Source of the DNA: Fistulifera solaris
Lineage: Eukaryota
Direction of reading: 5' to 3'
Length of the DNA stretch: 64,000 nucleotides
Assembly: GCA_030295235.1 (NCBI GenBank)
Contig: AP026126.1
Location: 1,178,001 to 1,242,000, forward strand
A model generated the notes under the pieces. The model saw only the letters and a program-made list of their open reading frames with translations. It searched no databases and was not told the origin of the DNA. The number at the start of each line of letters is the position of its first letter. Within the stretch, counting starts at the first letter, position 1. Below, in pieces: positions 1-64,000 of this stretch. The position numbers were made by a program, and so were the translations under genes.

Positions 1-1458
1 AACGACGAATAATGAACAACATCAGACAACAATATTAACAGGAACAAAAGTTTTCTACATCGAGCCGTAGTAGACAAACCATTTTGATCGTCAAACTCTC
101 GTAGCGAGCTGGGTGTGTTTGTCATCACTTGTTCATGAACATTAGTCACCAGAGAATTAGGGGTCAGTTAAAAGAGACTCACCATTGGTAATGAGGTTCC
201 ATAGTCGTCTTGTTATTTCAGCTTCCATCTGATAAGATGAACGAGTATCGTTAGAGTATGTCACGTCAACAACAACAAATATTCTTTCTTTTTCGTGTTC
301 GATCAAGCATGAAGCTTTACTTGAATGTTTCTCGTTCACATGCAGTCAGCCTGGGGCGGCATCCATCCAAGGAGGTTCATCATTTCGACAGTCGAGGAGC
401 ATTTCGTTGCCTCGTATAACTCACCTAATGAACGCGGAAGTGAAATAATGTAAAGGAAGGAGTGTCTGGTGAAGAAAAAGAGTGTGACTGTGAGTCAATC
501 GGTAAAAATGAATTCGTATGTGCTTTGTGGGTGTTGTTTTTGTCGAGCGAGTCAGTGTAACTATGACATAAAAAACAATCACTGCGTCGATGCGCTTCTG
601 AAAAAGCGTAAAGCATGTCGTCATTCTCACTCTAGGCAACCACTATACATCGATCCGTTCTGATGAGACTGATTCATCAATCACGTTTTGAAAACGTATC
701 ATGAAGGGGAATCCGAAAATCTCTACTTCGTCCTTTCGATGATTACTGTGTAAACCTCCATATCAATTGTTACGAGTAATCTGGCGCGTACCTGGAAAAA
801 TTACGGGCGAAACTAATTATCAGACTGTCGTGATTAAAAATGACGAAAGATTTTATTGGTTTTGCATAGAATCAGAAGTTTATTTGATATTAAAGACGCT
901 CAGAAAACGTCACGAATGTTGATGTTTTCCTCATTTCACGTAACAACAGTAATTTGTCATATTCTGCTTACCTGTTTCTCAACTAACAGCATAGTGAGAA
1001 TTAATCGACCATCAGTAGCCGCGCGTAAGCTGACTCTTGAGTGATCAAAAGAGCAGCTTCATGATGCTTTGTGAAGAAGGATCTTGATCATGGTCGAAAC
1101 GAATGCTGCGAAAAAATAATTTATTGAATGGTGGTGGAAGTCTGCCTATTTGGATCTATCGTCTAACCGTACATCCGTCGGAATGGAAACAGCTGAGTCA
1201 TGACTGAAATGCAGTCGTGGAATAGAACTGACGACACTTTGGGGGTATAGTTCATGTTGAAGACACAATTACTGGATGTAATGATTCCGGATTCCCTTCA
1301 TGTTGAAGTTCCTTATTCCAGCACAAACGTTTTCGAGATCGCTTTTGCGCCATGCAGAAAAGACGTGAAAAACAAAAAAGGCTGCCAACCTCGTCAGTTG
1401 CTTCTCTTCTATTCGTTAAAGCTGCAATCTTCGTTCATTTCACTTCAATATTGAACAG

Positions 1459-2297
1459 ATGAAACTATCAAGAGCTAATCTTTTGACTTGCGCCTTGCTG
1501 GCGAGCTCCAGTCTAGTGAGTGCGTTCACAACGCCTTCTTTGGTGGCTCGACCAACCGGTGTCGTATGCCGATCCATGACAGCAACGGCTGAAGCGACAC
1601 CTGCTGCGGAAGAAGCTTCTTCTTCCGAAGATGCCGACATTCAAATCCCTACCAACCTACCTTCTGCTTGTGGAATGGACTACGTTCCGCTAGCAACCAT
1701 GTTGGCGACCGGTGATTTGGTGGCTGCCGATCAGGTAAGATTACTTTTTTTTTCTTTCGGCGACACGACGTTCTACTCTGTGTCTTGTTCCCGGGATCCT
1801 CTACTTTATCAATCATAGGATCGATACAGTTGATAGAAATTAAGATGACTCTGCGTCTTCCAGATTCTCAACATTTCTTCTCTTGTTTCACAGTTCACTC
1901 GCGATGCTTTGATCGAAATTTCGGGCGCCAAAGCGAAAGGCCGCAATTTTGTTTACTTTACGGACGTCAAAAATATCCCCAGTATAGATCTAGCTACCAT
2001 GGAGCGGCTGTGGAATAAATTTTCCAAAGGAAAGTTCGGATATTCAGTACAGAAAAGAAGTGGAATCAATCCAAGGGAGACTTTGAGGTCTTTTGCCGAA
2101 AGATTGGCTGGACCACCACAGATGGGGAAGTAGAACGCAAAAAACGCTGGTTTGGGGCGTCGGAATTCATCTATGATGTCAAAAAGGCACCTGAAGGACA
2201 TTTGCCTCTCACCAGTGCCTTGCGAGGAACTTCATTGATCAAAAGTCTTCTAAAGCACCCTGTATGGGACAACGAGGACTGGAAGAAAGAGCCATAA
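1459..2297 (+). CDS. GUN4: GUN4 porphyrin-binding activator of Mg-chelatase, plastid-targeted; 2 exons (intron 1735-1893)
   Basis: Signal peptide ending VSA|F. Contains DY.PLATMLA.GD..AADQ|FTRDALI, LWNKFSKGKFGYSVQK and the GUN4 hallmark P.GHLPLTSALRG. One indel in an A-run near 2053; stop TAA 2295-2297. Confidence 0.9.
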
Positions 2298-2379
2298 ACA
2301 AACGACAAAATAACAATAAAACAAAAACAATCATTGATACTGACAACAACTACAGTTGCTATTTTAATCATTTACCGTT

Positions 2380-4429
2380 TTACTTGTTGTCACGCGACAT
2401 GGCTGCATCAAATTGGTCCGCCAGAGATTGGGCCGAACGCAGCCAGAAGTAAACCACCGCCGCCAAGACTACGGCAAGCACAGGAGTAGATGCTTCCAAG
2501 CTACCAAGGCCAAAAATCAATATCTGTTGGAGCAATGCTCCTCCACCTTTTCCCAGCGGCATACCAGCCACGTCAATGGCCGCTTTTCCTTTTGTTTTCG
2601 AATCCTTGTCTAACGGAATGTAGGCCATTTCTTTGCAAGGGTCAAAGAGAGAATACTTGGACGCTTTGCAGGCAATATTCTGAACAGCTCCTAACAAAAC
2701 AGCTAACATGAGCGGTGTGGTTCCCAAGGCCGCGGTAATTGGCGCCAGGGCGTCACGGAAAATGCTAAGTCCAAAGAAGCCGAGACCCGTGGCGCCAAGG
2801 ACCTTTCAGGAAGCGTCGCACAGATCAAAGCACATGGATCAGTCCAACACTTCGTACAATATTAATAAAATATCACAAGGCTTTGAATCAATCTTACCGT
2901 TGGAGTTATCATTGCCGCCGTACGCCATCCGAACTTTTGAAAAATCACTCGGCCCACCAACATCATCACCAACGTCACAACGCCAGTTGCCGACGAAAAA
3001 TTTCCCATAAAAGACGAGTACGAGTTGGGATCTGGGAATGCTTGCTTTAACTTTGATTTCCAACTCACTTCAACAATATTGATAGCCAAACCGTACGAGA
3101 TCACCAAAACGGCCAAGTTGCGAATATATGGACTATTCCTCAAAAAATCAAAGGATTCTCGCATTGTCATTCGCTTTCGCTCTTTCGGAGGAGGCGATGA
3201 AGCAGCCGCCTTAGCAGCGTCTTTCGTGGATTGTAATGTCGGAACGACATTGTCTTGGATGTGCTTGTAACAACCAACAATAATGCCGCCGCTGGCCAGT
3301 ACAGCACCCATCAAAAAGCGCAACGACATACCCCACGCATCCACCTCCGGTCCGAACGAAAGTCTCTGTCGGCTAACCCATTTGTTGTACTGTCCAGCGA
3401 GAATGAGGGCAACATTGGCTCCCAATCCAAACAAAGGGTCTGTAAAAAATGAATTCAAGACGACGAGATGAGTCCAACACATGTAAGTCAATAGACTAAC
3501 AAAAGCCGTTAACGTACAATACTTTTTGGCTTCATCTACAGTTGTAATCTCGTTGGCAAATCCCCAGAACAATAAAGACGCCACCACACTACCCCACATT
3601 TCTGCCAAGACATAAAACATGCTAAACGACCAATTCCGAACAATGGCCAACGGCGCCGCAAATCCGAGTGGCAGTTGACTGGCTACGGCGTCAATGAAGA
3701 CATGCGGATGCAAGATATCGCGCATGGGATATAGTACGGTAGCAAAGAGGGTGAAGAACGTCAAGAAAGGTGTCACGCACACGTAAAAGATGTTTTTGTG
3801 ATCGAACCACTCGGTGAGTTTGACGTACAGCGTTGCAAAGCCGATGGCGACAGGAAGGTTGACATATGTTTTGATGAATGGAATAACTGTATGAATGGAT
3901 TGAAAAGAGTTCGTGAGTGAGGTAATCCAAGAACTGGCACAAAATACCGACAGAAACAACATACCTTCCGCTCCGGATTTTGGGGCAGTGACGAGCTATC
4001 GAGTGACGAGACGACGAAATTGTGTGAGACTTTTGCGGAAACGAGCCAGCTGCTGAAGAAACTACGACTTCTTACCAGAACATCTTTTGTATCTCTTAAA
4101 ATGGTGTAATTGAAAATGATAAAGAAGAACATGATGGCCAACGGTAGCAATTTCTTGCGTTCTTGCGGTTCTGGAATAAGTGATTGTATTCGTCGACGCC
4201 ATTTCGACCCCGATGACTCCTCGGGAATCCGTTCGGCTGTCGCAGCAAGTTTCGAGGAGGATGCACGGTTGTTGGGGGCTTTTGTCGTTTCCTTTTGTCG
4301 CACATGGGGAAGAGCCGATCGAGAGAAAATCTTGGCCTGTCGCGATGCGTTGGCTGGAGCAAGGAATGCATTCGAAGAACACAGCAAGAGCAGCCCGCCG
4401 GCTGTTATTAAAGAGTGAATCGTTCGCAT
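2380..4429 (-). CDS. NTT: Plastid ATP/ADP nucleotide transporter (TLC/NTT family), several introns
   Basis: Bipartite presequence (SNA|FLAP). Motifs FFIIFNYTILRDTKDVL, AEMWGSVVASLLFWGFANEIT, INIVEVSWKSKLK, KASKYSLFDPCKEMAYIPLD and KGKAAIDV..LGKGGG. Confidence 0.93.
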
Positions 4430-5045
4430 TGAATTAAGCGATGGTGGAACGAAAGCGTTTCTCTATCGTTAACAATAACAACAACTCCTTGCAATGCAAT
4501 GGCGAAGGTGTTTTGAACAGGGGTGGAAGGCTTTTCCTTGGCGGATGGAACAACGCCATCACGTACCATGCGTACGAGACCCACGTACAGCACACAAATG
4601 ATGATAGATGAAAACATCACGCCAAGTCTGCGCATCATGATGGGTGCTCGACACTCACTCATGACTCACCAATCACGATTGTCAACACCACGTGGACGTC
4701 AAATTTACTCTCTTAATTCGGGATGAAAGCAAATCATCGAGGCAGTCCTATGTCCTATCTCATGTGTCAAAGACAATCCCTGTCTCTAGAGGAGTGCGTA
4801 ACTTATTCAACTAGGCGCGGACGAACACTTCCGGGACTAAAAGTAAGTTGAGTCGGGAAGTCCGCCAACCTACATTCTACAACAGAGTAACACCTATAGT
4901 GCCACGTGGATGTCGCCTACTACGTAGATATGACTCGCAATTGAAACCGTGAAACACATCTCTTTTTTATTGCCCTCAAAATGTATTGTGTCGAATGATG
5001 AGAAGAAGGCGATCTCCATTCTGAACCTCTGTTATTGGTGAAACA

Positions 5046-8000
5046 ATGAAGAACTCAATTTCTTGTCTTACATTTCTCTTTGTAGCTTGGGGCTCTCAAA
5101 TTTGCCAGTCTGCGTGGTTTCCCCGCCCGATGGCCTTGACATTGACACCCCGATGGAATGGAGACGGTGCATCGGATATTATTCTTTCGATCCGAGGAGG
5201 AGGACATGGACAAGACGACGCGGAACGATACAGTCGACAGTTGTATGCATTAGGAGCTCGAGCGCAAAGTCTCATTCGATCTTCTCTCATTTATTTAGAC
5301 GGACCGCCTTCTTCTGGTTTGCTTTACGAAACAGCCAAGAATTTGGCCCTTTCGGGTGTTCGACATATTGTCATTGTACAATCCGATGATGAAATGGATA
5401 CTCTTTATCACAATGAACAACTGGATGACTTAGGCAATGCTTACCAGCGTTCTATACGAGCAGAATTGGAAGAATTGGGCCATTCAACAAAGGAAATTCC
5501 CTCGGGAGCGGAGCTTTTACTGCAATACATTCGTCGTCTCAATCCCGGTGTGCAGGTATCGTTGGCAAATAGAAACGAGTTACAGCAACATATATCGATC
5601 CGCGATGGAGAAATCATTCGCCGCGTACTGGTCAGTGTCGATCGTCCGCCGCCGTCGAATTTGCAGCTCAATCAAATGGCTCGTGACAAGGATTGGGCTT
5701 TCGTGGCGGTCGAAACGGCGGGGGTCTTTGGACGCCTCTTTTGTGATTTTGGATCATCCTTTCAGGTCGAAGATGTGGATGGTGAAACTCCTCTGGTGAC
5801 GCCGTTGGAAAAAATTGAGGAGAATGGTGATACCTTGGTTGTGAATTGCATTTTGGGGGAAAAACACGATGTCTCGAAAGGTGATCAGATTGAATTTCAA
5901 TTACGAAACGGCAGTACTATCGAGCAACGATGTCTCGTCACCAGCGTTCAAAATCCCTTTCGGTTTTCGATTCAGTTATTAGAGAATTCGAGTCTTTCGC
6001 AACAGCCTAGTTCTTTCGAGTTTGTTGCATTGGTCAACAGTCAAGCGGCTTCGTTTCGACGAGTCAAAGTCCCACAATCCATTGAATTTCTATCCTTGGA
6101 GGAGGCTCTCAAGTCTGCTAGCTCAGATCCCTCTTTATTTGCTGCGTGTGACTTGGAAAAGAGCTTTGACGATACCAGGAAAGTAGCATCCATGGCGTGT
6201 TTTCAGGCTCTTTACGATTTTGTGAAGGAAAAAATTGCTACCCTCAATTATTGGATATAAATGAATTCTGGGATATGTCTGTAGCGGCATACCCATCACT
6301 GGCAACAGTTGATCCAGAGGAAGCTAAATCCCATCTCAAATCTTTTCTGCGGGGCTGCGGGGCGAAACTCACGCCATTTTTGGCATTTTTTGGAGCGGTT
6401 GCTGCGCAAGAAGCCTTGAAAGCATCTACAAGTCTTTATTTCCCAGTAAAGCAATTTCTGCTGTATGATTGTGACGAAGTGCTACCGAAACTGGATCAAG
6501 CTGAGACCCGCAAAGGGGCATCGTGTTTGGTACCCGGGCTTCGGTGTATACTTGGCGATGATATCGTCGACACTTTACAGTCCAAGCAATTATTCATAGT
6601 TGGCGCTGGAGCCATAGGCTGTGAGCTACTTAAGAATTTGGCTTCAATGGGTGTTGGTACCAAGGGTCACGGAAAAGTGTACTTGACGGACATGGATACA
6701 ATTGAAAAATCGAATCTTAGTCGACAACTTCTATTTAGAGACAATGATATCGGCGATTTCAAAAGCGCTGCCGCACAAAAAAGCAGCTTGTCGCTTCTTT
6801 CGTGATATCAGGATTGAATCTCATACTAGCCGGGTAGGCTCGGGGGAAAGAACTCCGTTTGACGAGGCATTCTGGTCAAATCGGGTCGACGTTGTCCTGA
6901 ACGCGCTTGACAATGTCGAAGCAAGAATGTTCATGGATGAACAATGTGTTAAATACAGTAAGGCATTGGTTGATGCTGGGACGATGGGCTCTAAAGGAAA
7001 CGTACAGGTCGTGGTTCCGGATCAAAGTGAATCTTATGCGTCCAGTGTGGACCCTCCGGAACCCTCGATCGCTGTTTGCACGCTGAAAAATTTCCCATAC
7101 GCTATTGCGCATACTATTCAATGGGCACGAGACTTATTTGACGGACTTTTTCAACGACGGTGTGATCGCTCTAATCAACTCCTTGAAAAGACTAAAGGCA
7201 CGTCAATTGATGACATAGTTATTAAGTTGCTTAGTGACAGCAGTGAGGAAGCAGCCCAAGAGATTGCTGTCGAAGTGAAGGAAGACCTTTGGCACTCTCT
7301 ATCGATGCGGATAAAGACCTAAAAAGTCTTGTTTTAAATTGGGCGGCAACGATGGCTGTTCAATTCTTCTTGGTCGCCCCAAGGAATTTGATCAAAGAGC
7401 ATCCTTTGGGAAGTCGCGATGAAGACGGTGAAGCATTTTGGACTGGAACTAGGCGACCTCCGCGAGAGTTGTCATTCTGTCCAGAAGAAAATGGAGTTGA
7501 CCAAAACGTCATCAACGCCAATCTTGTTGACTTTGTCCGAGAGGCAGCACGACTTCGATTCGAGACAATAACGGGCAAAGCATCAGCAGGGTTAGATTCA
7601 ATGTTTACCTCAGAAGATGCTTCATCGATTTTGAGCGTCTATTACGAGCAATACCGCAGTGCAGCTGATGATATCGTCGAGTCAGAGACATCCGCAGAAG
7701 AAAGCTTGAGAGCAACTCTGGATGATGCAAGGTCACTTCTCTCTGACAAAAAGATGTCGACCATCGATTTCCAAAAGGACGATGAAACCAACGGCCATGT
7801 CGCATTCGTTAATGCAGCCAGCAATCTTCGCGCAATTTGTTACGGAATACCGCCTGTAGATCAAATGGAGACTCGTCGAGTTGCAGGCAACATAGTTCCC
7901 GCTATGATAACTACCACGGCGTTGGTGTCGGGCCTCTCGTGTATCGAGCTACTCAAACTGTCGCAGAATTTACCACTTCGAAGCTATCGAAACGCTTTTA

Positions 8001-8482
8001 TCAATCTAGCTCTACCTTTCTTCGCATTCACGATTCCTCTTCCAGCTGCGACTGTTTCGATCTTCAATGGGCGTTCGTACACAATATGGAACCGATTGAC
8101 GATAAGGGAAAGTAAAGTGGCTGCAGCAAAGGGAGGTATTACGATGAGGTCCATGATGCAAAAACTAAACGAGATGATATCCGGCGACAGCGAGAAAATA
8201 GATATTTCTTCCGTATCGCTGGGACCTTATCTCCTTTATGCCAGTTTCTTGAATGAAGACGACGACGAAATATTAGACAAACCTTTGTGGGAGGTAATCA
8301 AGAATGCGCTTGATGAGAGCCATTATTTTGAAAATGAAAATTCTCGTGGAGAGGACACTTCCGATCCTGGTGGTTTGCTTGTAGAAAACGGCACCGTCGA
8401 GATTGCCGTGACTGTTCTAGATGGAGATGGACAGGAAATCGAGCTGCCCGCAGTACAAGTTGTCCGCCATTCTAGCGAGTAG
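5046..8482 (+). CDS. UBA1: Ubiquitin-activating enzyme E1 with N-terminal signal peptide (probable symbiont-derived SELMA E1); apparent frameshifts near 6230, 6780 and 7290
   Basis: RYSRQLY.LG, ETAKNLALSGV, GAGAIGCELLKN, DMDTIEKSNLSRQLLF, NALDNVEAR, catalytic CTLKNFP and AGNIVPAMITTT. Hydrophobic N-terminus. Confidence 0.9.
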
Positions 8483-9235
8483 CTAGACCCTCTTCACATT
8501 AATTTTAACATGATGCCAGAAGTGCAAAGGAGAAGTAAAATCATCAGCAAACTTCGTCGATGAAATGTCACGACAATATCTTCCAATCTGTCGCTTTTAC
8601 CTACCATGTTCTGTGTCTGGATTGCAGTTCAACAGACCACTGGGCGAGGGTACGAATCAGGCTTCTAAGACAGACTAGAGATCATTGGGAAAAAACAACC
8701 GCGTCCGCAATACGGTAATATCCATGACTAAAAGCTTCGGGCTTCTTCAAGGATGTCTAAAAATGGATTGGACGTCGCGAAGACAGCAACATCATGCGGT
8801 CCGGCTCAAGAGCTATACTGTCTTCATGGGCGGTTGCCTTTTAACATAAGAATATAGAATGAAGAAGAATGCACATGACACCGCAATAATTCGAGCAACA
8901 TATGCAAAGCGTTTGGAATTTTGATACAATCCATTGTTGAACAGGTTGGTCGAGTAGTGAAAGAAGAGATAGAATAGGCGGATGACGCTGCGAATATAGC
9001 TTTCGTTGCAGCTGTTGTTGTGGGTGTAATGGTTTTTGTCGAACCATTCTTTACTATCGCGACTAACGGATGATTTACTGGCAGACTACGGTAAGCAGGA
9101 TTTGAAATGGAAGCTCATATTCTATTCCTTCGGATATCAACGAAGTACAAAGCGGATGGGGCCGCGATTTTGGGTACTGCTCTTGGCCATCTCATGTGGC
9201 AAGACGGTGTTGTCGTCAAGCGTGAGTTACTGTGG

Positions 9236-9964
9236 AATATGGATACATGGCGAATGAATTGGCGAATCGCATCGCCGACGCCGTATGGACGCCATGATTG
9301 ATGGGGATTATAGGATACGCTTTTTCATTGAAAATGCAATTACTGGTAGCGAGTGAACTGGGAAAGCACCGCAACGTTGTAATCTGTGAGTTGGCAGCAC
9401 CAGCATCGAGGAAACGTTTTCGGGCTAATAAGTCGATCGATTCCGAGAACCCTGTTTGGTTGAGTTTATGGACGCATCACGAGATGGAATTGTTGGACGA
9501 ATAAATGAATTACCTCCCGTCGCCCTTATCGCTTGTCGCCCTACATCCATCACGGAAATCGAAACATGGCGAGTGACTTCGTGGATCATGTCGCCGACAC
9601 CGTGATTGACGATATGAAAAAAGGGGTTACGGATACGCTCTGCCACTGAAAATGCATTTACTGGTAGTGAGCGAGCAGGGAAAGCGTTGCTCTCTGTGAG
9701 TTGGCAGCCCCAGCAGCATTGAGGAAACGTTTTCGGTCATGTTCAGTAGACACATTTCATCGTGATTGATTCAACCAACAGCTAGAAAAGAGCAATAAGA
9801 AGGATTGAAGACTAAATGAGCTGTTGCATTGCGATCGTTTATTGGTGGCAGCTTCATAACGTCTTGCTCATGAACAGTTTATGGAAGCATCACGAAACGG
9901 AATCATAGAACGATGTAATGGATGAGCGTCTCCCGTCGCCATTGCCTGCCGCGCGCATCCATCA
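9236..9964 (+). repeat. Diverged tandem duplication (~320-bp unit; copy 2 has an extra ~100 bp), probably a decayed coding relic
   Basis: TGAAAATGCA.TTACTGGTAG...GAGGAAACGTTTTCGG at ~9329-9424 and ~9647-9737. AGTTTATGGA.GCATCACGA...CTCCCGTCGCC...CATCCATCA at ~9463-9551 and ~9876-9964. Confidence 0.75.
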
Positions 9965-10009
9965 GTTGTATTTTATATATTAATTAAAACTATTTGGTTT
10001 TGAAGTGAA

Positions 10010-10610
10010 GAAAGTGTTTGCATGTAGGGGTTGTGGTATACATTTTTCATTGTGCTGGGACATATGGGGGACCCTTGCTAGTGCCCGTAACCGCTAACCT
10101 ATTTCTAGGATAACTCATAAGCACCGCAAGAGCTCCGAAGACGTTAAGCAGATGTCAACAAGCGATCACAAACGCCCATGTATCCGGTTGGGAGCGGAAA
10201 GGCGAATGTGGCTTTCATAAGCTGCTCAGCGGGTGAACCCCAAACCCCGCTCAACCGTTACCATTGCTTCACCAATCATCGGCGCACGCAGTTCTTCGGC
10301 ACGCCTCATGGATCCCACAACTCAGGTGAAGAACTTTTCCCAGCACAATGCTCCAACTGCGTGTTTTCCGGTAAGGCAGGAAGCCTCGCAAGCAGGCAAG
10401 CGAATCGTCGAGACGACACGAGGTTGCCCTTTCGCGAGACGACTCCTCCTTCCTCGGGACATACGCACCACAACCCTTCATGCGCTCCCACTAAGTATTC
10501 AACCATACGGTCCCAAGCTGTGATCGCAGGCCACAGCTTTGGCAACAACTGAATACGGGGAGGACATCAAACCTCTCTCAGTCGCCTTCGAGAGGAGATG
10601 TGAGAAGAAG
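10010..10610 (+). ncRNA. Candidate large structured non-coding RNA of unknown family
   Basis: Nested long-range stems: 10020-10036/10468-10483, 10048-10060/10338-10350 (13 bp perfect), 10358-10370/10455-10467 and 10495-10501/10550-10556. G-U pairs mostly favour the + strand; TATATATTAA at 9974-9983. Confidence 0.5.
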
Positions 10611-11171
10611 AAGAACGCAGCGAAAAAGAGGGAAACAAAAATTCAGCGATGCTACTCCTATCGTAGTAGTAAGATCAAAAATAAGTTTGTTCTCCTAAAC
10701 TCAATTTAAAATCATTTAGAAAGAGCTATCTAAGTATTTCTGTCTCGAGCAACGGTTTTTTCCAAATGTTGGGATCCCACGACCCACGAGTGAAAGTTAC
10801 GGTACCTGGTATACGCGTCTGAATATTTTCATGAACGCAACTGCGAACCCGCCCTGCTCGTATCTCACAAGCGAAATACGCGGTGAAATACCTTGTAATG
10901 GATGTTGGAGGCAAGTTGTTCGCCTCGAAGATGCTGATAGGTGAGACGACGATTTATGTTTGGTTTTCTTTGACGCGTTCATGCAGTCTCAGTCCTGTTG
11001 CTACAATCGCAAACCCTTGATGTGTAGCTTGTCTGCATGTCTGCGTCAGGTCAGCCACAACATTCGCCATTATTCTGTGCGTCCGTCTTAATTGCGATAA
11101 TTTTTTTATTGATAACTGTGAATTGTTGATCACAAGCCATCACAAACTAAATCTTATTTCTCTTTCGTAGA

Positions 11172-12437
11172 ATGACGATCGAATGCACGTGTAATTTGAG
11201 ATATGGAGTCGAAGAAGCGTCCTCGCCGTTAACGATGGAGGCTTCCTTCGTTCACTTGAATGTTCCTTTGGAAGAAGAATCCCGGGTGCGGAAGAAATCT
11301 GTTTGCTCAGAATGGACGCGACAAACAGAGAAATGGACTTGTGAAACTCCTCAATCGTGTTGCTGGGAATGTCTTTCGCGCCTGCAACAAGCTCTCGAGA
11401 AAGATACGGAACGGTTAGAGTACGAAAGTAATGCTTACGTGAATCACGCACAAGCCGCCAGATTGCGTCAAAAACAGTGGCAACAAAAAGTCGATGGCGA
11501 ATTGACGCGAGAGCAGCTGGTGGAACAAGCAAAAGAATCTTATACTAGAGAAATTGACGAGATCACCCTGGCTTGTGAGCAACTCGAGGCTGAATTCAAT
11601 GAACTAAGAATGGCTCGTCGAGAACTCGCCGCCAAGGCAAAGGAGCTCGATAAGGCAACAGAAGAAATTTTCAGAGCCCGAAACGATATTGAGCTTGCTG
11701 CCGCTAATATAGAGCAGGATCAAGCAAACTTGAACGGAGCAGTAGCTTCCGCACACGAACAAATCGATAGCCTGTCCTCGACGAGGATTCAACTCTACTC
11801 GCAGTCGTTTGACCTGCAGGTCGATCAAGAGCGCGGCCTTCGATATCCACTGATCAATGAACATCGTTTAGCATATCGTCCAAAGGGTGATGTCCATTGG
11901 GAGGAGATTCAGACGGCTTGGTCATTAGCAGCACAGCTTCTTTTAGTTGTTGCATCGACATTTCGGTTTCAATCACGACATTGGCGCATCGTCCCCCTAA
12001 CCGACTGCGCTAAATTGATATTCTATCCACCGACACAAGACCAGAAAACAGTTCCAAATCCGATTTCATATAATTTGGGACACCCGGAAACTCACAATGG
12101 CCGTGCCCTTTTGGCATGGAATGCTTTGTTACATAGCGTAGCTTCATGGATTCTTACGCGTGGCAGTCCTGAAGGGACAACCGGGACGCAACAGAAACGA
12201 GAATCCCGTCGTATTCCGTTTGAAATGACTCGTAACTCAATCGGAGACAAACTAATTTCGTCGTTGCTGGATAATGACGACAGTGGATGGTCGATAGTTA
12301 TTCATCGCATGTCATGCAACCTGCTGTGGCTGGCGCAATGCGCTAATGATCAGATTCTTGATCAGGTAATACTGAAGGCGACTATGTCGACCAGCAAGCG
12401 GACTGGTATAAATGATACAACGGATAATGTACAATAG
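11172..12437 (+). CDS. ATG6: Beclin-1/Atg6/Vps30-like protein (coiled coil + BARA domain); true start uncertain
   Basis: Long coiled coil followed by YPLINEHRLAY...VHWEEIQTAWSLAAQLL, matching the Beclin IN.FRLG...V.W.EINAAWGQ..LLL motif. C-terminal W...M..NL.W motif. Confidence 0.8.
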   Translation: MTIECTCNLRYGVEEASSPLTMEASFVHLNVPLEEESRVRKKSVCSEWTRQTEKWTCETPQSCCWECLSRLQQALEKDTERLEYESNAYVNHAQAARLRQKQWQQKVDGELTREQLVEQAKESYTREIDEITLACEQLEAEFNELRMARRELAAKAKELDKATEEIFRARNDIELAAANIEQDQANLNGAVASAHEQIDSLSSTRIQLYSQSFDLQVDQERGLRYPLINEHRLAYRPKGDVHWEEIQTAWSLAAQLLLVVASTFRFQSRHWRIVPLTDCAKLIFYPPTQDQKTVPNPISYNLGHPETHNGRALLAWNALLHSVASWILTRGSPEGTTGTQQKRESRRIPFEMTRNSIGDKLISSLLDNDDSGWSIVIHRMSCNLLWLAQCANDQILDQVILKATMSTSKRTGINDTTDNVQ

Positions 12438-12452
12438 ATTTACTTTTTGATA

Positions 12453-15400
12453 TTAATGCTCTGGTGCGATGAGAGGCATGCTTTCGCTTGGATAACTGGC
12501 AATGGATTGCGTCTCAGGGTCAACAAGTCGAAATGCGCCCGAGTATGGTGCACGTCTCTTTGCTATGGTGGCCCTTTCAAGCTCGTGATCATGGCGCAAG
12601 TAACGTCCATTGAACGTAGCGAAGAATACAGTCGCTCCCGCGTGGAGGACTATCAGTAGATAAAAAGAAAATGTGTATTCCGGCTTTTCTGAAACTCGAG
12701 TCTCAGTCTTCCCAAGACCCATGTCTTTCATAGCTTTGAAGCAAGGAATGAACATAGCACTCAACAGGTTCGAAAAGAGCTGTTGTATCACAAGAACCGT
12801 GTTTTCACTCAACGGATAAACGACCTCAACTCCCAACTCGGTTGAAATTGGTTGCAACGGACCCACTAGTAAAGCAACTATGACAAGGGCAAATCTCAAA
12901 TCCGTCCCTTTGGCTTCGTCTAAGCTTACCCCACATTCGGCTAAGCCGAATGCCCCCATCACCAACATGAAAATAGTGATGGAGTAATATGTACGCGTAG
13001 TGTCACAAATCTTTCCTACAATGAGACTGGATACCATGATGGCAAACTGAAAAGTTCCCCCAACTATACCCGTATAGGCTCGCCCTGCACCATTGAGTCT
13101 CACGAGATAATCCATAAACGTTGACAATGTGTTGATCACTACCCCTGAAACTGTAAAGGCAACTAGAGAGTGAACGAAACCTCTCCGAGCCATGCAAGCC
13201 TTTATTGATAGTAGAACTTGATCATCTCGAATGTTAATATCGAGGTGATGTGGGGTAAGTATGAGCACCGGTTCCGCTCCCTCATCAAGTGCATCACTTG
13301 GTAACGCGTACTGATTGCCTCCTGTGTAATAAGAATTCAGCGGGTAGTTATAGCTCTGATATGGAAAGCTTGATCCATAAAGCGGTTGCGGGGTCTGATA
13401 GTATGCAAGGTTGTCGAAACTCTGCTCCGCATAAGGCAACTGGTGAGGCTTGCCCGGATAAAGAGGATAGAAGTATGAAACCTCGTCACCTTGCAAATTG
13501 TGATGGAGAAAGCTAGGCCACGCGCCAGCTTGGACCAATATTTCGTCAGGATCACTGACAGGAAAAGGTATGCTTCGGCCTGGCGGTTGCATGTAAGGAT
13601 AATGGCTTGCATGCATCAAGTATGGGTGCATCACCTGCGGATTATTTGTGGTTTGGTGCTGTGTGTCGTCATCGTCACTTTCATTGCCGTTGTTGGGGGA
13701 CGAAACAGGCCAAACATTGGACGGAGAAGGAGCAGGATGAACGGCTTCGTCGTGGTAGGCGGGAGAGCCGCCTTCATGGGACACCGATTCTTTCTCATCG
13801 CTCAACATTTCTGAAGCATTGCAACTCTGTCGTTGGGAGCCATCTAAGGAGTCAGAAACAACTGACTTTCCCTGCAGAGAATGGTTCAAGTCTTTTTCCT
13901 GTTTCTTCCTACTACGAAAATTGAAAGACTTTGAGAAACGTTCCGGGCGGTCTGCACCAATGTTTCTAATGGAGTCAAACATGGATTGGACGCTCGGTAA
14001 CTTCACTTCAAGCGTTCCCTTCATAACACGAGCAGAGTCCGAGGGCGGGGTCGGAGGAGCGTCCTCAAATTGTATCAAAACACCCAAGAAGGTGACCGTT
14101 GATATAATGCTAAGGAGTCCAAAGTAAGGAGGAATATCATCACTGTCGACAACGAGAAGGGTACCGAATATGAAAGCGAAGCCAATCCCAACCTGGTTGG
14201 CGTTCAACGCAATTCCTGTAGCCAGAGTGCGCTCCACGTCTGGAAACCAAGAAGCTGACAATAAAGCAGGAGTACATTGGTACAAAGGCTGGGACAAGCC
14301 AACAAGAAGGAAGCCAACATAGACACGCCACTCGCCCTGGCCCTTCTGCAAGTCGGCTTCAATTATCGGTGGCATCCCACCGCTTTTCACTATACTTCCA
14401 ATCATCAACAGAAGAGACCCGAAGAGTACAGTGCGACGAAGACCCAGACGTGAAAGAATAATGGGCTCACATGCCGAGGCAACTGCATTTGCAATCAAAA
14501 AAACGGTAACTAAAAGCTCAGGGTTAATACTTCCAAATGCTTGTTCCGTCAGTAATGCAATAGGTGCGACGGAGTAGCATGTCCAATCAGACTATCATGA
14601 TGCCATTGAGTGAGCTCACGAACTTCATAAAAAGAGATTTGAATTCTAAAACCCGTACTTACCAGTAAATTCAGCACCGACATGTACATCAGCATAAGCC
14701 AGCGCTTCCAATAAACTTTAAACTCACTGTTGTGTCCCGCGTCACGCTCAGAGGGCTCCTCGTTGTATACTTGCTGGACAGCTGAGGAATCAAATTTATT
14801 TACATTGCGTGGTTCGGCCGCTCTAATCCCAGGATTGCGACCCTCTTTGCGCTGTGAAAACTGTTCTGTTCCAACATCTACTGACTGGATACCTAATCCA
14901 CGAACACAAGCGCCTGCAAATCTTTGGATATGCGAGTCATCAAATTCTCCCTCGAAATGATCAGCGCTATATTCAGATGGATCTGTGTTGGAGTGCATAC
15001 TTCCCGACGTCGGAGTGTTCCGTTTGGCGTATTCAAACAAGTTCGTGTTTTGTTGATATGCAGCCTCCAGCCAGTTAGCCAACTCGTCTTGTGACAAGTT
15101 TTGTGCCTGAGGGTGTAAATACGCTCGATTCTGTTGATATTCACTAGAAATGGTTGGAGGAGACGGATCCAACCCTGCAGACGAAGGGCTCGACAAGGCC
15201 ACGTTTCCCCGGCTTGGTGGATGCTCACCCATGATGGGAGATTTTCGTCCACTCGGCACAGACGTAGGAAACCGGTTGGTCTGGTTTGCGTTGTTCAATT
15301 CATCTCGAATGCTCGGATCGCTACTTTGATCGTCATCACTGCCTCTAGGGCTCCCGAGAAAGCATTTCGACCCCGGTGTATTTCTGTGAGATTGCTCGGT

Positions 15401-15994
15401 TAGCTCTGGACGAACCAAGTCTCGACCTTTCTGTGTAGCTTGTGGGTAGTGATGATGACTCTGGTGGTGATGAAGTTCATCACTGTCTTCCGAGAATGAG
15501 AGGCTCAAATCGAGTTCACGGTTTGCACTATTTGCAGGATCTTGAGACTGAATCATGTCCGCCGCAGAACTGCTACCAGAAAATGAGTATCTTTTGTCGC
15601 TTTGTGGATGAGGAAGGTTTCGGGGATCTCGAAAATAGCTCGATTCGTCATCCGACGACTCTTCAGAGTGTGAATCTTTATCTGCGTAGATACTTCCGGC
15701 AGCACCTAATTCAGGGTTTACGCTTGTCGTTTTCAGAGACGATATCCCACTAGCAATAACGTCATGTGCTCTATTTGTCGAGTCTGGTATGTTTGATAGT
15801 AAATCGCGACCGCTGGGACTGCCTGAGTTGGCTCTATGTTGTGAACTTGGACGGTTCAGCTCGTTTTCTTCACGTGATGAAGGAATTGCCATGTCTCCCA
15901 CTATTGACGCTGTGGATTGTAAAGCGGTAGAGTTGCAGAGTACATCGCCTTTCTCATCGGTTGGCGGTCGCGGTACATCCGAAAACAACGGCAT
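12453..15994 (-). CDS. MFS transporter (FLVCR/SLC49-like) with long disordered N-terminus and central loop; intron 14592-14662
   Basis: VYWKRWLML start of TM1. GLSQPLYQCTPALLSASWFPDVERTLATG motif. Two multi-TM halves. Confidence 0.8.
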
Positions 15995-16600
15995 ACCCGA
16001 GTTCTCAGACCAAGAATATTGTAGGTATCCAGTCGAAACAGCGAGAAATCAATGAGCCGCGAAGCACGTGCAGAAAGCGCCGAAAATTTTCGAAAAACTC
16101 CGCCACCAAGAATACTGTCAGTGAGAAAACAAGTAAAGTAAAGACGAGAATAGTCTAGTAATAAAAAATGATGAAAGATGATCAGATGATTATGAAGCGA
16201 AGACCTTTTTCGGCTGTGATGTGCGATATTCGTTTTTAGTCCATTTTTTGGACGGGTTTTCGGTCGATGGAAAATGAGCGCCGTGCGCCATGCGTTAAAT
16301 CTAGAGTTACTTAGACAATCTGCAGTATTTACGTTTCCGTTGATACTTCAACTACATAAATAAAACTTTTCAGAATGTTGTCGTGCCGTCGGGTTACTCA
16401 GCTCGTGATTTACTTGTAAAAGTGAAACGGGACTCATCCGGCAACTGCTCACTCATGTTTGCGATGTCGCGAAGTTTTGTTCGAAGTCTCAATTTCAGTT
16501 GCTGCATACCTTTTCGCGCTTATCACTGCACAAGGTGATAGACGGCGCAATTGACACATACATAACGGGAGTGCGTCGCTGGAAAGCAATAGTTTCGGAA

Positions 16601-18010
16601 ATGCCTCGCATCGAGAACCCAGAAGCGTTTAGAAGCGCAAGAAGAGAGGATGTAGCGAAGAAAGCCGAGGCGGTGGTTGCATCCGAGATTGCCAGATCGT
16701 CATCGTTAGATCCCAATGGTCTAGCGATGATCCCGTCGTTTTCGACTTCAGAGTTGACATTTGGGCGTGTTGTAGGCCGTGGGGGATTCTGTGTCGTTCA
16801 CGAGCTCGTCGCGATCAAGCTGAAAGAAAAGGCAAACAACAAGAAAAGCAACTTTCGTCTACGAGGATTTGCGAGCCATAATGCAATGGAAGGGTCGAAA
16901 TCACTAGACACAACAACACGCGAACATCTAGCGAGGCGGGTTTGGTCCAAGTCTGGAAAATACGTCACCAAACGCATGGAACCGTCACTTTGGGAAACCG
17001 ATAGAGTTAGCTCCTTGAAAGGGGTCATCGACCTTGCTTTAGAAATGCACTTTCTAGCAAGCTTAAATCATGTTCACATCATCGATTTAAAGGGAATATG
17101 CGAGGCTAGCCCATTCAGTGAAGTCGGCTTCTTTCTGGTCCTTGATCATCTGAAGGAGACGTTGTCAAAAAGGCTGACGCAGTGGATGCACGTCAAACGA
17201 ACAACAAAAGGAATAACAGGCCTCATAACAGGAAGCAAAACAAAAACAAAAAAGCTTCTTATCGATCAGCTTCTTGTAGCTCACGATATTGCAAATGGAA
17301 TGCAGTATTTGCACAGCAAGAAAATCATTTTCCGGGACTTGGTAAGTAATTGGAGATGTCTCAAATGTATTTGCTTTCTGTTCGTTTCTAAACAGCCTCG
17401 TCTCGAAGAAACCTGATAATGTCGGCTTCCATCAAGATGATGATACTGTGAAAATATTTGATTTTGGTCTCGCTAAAGAGCTACAGGATTCAGAGCGAGA
17501 TGAAAACGGCCTCTATCGGATGACAGGCGTCACAGGTACGATCCTATTTGTGAAGTTGCATTGAATTCTTTTAAAGTAGGAGCCTACTGACACTGTCCTA
17601 TCAACTTTTTTGATTGACAAGGTGCACTAAGATATATGGCACCTGAAGTTGGCCTTCGACAGCCATATAATCTATCAGCTGACGTATACAGCTGGTCCAT
17701 GATAATGTGGTATATAATGGCGCTAGAGCCTCCTTTCGGTGCCTATTTACCGAATATGTTCTTTGAACGGGTATTTCAGAAAGGGTATCGCCCTGCGATG
17801 AAAGACAAATGGTCTGATCCATTGAAGACTTTGATGAAGGAAAGTTGGTCTAGTGATGTAAGCGAACGACCAAGTTTCGAGGCAATTCAGAAGACACTAA
17901 GAGATGTTGCAAAATCACTAGACCCCGGTATTGCCAATTTCCTTGCTGCTGATACGGCCTCTTCCAACGGCAAAAATTCACTCAAGCTCAACAACTCTTC
18001 TCACCATTGA
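16601..18010 (+). CDS. Protein kinase (TKL-like); introns 17342-17408 and 17536-17621
   Basis: GRGGFCVV, YLHSKKIIFRDL|KPDN, DFG, TG|ALRYMAPE, DVYSWS and ERPSF. Confidence 0.92.
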
Positions 18011-18079
18011 TGGAACGCTACTTGACACTCTTAGCATAAGGCAGACGGCTACTTTGTAAAATAATTTCAATCTTAAACT

Positions 18080-19303
18080 CTAAGATGTTCTTATGGATAA
18101 AGCAGATACAAACTCAGAAGCTGCATCAATTCTTTTACCGACGGCACAACGATAAAAGTGAGCGATACTGGATGAATTCACGTCGGCAACAGATCCAACC
18201 TTACTATGAACTGCTTCATTATCAAGCCATCGGCAGTCTTCGAAATACACGTCCGCGCCATCATAATAAAAGACAAGGCTACTTGTCACCGCATTCTTGA
18301 AATAAATACCCCGAATCAGTACGTCTCGAGCGTAAGGGCCAAAACTTAGATGCGATCCACCAGTTTCAATGCTACATCCGCTGCATTCAATCCGAATATT
18401 CTCCGCATTGACGAAAATCGGCCCGTAACTTGCCTTGAGTACCGCGTTAGGACAGATGGTGATACGAATCTGATCTTCATAAAGAACAAACGGATTCTCT
18501 GTCACAACATCCCCGTCTACCTTAGCGAAATGCACCGAGTTCCGTACGAATCGTTCGGCCGAAAAAGCGTTAGCTTCTTGAATAACTGCTTTCAGATCGT
18601 TCCACGTTTTATATCCAACCGTTTTTCCGTCGGAACATACACGAGGATGAACACGTGTCCATTGATAGAAGTTCATGGGAGGAGGATTTTTCACGAATCG
18701 TTCGCGACGGGCGTCCCACATTTTCCTATGATCTTCCGAAGTAGCATTCAAATGTAGAGCTTCGTCCACAACCATCAAGACAGCTTGTTTTCCCGTTTCC
18801 GGAGACGTTTCAATAAAATATCGCTCCATGTCGGAGTCATCGATGCTAGCGATCTGCGTGTCACTGAGAGTGCTTCCGAGCGGTTTGCCCGTTGACGTTG
18901 AACTCATGAGAATTAACGCTGGTGGAGGTAAGGCACCACTTTGTCTCCTCAATACCATCGACGCTACTGTCTCCTCTCGTAGAGTATAATGAATCGTCAG
19001 CGATGTAATTGTAACGACTCCCAAAAAGCCGGAAAAGATTATGGCGGACAACATAACCGCCAGTAGCAAGGAGAACTCATACAAGCTGAAGTGAAGTAGC
19101 GTCCCACCAAAAACGGAATATTCTTCCACCAAAGAAGCCATTAAGGGATCATCCTCAGAGCTGGAAATAGAAGAATGTTGCGGGATCGAATGAGATAAAG
19201 CGGAAATATTGCCGGCATTACTGGGTCTTCGAATGTGCAGTGCGTTGCCCTTGTTCTTTTGCCTCCGCCCATATTCCGCAATTTCCCTCTTTACGGACAA
19301 CAA
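18080..19303 (-). CDS. Hypothetical single-TM protein with a C-terminal beta-rich (possibly pectin-lyase-like) domain; start uncertain
   Basis: 407-aa ORF with hydrophobic segment FSLLLAVMLSAIIFSGFLGVV. C-terminal strands such as VLIRGIYF, VYFEDCRW and AHFYRC. Confidence 0.6.
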   Translation of the reverse strand: MLSVKREIAEYGRRQKNKGNALHIRRPSNAGNISALSHSIPQHSSISSSEDDPLMASLVEEYSVFGGTLLHFSLYEFSLLLAVMLSAIIFSGFLGVVTITSLTIHYTLREETVASMVLRRQSGALPPPALILMSSTSTGKPLGSTLSDTQIASIDDSDMERYFIETSPETGKQAVLMVVDEALHLNATSEDHRKMWDARRERFVKNPPPMNFYQWTRVHPRVCSDGKTVGYKTWNDLKAVIQEANAFSAERFVRNSVHFAKVDGDVVTENPFVLYEDQIRITICPNAVLKASYGPIFVNAENIRIECSGCSIETGGSHLSFGPYARDVLIRGIYFKNAVTSSLVFYYDGADVYFEDCRWLDNEAVHSKVGSVADVNSSSIAHFYRCAVGKRIDAASEFVSALSIRTS

Positions 19304-19542
19304 TTATGCGTGCGATCCTGCTGACTACTGCGGTGACGGTCAGCTTCAAACGAGATGCAATTTACTATAAAGAGGAAGTGAGAAAGGTACAAGGAGAGAG
19401 TGGCCATCTCTATCTTCAATAACTGCGTTTTTATTTCGTCGGCCGCGATTTGTTTTCAAAACGTTTTTCCAAAATAATACTCTGGAGTAATAATGAAGTC
19501 TTTCGTCTCCGCGGCGAGTAACGTACGATGTACGGTACATTC

Positions 19543-19655
19543 GTATGGCAAACTAAAAACGACGTCCTTCAGGTTTTCACCACAATGAAAAATGTTACTC
19601 CGTACGTAGTAATAGAAACACCACTACGATTTTTTTGTAGTACCCTGGCGGTCTT
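19543..19655 (+). repeat. Direct repeat, copy 1 (left flank of minisatellite)
   Basis: GTATGGCAAACT...GGTTTTCACCACA.TGAA.AATGTTA...GAAACACCACTA...CTGGCGGTCTT, repeated at 20534-20637. Confidence 0.9.
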
Positions 19656-20533
19656 GCAAGACTTCGAACTATTGCTGGACTTCCGACTATTGCTGGACTT
19701 CCGACTAACTATTGCAAGACTTCCAACTATTGCAAGACTTCCGACTATTGCAAGACTTCCAACTATGGCTGGACTTCCGACTATTGCACACTTCCGACAA
19801 TTGCTGGACTTCCGACTATTGCTAGACTTCTGACTATTGCAAGACTTCCGAGTATTGCAAGACTTCCGACTATTGCACACTTCTGACTATTAAAAGACTT
19901 CCGACTATTGGTGGACTTCCGACTATTGCTGGACTTCCAACTATTGCAAGACTTCTGACTATTGCAAAACTTCCGACTATTGCTGGACTTCCAACTATTG
20001 CATACTTCCGATTATTGCACACTTCCAAATATTGCAAGACTTCTGACTATTGCACACTTCCGACTATTGCAAGACTTCCAACCTATTGCTGGACTTCCGG
20101 TTATTGTACACTTCCGCCCTATTGCTGGACTTCCGACTATTGCACACTATTGCTGGACTTCCGACTATTGCACACTTGGCGACTATTGCACACTTCCAAC
20201 TATTGCAAGACTTCTGACTATTGCAAGACTTCCGACTATTGCACACTATTGCTGGACTTCCGACTATTGCACACTTCCCGACTATTTCACACTTCCGACT
20301 CTTGCTGGACTTCCGACTATTGCACACTTCCGACTATTGCTGGACTTCCCACTATTGGAAGACTTCCGACTATTGCACACTTCTGACTATTGCAAGACTT
20401 CCGACTATTGCACACTTCCAACTATTGCAAGACTTCCGACTATTGCAAAACTTCCAACTATTGCTGGACTTCCGACTATTGCACACTTCCCGATTATTGC
20501 ACACTTCTGAATATTGCAAGACTTCTGACTAAT
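19656..20533. repeat. Minisatellite, ~50 units of 17-18 bp: (GCAAG|GCTGG|GCAC)ACTTCCGACTATT
   Basis: Units read directly from the sequence. The overlapping ORFs are just repeat translations. Confidence 0.97.
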
Positions 20534-20637
20534 GTATGGCAAACTGAAGCGACGTCTTTCCGGTTTTCACCACACTGAACAATGTTAATTGAAACACCAC
20601 TATATTTTTTAGTAGTACCTAGTACGCTGGCGGTCTT
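20534..20637 (+). repeat. Direct repeat, copy 2 (right flank of minisatellite)
   Basis: Aligns to 19543-19655 with substitutions and two TA-bounded indels. Confidence 0.9.
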
Positions 20638-20793
20638 CTGTCGGTTGGCTCGTTTTCACCTTGCGGTTGCTGCGCATCGCGACGGAGCTGTGATGACAAT
20701 GAATAACTCAGCGGAATCTGTTAGCATCTTTTAATATTACCTAAACAAACGCGCTGACCTCTACCAATCAGAAGAGATTCTTTAATATAGAAA

Positions 20794-22596
20794 ATGGTAA
20801 GTAAAACGAAGAAGCCGCGAAGATTATGACTGCGTATTCACACTGGACCAGAGGAATGACCGATCTCTACCGATCTCTATCGCTCTGCATATTTTATCGT
20901 GCGGATGAAAAGCATTCGGCGTTCATCTTGTGAATTTTGACTGATGATTACATTTGTGTCAATAGGTCGTACTTTCTGCTTCAGTATGCTCCCAACAGGG
21001 AAAGGCTCTCGTTTCACGCCAGTTCGTTGAGATGAGTCGTCTCCGCGTAGAGGGTCTGTTTGCTGCCTTCCCCAAACTGGTCGGTCATGCCAAACAACAC
21101 ACATTTGTTGAAACTGACTCCGTTCGATACGTCTATCAACCGCTCGAGAATAATCTCTACCTATTATTGATTACCACGAAAACATCCAACATTGTGGAAG
21201 ATCTAGGAACACTCCGACTATTGGCCAAAGTTGTGCCAGATATTGCGGGCGGCTTTCAAGAGCACGCCATTCAAGATCATGCGTTTGATCTGATTTTCGC
21301 CTTTGATGAAGTTCTTACGGCCGGAGGGTACAAAGAGGAGGCAACGCTCAACTCCATCCGAACGAACTTGGTCATGGACTCGCATGAAGAACGCATTGCC
21401 GACAGTATGCGTGAGGCACAAGAAGCCGAAGCGAGAAAGCGAATGATGGATCAAGCCAAAAAAATTCAAGAACAAAAGTTGCACCAGACAAAGCAAAATT
21501 TCTTACATGGAGGGACCGGGGAGGTTTCCAGTCAGGTGGTATGGAAGGCTTTGGCGGCGGCGGATACGGATCCAGTGATCCCTTTTCCCAACAACCGCAA
21601 CAACCGGTTATGCATCAGCACAATGACCCGTATGCTCATCTCTATCAACAGCAGCCTGCTGTGGCAGAAGCGCCAAAGGTGATTGCCAAGTCTGGTTTGA
21701 AGCTTGGTGGAGGTGCAAAAGTGGGAGGCGGAAAAAGCAACAATCTCATGGCAGCGATGGCCAAGGAAGACAATCTGTTTGGTGGAGCTGGTGGTGGCTT
21801 GGGCGGCTTGAGTGCTGCAGCATCATCCTTTGATATCTCTGTCCCGGCACCGAAGCAAGTGGCTGCCCCGTCCACTCCTCTCTCGGTATCCATCGAAGAA
21901 AAGGTGACCGTGACTATGAACCGCGAAGGTGCTGTCGATTCCGCGGAAGTCAAAGGTACTCTTACAGTCACTGCGAACACCGATGCTGGAACAATGGCAC
22001 TTGTTACGGTCAATAAAGCGCAGTTACCGGCGGAATTCAACTTTGCTACGCATCCCAAAATCGATAAGAAAGTGTACGAAACGCAAAATGGTGCGTTATC
22101 GCTCAAGGGTGGAAAAGGTTTTCCCGTCAATCGTCCTGTTGGTATTTTGCGCTGGTCGTACCAGGGAGACGATGTGGCCCCTTTAACTATCAACTGCTGG
22201 CCCGAGGATGAAGGAACTGGCTCTATTGTCGTAAACATCGAGATGGAATTGACACGACCGGATCTAGTTTTACAGGACGTCAATATTCTATTGCCTTTGG
22301 GAACTACAGACCCACCAAGAATTGAGAATATTGATGGGCAGTACAAGCATGACGCTCGAGCTGGTATGATGTGCTGGCACTTTGACCAAATTGATAGCAG
22401 CAACGGAACGGGCAGTCTCGAATTCAGCATTCCAGGCCACGATGTCGAGGCATTCTTCCCCGTGCAAGTCGGGTTCCGCTCGGAAACATTAATGTGTCCC
22501 CTCCAGATTATGAGCATCACCAATATGTCCAATGGAACGCCTATTCCGCATCAGCTGACAAAGAGTCTCTCGCCTGATACTTATCAATGCGCATGA
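20794..22596 (+). CDS. ARCN1: Coatomer subunit delta; first coding exon is ATG only (intron 20797-20965); one apparent frameshift near 21520
   Basis: M|VVLSASVCS..GKALVSRQFVEMSRLRVEGL, QHTFVETDSVRYVYQPLE, LIFAFDE. Mu-homology domain with THPKIDKK, GILRW and PLTINCWP. Confidence 0.95.
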
Positions 22597-23101
22597 GTTT
22601 GATAAATTAATTTAAGACGGAGTACCGAATTCAGTTATTTCTTGTCCATGCAATTTGAAGTCCTATCGTAATCGTAGAGGCCGGTGATCCAATTCGACCT
22701 CATGAATTCTCGAGCCCGACAGCGATATATTTTATCTTATTATTCCTTAACGGCTCTATGTAGAGACCATAAGCAAGAAGCGACGTTTATTGGAACACAC
22801 CGAACACGAAACATGAACTACACGACAGATGGAATGATGCGAATGCGTAGGCCATAGGCGCACGTAGGCCCTGTAAGGTTAGTGATATATTTCGATTTGA
22901 ATTTCGAAAGTACTATAAGCCATCAAGTTGGCTCCCTTTCTGTTGCAAATAAATTTTTAGAGTGCAATCAACGCGAGCCCATCTCCCGCCAAAAGCATTG
23001 CGTGCATTCTATTGCGAACGCACAAAAACAAAACTGCGCCTCTCTTTCATTTCGGAGGGAAAGACTGTCTCTTTGCACTCATCCTTGAATACAAAACTAA
23101 A

Positions 23102-26100
23102 ATGAGCACAACAGACGATGAACAAGCTATCAATCTGGCTTGGCCTCAAGATGTGAATCTTTTGCGAAGATTCGTTCGGGGCACGAAAGGTGAAATCTGG
23201 GCGTTTGCTGCCGTCGATGATGATTCGGCTATCTACAATGTTGGATCGACCGAAGTAATTCGCGAGTTCGATGACGGTGCTGTTCGTGCCATTGCTGTCT
23301 CGTCCGATGAAAAGCGGATTGCCGTCGGTTTCGATGATGGTTCGGTGAACATTTACAAGGACGGAGCATTGAAGTCTTGCTATGCGGCACCGTATCGTGA
23401 AGGATTGCTCCGCGATCTGAAGTTTCACCCTCACTATCCTAACTGGCTTGCCGTTGCTTCCGAGCAAGAGACTGAGCTCATCAATATCGAAACTGAAGAG
23501 ACAGTGAAAAGTGAGGCTTTCCTCAAAGACGAAGTGATGACGGCCCAAAATGGTTCAGGGACACGCTCCATTGAATTCCACGTGCACTCCGACAAAGTTA
23601 TCATGACAACACTATCTCTCGACGGTCGTCTTTGCTACTGGGATGTGTCTGGAAAGCCGGAAGACTGGTGTTTGCTGCACTGCGAAAAGTCGCGCTGCAT
23701 TACCAAAGAGGATTTGTCGGAAGTGTTAGGCGCCGATCCTTGGGATCGAGCTTGTCGTGTTTCTCACGCGAGTCTCTCGAATTTCATGGTTTCAGTTCTA
23801 CCCGGCGAGACCTTTGTGCAACTGCGAAGAGTTGACGGAACTTCCGTCGAGGACTGCAGTGGTATTAATGTAGAGCACACGGAAAGCATTGTTATTGCGT
23901 TGGTGCGCGGGCAGCAAGTGTTGACGAGTGGTCGCGACGGCACGCTGATACTATGGAACCTGAAACTGGATGAGGTAAGTTGGCGCAATTGTACAACATT
24001 ATTAGACAAAAATCGCATCCATTCTTACTTTTGCTTTGTTGCGCCCCAGAACCAGAAACCTGTGGTTGCATACGAGAAGAAACTAGCGCAGTTCGAGTCC
24101 GCACCTACCGATTTGTTATGGGAAGGAAACAAGTTGTACGTCGCTTTGTCCAATGGGGCGGTCAAAGTTCTTTCCATGCCCGCCCAACAGACTGAAGTCG
24201 CGGAGGAGACCAATGCTACCGCTAAATCGACTGCAAAGGTGGTTGCCGCAGATAATGCACATTCAAAGGCGGATGATTTCGATGACGATGATGTCGACTT
24301 TACCCACCAACCCACCAAAAATCCCTTTATCGACGACGAAGCAGCGGACGACGATGAAGTCTTGAACTCTAACCCACAAGCAAATGGCGATGTCGAGTAC
24401 GACTCTGATATCTCGCCTCCCAAGGCGACAGATTATGATAGCGATGACGTCGACGATATAGACGATGGTGACTACCCTCTGCCAGAAGCATCTGTTCTGT
24501 TCGGAGCCAAGTTGCCCAAGCCGCAAGCACCGTTCGGCCCTTCTGCGACACCAATCGATCTAGCGCACAGAATTCTATGCTGGAATCACATTGGAACTGC
24601 CGTCTGGCATCGCGGTGAAGATGACATTCGTGATTCAGTTGATATCACGTTCACAGATTCTGCCTTTTCGAGGCCGACGCGATTTACAGACACGGCTGGA
24701 TTCATTCTCGGGTCCTTGGGAGAAGACGGGGGCATCTTTTGTACAGATATCGCCCATTCCGATGACAATGACGACTCTGACATTCAAGAGGTTGCCGAAG
24801 TTGTAGCTGGCTTCCGGATGGATGTTACAAAAGCGACTTTGAAGAAGAAGAGAAGTGGCGCTGGATCCACCATTTACTTCCATCGCTTTGAGTCTTTGGG
24901 TGCTTTACGTGACAAAGATTGGTACTTGACTTTACCAGATGGTGAGCGCGCCGTGGGCTGTGCAACAGGAGAGGGATGGGCTGCTGTTATCACAAGGTAA
25001 GTAATCGAAATGAATCTCTTCATTCTACCTTCGCAAAAAATATCTAAACGCCAAAGTTGCTTTAGTCGTCGATTCCTCCGAATTTTTTCTTCGGGTGGTA
25101 ATCAAGGTGGAGTTACTTGGCTGGATGGCGAACCCGTGACCGTGGCAGGCCGCGGACGTTTCATTTCCGTTTTCTACCATCGGTGCGCTCCCCTTCCCGA
25201 TGGAACTCAAAAGCTCGACTATCTGCTATACGATGCCATTTCGAATCGAACAGTGGCCAGAGGACCCCTCTCGTGTTTGTGCACCGGGTCGTCGCTTTCG
25301 TGGGTAGGGTTCATGAACGATTTCTCGCTTTTGGCCTTTGATACATCGGGTATGCTTTCCATGCTAGCGTCGAGTTGCGGTGATGCGCCCTCTAATCCTG
25401 GATGCTGGGAATGGGTTCCAGTCCTTGATACTGTAGGTCTTCGCAAATCGTCCGACGATAGTCACTGGCCGATAACAGCGGTTGATGGGAAGCTTGTGTG
25501 CGTTCCACTGAAAGGTGGGGTCCAATATCCAGATGCAACTCGCCGTCCGGTAACCGCTGCCCTGGGCTTTCGTCTTCCCTTAATTAAAGGTGAATTATCC
25601 ACCGTGTAAGTAACTTTCGTCCATTCAAGCGTTGATTACTCGAGCTGTTTAGCTCACGCTTTTTCAGAAACGCTCTTGAGGAATTGTCGATCCGGGCTGA
25701 TTTTTCACTTTGCCAAAAGAAGGTTATGAATGAGATTTCTGCTGCCGACGAAAATTTTGAAGAAGAATATGTCGCTCTGTCTGCTCAGGTGGTAGGTCCA
25801 AAAGTTTGATGGTCGTTCCAAGTCCACCTGCATGTACTCTGACCTCTAGCCCCACTTTTCTGGCGTTTTGTTTGAACAGGATAAGGTTGTGCTGAAACTA
25901 TTTGCGGAAATCGTTCAAACGGGTAAAGTAGATCGTGCTCTCGACTTGGTCGATCGTTTGCGCCTCGAGAAATCTTACGAATTGGCAATCAAATTGTCCG
26001 CGGGGCACCACAAACTTGCGAATCTGATCGAGGACGCAAAGAGGACAAGTTCGGACGTGCTTTAGCCGATTCGCCCGAGTACTTTACCCGAGAAGAAGAT

Positions 26101-26214
26101 GCTGTCATGGAGTCTCAGAGACGAATTACTCCCGACTCCCGTCCAGTAAAGCGCGCCATAGTCAATGACTCAACACAAGAAGCTCGACAAGTTCGAAACC
26201 GACAAGTCTACTAG
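23102..26214 (+). CDS. WDHD1: Ctf4/AND-1/Mcl1 replisome factor (WD40 + SepB domain), multiple introns
   Basis: N-terminal WD repeats, PQAPFGPSATP...RILCWNHIG, W.LTLPDGE.A...A.GEGWAAVIT.R.FLRIFS.GG.Q, EWVPVLD and DKVVLKLF...RALDL. Confidence 0.88.
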
Positions 26215-26465
26215 AAGTTAAAGGTACTATCAAATGCAATCACCATTGCCCTAGTTTTTCTTTGTGTATCTATTCGTAGGGTTGAGGGTAGAATTACTCA
26301 GGTGTTGATTATTCGGGATACAAAAAACGTGGGAATGGATCCTCGATCGAAGAAAAAAGATTGTGCGAAGACAACCAAAGATTTTCGATTGCAACCATGG
26401 TATCAAAGAGAATGAGAAAGACAGTTTATAGAACGGCGTTGATGCTTATTTATGTATGAAAGAGA

Positions 26466-27767
26466 TTGAAATCCAGGAAACTCAGTAGCGCCGTCAACAA
26501 CATGCACAATATTGTCAATCACGTAGCCCACGCCATCGACGTGGACGATGTCGCTCGCCGCATCAACTGGAACGACGTCGTGCAACGAATCGACTGGAAT
26601 AAAGTTGTGCGACGAATCGATTGGAGTGAGGTCATTGATCGCATAGAGCTGAATGATGTCATTGAGCGTATAGATTTGAATCATCATCTCAGTCGACTCG
26701 ATATAGATGCACTTGTTCGTCGCGTGGACATCAACGAACTTATTGATCGATCTAATTTGCGTACTATTGTGGCACGATCCAGTACGTTCATCTGCTTCTG
26801 AAATCAATTTTGCAGTCCTTCTCAATCTCACCATTTTTCACACAAAGCTACGGGGCTATTTTCACACTTGGTCGATGCTTTCCGAGCTCAGGGTATTCGA
26901 ACCGATCAAATCTTTCACGATCTTGGAAGATTTCACTGCTGTCGTAGATTTGGTTTTGGCGCAAAGCGAGTTCTTCCGCCAGAGCCAGGGAAGAGAATTG
27001 ACGACGTAGTTTGTCCGCATCATATATCGGCCTTGGCGGAAGCTGTTCAGGGTCGTTGTGCTGGATTGGTCTCCCGATTTGCTGCTTGGGTCTTAGATTC
27101 CTTGATTGTTCTTGGAAGTTTCGCTATTGGTCTCTATCTATTCACTCAATTAAGTAATCTGGCTTTGAAGTATATCGAAGGCGACGCTAACTTGAGAACA
27201 ACCTTTTCAGAGTTTTTCAATTCGACTCACAGAGATGGGAACCAGAAAGAATATTTTTCCTTCAAGCAGTTGGAAGCATTGTGGGGTGCGGCTATCTTGT
27301 ATTGGTAAGGAATAAATGTGCAGGGGTCGAGCGAATGCACTTGCAATGTTCCTTTTCATTTGCTCACACAACGTTATAGGTGGGGTGTCTGTTACAATTT
27401 CATTGCCCTGGCAGCAGTTGGACGAACTCCCGGAAAGGCGATCATGGGCTTACTAGTTGTGCGCTCCAATGGCCGACCATTACACGCGACACAGGCCTTA
27501 TTAAGGGCCATGATTACATCCCTAGTCATTTTCGTGGCTTTGGCGACGCCTTTGGGATGGATTAGACGCGACCGGCGACAGTTGCACGATTTGCTCGCTT
27601 GTACAACTGTAGTTTACGCATGGGACGTACGCTCTTTCCGGCTGAGAGAAGCTGACTTGACTCCGGTAGAGCGTCTGGAACCAACTTATGGAAGTTTTGA
27701 AAGTGCTGAAAGCTGGGGTGAAAATCAAAACGTTCAAGACACGTATTATTATCCGCTGCACCCTTAG
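26466..27767 (+). CDS. RDD-family membrane protein with N-terminal 9-aa (R)ID(W/L)NxV(V/I) repeats; 2 introns; start uncertain
   Basis: AGLVSRFAAWVLD, GRTPGKAIMGLLVV and RRQLHDLLACTTVVY are RDD motifs. Confidence 0.8.
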
Positions 27768-28545
27768 CTAGTGTTGAGTCATTAAGGGAAAGGTTTCTTA
27801 AAATTTTACTTGATTAAATCAATGATAAATATAATTAAGCAAGAATGTCAATAAGCAGTGATGATGATGATCATCTTTCGTAATACGGGCATTTAGATCT
27901 GGCATAGTGTAGGTGGACGTTTGTTACCGGGACTCATAATCGATCGAGTCGGACTTCGGAAATCGTCATACCACGAACACGAGATATGATAGTAATGATT
28001 AATGTGACATCGAGCGGTACTGACCTATACTCCATTACAGTGCTTGGGCCTGCAAAAATGCTAATGAAGTAGTGGCCTAAAGTGTACTCAAATCGCTATT
28101 ATGACCTTGAATGTGCAATGAACTCGTGCGTTCCACGAGGGTTCGTTGTTCTCTCATGTTGCGTGTCTGTGGGACTCGACACTCGACGTCGCTTGCCGTG
28201 TGGCAGCGCGGGCTGTTGCAGGTTGCAGAAGTTATTGACAACACAGAGCCGCGAGGGTGGAGATGATAGTTACTCCGGGGTATATTCATTCGAAAGTCTC
28301 GAAGGGTTGACGAATCATCGTGCGCATAAAGCTTCGGAAACACTTGTAACGGATTACTCCTTAATTTAGGGGTAACTGTCAAGTTGTTGTTTAATCGATC
28401 AATTTAGACCCGAAACGTTTACCTGGTTGTGAGTATTTGCTCTGCGTTGCACCATGAAGCACAATGTTCAGACGAACGCTTTCCTAACAAAAGTGTCTAT
28501 TATTATCAAAGGGGTATTGGCTTAGCCCCCTAAAGGAACTGAAAA

Positions 28546-30060
28546 ATGTCGTCCGTCAGTGAAGCGGAGGAGCCTAAAATTCAACACGAAGTGAAGAAGA
28601 ATGAATCTGATGAGAAATCAAGCACTCTGGAGAAAAGAAACGAGCCAACTGCCGACGCATTAGATGATGAGCAGCCTATCAAACTGGAAACCTCCGCTGT
28701 TCCTTCACCTCCCGCTTCAGGGGCGACGAGCTCTTCATCAAAGAATGTATACAAGTCGAAAAAGAAAAAAGGTCAATCTGCAGCGACCGAAGGTGCGCCC
28801 GGCCAAGCTGCTGCTTCATTAGCACCAGGGGAAAATACCGGTCGGTGGACTGCTGAAGAACACCGCTTGTTTTTGCAGGGCCTCGAACAACATGGGAAAG
28901 GATGGAAAAGATTGCGTCTCTCATCAAATCACGGACAGTGGTGCAGATTCGGACTCACGCTCAAAAATACTTCCAGAAGCTGGCAAAGGCACGTCAGAAT
29001 GGAGAAGAAGGTGATATTACAATGGAAGGACGAGGAGGGAACGCGTCTATTACTTCGAACACGACTGCAACAGCTGCCATGACAAACAAGCGCCGTCGCC
29101 ATATCACAGGAACAAAGCGCAAAGTGATACAGTCCGTAGTGGCATCTGCGCAGCGACAAGCAAAGAAGGCAAACTTAACGGAAATTGGAAACCCCAGTAA
29201 AAACGTTGCTGTTCCGGGTATTGCTCCCGCTCTAGCATACTTTGTAACGCCCACTCCGTCCTCTTCAGCGGGCCCCGATACCGACTTGATGACTGACGAC
29301 CATATTTCTGGTCCAGCTCTTGAAGATTCCCTGTGAGTTACATATATCGAAGTGCCACAAGGCGTTTGAAAGCGATTTCTCACCCATTACATTCGACCCA
29401 GTTTCAGATTTTTGACCCCGGTTCCGATTGCAACCGACCATGTCAATGACGTAGCTCGTCAGGCAGGCGCGAACCCCATCACGCTGCCCTCTACGAATGG
29501 TCAGGCATTGGCATCAGTACCAGGACGCTCACCCACTGGAGTCCAGGACTTATCCATCTATCCGTCATGGACCGACGCCAAAGATCCCCCCTTCTTGGTA
29601 CGCCAAGGGAGCAGACGTTGATGCTCTTCTCGATGTCTCCGACACTCTTGATTGGTTAGCAGACACAGGAGATCTTGACGAAGATTATCAACCGCAAGCG
29701 AATGATGTTGATGAGTCTGATTTTAGCGGGCAAGGCGGGCACCATGAAATGGGCGTATCTAATGCGAACAACAACACTAGCGTGACTTCGCTTGCACACG
29801 TCGATCCGACTATGGTTTCGGTGGTACCTCCGCTTCCCTCTCTTTTCGAAGGTAATCCTGATGTAGTAGAAGAGGAGCCAACTATTGCGAAAGATTTAAC
29901 CGCAATCGCGATGGGAGATGTTTCGCTCCATATTTCTCCTAGCGATCCCAATGCCGAAGCGCTTCAGGTCTTCGATAGTCCTATGGAAGAGCAAGAGTTT
30001 GTGTCTACATTATTGGAGACAACTCCCGAAAGTAGCGACAATCTGGCCGTTTTGAGTTAG
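28546..30060 (+). CDS. Single-repeat Myb transcription factor, SHAQKYF class; intron ~29334-29401
   Basis: GRWTAEEHRLFLQGLEQHGKGWK(K)IASLIKSRTVVQIRTHAQKYF, with an A-run indel near 28908. Confidence 0.92.
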
Positions 30061-30238
30061 TGAAACTACACGCAGGCGGACAAGCTGCTTCATTTTGGAA
30101 ACGATACGTAATACATAGACAATTCATGTTCTGATATGTTTGGTATGATAACTAGTATTTTTTGTAGCAACCCACACTATTGCGCAGTAGAATATCATCC
30201 ACATGGAAGCCAAGTCTTTTTTCTTACTTTGCTGCCGA

Positions 30239-32738
30239 CTATTTGGCTTGACTTTGCTTATTGCTCAAGTCACTTTTATTCGCCCCCTTTTCGTGATCAC
30301 GCATCGGTCTAGTATATTGGTCAAAAAATTCAACAAACCTTTTTGCATATTCATTTGGAGGGACGCAGCTCGCTTGAGATCGATGAGCTGTAAAGGATCT
30401 GTATCTGGTTTCGAGCACTTTTCTAGAATTGTATTCCTGAAGAATATCAATTATACCCATATAGAAAATCTTCCCGCCGTACAGCTCCTCTCCTTGAGGT
30501 CCTTGAAACCGTAGTGGCAACTTAAGTCCAGTCGTATCCATCTCAAAGCCTTTATCTTTCCTATTTGATAGTGGAGGAATGAACTGAGGAATGTTGTAAC
30601 CTTCTAAGAGCTTGCGATCTGGGGCACAGATGCACGGCTTTTGGGAACATGTCGCGCACAGTTCTGGTCCCACTCTTCGGTGACCGTGAAGGTCAAAGAA
30701 CCTCTGAAAAGGCCAATACAGCTTCTCTATTGTCTGTTGCTTCTTTTGTTGAACCTCAATGCTGGAAGGTTCGTCTGGTAGCTTGCTTTCAATATCTTCC
30801 AAATAACTGTTGTCATCCTCCTCCAAACCGTGATGGTCAAAGAAAGCACCCACAACCTCGCTCATGCTCCGCGCCTTCCTTGAATCGTAAGTGTCGTTAC
30901 TATGGGACGCTAGAGCGTCCACTAATTTGGCATGGTCTATTATTTCTGGGTTGTCAGGTGAAGCTTCTGCGACATCAGGACCGGCATCCGAGTGCGAATT
31001 GTTGATATCCAAGTTTGAGTTAGGTGCCGCATTCGACAAATGTGCTGGTCGGAATCCCATGGTGGCTAATGTTGAAGCCTTTTTGTGTGACAAGGGAACG
31101 TGATGCACTCCGACGAGCATAGAATAGTCCATGATTCCCATTGTGGTCAAAAGGTGGTGTCTCGCACAAGTTGCTCCCTCATTGCAGCACGCTGCTGGGG
31201 GTTGAGGGACATTGCTGATCCAGGAAGACCTCGCCGCAGATCATTATCCTTTTAACACCTTGACCGGGTTTTGCATCGCGACCAGTGACGGAACCCTTCA
31301 GATCATAAAAGGATTGTAGAAACTTATCGGTATGGTATACGGAATTCATGATAACAAATTTCATTTCGCGCCTCAGATGATACAGCTTTACACGATACAT
31401 CCCAAAAAAAGCGTGTGATCATGGTATTCGGATTCTCCGCACAATGTTTCAAATAGTCAGGCAGTACTTGAATTCAAAAGCAATTGGGTGAGCATCAAAG
31501 CGCATCAAAGCGTTACGATGTTCATAGCATATCAACGACTTACTTCGACGCAGAAATTTACTCTCAGCATTTGTCATGGTCTTTATCATGTACTTTCCAT
31601 CACTCGAATAGAAGAAGAACTGCCCACTTTTCGCATTTGAAATAAACTCGATAAAGTTGGCGTTACCACAAACCGAGAGCAAAAATCGAACTCATTGACC
31701 CCAAACATTCTGCGCAAATATGCGAAAACAACCGGGGCATAGTCTTTGAACTTGAACGTGTGCGCGAGCATATGCGGTGGCGTTAACGATCCTCCTTTGG
31801 GACGAAATTCGTACTTTTCGTCGGCTTTAAAATCCATCGGTCGAACCCATCGGTGGCCCGTACCGCTATTGAGTTCCGTGTTCGTCCGCGTGATGGAAGT
31901 CCGCACTCCGATCATGACCGCAATCGAGAGCGTGTATAACTCGTGCTCTCCGTCTATAACCTTACCACGAACATATGATTTTTGTTTCACCACTTTTTTA
32001 CTGTCGGTTCGCTTTCGCTTCCAGCGTAGAAGTTTGATCAGATCATGAGTATCGACTTGTTCCAGCACTACGAATTCGAAAAAAAACCGTGTCAGAAAAT
32101 GTCATTCGCATATTAACCACCAATGAAACATAGCTCTACCTACCTTTCTTCCCCGCCTCGGCTGTACCAGCCACCACAGGGGCCGTAATAGTAGCCGTTG
32201 TGACCTCCTTCGCATTGGGACCATTCTCATCTGTCATTTCCGCCGACTCGTCAATGATATCCAAAGGACTTGATTGATAATCCGCTATACCACCTTCTAC
32301 CGTCGGCGGAAGCCGCGGTGGTTTCCCTCGTACTACTCCGTTTTTGCTCGTAAGACTGGCTCGTTTGACGATCTTTCGGACGGTTTGTAAATGGACCGCA
32401 CGGGCGGCTTTGCCCATGGTCGATACTTTGACATTTGCGTTGGCTCGAAGCGCCGCGGCGGCCGGACTGTTATCATCGATATGAAGAGGATCTATATCGA
32501 CCATGACGTCTATTCCATTGTTGGTAATGCCTTCATTGATATCGTATTCAATAATCTGATAGGGTCCCTGTCCAGAATGCCCCGATTTATGCGATGTCGT
32601 GTCATCATTTGCCCCTTTCTCTCTAGTATCAAAACCGCCTATGCTTTCATCGAAAGAAAAGGAGGAACGACTGGAGAGAAAGTCTGAAGAACTCTTCGGC
32701 TTTGACGCAGAACCATTGCCACTTGTACGGCTCGACAT
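30239..32738 (-). CDS. PIP5K: Phosphatidylinositol phosphate kinase (PIP5K family), with introns and homopolymer frameshifts
   Basis: FKFKDYAPVVF.YLRRMFG, SNAKSGQFFFYSSDGKYMIKT, YDLKGS, IMDYSMLVG and YMGIIDILQEYN. Confidence 0.93.
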
Positions 32739-33347
32739 GACCGCCAAACTTCTTAGTTCTTTTTGTTTGAAGTGTCTGTTCTGACCGGTTTTTGAAAAGC
32801 ACAGATCACGTGATAAGTATGATCAATGACTATAAAGAAACAACAAGCTTTGAGTGCGCACAGAACATTATGACTTGTGATGCGTAACTGTCGTCAAACA
32901 ATGATGGTCGAACGAAAAAATAATGCAAGATGACCATGGTTCGGGAGTCAGGAAAGCATCGGCTCTCGCTAAATAAATTATTGTCTCCATCGATCACCGA
33001 TCAAGATCAACCCCTTGGCATCTAATCTTGAACCCTAATATTATGTTCATAAAGAACGCTCCGTTCCGTTAGGACCCGGATTTATGAGAAGTCTTTTGGC
33101 GACAACCAGAAAACACGGACAAGGAGACAGCGGCTAGACCTCGCACAACAACAATGCCGCTCACATTCAACATTCCTTCTTTCATCCAAGCTTTTGCTGT
33201 CTCCTTGTCTTCCGGCTGCCTGGTGATCACTTATCGAAAAGTACCGGTACTGTACCTTATCGTTTTGCTTTTGAAAGCCTGTTGGTCAAGCGAAGCGAAT
33301 AAGTGGGAGCCATTTGTGAAAACGTGGTACCCACAGAGAACAAAACA

Positions 33348-36344
33348 ATGCCGGTCGTCGACATCGCACTTCTCGATGCTGTCGATGACACCTCTAAAGA
33401 TTCGTCCGGCAAAAAGAGATCTTATTTAGATACCAATGCGCTACTCGGACATGTCCTCGACACCGAAGAGGAGGAGTCGATCAAGCGACAGAAAACGGAT
33501 ACTGTGGCGAATCGAAAGTTAAAGTCCGATCAATGGGATACGATGTTTTTACGATTAGTGGCTTACAAGGCGGAGAAAGGAGTGAGTGGAATTGAAGAAT
33601 CAATTTAATCTATGACGTGCTTTTTTCTAAACGTTGTTGTTCATGAACACAGGATTGTTTAGTTCCGAAGCGATACGCACCTGATCCGAAACTGTAAGTA
33701 ATACACAGTGAACGAAAGTTGGGTCGCCTTTCCCTGTCACACTCATAACCGTCCGCTTTTACTTCATGATTCAGTGGAACTTGGGTCGAAACGCAGGTAA
33801 GTGTTGTGTCTTGGAAAATGTGCTTTGGATATCCGCCGAGAATACTTCTCTCTGACAATGTTGTATCGACGCAAAGAGAGTTCAATACAAGCGCTTGCAG
33901 CGGGAGTATGACGCGGCAATGGGGGTCGAATTAGTGCAGCCCAACAAACGACTCGATCAGACGCGCCTCAATAAACTAAATTCCATTGGTTTTGTATGGT
34001 CCGCGAAAACTCCTCCAAAGCCCTCGCCCCTCCAGGATTCCAGTATCAGTCAAGAGAATGCGACTGCTATCCTTCCCAAGGCGAAACCAAAGAAACCGAA
34101 TATTGACGGTCAAGATTTGTTTAGTCGTCACGTGGCGCGTCAAGAAGATCAGTGGCTTGAAATGTACGATCGTCTTGTCAAGTACAAAGAGGAACATGGT
34201 GTAAGTAGATCGTTGTGGCGCATATCTTTTTCTGCCATCGGAACACACTCATTGAAGTCATCTTCAGGACACTCTTGTACCGAGAAAATATGACGAGGAT
34301 CCACGCTTGGGAGCGTGGGTGGAACTGCAGCGCGTGTTATGGAGTAGAGACTTTCGAGAATCCGGGGACAGCACTTCGGAACCGAGAACTGGAGGCCAAA
34401 TGGACGACGCACCCGAATCAGTGAATCCCGATATTTGCAGAAGAAAAGAAAAGGACTTGTCGATTCGTGACCCTGGTACTACTATGGAATGTCCTGATAG
34501 TCTCGACGATTGTGCGAGAGGGGAAAATATTCTTCAGCACACGACCGAGGTGTCCATTGCTCCTGCCATCAACGAAGGTCTTGAAAGCATGAACTTCCCC
34601 ACAGAACTAAAGCGCCTTTCTGTGGAAAAGAAAGCGAAATTGGACGAACTGGGATTCGTCTGGTCTCTCCGCAGCAAACGTATTGACGATCATTGGGATG
34701 AAATGTTCGGTCAGGTAAGAGCTCGGACCCGGAGAAAATTAGTTTGACGTGTTGAATTTTCCTCACAGGCAATTTAGCTCGTCGAGTACAAAAACCAACA
34801 TGGCGACTGTCTTGGTAAGTTTATGTGCTTTGAAATACAGAGTACGACTCTGGTGAACAATCTGTTCTTACGTCGTTTCGTATACTTCAGTGCCTTCCAG
34901 GTATGAAGAAAATCTAAAATTGGGGAAGTGGGTCGAAACCCAACGGTATGAATATACCAAACTTATGAGGGTTTGTACTACTGATTCAACAGAAACCAAC
35001 GAGAACAAGCAAGCTACGAATCCCCGTTTAACAGAAGAGCGCCGTCGGCGTTTAGAATCGATTGGCTTTGAGTGGAAAGTGCGCAATAAGATGAAGCGCT
35101 ACTACGACAAACAGTGGGACCAGATGTTCGACCGCCTCGTAGAATTCAAAGCAAAGAACGGCCATTGCTTAGTACCAAAGCGCCACCCAGATGATATGAA
35201 ACTAGGAACGTGGGTCCATACACAGCGAATTCAACATCGAAAGCTTTTAGAAGGGAAGAAGAACACTCTTTCCGATAACAACGACGACGCGTCCCAGCTT
35301 TCTGACAAATCCGAGGATGAAATTAATTACCGACTTACCGAGGAGCGGCGCAAGCGGCTAGTTGATATTGGTTTTGTTTGGAGTGTTCGAGAGGCGGAGC
35401 ATAATTACGAGACTAATCGCATCGTGCGAACGAGCTACGATGATCAATGGGACGCCATGTTTAACTTGCTAAGTGCGTACAAGGAGAGGTACGGCGACTG
35501 TTTGGTTCCCAAAAGATATAAGGAAAATCCCAAGCTCGGGACATGGGTAGACACGCAGCGCGTTCAGTACAAGAAGATGAAGAAGAGGATTGAAGGTGAT
35601 GCAGGAGTTGGCAATGGGATATCCGGTGGGAAAGGTGGAGGGCGCCTTACCGACCAACGCATCCGCCGCTTGGAAGATATAGGATTTGTATGGTCCCTTC
35701 GCGACGATTGGCAGAAGCATTACGACGAACTCATAGAATTCCGAAAGGAAAATGGACACTGTAATGTTCCTGCGCGTTTTTCAAACAATCGACGTCTTGG
35801 TATTTGGGTCAGTGCACAGCGCCAGCAATACAAATTGCTGCAAAAGCTATCTCTATCTGAAAAGCGAAACGTGCGACTCAACGCTGAAAGAATAAGACTT
35901 CTCAACAATCTTGGTTTTACGTGGACTATCCGCTCTAGGGCGTTTGGTGAGGAATGGAATCAAAGACTTCGTGAACTGAAACACTTTCAAATAGTTCATG
36001 GACATTGTAACGTACCTATATTCTACCATGGCAATTCTGAACTTGGCTCGTGGGTTGAAAAGCAGCGGAAACTGTATCATCAATTCATGGCATATATAAG
36101 AACCGTGAATGACATTAGAACTACGAATGAGGAAGTCAGCGACATGGAACCTCCATATTGCGACGAGAAGATCCGGATTCTTGATGACTTGGGTTTCGAT
36201 TGGACAGACAGGATGGATCAGAGTTGCGAAAATTCATCTGGAATTGACGCACTCCAAAAGGCGAGTTCCCTCGCGTCAGCCCAGCTCAGTGAAAAGTCAA
36301 GCGCTCACGAACATTTGTACGATACAATTTACTACGGCGTTTAA
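33348..36344 (+). CDS. Helicase-associated (HA) domain repeat protein, 7 repeats, multiple 5' introns
   Basis: Seven copies of W..M(F/Y)..L..(Y/F)K...G(H/D)C.VP......LG.WV..QR......R...L..(I/L)GF.W. Confidence 0.9.
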
Positions 36345-36415
36345 TGTTTTTCTTGACGCGTCCAATAATCGGAAATCAAAATTTATCGCCACTGTCGCAT
36401 ATTAGAAACAATCAT

Positions 36416-38712
36416 TTAGCTCTTGCTTTTTCGCATAAATTCATTCTTTTAAAACTAGGCGGACTGCCTTAAAGGTGCTCGAAAAGGCATTTTTAGGAAT
36501 CATGTTTTTCGTGCAAGATCTTCTTCGGCCGTTTTTTCTGCCAATTTGCTTTCGTTACCTTGATAAGCTCCGCCAATGAAGCTTTTGCCTTCTGAATACT
36601 GAAATAAGGCTTCTCTTGGATCTCGGCCTGCGATTGGTTTAGTTTTGGAAACGCTTTGATCCGCCACAAACATTGCAAAGTTTGAACCCCCGTGTGACCG
36701 CCGATCTTGTGCTTACCAGTTGCAGGCCTTTCCGGCTCCTTACTTCTCAACGGATCCTTTCTGTCTAGTCTTCGACGCTTGCTTTCACTTGGCTGCTCAT
36801 TGCGATACATAGGCAGGGAGAACGGGGTCACTATCTCACCCGAAACGCCAGCTGATCCAGATGGCGCTCGAGAATTTAAAAGTGTCGACAAACTTTCCTC
36901 GGTCTTACCAGCTTTCGATGATGGAATCAAAGCACCTTTAGTGCTCATTTTTAAATCGTAGAAAACCAAAGAGGAACCGTCGGCGCAGCCAAGAAAAATC
37001 TGATTCAGTTTGTGATGCCATTTAACGATAGTCGGACTGATATCACCAGTACTGTAAGAAAGCAACCTTTTTGATTTTGTGGCTGTTTCCGATAATCTGT
37101 AGAACTGCAATTTTCCTTCGACATGAAGATTTCCTTCTGTTTGGCTTCTACTTTCTGAGGTAGGGATACAAAGAATAGTACCGTCTTGATTGAAAGCGAC
37201 ATTAGCGTGCTCGTGAAGTGTTGGAGCTCCCGCGCATGTTGCAAGTGGTTCTGATGAGCGAGAGAATTTCATTGGGTCCCAAACATAAACCTGATCGTCT
37301 TCGGAGCTCCTACTCGCCAACTGAGTTCCATCCATGTTATAAGAAAGCGATGTAACAGGTTTGCCGTCGCCATGAGCCGAAAATAGAGTTCTCTCAGGCC
37401 GTCCGGAGGCCCGTTGCGGGTTCCAGATTTGGACACTACCACAACTTGTACCGACTGCAAATTCGCGACCCGATGGGTGAAAACAAAGCGCTGTAACTGA
37501 TGTACGCTGACCCCTCAGGCTTTTTACTGAATATACCTTGTCGCACACTAGCTTCTTGAATTGCGTTCGACCGGTCAAATTCCATAATCGAACACTTCCA
37601 TCTGCAGAGGCCGTGAGAACGCTGTTCCGCTCAAAAGGATGCCAATCTACTGCCGTAACGGCCGCGGTATGCCCTGAAGTCTTAGATTGGTCCGTCACGT
37701 ACATGTCACCGCGAACAAACTGGATCTCTTCTTGGCCTTCGCGGTCGAGGACTACAGGTTGCACGCTCGTTGTTCCAACTACTAAACGGTCACCAGTGTT
37801 TGAGAAAGCACACGAGACAGGCCAGTGTCCTTCTTCAGGTGTAACAGAGCGAAATGATGTTTGACGCCCTCGATTCATTCCTGCAAAATCGTAAAATCGC
37901 AGGTAATTGTCCGTGCTTCCAATAACAAAGCGAGCACCCATAGGATCGACGGCTAGTGCTGTCACGGAATTCCGTCTTCCGCTTTCACTAGGGATTTTGA
38001 GCACGTTCGAAATAGGCAGTTGATATTTCTTAGCTCGACTAGCCATTTTCTGGGACTCATCCTGGACTTGTGGGTCCTGTCCCACATGGTCGACGCTCTC
38101 TTCTGTAGGAAGGATTGGCTTCTGGTAAATTGGAGCCTCATCCAAAGTCGCCATCATGGCTGCAATTTCAGCCTGTCGCTTATCTCTTCCGGATAGTCCA
38201 GCTCCAGCAAGTTCAAGCGACTTTTGACTATGGTGCTGAGGATGATTAGGTAATGGTTGCTTCAAAGACGTGTCGCCATCATCTGTATTCGACTTATCGC
38301 CTTCGATACGCACCACAAACAAATGTTCGATCGCGCTACCAAAAAGAATACGGTCTCCATCTTTCAAGACTGTAGATCCATTGCAAGGAAGTCGCGCGTC
38401 ATTAATAGTTGTTCCGTGTTTGCCGCCTAAATCTTTTATGACGAGTGAGCGGTCTAGGAAGAAAATTGTTGCGTGTTTACGACTAATACTTCCGTGCTGA
38501 ATGCGTACATCGGAAGTAGATGCCTGCCGTCCTACAAGAAGATAACTTCGATTGCGGTTGGAAGAGAGCAGAGATTCGCATCCGATTATGATTCTTGTTC
38601 CAGACGAAGTAACCAAAGAAACTCGTTGATCGATCGGCTCAAGGTAAGCAGAGTTCGGTATATCTGGATCATCGTCCTGAACAGCTTCGCTTCTTTCTTC
38701 AGTGTCTTTCAT
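36416..38712 (-). CDS. WDR70: FHA domain + WD40 protein of the WDR70/GAD-1 family; C-terminus frameshifted, end approximate
   Basis: FHA: VGRQ...SISRKHA...DLGGKHGT.IN. WDR70: RFYDFAGMN, FVRGDMYVTD.SKT.GHTA and I.TPFSLPMYR...R.DP..S..PE.P. Confidence 0.82.
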
Positions 38713-39461
38713 TATAGCAAATGTCGAATCTTGCTATTTCCTTTCTGTCAATGTTTGTTAGCAAGGAGAAAGTGAGTAAAATGTATTTTGTTGTCGTTCA
38801 TCGATATTATTTATTTGCGACACGTATTACTACGGTACCATATATTGCGATACCTGGTAGAGAACGATCAACAACGCGCAAATAATACTCCGTAATAAAC
38901 CAATCAGTCCTGAGTCCTGAGTCACGAGAAAACGTCGCCAACACTTCGGCTCATAGTCCTTGGGTTACCAGGTATCTGTAAAAGAACGAAGGTGCCCCCG
39001 GTTCTCTTGAAGTGAATAATCGAGGCCTGTACTGCAAATGCTGTTGAAAATAATTAAATCGCGCTGGAAACCACCTGCAGTTTACCGAGATGAAAAAAAG
39101 AACGCAGGTTCAAGCAGCATACTTGCTCGGCCCACTAACGATTCATGACTGAATTGCAGTCGTGGTAGTATTTTCGTGTACACTCTACTTTGTACATTGA
39201 GACAGCAATGGGCAACCAATTGTCGACAACGATTTCAATGTACTAAAACAATAAAAAGAGTGCTTTATTTTACATACGTCTCCTAATGTGATTTATGTTC
39301 ACAAAATAACCTTGCTACAACTATTGCTGTTGCTTGCATATCGTTTGCAAACATCTTTAAGATTCCATCGGAAGGCATGTTTGCCCGCAATCATACTGTT
39401 CGCTGCCATCGTATCGTCTGGTGTCGCTAGGCTTGCAAAGATCTCTGAAGCTGCCCGAGGA

Positions 39462-40295
39462 TCAAGATTTGAGCTGATCTTCATACAGCATCTCCATAAG
39501 TCGAGCGACAAACCAAAATTGCTGGTCTTGGGGAACCACATCAACTGGAGGGACGTGTAGAAACAAGCACCGCGTCCCACCCCTTGGATCATTAGAAACA
39601 ATCTGCAGCTTGTGGCTTTTGAATTTGTCAAGGCTGTAGCAATATATATAATTGCAAACAAATCGTCCGGGGTCGTTACTAAGGATGGAGTTCTTGCGAC
39701 AAACAGACATGGATTCACTTTCGTGTTTCTCGATGGTGTAATTTAGTTGCTCGACCAGAGAATTCACGTCCAACAGAGTCTCTAGCGCTCTTCCAACACT
39801 GATATCTTCACCTAGAATCGACTCTTTATTCGGTTGATAGCCTCGTTCATCCGGTATTCGAAAGGTGGCTTCGTTGTAGGCACACGACTCCAAGTGAAAC
39901 TTCTCCCCTTTGTAATTCACGCCAAGATGCAGTAGTATTGTTGTTGTTTGCTCAGAATATTCATTCGCTTGTTCATCTTCCCAAAATTTGTCAATAGCTG
40001 CTCGTGCAGCTTCTGCCGACGTTTCCAACACGAATGTGCTCGTTATCAAAGCCAAGTCGTTCATACCATGTTGATTGAGGTAATCAACGATTCCGTTCGC
40101 AAGAACGGTTGTGGGATTTTCCTGTAACGAGAGATACGAGAAAGGATCAGCGTATTTGTTTCAGATTTGCAAGAGGCCATTCATGCCTCATCGCACGAAA
40201 CTCACAGGTACCCCTCCGAACGGCCCAAAACCCGTCACCACAAACCGAAGAGAACGCTTGATATCATCATGAATTGAAGAATTGGCTGAAATCAT
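39462..40295 (-). CDS. PGPEP1: Pyroglutamyl-peptidase I (peptidase C15); intron ~40123-40205
   Basis: VVTGFGPFGGVP|ENPT, LHLGV, LESCAYN (Glu), DPGRFVCNYIY (Cys) and FLHVP (His). Confidence 0.92.
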
Positions 40296-40616
40296 TTTTG
40301 AATAATGCTATCATTATCAAAAAGTTAAAGAGCAATAATGATGATGAGCTGATGATATCAGGAAGAATAGCCTTATACTGTACCATTATCATGATTGAAT
40401 AATCATCATCATGTCATGAGTTTTCGCCCGCTTCGCTTGAAAAGGTACTTTGTACAGTACCCGGTACCAGTACCGGTACCGGAAAGACAACTCTCTCCGT
40501 ATCAATGCTTCCGCGCGTAGCGCGCATGTCACCATCAAACAAAAGATACTGCGGAACGCCAAGGTCTCACCGCAACAATGAGAGAGTTACAATCATGAGG
40601 TTGAGACAATGATAAC

Positions 40617-43600
40617 ATGAACTGCAATGATGAAGAAACGCCTTTGACATGTAGCAAACTAGATGATAAACGTCAAAGTCGAGATTCATTATGCCGACGC
40701 GCACTCTCTCAGTTCGCAGTGATACCTTCCTTTGTTGCTTTGCTTCTGTCAGTCATCGCTTTCGGATGGAATCTTTTCGGCGCAACGAGCAGCATTTCAT
40801 CTACACTTTCATCTGCGACCGACCCACAGCACATAACAAAAGAAGGGGCTCTTCCCAATTTTGATCGCAAAGATGGGAACTCTCTCTTTGACGAATTAGG
40901 TCGTACCATTTTGGAAGACTACGATGTCCAATCCGTTTTTGCCAACTTTCTGCCTGCTGTCGCAGGCTACTTCGGGAAAACCTCTGTATGCTTTTTTACG
41001 TGAATAGAGGATAAGCCATAGCATCGTTTGGAACAGAATCGAAGGATTATTCCATCATGGAGTATCATTCAGCGAACGTTGCCTATCAGACAGTGGCTTT
41101 CACCGGTTTTCGCACTTTTCTTCAGTTCTCGAGGCCACAACATAACGATGCGTTTCAAGTCGTTGAACCATTTGATATCAGTAGAGCGAGACTACCGCAT
41201 GCTTCTCAAGAGAAGCCATCCGAGCTTCCGAAGCGCTCCATGTATACTGGAACCAATAATCTACAGATACACGAAATCGACATCTTGAACGGCATTGAAA
41301 CGAGCGTTACATTCTTTGTTTTGCCCGAAGAAAACTTCGGTGCTTTTGTGAAACGTACAACCATTCGCAATCTTGATAGACAAAAGGATTGCAAATTTCA
41401 GTCCTCGATGGGCTTGCTAGAATCGAACCAGCTGGTGGAAAGATGAACACGTATCTTAAATCAATGGGACAAACCTTAGAGGCGTTCAAGCGGGTTTATA
41501 GTGCAAGAACAGACTCTCTCACAATGCCTTTTACCGTCTTTCAACGATCCCTGGAGATTCAGCCTCCGTCGTTGCAGAAACAGCGGGCCATTGGTGTTTG
41601 TCAATCTACGAAACAGAGACAGGAACCCAACTCCTTCCAATCATTTTCGATCCCTCGTCTGTGTTTGGAAAGGATGCCTCACTTTTGTATCCCACTAATT
41701 TGTTTGACAAACCTATCAGAGATGTCATCCAGGAACCCCAGTATGGTGCAGCTAAAACGGCATCGGCGTTCACGGCTCTGAACGGCACTAATTCGGAGGC
41801 GGGAGGAAGTCTCACCATAACAACTTTCTGGATCAGATTTCTAAAGTGCCGGAAATAGCTCAACGATTGCTACAACCCGGTTTCGGACAGTACAAGACTT
41901 CTAGGACCTACGAGATAGTTCAGCAAATTACAGCCGCAGCAGAAACAAAGACGGCCAGTTCACTCTTTGATCTTCACGTAGAGCAAATGTTTCTTGACAA
42001 TAGTTTAAGTGGTGGAATGCCTAGCATTCTTGGCGACATCGACGACGATGCAAGAATGCGTAATGTTGATGAGGAAACCCGAATAAAAGTTTTCCATTTC
42101 TTTTCTCGAAATCATGGTGATCTCGAACGCGACTACAATGACTTTATCATTCCGTCGCATTCCTATCCGAGGTAAGTTTGTGTTTACGGTATCTCTAGCC
42201 GGATGCACCTCACATTTCGTTTTGCAGGGACCTGTCAATTTTCGAGACGTGATCCAAAACAGGAGAAATGACGTGACTTTCAACCCAAGCATCGGTTCCC
42301 ACAACATAAAAACGTTCTTGTCTTTCATCCAGTCAGACGGCTACGAGCCTCTTTCCGTCGAGGCCCCGATTTTGGTTATACAAGACAAACGAATATGCAG
42401 GAGACTAGCAACGCTTGCAGTTGGCGAAGCAGATGGCCACAGAGCCCAGCGCGAAGCCGTTCAAAGTATTTTATGTTCGGGTCCATTTCGACCAGGCCAA
42501 CTGTTCGAATTAATGGAACAGCAGAACGTTTACCTTATGATATCAAAGAAAGAATTTATTGATGTGGTCGCAGCCTCTTCGAAGCAGTTCCCCATGGCGG
42601 TATCTGATAACGGGTTTTGGGCAGATCAATGGACGTATTACATGGACCTAGTCAACAATTTTTTAAGCGTTTTTCCAGATTGGGAAGAGCGACTCATGTA
42701 CGAGTATGAGCTTCCATACTTCTTTTCTCCTTTCTACGTTAAGCCACGTGAGGAGAAATATGTTCTTTCCATGTCGTTCGACGGTAGGAGTGAACATGTC
42801 AGACAGCTTGATTGCGTTAGGGAAGACGAGGATAAAGTGAGCTACATGAAGCAGTTTATCAAGAAAGCAACTGGTTGGTACGACTATCAAGCGAATTGGC
42901 AGCATAATCAGGGGAGATGGGAGTGTATTTAAAAGTGCACCCATTGCAAAACTGTTTCTTCTCGCGACGTTGAAATTTACCACACGTGACGCCATGGGGA
43001 TGGGGATAGAATATGAGGCGGGTAAGCCCGGTTGGAACGACGCCAACAATGGGCTTGTCGGAATGCTAGGTTCAGGAATGCCCGAAACCTACGAGTTAGT
43101 CGTATTGTTAAAGTATATCAGATCGCTATCAGCTAGATGTTGGCGCCCCTTACTCATACCATGTGAAATCTATGAGCTATTTGAAGTAGTCAATACAGCA
43201 ATCAGTAAATTGCGTGCAGAGCAGGTTACTAACTTCACAGGCTCGGACCGCGATGAGATGGTTGTCCCCGAGGCCCAATTCCGTTACTGGGAGAGGGTTT
43301 CATCGGCAAGGGAACGATACCGATCGAAAACGAAACTTACATTCGAGGGATCTCTTGTTGAGCTGTCGGCAAAAGATGTCGTCGCTGCAATCGATTCGTG
43401 GCTCTTTGAGCTCAATGAGGGTATCGCAAGATCATTCCTGTTCAGTACGTCCAATGGTAGAAACCACAAGAAGGTCCCGCCCACTTACTTTTTTTTATAC
43501 GGTGACGGAATGGAAAATGACTGGTTTAACCAATCATGAAGGCCATGCTCTTGTACAGGCAGAAAAGCTTCGCCTGAATACATTGCCGCTTTTCCTGGAG

Positions 43601-44368
43601 GGACCCACACGATACTTGTCAACCGTCCCCAAAGTCGACGCATACAGGGTATACGAAGCTGTCCACCAGTCCCCTCTCCGTGACAAGCAATTGAATATGT
43701 ACACCATTTCAACTAATTTAAATAAGGGTAATCGTGATTTGGGCCGCGACGTTGCTTTTCCATCGGGTTGGCTCAAAAATCAGTCAGTCTGGATGCATCT
43801 CTCATACAAGCTTTACCTCCAGTTTCTACGCCATGATATGTTTGAGGAGTTCTTTCATGAAATGGCGTCGGGGGCTATACTTCCGTTCATACAGCCTGAG
43901 CAATACGGACGTTCAGTAATAGAGGCTTCATCCTTTATTGTGTCCTCGGCATTTGAAGACCCCAGTTTACAGGGGCGAGGCTTCCTGGCAAGGCTGAGTG
44001 GAACAACGACAGAATTTTTGAGTATATGGACACTTCTTATGATTGGTCCCACTCCCTTCTTCACTAACCCCGCGACAAGTGCAATTGAAATGCATCTCCT
44101 CCCTGCACTTCCTCGATGGCTGTTCTTGGATTACAATGATGGCAAACCTCCCCGGGTAAGCTTCAAGCTGTTCGGGTCGATAACCATTACCTATTTCCAC
44201 CAGCGGGGGACAGAGGATTTGTATCGCATAGCACCATCCTCTTATCAAGTTACCCTTCGCGATGATTCGACCTTCAATATTTCAGGATCGGTCATTCCTG
44301 CTTCGTTAGCAGATAAAGTGCGCAGGGTGGTCTTCGTCGCTTCAATCGACGTGTATTTCCAAATGTAG
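40617..44368 (+). CDS. GH161-type beta-1,3-glucan phosphorylase homologue with N-terminal membrane anchor; disrupted, possible pseudogene
   Basis: F.NFLP..AG..GKP...FYVNRG*.I.SFG, HGDLERDYN.F, NFRDV.QNRRND, GMGIEYEAGKPGWNDA.NGL.G and GRGFLARLSG.T.EFLS.W. In-frame TAA at 41012-41014 plus several frameshifts. Confidence 0.75.
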
Positions 44369-44388
44369 TATATTAATTTCAATGTCTC

Positions 44389-45512
44389 CTACTTCAGCAT
44401 TTGTTCTTCTATAGCCTCTAAAGTGGCTTTGAGGACGTCAAACCATGCTGCCCAGCCATCGAGGTCCTTCTCAATGTTAGGCTCCTTGCAAATATATGAC
44501 GGGACATCATCGATTGCGCCGAGCGTAAAACCAGCAGCAACTAAAATTTCTCGACCTCCTGCGTGACGACCAATATCTGGAGGTACAATGGATAAGAAGA
44601 GATGCATTAACCGCATTTAAAGCCTTCGCTATACACACCCACCTCGCAAGAACTTTGGATGATCACGACGTATCCTTCTAAAATTGTTTTCTTCTGGTCG
44701 AGAAACTATTTGCGAGAAAATAGTATGAAGAGCATGGATGGCTGAGCTTTTTGCCAAAGGATCATCCTTTGTACTCTCAACTAGGACTCTCAGCTGCTCT
44801 CTCACACCATCAGGCCCTTTTTGGATACCAGCGACCCAAGCCCTCTCGGCTCTCTCTATTTCGTCCTGCTCCCGAAGTCTAGCGAGACGAGCTTCCTCAA
44901 TCAATCTAGCAGCCTCAGCCAGCTGGCTCTCTTCTTCTAACCTTCTTAAATCTTCAGCCAGCCGCAATTCTTCAGCTCGTCGTTGTTCTTCCCGTTTTCT
45001 TGCTTCTTCTTCTAGTTCGCGTGCCCGCCGAGCTTGAAGTTCTCGTAGCCTTTTTCGTTGTTTTCCTCATCAGCTATTTTCCGGAGAAAGTCGATGGGTA
45101 ACGTGGCGTCTAGCTGATTTAATTCATTGTTGGATGCACGGGTCGGCACTGATACAGCTGCTTGCAAATCATAATACAAGTCGATTAATGTGTCGACTTT
45201 CGTCATTGTTTTTTGACCGTATCGAGGTTGTTGCGTAATAGGGTCCTTTTCTGTCTTTCTCTTCTCAAACTTTTCAATTTTTCCTTTCAAAGTATCTAAT
45301 CTTGTCATTATTTCATTGAAGTCGAGCAAGATGTCATTGGCCGAAGCACCTCTTTGAGCCCCGCCCGTCCATTCGATAAACTCACTACAGAGCTGGTTTT
45401 GCTGAGATGTTAGAGAAGGCAATTCTGCGCCCAAAGCTGCGCTTCTAAGACGGACAGACTCATATAGAAGTCGAAGATCATTAAGTTGGGTCTCTGACGT
45501 CCTTAGTTCCAT
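44389..45512 (-). CDS. Coiled-coil + PUB (p97/Cdc48-binding) domain protein; intron ~44577-44642
   Basis: L.TIFSQIVSRPEENNFRRIRRDHPKF...IGRHAGGREILVAAGF is a PUB pattern. Confidence 0.8.
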
Positions 45513-45612
45513 TATAATACGTTTTATACCTCTTTATTGATGATGTCGTTTCGTATTTTCGTTTTTCTCACGATCGTATCGAAGGTGTTACCAGGTACGG
45601 AGACAATGACAG

Positions 45613-45940
45613 ACCCAGAAAATGTAAGCGTGTGGTGTTTTCACGTACCGGTACCCAAAAAATATGGGCGAGTGTTGTTTTCACGTACCCAGAAAATATG
45701 GGCGAGTGTTGTTTTCACGTACCCAGAAAACATGGGAGTGTGGTGTTTTCACGTACCCAGAAAATATGGGAGTGTGGTGTTGTGACGTACCCAGAAAATA
45801 TGGGTGTGTGGTGTTTTCACGTACCCAGAAAATATGGGGGTGTGGTGTTTTCACGTACCCAGAAAATGTGGGGGTGTGGTGTTTTCACGTACCCAGAAAA
45901 TAATGGCTGTGTGGTGTTTTCACGTACCCAGAAACTATGG
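45613..45940. repeat. Minisatellite, ~9.5 units of 34 bp: ACCCAGAAAATATGGGxGTGTGGTGTTTTCACGT
   Basis: Units read directly from the sequence. Confidence 0.95.
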
Positions 45941-46563
45941 ACTTTGCTCACCAAAATCAGAAATTGGAGAATTTGTTCCCATGGCCCATGGATGAAAAAA
46001 AGAAAACTGGCACTTTTGGTTGATGATCTTTGTCTTGGAAGTGGCTGGACTCAACACTGTTCGTTTGTTTTGCGCTCGTTCAACGATTGGACTATATGTC
46101 AAGGAATCATCGTCGAGATTCTGTTTTGTCGAAGCATGCGAGCATTGGAATGATTTGATGAAATAATTCAGTAATCAATGAATGGACGGCAAATACTTTA
46201 AGGTAGGCGACACGCTTTGGCAACCGTAGGTGATCGATGATCTACTTCCATTTAATCAAAACAAGCATGCATAAAAAGACCAGCTTCACAGAATGACAGA
46301 TACGAAGGTTATGTTGATTGACGATTCCTGTTCAGGAACGCTATACAATGTACTTGTCCACTTTAGCTAAGACTATTAATGGCAGCCCTACCAGATCAAA
46401 CCTTGCACGAGTTAGATCTGCGCTTGCTCATCAGTCTTGAAGTCACTCTGGGTACTTAGTAACGGTACCGGTACGTCTTAGCTTATATCATATTCACCTC
46501 GACTAGCAAGATCCTTTTAAAATTCAAATCTTTGAAACGAAAAGTTTTGCGCAAGACTTCGAT

Positions 46564-48474
46564 TTAAGCAATGAGACCTCTCCTTTCGTGAGTTGCTGTC
46601 AGTCTTCTAACCATTTCAGACGCTTGTTCGACAGCATATGCATTTGTGCGGTCTACTTGAACGGCGTCGTACATAAGTTTTCCGGCGACTGCGGTGTTGC
46701 TGGTACAGTAAGCTTGCGCGACAAGAAGATTGCTTTCCATGCGAACGAGTTTGTCTTCAGAATTTCGTACGCCACCCTGGCGGCGACGCTCATCCACGGC
46801 ATAGAACGCTTCGTCGATTAGCTTCAACGAGTCTTCACAGTGGCCCAAATTAAAAAGGACCATTGCATACACAAAGGAGGTGCTGGGGCTCTCCACATAT
46901 GGGTCCGCGATAGGTCGCAAGACTTGCTCGGCTTCTTCATATCGTTTCTTCAGAGACAATTCATAACCGCAATTGTAACGAGTGTGCTGACTCTTAGAAT
47001 TGATTTCGAACGCGGACCTCCATAGGTTTAATGAATGACTCCAAGCAACGTTTCGTTCATAAACCTTCGCGGCGAACACGAAAAGTTGGAACATTAACAA
47101 TATGTAACCAGATAATTTCAATCGGTTGCCCGGTAGTGTAAGTGCGCGCGCTTGGAGCGGACCTTCATCGGCAACTTCATGGTAGATTAGCTGAACTAAG
47201 AGCGCTTCTATCATACAAAACCCCATCAGAGGCAAATATATTACTCGATCTGCCTTCATCAATCCCACAACAATTAGGAGGTTCGACGAAAGCAGAAAAG
47301 GACTGGCAACGAACGCGAAAAATGCAACCAGGAAAACACAGCGCGCATGCTGAGTTCTTCTTGTAACGGTTAGCGGTAAACCGGTCGCCACAGAAAGAAG
47401 GCAGCCCAAAGCGAAGACCCAGAGAGCCACGACAAGCGGGACTCTGGGATCCCAAATGTCCGATATCAAGTCGATGCTTTTCCCCGACCAGTCCGGACAA
47501 AGAGTGCTAGGATAGACAGCATCCCAGAGATACAAGCAGTAAACCCAGCAAATAGAAAAGACTCTTGTGAATCGATCTTCTGAGAATCCTGCTGGGTTCT
47601 GATCAAAAATGAAATCTGGGCTGCTCTCGCCGTTGAGCCAATATCGAAGAGCTACCACGAGCAGAGTTTGGAACGCAAAAATAGTCGTTCTCTTTGTGAA
47701 ATTTAGCGCACTTTGTTGTTTTCGTTGAAGTTTCGATAAGAATTCTTTAAGGGACGAGTGGTGAACAAGGAAATCCCAAATCGTAATCGTTATCAAAGCT
47801 GTTGCCCCTTGTTCTTTGCAAAGAGGGATACCGTCATACAAAACCATGGAAGAGTGTAAACAAAAGTAGCGTCTTCCAACGGCTTTGGTTTGGTCTTCTG
47901 TCGGGATGAAAGCTTGAAAAAGATAAAAATGCCAACAAAAGAATAAAGACATGAGGAGCTCTCCTCGACTGGTGATGTTGCTGACTGCTTCTGCATGCAC
48001 TGGATGCAAGGCGAAAAGTATGCCCGTCAATAGCTGAGTCAAAGTGTTCGCTTCCGAATCGTGAAATTCGAACACCATTGCCGCTGATTCGGTCACCAAG
48101 CCAGTGACAATTCCGTGGAGACCAACATTGACTACGTGGAAACCTATTGTGTGTGTATCTGTTCCGTTCGTACCCAAATGCTCCGATAGAAGCCAGTTGA
48201 ACCGAAACGTGAGCGTAGTGATCGGACGAAAGCTTTTGTGTGATTGTGGAGTCGCCATAGGCGTTCCCCAAAAGTCTCTGGTGGCTACTTCCGTCCACGG
48301 AACTGCACCCGTCACCACAGGATTACTTTTCAGCGAACCGGCATCATCGTAGACGAGGCTCCCGTGAAGCGCTTCGTGATCCCAGTACGCTAAAATACTA
48401 ATGATACATGCCCATATGCTAGGCCGAAGAATCCATTTACGAAGAAATAAACTCTTTGTGCTTGAACTGGCCAT
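46564..48474 (-). CDS. TMTC: TMTC-family protein O-mannosyltransferase (TM domain + DUF1736 + TPR)
   Basis: VYDD...N..V, DFWG..M....SHKSFRPITTLTFR, FHVVNV.LH, FALHPVHAEAV.NI..R.ELL, KEQG, LCPDWS and ADRVIYLP..G. Confidence 0.9.
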   Translation of the reverse strand: MASSSTKSLFLRKWILRPSIWACIISILAYWDHEALHGSLVYDDAGSLKSNPVVTGAVPWTEVATRDFWGTPMATPQSHKSFRPITTLTFRFNWLLSEHLGTNGTDTHTIGFHVVNVGLHGIVTGLVTESAAMVFEFHDSEANTLTQLLTGILFALHPVHAEAVSNITSRGELLMSLFFCWHFYLFQAFIPTEDQTKAVGRRYFCLHSSMVLYDGIPLCKEQGATALITITIWDFLVHHSSLKEFLSKLQRKQQSALNFTKRTTIFAFQTLLVVALRYWLNGESSPDFIFDQNPAGFSEDRFTRVFSICWVYCLYLWDAVYPSTLCPDWSGKSIDLISDIWDPRVPLVVALWVFALGCLLSVATGLPLTVTRRTQHARCVFLVAFFAFVASPFLLSSNLLIVVGLMKADRVIYLPLMGFCMIEALLVQLIYHEVADEGPLQARALTLPGNRLKLSGYILLMFQLFVFAAKVYERNVAWSHSLNLWRSAFEINSKSQHTRYNCGYELSLKKRYEEAEQVLRPIADPYVESPSTSFVYAMVLFNLGHCEDSLKLIDEAFYAVDERRRQGGVRNSEDKLVRMESNLLVAQAYCTSNTAVAGKLMYDAVQVDRTNAYAVEQASEMVRRLTATHERRGLIA

Positions 48475-49030
48475 TTTTGCATTTCTTTCTGTGATTGTGA
48501 GGTGTGTGTGTGTACAGAATCATCGGACGAATGAAGTCTGTCATTGCTAATCGCACTGTCACTCAAATACCCTGCTCTCCTAAATTTTACTGCTGACTGA
48601 CTGAAAAGCAGTCGGGGTCACGTCACGGCACCGTTTCGGGGAGACGGGGTTAAAATTAAGCGGCTTCGTGGACTCTACGTAGAATCTTGTACTGGAGGTA
48701 AAATTTTAACGGCGTTTCCGGCCTCAGTATTGGAGTAAATTACCAGGAAGCTTTGCAAAATCAGATGTAGGCTATTGCATTGCCGAAAAGACAAACAGAA
48801 CTCATCAACCTTGCTACGACGATAAACAAATTTGTTGATGTTGCAACAAGCAACAACTAAGAGAGGAGAAGAAAGGACATATTAATGTCCATCGCCCCCT
48901 TAGCTAACCAGGCGTATTACCTGGTGAAAAATGTAGCGATTTCTACCGCAACATCATAAAGAGTAGTAAAATAACTCAAGCTTACATATTCCGAAACATC
49001 CATAAATGGGTTATCGGACATCCAACATTG

Positions 49031-50181
49031 TTATAAGTTTTGTCCAGGTCCTTCCGCAGTCAGTTTTTTCATGGAGTAAAAGTCGGGTTCCACGTTAACG
49101 TTTTTCGGGCGGAACTTTCGACGGTCCTCGCCTTGTGGAACGCCTACGCGTCTCATGTGAAGTGCTAAATTGGGTTTTCCTTTCAGGAACAGTTCATGAT
49201 AATAGCCACCAGCGTCCGGTCCTGACGTTAAACGGAGAAAGCCGTATAAATTTAGTTGTCTGAAAATATCGAAATCCAAATGCTTTGTGAGATGACAGCT
49301 AAACAGAATTCTTACGCGTAAGGCAACGAAACGGATTCTTACCGAGCAAACGAGTTCCATTTGCTTTGCTTAAAGTAAATGGGCATAATTTCCGTCACAA
49401 ACCTATCCATATCATGAACACCAAACGCTCTTCCGTGCGAGTAGAACGAAACAATCTCCGACAGTCCTTTCTCTTCCACCTCTCTCAACATTCTGTGCAA
49501 TTTTTCGGGAAAAGGCTCCGACACTCCTCCTCGTGTACGACGCAATACCGTATCCTCCGGACTCGGACCCTCCATCTCTGCAACGTCAATGTAGGGGTCC
49601 GTTTTCGTGCGAAGTGAAGTTCCTAAAGCTTCAAGAGCTTTCTCGCCGTTTACAGGGAGCGGAGCACTCGGTGCGGGTACCTGAGTGCTTGGTATTGCAG
49701 AAAGGATGGGCATTTTCAGGGACTGCATTTGCTGGCTCGACATTTCCTTTTGATCATATTAAGGTACGACTGCTGAATGAGCAGTCGCTTGCTCTCCTCG
49801 TTAATCTTTCGTTGAAGAAGCGACGCCTTCGCTAATTCCAGAAGCTTGCTTCGCTCACTAGCGGCAGTCGCCGAAGCCATCAAAATTAGCTTCGGCACCC
49901 AGGCCCGAAGTTCCTGGGACGAAGGAAGGAGCACAGGAAGGAAAGCTCAGACCTAGACTTTGTGCGACGAGAGCGTTGTTACGGGACGGAAGAAAGGATG
50001 CATCGAAAGCAGCAGGAGGGGTAGTACCGCGTCCGGTATTGAGCTGCTGGAGCGATGAAGCAAATGATCGAACATCGACACCATTGGTGCGACTTCCCAT
50101 GCCCAAATCCAGTAGCACATCACTCAAAGAGGACTGTAAAGTGCTTCGAAGAGCATCGCGATCGTTATTTGGAATAGACAT
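49031..50181 (-). CDS. HSF: HSF-type DNA-binding domain transcription factor; intron 49260-49342; frameshifts in the 5' part
   Basis: PFPEKLHRML...IVSFYSHGRAFGVHD...F...IMPIYFKQSKWNSFAR|QLNLYGF.R...YYHELFLKG. Confidence 0.92.
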
Positions 50182-52322
50182 ACTGTTGGTATCGTACGAA
50201 ATCAACCAAATAAAAAGAAATGCAACACGCAAACTGCCTCCCTGACGGTTCGTTTTGGAAAGAAGAGGCGCAGCGTGGCGCTTCGTATCCCCTACGTTGT
50301 AGGTAGATCGTTGGTGGTCTTTCAGTTCTACTTGATTGCAACTTGGCGGTGCTGTTTTTCTCGGGCTAAATTCTCTCTTGTACTCCATGCTGTAGACTCT
50401 CCAATGGCGTGCAAGCGGTACTGATAAGCGATAAGATTGGGCATTTTCATTTTTGATACGTAAGAGTACAAGTTCCTTTTCGGACTTCGGACTCAGCCAA
50501 CAACGAACGCCATTTTGCTCTACTTTTTCGGCAGATACGGAAGTTCCGAACTCCAAGGAAGAGTTGCAATGCAAAGAAGTAGAGAAGCCTTCCCACCGTT
50601 TGGCTTCTTGCTTCTTAGCCAATGAGAGCACAGAGAAGGAGAAAGGCAACTGAAATCCCACGTGATCTGTGATGATCTCCTGCTCCGTGCTCCGCCTCTT
50701 TCTCACTGATCTCTCCGCAACAGGCAACAGGCGACAACGGACAACCGTACAACGTACAACGCAACCGGCGTTTGCCATTACCAGGGTACTTAGGCGGTCT
50801 TCACTCTTCACTACCTAGTGCAGAAAGGAATGCCAAGGGAACCTCCAGCATCGAGCATGCAGGGAAGAGAGAAGAGAGCGCAGAATGCAGAGGGAAGGCA
50901 CGAGCGAACCGTAGATACTAGGTAGATAGAGCAGATGTCAAAATTCTAATTTCCTATAGTCTATCATCCATGACCATGACCACGACCCAGAGCGAATGAC
51001 CGCACAACGAATTCGAAGAACAAAGTCCAACTATCTATTACCCCGGACCTCGGAGCCCCGGAGTCCCGGAGTACTCGTTTACAAAATACTTAGACAACCG
51101 TAGTTGAGACAGGAAATTGCAGTATGCAGTAAGAAGTACCCGGTATCCTCTCTCCGCTTGGCTCTGGGATCGAAGATCGTAGATCTTAGGTAGAGCAATG
51201 CAGAAGGCAGTGTGGAACAGAGCACAGAGCATCGAATGATGCGAAGAAACCCGAGTCCTCAGCTTATGTCTTAAGTCATACTGCAAAATTCTAACGGCCC
51301 TGATGGCTGATCGCGCTCTCTCGCTACTCGCTAGAGAGGCTTCCCGCCTCCCGGGGTTGTGGTGATAACCCATTTGACGTTTGGACGGCGATGGCATCGG
51401 CGTCCTCCCGGTTTCGGAGACTTTTTCAACATGCAACGCTTTACCTATTAAAAAAAGTGCCATGTGCCCATTATTTGGAGTCATGTCTTTTTTGTAACAC
51501 TTTTCTGTTCACCTCCGCTCCACGTTCCACGTGTCATCTGTCACCTCTCTACGGAGTATTTTAAGTTTCAGTTACCAGGTAGTCTCCCATTTCCGAGCTG
51601 CTAAGAATTTTCCCGATAAAGGAATGCGTCGAAAAAATGACCATGGTGTGCACAAGAGAACGCTAAATTGGTGCGATATCTTTCTGACTGAAAATCCAGT
51701 CTTTGGCTAAAGCATCAAACGCTTTACTCCAAACCAAATGGTTCGGGAAGCCTTTCGACGCCAGCTGTCAAGCGCTGCAACAAATACGTTGCTGCGAATG
51801 TTCCTGGCCTTCAAGCACAAAGGCAAGGTCTGCTGGCGAAGAAGAAATTGACGAATGACAGATCGAAGGATCGAACAAATGCTAAGGACTAGTGAGGTTT
51901 ATGGAGATCAACCAGTTCGCATGCAACTCCATCCAACATCGCTGTTCCGCTACTTTGGCTTTCCATTTAATGCACTGCCTGGTTTGGAAACGCAGCAAAT
52001 CTTCTGATAGATTAGACCCTCTAGAGACTAGAGAGAAAACCGAAAAATATACTGCATCATACTCTGGAGTAAAAACTGCCAGAAACCTTAAGGTTACTGG
52101 ATGTTTGATGACGTCGAAAGGGCCACTTCAACGGGTACCGGTAGGGCATAGGACCACAACTTGAATAATTCTCGATTACGTCACAGACATCCGAGAAAAC
52201 AATGATTTTCATTGAATGTTTTCGTTTAGGCGGAATATTGGTGGCACTGGTAATTTATCTTCGAAAAGAATACTCACGGTGATAATCCACAAGCGTGCAT
52301 TTTGCTGCTTGACTGTTTGAAG

Positions 52323-54418
<2,096 letters not shown>

Positions 54419-54744
54419 AAAGTAATCTAGATCGTTTTAGTCTTTAGAGCCCAACTCGATTTATTTTCTTCACGTGACCATTGTGTCCCCTCTCTAGATT
54501 TACTAGTACTCCACTTCATGCAATCATCAGAGGCACTAGCCTTAGCAACACAGTGAAAGATCATCTTCGACTAGAGTTAGTGATAGACGTGCCTCTAATT
54601 TAATTTCTGCGAAGGCGGGTGCCGTTTTTGTTTTCATTCATTTGACTTTCATTCAATCATTAGCCTGAATAGCTTGTAACGCATTCGTCTCGCTTACAGC
54701 ACTTGGTAATAGCCAAGAAAAAATCGTTTTGTTTCCCTTCTAAC

Positions 54745-56351
54745 ATGACGAACGAAGAAGGGGAGATATCTCTTAAAGAAATAGTAATTGCATCGCAAAT
54801 CCAAGCTTCATACGATCCTATCCGGTCCCAAAGCACTTTGAGCCAGTGTGACGACAAATCACCTTCGTTTTCGCTACCTAAAAGAAAAGAAAGGCTCCAT
54901 TACGGTTCCGATAGTCCAAGATCCGAATCGGAAAATAGTTTGTCAAATGAGAATGATTTTGCGAACTTGGAAGCATTCTTAAATGACACATCAATGGGTT
55001 CGACTAGCTACAAAAAGAATGCTGCGGCAAATCCAGATGACGAGGCGACAGCCAGAAAACGCTTGGCAGATGGAGAAGATCTAGGTGAATTTCGACACTC
55101 GAACAGTGATGATCTCGGTAATTATACGTCAGCAAGTAGCATTCCGATGGGACATTCATCAAGCCGACAATCGACGCGTCATCCGTCAGCTTCCTCTAGA
55201 AATCGTACTGGTGCGTCCGACCCAACGCTGCGTGATAATTTTCCAACGTTGATGCCTTCTTGTCTAATGGATAGTGCGAGTCGGAATCATAACTCAATCT
55301 TGGAGAAGTCGCGCAAGATGGCAGCGCAAAATAAAAGACAGCGAACGACGCGAAAGATTAGCGAGGGGCGATCCAATCGAACACTATTCACCATTGGGCG
55401 GAGGTATGTTATCGACGAGAAATTGAATTTGCGTTCGTTTATATGCAGCAAAAGACACTAATTTGGTTATAGGCCCTCTCATTGGGATCAGCGCGATCTG
55501 GCCGCATCAAACAAACGTCCAACGAGGAGCCTCGATATGAATTCCAAAAGAAGTCGAGCGGCAGTGCTATCAACTTTCACTCAACATAGCATAAGCGAGG
55601 GAAGACTTTCTAGTACAAGAAAACATTTATCGACACCTGCCAGGCAACCCGATCAGAATGTTGCTGCGATCCAATGTCAGGATCCTATTGTCGACGATTT
55701 GGAACAAGAAACGCCCAGGGAGTTCAGTCGTAACAGCTTTGCTGCCAGTTTTATGTCGCTCCCTTCAAACTCCGCTCCAATATCGGATAAAATGACTGCT
55801 TCTCCCCATTTGTCATCGCCGCAACTACAGTCATCGATGGGAACACGCAAGAAGTCAAAAGCCCTTTTTTCGGGTCGTCTGTGCAAACGACTTCAATCTA
55901 TACGGGACACAATCAGAGGAGACAAAATACGCTTTCAGAGCGGACAGTATCCGTTCTCCGTCGTGTCGCTCGATATGAATGATCCTCGTAATCGAGCCAC
56001 CTCGTTACTGGATGTCACATTGGTTGAAACATCGGGCACGAACTACCTTGAAAGTCAAAAGGTTGTTATGCTAGGGTTTGTGCATCATGCGACCGGTCGC
56101 TTATCGCATTTGATATCCCACTTTGCGTGGATTTGTTTCGCCTGTGACACAGCCCGTGAGCTACTGCTAGAAAAGGAAAGCAGCTTCGCATCTACAATTC
56201 CCTATCCATGGAACTATCCGGATCTTTTTGCGGTTTTAGTTCCAGTACACTCCCAGCAGTCAAGACGATGATTCTAGCAACGACGCTGTGTGAGCTTTAT
56301 CCCCAAGAGTTGCCACAACTCCCTGACGCACCGAACATTCTTCAGGAATAA
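54745..56351 (+). CDS. Hypothetical Ser-rich protein; intron ~55404-55472
   Basis: Two long same-strand ORFs joined by a GTATGT...TAG intron. No family recognised. Confidence 0.55.
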
Positions 56352-56380
56352 TGCATCGTAGGTCTCCGCGTAAATGTCAT

Positions 56381-57151
56381 TTACTTGAAAGGAAATTGCT
56401 GCATAAGATCAATTTTGAGCCTAGGATCTACGTCTTGTCTACCTTCCAATTCCCCTGAAGTCATTTCCGCAGGTGGACCCAATGCGGCTGAGCCGGGCCC
56501 AAAGGTATCTAGATCTGACTCGACGAAGAAGAGAGATCGTCTTCGACTGCGCAGAACAGGTATTTTGAGATAGCGAAGTTCTTTACGAATGAGTTCTGCC
56601 CTATCAATATTTTTCAGTTTGGAAGAGAATCCTGCAGTTGACGCTATACGAAACTGGACCGTAGTGTCATTCGGTGTGAAATAAAACTCGCCAACGGAAG
56701 TGTCACGTAATCTATCGATAAAGACGACCCGCAAGTATCTCCCCTCCTGTACCTCGACTTGCATTTGTTCATTCCGTCGATTCGATACTATTTGTAGAGC
56801 TGGTACTAATCGCTTCATCTGCGTTTCCCAGTCCAACGAATCGCTTTCCGAATAGTCCCAGGGCTCGGCGAAAATCCCTGGTGTATCATCCTGTGAAGAT
56901 ACACATCCGTTTCCTCCCAAAGCCATCTTCCCGCGGGGACAATCTGCAAGTAACCCGTCCCAAACACCCAAGCAGTTACCTTCGTTGCAATTGGGATCTT
57001 TTCCTATGGTCTCGGCTGCGTTGCACGATGATATTAGAGCTTGAGTTGCCAGCCCGGATAAGCAAAATCGGCGACGGGTCGTGTCGAAAGAAAGGGCTTC
57101 CATCTCTTCCAGCACGACTTGTAACAGTATCACGTGTATGCTGAACTTCAT
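56381..57151 (-). CDS. DUF1499-like protein with secretory/plastid presequence (possible thylakoid-lumen protein)
   Basis: Signal peptide, RRRF plus hydrophobic stretch ending CNA, then LADCP....CVSSQDD and EFYF...D..VQFR. Confidence 0.7.
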   Translation of the reverse strand: MKFSIHVILLQVVLEEMEALSFDTTRRRFCLSGLATQALISSCNAAETIGKDPNCNEGNCLGVWDGLLADCPRGKMALGGNGCVSSQDDTPGIFAEPWDYSESDSLDWETQMKRLVPALQIVSNRRNEQMQVEVQEGRYLRVVFIDRLRDTSVGEFYFTPNDTTVQFRIASTAGFSSKLKNIDRAELIRKELRYLKIPVLRSRRRSLFFVESDLDTFGPGSAALGPPAEMTSGELEGRQDVDPRLKIDLMQQFPFK

Positions 57152-57259
57152 CCAGTTTTTCTTTATTTCGGTGAAGTCTGGTGAGTGTATTGTTATGGTT
57201 TGAACCAGGTAATGATGAATTGTTATGGAATGATGAAAACGTTAAGTGAGAAATTGTTT

Positions 57260-57511
57260 GGGAGAACGATTACTACAACTAGCCGCCTTCTGTATCGAGG
57301 CCCAGCGGGGAGCTTTTTCGTTCTCGCCCTTCCCGTAAGCGGGGGCTATAGGTCCCCGGGGACAGCGTCAAACCCGTGATCCCAGACATCCGGGACAGCC
57401 GTTCCGCACCGACACGGCGCTCTGATTAACTAAGAGCCTACGTTATCACATAGGTCCGCGTTGGCATTAGATCAACCTAAGTAATTTGGCCGACCGCCAA
57501 CGTATTTTTTG
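57260..57511 (+). ncRNA. Candidate structured ncRNA (chain of hairpins ending in ATTTTTTG)
   Basis: GC-rich island in AT-richer intergenic DNA with about 9 back-to-back inverted repeats. Confidence 0.4.
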
Positions 57512-57690
57512 TCTATATTTCAAACTGTAGCGCGTTCATCCTCGTTTAGTTTTTGTTTCGTCATCAATGCCAAAGATCATCATTTTGTTGCTTGCCATCT
57601 CGTTTTCAATTTCATTTCTCTCAACTTACCTCTACTTCCTCATAGAGAATTATGTGGACGTTACAGAGATTCTGAACCGGTGTACTTCAT

Positions 57691-57949
57691 CGTTCAGCAA
57701 ATTTCTTGAGCCCATTTGTCATTGTTGCATTGCAAAAGGCTTTACCTGGTAGCAGCGTTTGTACTAGAAACGTTTTGTGCGTCTTTACTATGAACAATAG
57801 TGTTGTCTGTTCTTCGCCACGACTGCACTTCAGTCATGAATACATATTTTTGGGAGCGACAATGCTGCCTACAATACGTTCGTTCAGCAAACTTCTTGAG
57901 CTCCATTTGTCATTGTTGCATTGGCAAAGGCTAGCAGCGTTTGTACTAC
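57691..57949 (+). repeat. Local direct duplication (~70-75 bp; copies ~57691-57766 and ~57881-57949)
   Basis: CGTTCAGCAAA.TTCTTGAGC..CATTTGTCATTGTTGCATTG...AAGGCT...AGCAGCGTTTGTACTA occurs twice. Confidence 0.85.
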
Positions 57950-58309
57950 ACGCCTTAATATTTGTAAGTCGAAAAGCCTTGTCTATGGTAAATACGCAGA
58001 CAACGTTTCGCAAGCCTTAATCTACTGATTAGCGACGACTAACTCATAGTCTCATAGTTGAACGGAGTTCAAGATATCGACGTCTGACTGTCGCTCGCTG
58101 AAAACGCACGTGGTGCCGTGTTTCCCAAAAGTTTCGCAGTTACCTGATAGTGTTTCCCATTAATAGGCGTTCTCGGTTTATCTTCAGAAATAAACAGTCG
58201 TCTGCGTAATCACGATAGCTATTATAATATTGCTTCATGCGACCTACGATGACGAAGTCGACTTCTCGAAAGCTAATCCTTTTGCTTTCCTTTTTAGGAA
58301 CGTGGACTA

Positions 58310-59506
58310 ATGGCTTTTTTGCCGTCAGCTGCGCGCAATTTCTTCCACTGTCAATCACTCGCAAAAACCAGTCTAGTTCGTAAAGCTTCTACTCAAGAAG
58401 ATCCCACGGATGAACTCAGCGAAGAAAGAAAGGCGTCACTCTTTCAGTTCTTGTTAAGAGATTTGCAAATAGAGGGTGTCCCCCTTTTGGAAGTGGATGC
58501 GGATCGAGTTCACATTTTACAAGCCGCCATTTGGACAACCATGGCAGAAATGTCCACCCAATCGGACGAGCAAAAAACTTGTCTCATTTTTGAGGCGATC
58601 CCGATCACAGCACTGCGTGCCTTTGTGGATGATTTTATGATCTTGAAAGCACAAGACCGTCTCATGACCCAGGTTTCGGAATTACGGCGATTCAATCTAT
58701 TGTTGGTGGGCAAGGGTGTGGGTCCTGCTATTCTCATTGAAGCGTCAGCTCAAAAGGACGCTGCCAAATGTGGAAAGGCCATTCCAGTGGATGTAGACAG
58801 AAGTGCTGCTGTCATGAAAATGTTTGTCGACCGGATGGTAGCCGAGAAGCAAGTTTCAGGCTATCCTTCTTCGAATGGATCGGTAGCGCAAAACTCTGTA
58901 CCTTCCATGAGCTTCCCTGCGTGTCCGTATACAGATGCCTGTCATATTCTATCGTCGTTTTGGAATCAAGTTTGCGAAATCTTGGCCTACCCCGGAGAGT
59001 TGCGGTCCTCTATGTTGCTCCTACCTGGTGTTGAAAGTGGGAATTTCCCGCGTTTCTCGGCAATAGCCGAACTCATCAGTCGCAGTCTTTGTTTGTATCG
59101 AGTGGATGATGCGTTAGAACTCCTGCACTTTCATCCGATGTACGACCGAGCCTTTGTCTTTCCGGAAGATATGCCTGCCCATGGCCATATTCCACCGATC
59201 TCGTGGCTAAAACCAATGTTACAATTCAATGGCTATACAGCTGCCGCGCAAGACTTGTCCGACGATGAAGTTCGACTTATCAACTACATACGAAGGTCTC
59301 CTATTTCGGCCGTATGTGTCGTTCCAGTAGACCTTTGGATGGCGGCGCTAGGACCAGAGGATGGCGTTGTACATTTGGAGATCGGTGGAGTGGTACAGCA
59401 GGCCAGCGGCGTTTCGTCATACTCTAGAAATGTTCTAGAAGCTTCGGAAAAAGGAGAGAGTGTATTACGAGAAGCCCTGAGTGCTGAAACTGCAATTCTA
59501 ATGTAA
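58310..59506 (+). CDS. Hypothetical protein with organelle-presequence-like N-terminus
   Basis: Intact 398-aa ORF. LLHFHPMY and Y.RRSP motifs; family not securely recognised. Confidence 0.7.
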   Translation: MAFLPSAARNFFHCQSLAKTSLVRKASTQEDPTDELSEERKASLFQFLLRDLQIEGVPLLEVDADRVHILQAAIWTTMAEMSTQSDEQKTCLIFEAIPITALRAFVDDFMILKAQDRLMTQVSELRRFNLLLVGKGVGPAILIEASAQKDAAKCGKAIPVDVDRSAAVMKMFVDRMVAEKQVSGYPSSNGSVAQNSVPSMSFPACPYTDACHILSSFWNQVCEILAYPGELRSSMLLLPGVESGNFPRFSAIAELISRSLCLYRVDDALELLHFHPMYDRAFVFPEDMPAHGHIPPISWLKPMLQFNGYTAAAQDLSDDEVRLINYIRRSPISAVCVVPVDLWMAALGPEDGVVHLEIGGVVQQASGVSSYSRNVLEASEKGESVLREALSAETAILM

Positions 59507-59560
59507 AATAATCTACAGTAGAGTAGCATGATGATATGGCTGCCTTGTTGTTGACTGTGT

Positions 59561-61399
59561 TCACGTTCGGGCAGCTCCATTCTGGGAGTAGACTATGCGG
59601 GTGGAAGCCATTGGATGACTAAAAGAGTGAACGGGAACGTGTCTCAAGACGCCCAAGTTGTCTAGCATATCTGCTTGATCAAGTTCCGGCGGTGAGTAAG
59701 CGACGAAATTTGTGCCCGCCCATTCGTTTTTCAATCTCCAGAAATGTCTATTGGAATCGCATTCGATATCCATCTTTTCCAAGAAAGACCAAGAAGGACG
59801 ATGCTCACGGATGTCACCAAGCCGCAAAGACCGTAAGGAAAAGAGCCACTTTTCAGGGTCCTCATCGCGTGTCATGAAAACCCATTTCACGACGTTGAGT
59901 TGATTCGCACCTAGATCTATCGTCACGAAAGCGGCCAAGCGACTGTCTTTGACGCGGAAGCTCACAATAAGCTCCACCCTACTACAGTCATCATGGGTAC
60001 ACACGAACAAATTCAATGTATTCTCTTTTCGACACTCAGTACTTAAACCCAAGTCGCGTTGAACGAGTCTCCGCACTTCTAAACAAACAAAAAAAATATC
60101 GAATTTTAGCTCCGAAAAGATATCCATCTCGCTCACAACTGCTGTCTCGGATAACAAAGTTTCATAGTCATCAAGATTCTCCTCCCACTCTTTCGATAGA
60201 TTGTAAACTTTATTCTCCCAAAGTGCATCCGCTTCGTCGAGCGGACAAACTTTACCAATATCGAGCCGAATGTGTTCGGTGTGGCGATGATTTGCAGTAG
60301 GTTCAACCTGTGAGTCTCCAACAAATGTCATCAATGGCATGGGCTGTGGAACCCAAGTTTCTGCAAAGGTCTTGATCCAACAGAAGCGCATGATTGACCC
60401 ATGATGTATTACCAATACTTTGCAGGGAACTTTGTGTTGCGAATTATGGATAGTTGACGATAAAGTTTTCGCATTTGATGAAAACAAATACAGGTCAAGA
60501 TTGTTGTACCGCTTCCCCAAGTTCAACGTTCGCACAGCTAAGCTGGTACGCTTTCTACTTCCAAGCAATGGAAACAAGGTTATTACATCATCGATTCTCG
60601 CATAGGGATGCTGCATGAACAATGACAAGGATGAGAGTGATGCAAATTCGAAATTCGAAAAGCAGACGGCAGGACAAGAACTTACATTTGACGGTACCGA
60701 CTGCAGTGAACCCACTTTAGCGACCCCCAGCGTGCCATCACGGTGAATCATAATAGATGTCGCAAGCACAGCGGGAAAACTCATTTCGTGCAACCACAGA
60801 TCATCCACGACGTAGCTGACAGGTATAGTGTGCAGCAGTGGCGATACAGGCGCCCCTATCGTATTCCAGGAAAAGGAGGAGCTCTGGCTTTACTTGGCAG
60901 TCCTGTTAGCGAAAACCAAAAATCAGAAACACTTTAATAAAAAATGTCAAAGAACGTTTTTTTTCGTACCGTACAATCGAATAAACAAGCCATGATCTTG
61001 AAAACACAAAGGCTCATCCTCTCTCTCGCTGTATCCTCCCAGAGCGACAGCATACGAGCCAGTACTATCAATTCCAAGTATAGCGTCTTCCGCTGGAGTC
61101 TGAAGCTGACGGAATGTGAGAGTCCGACGGGCGAAACGTCGCCATCCGTTTCCTCCCTGATCACGTAACATTTTTTCTTGCCAATCCAGTACACCACCCC
61201 GCGACCAAATACCTAGCTCACGGCGCTTTAAATGCAATAGAGTATGTACATTTCGTCTAGGAACTTGTTTTTCACTGTGCACAAGACGGAAAGATACATC
61301 TTGGACTAGCGGGATCGATCGTTTACGAGCAGAACATGTTTCGGTAGAGGTCGTGATAGGTCGACGACGGCGTCGTCTATGCGGAGGGTCTTCGTTCAT
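59561..61399 (-). CDS. Hypothetical protein, two ORFs probably joined across an indel or intron near 60960
   Basis: 150-aa and 415-aa same-strand ORFs. ATG at 61399; T-run at 60957-60964. Confidence 0.55.
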
Positions 61400-61978
61400 C
61401 TTCTACAAGTAAATTTTCTCAATTACGAATGCTGTTTGCTGCCTCCCGCTGGATATAGCTTGAAGCGAAGAAATTCGTCCAACGAAAGAATCATTCTAAT
61501 CGAGCAGCATTGACGATCAATCACAATACCTGGTAATGGTGTCATTGCGTCTTTTTCAAGTCAGTCCCGAGTTGGGTCCCGCATTATATGGGGCCTTCTT
61601 TGTCAGATTGATGGTCTGGACGTCAATCAGAGTGGCTTAAATATCATGGATCATGGATCGGGATCAGGGTAAAAATACGACGTGATTGGGATGCCTCTGT
61701 GGTTCGATTCCACAGTCGGTCCACAGTACGGTACCTGGTACGTTAGTACTACGTATTTTAACACTTCTTATTCGTTGACGCTGTCTTTCCGGTTTTCACT
61801 CGAATTATTGCGGCGCCGAACCTTTTGTTTTGTTCGTGTGTTGCGACGTTATCATAACGAGCCCCCGCAGAGGCACGAGTCAACTTCCATGAGCACACCG
61901 CCCAAACAAAATCGCCGCTTCTCGTCTTCTTTGCTTAGAAACTTAGCATCGTCGCTCAATACTGTCAAATCGTTCGCA

Positions 61979-63195
61979 ATGGCTCACGATCCTAGAGTTT
62001 CACAGACGCTTGCTCGATTGGGAGGCGTGTACCGTGACCCTTGGCGCGTTGACCGTGATGCTAGTGCTCTGCTTCGGAGCAGCGTAGGGGCCTATTTAGT
62101 ACCTATTATTGCTGATCATTTCGAAGACGACGGAACTGAAGCCCTTGTCCTAGATTTGAAAGGAACGATCGCTACTCATTACCGAGGAAATACCTATCAC
62201 ATACTCGTCGAAATGTTCCTTGCGCCGGGCTACCCTGGTCGTCCGCCCATTTGTTTTGTGCGCCTTGCTGAGAACATGTTTTTCAAAGAAAATCACATGC
62301 ACGTGGGATCAGATGGAAAGGTCTATCTTCCTTATTTGCATGAATGGAGTAGTCATACACACAATCTTATCGAGTTGGTTGTCGCTATGAGCTCCGTTTT
62401 TCCGCAGACCCACCCGTTTTTACTCGAGCACCGACGGAAGGGCCGAACCGCCCGAATGATCCTCCTCTGCCGTTATTCTCTCCCACGACTTCGACGGTAT
62501 CAACGTCATCGACTGCTTCTCACCAGAGCCATGATTATCATTTGCAACGGATGCAACAAGAGCAAAGAATGCAGGAGCAACTTCTTGTCGAACAACGGTT
62601 AGCCGAATTACGCATCGCGGAACAGCGTGTAGCAGAAGAGGAAGCGCGGGAGCGTCAATTGCAGGCGCAAAGAGAATGGGAAGAACGACGAACGCAGCAA
62701 GTGAGACAGGACGTGGCGAAGAAGATCACTTCTCACATTCAAGACTTATCGCAACAGTGCCAGCAAGAGTTACAGAATGACTGGAAGGATCAGCAAAACC
62801 TGACGTACTCGGCAGAGCACAAGATTGAGCCACAAATCGAACTCTATAAAAAGAGTATTAATGATATGGAAAAGAGTATGAAAGAGGTTGACCGCAGCAT
62901 CAGCGAAATTCAGGTATGGTTGCAACAGGCTGAAGAGCATAAAGAAGAAGACGCGCATATTCCGGTGGATGATTTAGTCCAACCTGCTCACCGTCACCAT
63001 GAGCAAATGTTGAACCTATCCGCTGAAAACGCTGCCATTTCAGACGCACTGTACTTTTTGGACCGTGCTCTCTATCAAGGGAACCTGACCTTGGAAACAC
63101 ATTTGCGTCATGTAAGGAGATTGTCGAAGAGGCAATTCCTCGTTCGTGCGCACTTGCTGAAGATCAGCCAAACTTTCATGGTAATTTCCCGATGA
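61979..63195 (+). CDS. TSG101: ESCRT-I subunit TSG101/Vps23 (UEV + coiled coil + steadiness box); frameshift near 62400
   Basis: L.GTI...YRGNTYHI.V......YP..PP.CFV, HVGSDGKVYLPYLHEW and AENAAISDALYFL..AL..G.L.L...L..VR.LS..QF. Confidence 0.93.
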
Positions 63196-63353
63196 TAAAA
63201 TGCAAGTCAAAAACAAGTGTGCAGAAGATAAAAGATTTCAATAGTTAAAGAGTAGGAAACACGTATACTAATACTGACTAAACTCTCTAGGCTAAAGTAC
63301 CTCAAACAAATGATGGTGAGAGGGTGTAATCCTGCGACATCACAAATTCATCT

Positions 63354-64000
63354 TTAAAGCCAGTCGACGGCATCCAAAAGGAACTCTCCGAATTCAGGAT
63401 CGGCTTGCAACTCCGACAAAACAGTATTTTCCGCCTGGTCGAAACAGGGAAACAAGGTGCTGTCAATTGGATCCAAGTTGAGGGTTTCTACCGATGACTG
63501 ACAAGGATCCGGTTCAAGATACGGAGACGGGTCGGGAAGAAGAGGAAGCTGAGATGAGCCAGTGATCTTCACTGCTGGAATGGTGATCTTAGTGTTGTGA
63601 AAGTAGGATGGTATCCATTTTCAGCAACGACAAAACGAGAGCATGATCAGCCTTTAATCTGTCACATTAAGTGGTTGGGTGCAATAGCCATAGTGACATT
63701 TGCTTAGAACAGACGAAAATGACTGAAAAATTCAATCATACGTGCTGTGGGCTGGAACAGATCTACGGGGGTGCTCGAGTCCTGTCTTGTTAAGGTGAAT
63801 GATTCTTGACTAAGCTTGTCGAGAGATCATCTTAGATGGCTCAAATCCCACCTCTTCTTCCACGTCGCTGTCTTCATTCTTTACCATAACCTTGTCTGCA
63901 AAAGAGAGAAACGTAGTTGAAGTGGGTGAGGACCGGGGAGTTACCGTCTTAGCTTCCTGGGGAGGAGGAGTCTCAGATCGTGTCGTTCGTAACAGGATGA
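63354..64000 (-). CDS. 3' end of a gene extending beyond the window (acidic/Pro-rich tail)
   Basis: ORF ends ...EFGEFLLDAVDWL*. Upstream coding-like sequence and probable introns run to the window edge. Confidence 0.45.

Follow-up and report, generated by a model that had tools for sequence, protein, structure and literature searches.

A strongly folded, non-coding block between E1 and ATG6 as a candidate structured RNA locus in a diatom close to Fistulifera

What is a strongly folded, 0.6-kb stretch of intergenic DNA doing between the E1 and ATG6 genes of a diatom? In the initial annotation of this locus, positions 10010-10610 of the window (the whole stretch of 64 kb that was analysed) were read as an unannotated, highly structured RNA candidate encoded on the + strand, with an architecture recalling telomerase RNA. 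Part of that interpretation stood and part did not: the stretch is an unannotated, structured RNA-like element without a known family, while the telomerase identity had to be given up and the preference for the + strand found no support in the G-U count. In what follows we set out the evidence on coding potential, recurrence and folding, and weigh the readings that it permits, of which a lineage-specific structured non-coding RNA locus is the one that we tentatively prefer.

The block and its neighbourhood

The stretch 10010-10610 is flanked by two + strand genes, which leave a gap of 2.7 kb. Upstream, an ORF at 7289-8482 (+ strand) was found to carry the E1 SCCH and ubiquitin-fold domains, and downstream an ORF at 11172-12437 (+ strand) carries the Apg6 coiled-coil and BARA domains; the Pfam domains of both neighbours therefore agree with the proposed location between an E1 ubiquitin-activating gene and ATG6. 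The diatom origin suggested for the DNA was also found to be right, the ATG6 protein being closest to that of the pennate diatom Fistulifera solaris. Its nearest named proteins are two F. solaris homeologs, one with 94% identity across 68% of the query and the other with 89% across 59%, as against 31-35% for other named pennate diatoms. The block differs from the rest of the gap in base composition, with a G+C content of 0.53 versus 0.42-0.45 elsewhere in the gap and a CpG observed/expected ratio of 0.95 versus 1.19-1.24 around it, and the TATA-like motif that had been noticed upstream of the structured stretch is present (Table 1).

The stretch 10010-10610 is non-coding. No frame is open across the block, and Pfam searches on all 31 stop-to-stop ORFs of 8514-11167 gave no match better than E 0.02, all of them under the cut-offs. 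No relatives were found of a 124-aa + strand ORF in the gap, and related sequences carry one-base indels at 10094, 10124, 10226, 10228 and 10234. It had also been proposed that the stretch lacks the marks of known RNA families such as the U snRNAs, SRP RNA and RNase P/MRP RNA, and the Rfam results are in line with this. A scan of the whole 64-kb window with 4227 models produced no match at gathering scores and no rRNA, 5.8S or snRNA gene, and when matches with E up to 10 were admitted over 9900-10950 only three chance-level ones appeared (E 0.2-7.1, far under the gathering scores). ARAGORN detected neither tRNAs nor tRNA-like heads. Short exact words from the block were equally uninformative: the 18-mer 10339-10356 occurred at 14 loci in metagenome contigs, of which five gave blastn matches of 20-28 nt and nine gave none, which points to chance, as do the two loci at which the 20-mer 10388-10407 occurred in prokaryote genomes; neither word matched any IMG/VR viral contig.

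Recurrence in public sequencing runs

A word index showed that 20 of the 21 runs listed, from 13 studies, contain part of 9960-10660; four of the 21 contain at least half of it, and two are on record as RNA. Four runs (X1, X2, X7 and X8), picked for containing the block, were aligned to 7000-13000 at 85% likeness, and contigs on the block were present in all four. X8 is on record as a metatranscriptome RNA library, whereas the kinds of the other three were guessed (X1 and X7 as RNA, X2 as DNA). RNA data contain the block, and related organisms have it too; the evidence for its transcription is its presence in one library on record as RNA (X8) and in several guessed to be RNA.

In X1, which must come from the same or a very close organism since the flanking genes match exactly over long contigs, 10042-10361 is found without a single difference in one contig with a depth of 407.9, the most abundant contig of the run, as against 6-17 for the contigs of the flanking E1 and ATG6 genes. 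Word depth in X1 was 366-1160 on 10015-10617, compared with 3-17 on E1 and ATG6, 13-30 on 8809-10014 and 83 on 10618-10818, although word depth is a poor measure and contigs give no RNA strand, ends or level. X7 contains 10104-10391 with two differences, and X8 has five contigs over 10045-10588 at about 91-97% identity. In X2, 10042-10626 is tiled at 86-100% identity, and one contig (9935-10278) bridges the unique upstream DNA and the block, which places the block at the same locus in a relative. Identity is unevenly spread, with eight differences in the 307 positions of 10282-10588 versus 19 differences and two gaps in the 157 positions of 10042-10198. The X2 and X8 alignments stop sharply at 10042-10045, the abundant X1 contig begins at 10042, and one X2 contig ends at 10626; we take the break at 10042 as the edge of conservation or of a set of variants, which falls short of proving an RNA end. 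The scant or missing cover of the E1, ATG6 and MFS coding parts in X2, X7 and X8 is no evidence that the block is more conserved than the genes, as holes prove nothing in runs chosen for the block.

The same contigs also touch on the sequence around the block. One X1 contig fuses 9972 to 10042, omitting 69 nt (9973-10041) that hold the TATA-like box and one arm of the outer stem; a second one differs over 9973-10041 by four substitutions and two indels, and the window version of 10005-10029 was not seen among the X1 contigs. In E1, ORFs 6702-7322 and 7289-8482 overlap in different frames. By simple arithmetic, an extra T carried after 7287 by one X1 contig would bring both into one frame, and the frame break near 7287 is probably an assembly or strain indel rather than an intron. 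Upstream of the block lie degenerate direct repeats, spaced about 315 bp apart (9234-9423 and 9554-9736, at 75%, as well as 9463-9482 and 9876-9895). This region (9234-9945), which is represented in X1 by an 890-nt contig at 9015-9903, gave no Pfam signal, and a short + strand ORF (9568-9651) opens one of the repeat units. On the - strand, 8813-9085 holds a hydrophobic open frame of 90 aa without a start codon, of which no relatives were found. An X1 contig matches it from 8947 and then departs into different sequence with a plausible frame retained, and the frame may be the relic of a gene. At the other end of the gap, a polypyrimidine tract and an AG, forming a splice acceptor at 11169-11170, abut the ATG6 start codon (11172), a GT stands directly after 10882 and another after 10940, and X1 depth drops in 11020-11220. 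It is possible that a 5'-UTR intron of ATG6 lies within 10883-11170; among the X1, X2, X7 and X8 contig joints listed, none connects 10882 to 11171.

Folding, stems and strand

Comparison of the fold energy with shuffled sequences on both strands, a check proposed when the locus was first described, bore out the strong folding. With RNAfold, 10010-10610 reached -207.8 kcal/mol on the + strand (z -4.12) and -235.8 kcal/mol on the - strand (z -3.55), and none of 20 dinucleotide shuffles was as good on either. For 10042-10626 the - strand gave -225.3 kcal/mol (z -3.40, 0 of 100 shuffles as good). Because the stretch had been chosen by eye, it was also compared with an internal background of 159 windows of 585 nt across the 64 kb, folded on both strands, in which energy was regressed on the composition of the folded strand (312 background strand-windows). 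Against this background 10010-10610 outfolds all 312 composition-corrected strand-windows on either strand (z -3.85 on + and -4.49 on -), and 10042-10626 outfolds 310 of 312 on + and all 312 on -. The fold is thus exceptional within the 64 kb on both strands. With G+C as the sole predictor, the + strand of 10042-10626 had seemed unremarkable (z -0.10; 75 of 159 windows did as well) and the - strand extreme (z -3.34; one of 159 did as well, which was the overlapping window at 10001). This model was set aside, the regression on strand composition being the fairer control. The next most stable - strand windows after G+C correction were located at 40001-40985 (residuals -29 and -32 kcal/mol), partly inside another long inter-ORF gap (40064-42114), and had no Rfam match.

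The stems named in the initial annotation could be verified by letter. All six that were checked are present, five as perfect reverse complements (one of these with a single G-U) and the outer stem with one unpaired base. Perfect complements are 10048-10060/10338-10350, 10290-10297/10328-10335, 10495-10501/10550-10556 and 10515-10522/10532-10539, and 10062-10068/10175-10181 is the pair with one G-U. In the outer stem, 10020-10036/10468-10483 is paired save for one base, with a perfect 10-bp core (10028-10037/10467-10476) that the repeat finder scored as 100% complementary. The minimum-energy fold of the + strand contains the outer stem, the 13-bp stem, the long hairpin at about 10358-10467 and the three-way junction (Table 1).

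Table 1. Coordinates of the block and of the features in and around it
Feature	Position	Strand	Basis and remarks
TATA-like motif TATATATTAA	9974-9983	+	Sequence; missing in one X1 contig joining 9972 to 10042
Outer stem, 5' arm (on +)	10019-10037		RNAfold and letter check; pairs with 10466-10484; just outside the core block
Core block	10042-10626	not assigned	Recurs in other runs at 86-100% identity; high contig word depth
13-bp perfect stem, first arm, closing the multibranch domain	10048-10060		100% complementary, arms 277 nt apart
Hairpin with the proposed template (10088-10101) and two double-sided changes	10072-10132		Fold and related-contig substitutions
13-bp perfect stem, second arm	10338-10350		Repeat finder and letter check
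Long irregular hairpin	10358-10467		Minimum-energy and centroid folds
Outer stem, 3' arm (on +)	10466-10484		RNAfold and letter check
Three-way junction, GTATTCA/TGAATAC, ACC..GGT, AAGCTGTG/CACAGCTT	10495-10556		Folds and letter check
Terminal hairpin	10564-10601		Folds; chance-level Rfam match here (E 0.2, 18 bits vs gathering score 38.3)
Purine-rich, A-rich tract with (GAA)n	10590-10641	+	Reads on the - strand as a CU-rich 5' tract, paired with 10443-10455 in the - fold
AT-richer flank	10627-10882		Several X1 variant contigs; bin mean depth 83; loose ends at 10794, 10871 and 10882

It had been suggested that the non-canonical G-U pairs point to the + strand. The counts say otherwise: G-U pairs number 7-9 in the + fold and 26-33 in the - fold, and by this measure it is the - strand that is favoured. 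This higher count and the slightly better corrected z give a slight lean towards - as the transcribed strand, as far as the predicted folds can be followed.

The covariation tests took in 21 of the 56 differences between the related contigs and the window. On the minimum-energy folds, changes at paired sites kept the pairing in 13 of 18 cases on the - strand and in 5 of 10 on the + strand, and two double-sided changes fell at paired positions (10096/10111 and 10101/10106). These changes were judged by permutation, in which the same changes were moved to random sites of the same base. When the energy was recalculated by refolding after the substitutions, 355 of 500 null sets were as good on + and 307 of 500 on -. 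With the structure held fixed, the null sets that were as good numbered 282 of 2000 on + and 1095 of 2000 on - for 10042-10198, and 333 and 1060 of 2000, respectively, for the hairpin at 10072-10132; a modest excess was seen in one test, that of 10042-10361 (59 of 2000 on + and 174 of 2000 on -). Calling the - strand from the counts of 13/18 and 5/10 was considered and dropped, the permutation controls not being significant. By eye, the stem 10290-10297/10328-10335 seems to be lost in an X2 variant, where its 5' arm is replaced and its 3' arm is altered at 10328 and 10330. Taken from these sequence comparisons, structural conservation of the block is suggestive at best.

Possible identities of the block

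The reading that we put first, tentatively, is that a pennate diatom close to Fistulifera carries here a structured non-coding RNA locus specific to its lineage. In such a locus the block of about 585 nt (10042-10626) would be transcribed, perhaps together with the outer-stem arm (10019-10037) and the less conserved part up to about 10882. The folded RNA, made up of a multibranch domain closed by a stem, a long hairpin and a three-way junction, would itself act, for instance as an RNP scaffold or as a stable regulatory RNA, with no protein product. From the evidence above we infer that the locus is a gene of its own and that the fold is the selected feature, and likewise its strand, its ends and its function. 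In favour of the RNA locus are the lack of a coding signal, the exceptional folding potential, the recurrence in other organisms, the presence in an RNA library and the energy cost of the fixed structure over 10042-10361 under the random-site null (59 of 2000 sets as good on +). Against it we count the lack of a known family, the weak covariation, the guessed kinds of X1 and X7 and the stem that seems to be lost in the X2 variant, as well as the length of the 13-bp perfect stem and of the outer stem of about 18 bp, which are long compared with the typical helix of a functional RNA. Diatom non-coding RNA is poorly charted, and a conserved, abundant and strongly folded 0.6-kb RNA outside Rfam, if true, would be an entry point to lineage-specific RNPs. 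A bolder version, which we regard as rather doubtful, is that the block represents an undescribed RNA family of naviculoid diatoms, an abundant structured RNA of about 0.6 kb that would be kept at the locus in related genera and subgenomes and would serve as an RNP scaffold.

The alternative that survives best, and that we consider possible if somewhat doubtful, is a transcribed dispersed repeat inserted in the E1-ATG6 gap. It could be a non-autonomous retroelement or a SINE-like element, or else a piece of a structured leader from a retroelement or a virus-like genome, in which case the pairing would stem from internal inverted repeats or from a packaging or translation leader and would have no host function. 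X1 has 46 contigs on the 6 kb (17 at 99% identity or more, 16 at 95-99%, 7 at 90-95% and 6 under 90%, so that 13 are under 95%), and these contigs, the variants of low identity and the loose ends fit several copies elsewhere and therefore a repeat, which counts against the RNA locus. Many of the variant contigs lie on 8809-10882, among them seven that have T>C at 10760 in common and four skips of 66-73 nt, which we read as length variants rather than introns, as canonical intron ends are absent on either strand. Loose ends at 10571, 10794, 10871 and 10882 continue into sequence absent from the 64-kb window, and the contig that matches up to 10571 goes on for 255 other bases and reaches, 19 nt on, an ATG in good context, as a leader might. 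The repeat also draws support from X2, guessed to be DNA, in which block contigs stand at a depth of 21-25 beside others at 2-6, from the purine- and A-rich tract with (GAA)n that follows the block on the + strand, from a gap that at 2.7 kb is long for a gene-dense window, and from the lower CpG ratio of the block.

Nonetheless, the window holds no second copy of the block, no terminal inverted repeats or long terminal repeats were found in 8400-11300, no target-site duplication was seen by eye at 10042/10626 or 10882, and Pfam picked up neither a transposase nor a reverse transcriptase nor any other domain in the gap. Over 320 nt, the X1 contig of highest abundance shows no difference from the window locus, and the variant contigs have other possible sources. 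F. solaris is reported to be an allopolyploid with two subgenomes (preprint 10.1101/2021.11.10.468027), so homeologs or alleles could explain many of them; X1 has a variant contig at 96% for ATG6 too, the overlap of adjacent unitigs inflates contig counts at a site, and several X2 loose ends are, by eye, alignable and diverged versions of window sequence. As far as the sequences allow, what X1, X2 and X8 show in variant contigs and loose ends fits repeat copies, and also alleles, homeologs and locally diverged orthologs. Should the block be a transcribed repeat, it would be an ordinary element and a caution that fold statistics by themselves do not establish an RNA gene.

An unlikely possibility is that the block belongs to an mRNA, as its leader or another untranslated part, and affects translation or stability in cis; the mRNA could be that of ATG6 or of a gene that has gone unrecognised in the gap, or the leader could be common to a gene family. 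The X1 contig that runs past 10571 into a plausible start-codon context would suit this explanation, and so would the splice acceptor right before the ATG6 start codon with the GT after 10882, and the presence of 8809-10014 in X1 at depths like those of the neighbouring genes. The start-codon continuation, however, is absent from the 64-kb window, the joints listed include none from 10882 to 11171, the ORFs of the gap belong to no Pfam family and those tested have no relative, and X1 depth on the block is far above that on ATG6 and on 8809-10014, contig depth being a poor measure.

Ribosomal-DNA spacers have a higher G+C content, fold strongly, exist in many copies and abound in RNA data. The block might be an orphan fragment of an external or internal transcribed spacer, or of some other multi-copy unit that is homogenised, its abundance coming from master copies. 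We hold this to be very unlikely. The G+C content of the block relative to the surrounding gap, the direct repeats and AT-rich box upstream and the raised depth of the X2 block contigs are what a spacer would lead one to expect, but Rfam placed no rRNA or 5.8S match anywhere in the 64-kb window, and concerted evolution of an old orphan copy would be needed to account for an abundant X1 contig identical to the locus together with a junction at 10042 common to a relative. Between organisms that have diverged so far in other sequence, moreover, spacers seldom retain 97% identity.

That the block is a telomerase RNA, as its stem-closed core and distal three-way junction had suggested, is the weakest of the readings and scarcely credible, as it offers no template for CCCTAA, the proposed template is variable and Rfam gives no match. 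In F. solaris, CCCTAA is reported at 82 of 88 chromosome ends (preprint 10.1101/2021.11.10.468027). Words of this repeat, taken from the literature on F. solaris as the closest named relative, amount to no 9-mers, three 8-mers and 14 7-mers in the whole 64 kb, and neither strand of 9000-11200 has any of 7 nt or more. With the repeat of that relative, the comparison of the chromosome-end repeat with 10088-10101 proposed in the initial annotation came out negative. The proposed template differs in an X2 contig by substitutions at 10089, 10090, 10096 and 10101 and by a T inserted after 10094, and in the - strand fold it sits in a hairpin stem. The Rfam telomerase models gave nothing at E up to 10 over 9900-10950. 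Telomerase RNA candidates in this part of the tree have been defined by an upstream sequence element and a template matching the telomere, those of Diaphoretickes are described with a type-3 promoter (upstream sequence element and TATA) and a T-rich terminator, and RNA polymerase III transcription was inferred for the plant and ciliate RNAs (PMC8287931). Runs of four to five T on the + strand at 10043-10047, 10333-10336 and 10363-10366 are awkward for such transcription. Within the scope of that same survey, the convincing stramenopile candidate comes from the genus Blastocystis and diatom telomerase RNA is undescribed (PMC8287931), and the report of TTAGGG in two model diatoms and of a 12-mer in Nitzschia inconspicua (PMC8329260) indicates that templates can vary; both points leave some room for the idea. 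Another tract, AACCCCAAACCCC at 10236-10248 (+), was considered as a ciliate-style template and rejected, as it takes up the greater part of a hairpin loop (6-bp stem), runs into the 3' stem arm and misfits CCCTAA. The telomerase lead can be dropped whether the block is an RNA locus or a transcribed repeat. The rest of the probability belongs to chance or to something outside the explanations considered here.

How, then, does the block compare with systems that are known? Like telomerase RNA, it is non-coding and several hundred nucleotides long, and it has a core closed by a long-range stem as well as a distal three-way junction; unlike telomerase RNA, it has neither a CCCTAA/TTAGGG template nor an Rfam match, its proposed template is variable, and there are signs of more than one variant per organism. 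It resembles non-autonomous retroelements and structured 5' leaders in being non-coding and strongly folded, in occurring in several variants and in having a purine-rich end and one variant that reaches a start-codon context, yet it differs from such retroelements and from the leaders of retroelements or RNA viruses in lacking terminal repeats, a target-site duplication, a second copy in the 64 kb and an IMG/VR match to two exact words. With the RNP scaffold RNAs (RNase P/MRP and SRP) it has in common that it is multi-helix, possibly abundant and conserved beyond the surrounding intergenic DNA, whereas it matches none of their models at E up to 10, is longer than their typical members and has no conserved-region motifs that we could identify. 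Lastly, like the diatom lncRNAs and small-RNA intergenic loci described in PMC4247016, the block is intergenic, non-coding, apparently transcribed and diatom-specific. The loci presented there are short (about 85 nt) or repeat-derived, whereas the block is about 585 nt long and has an exceptional global fold.
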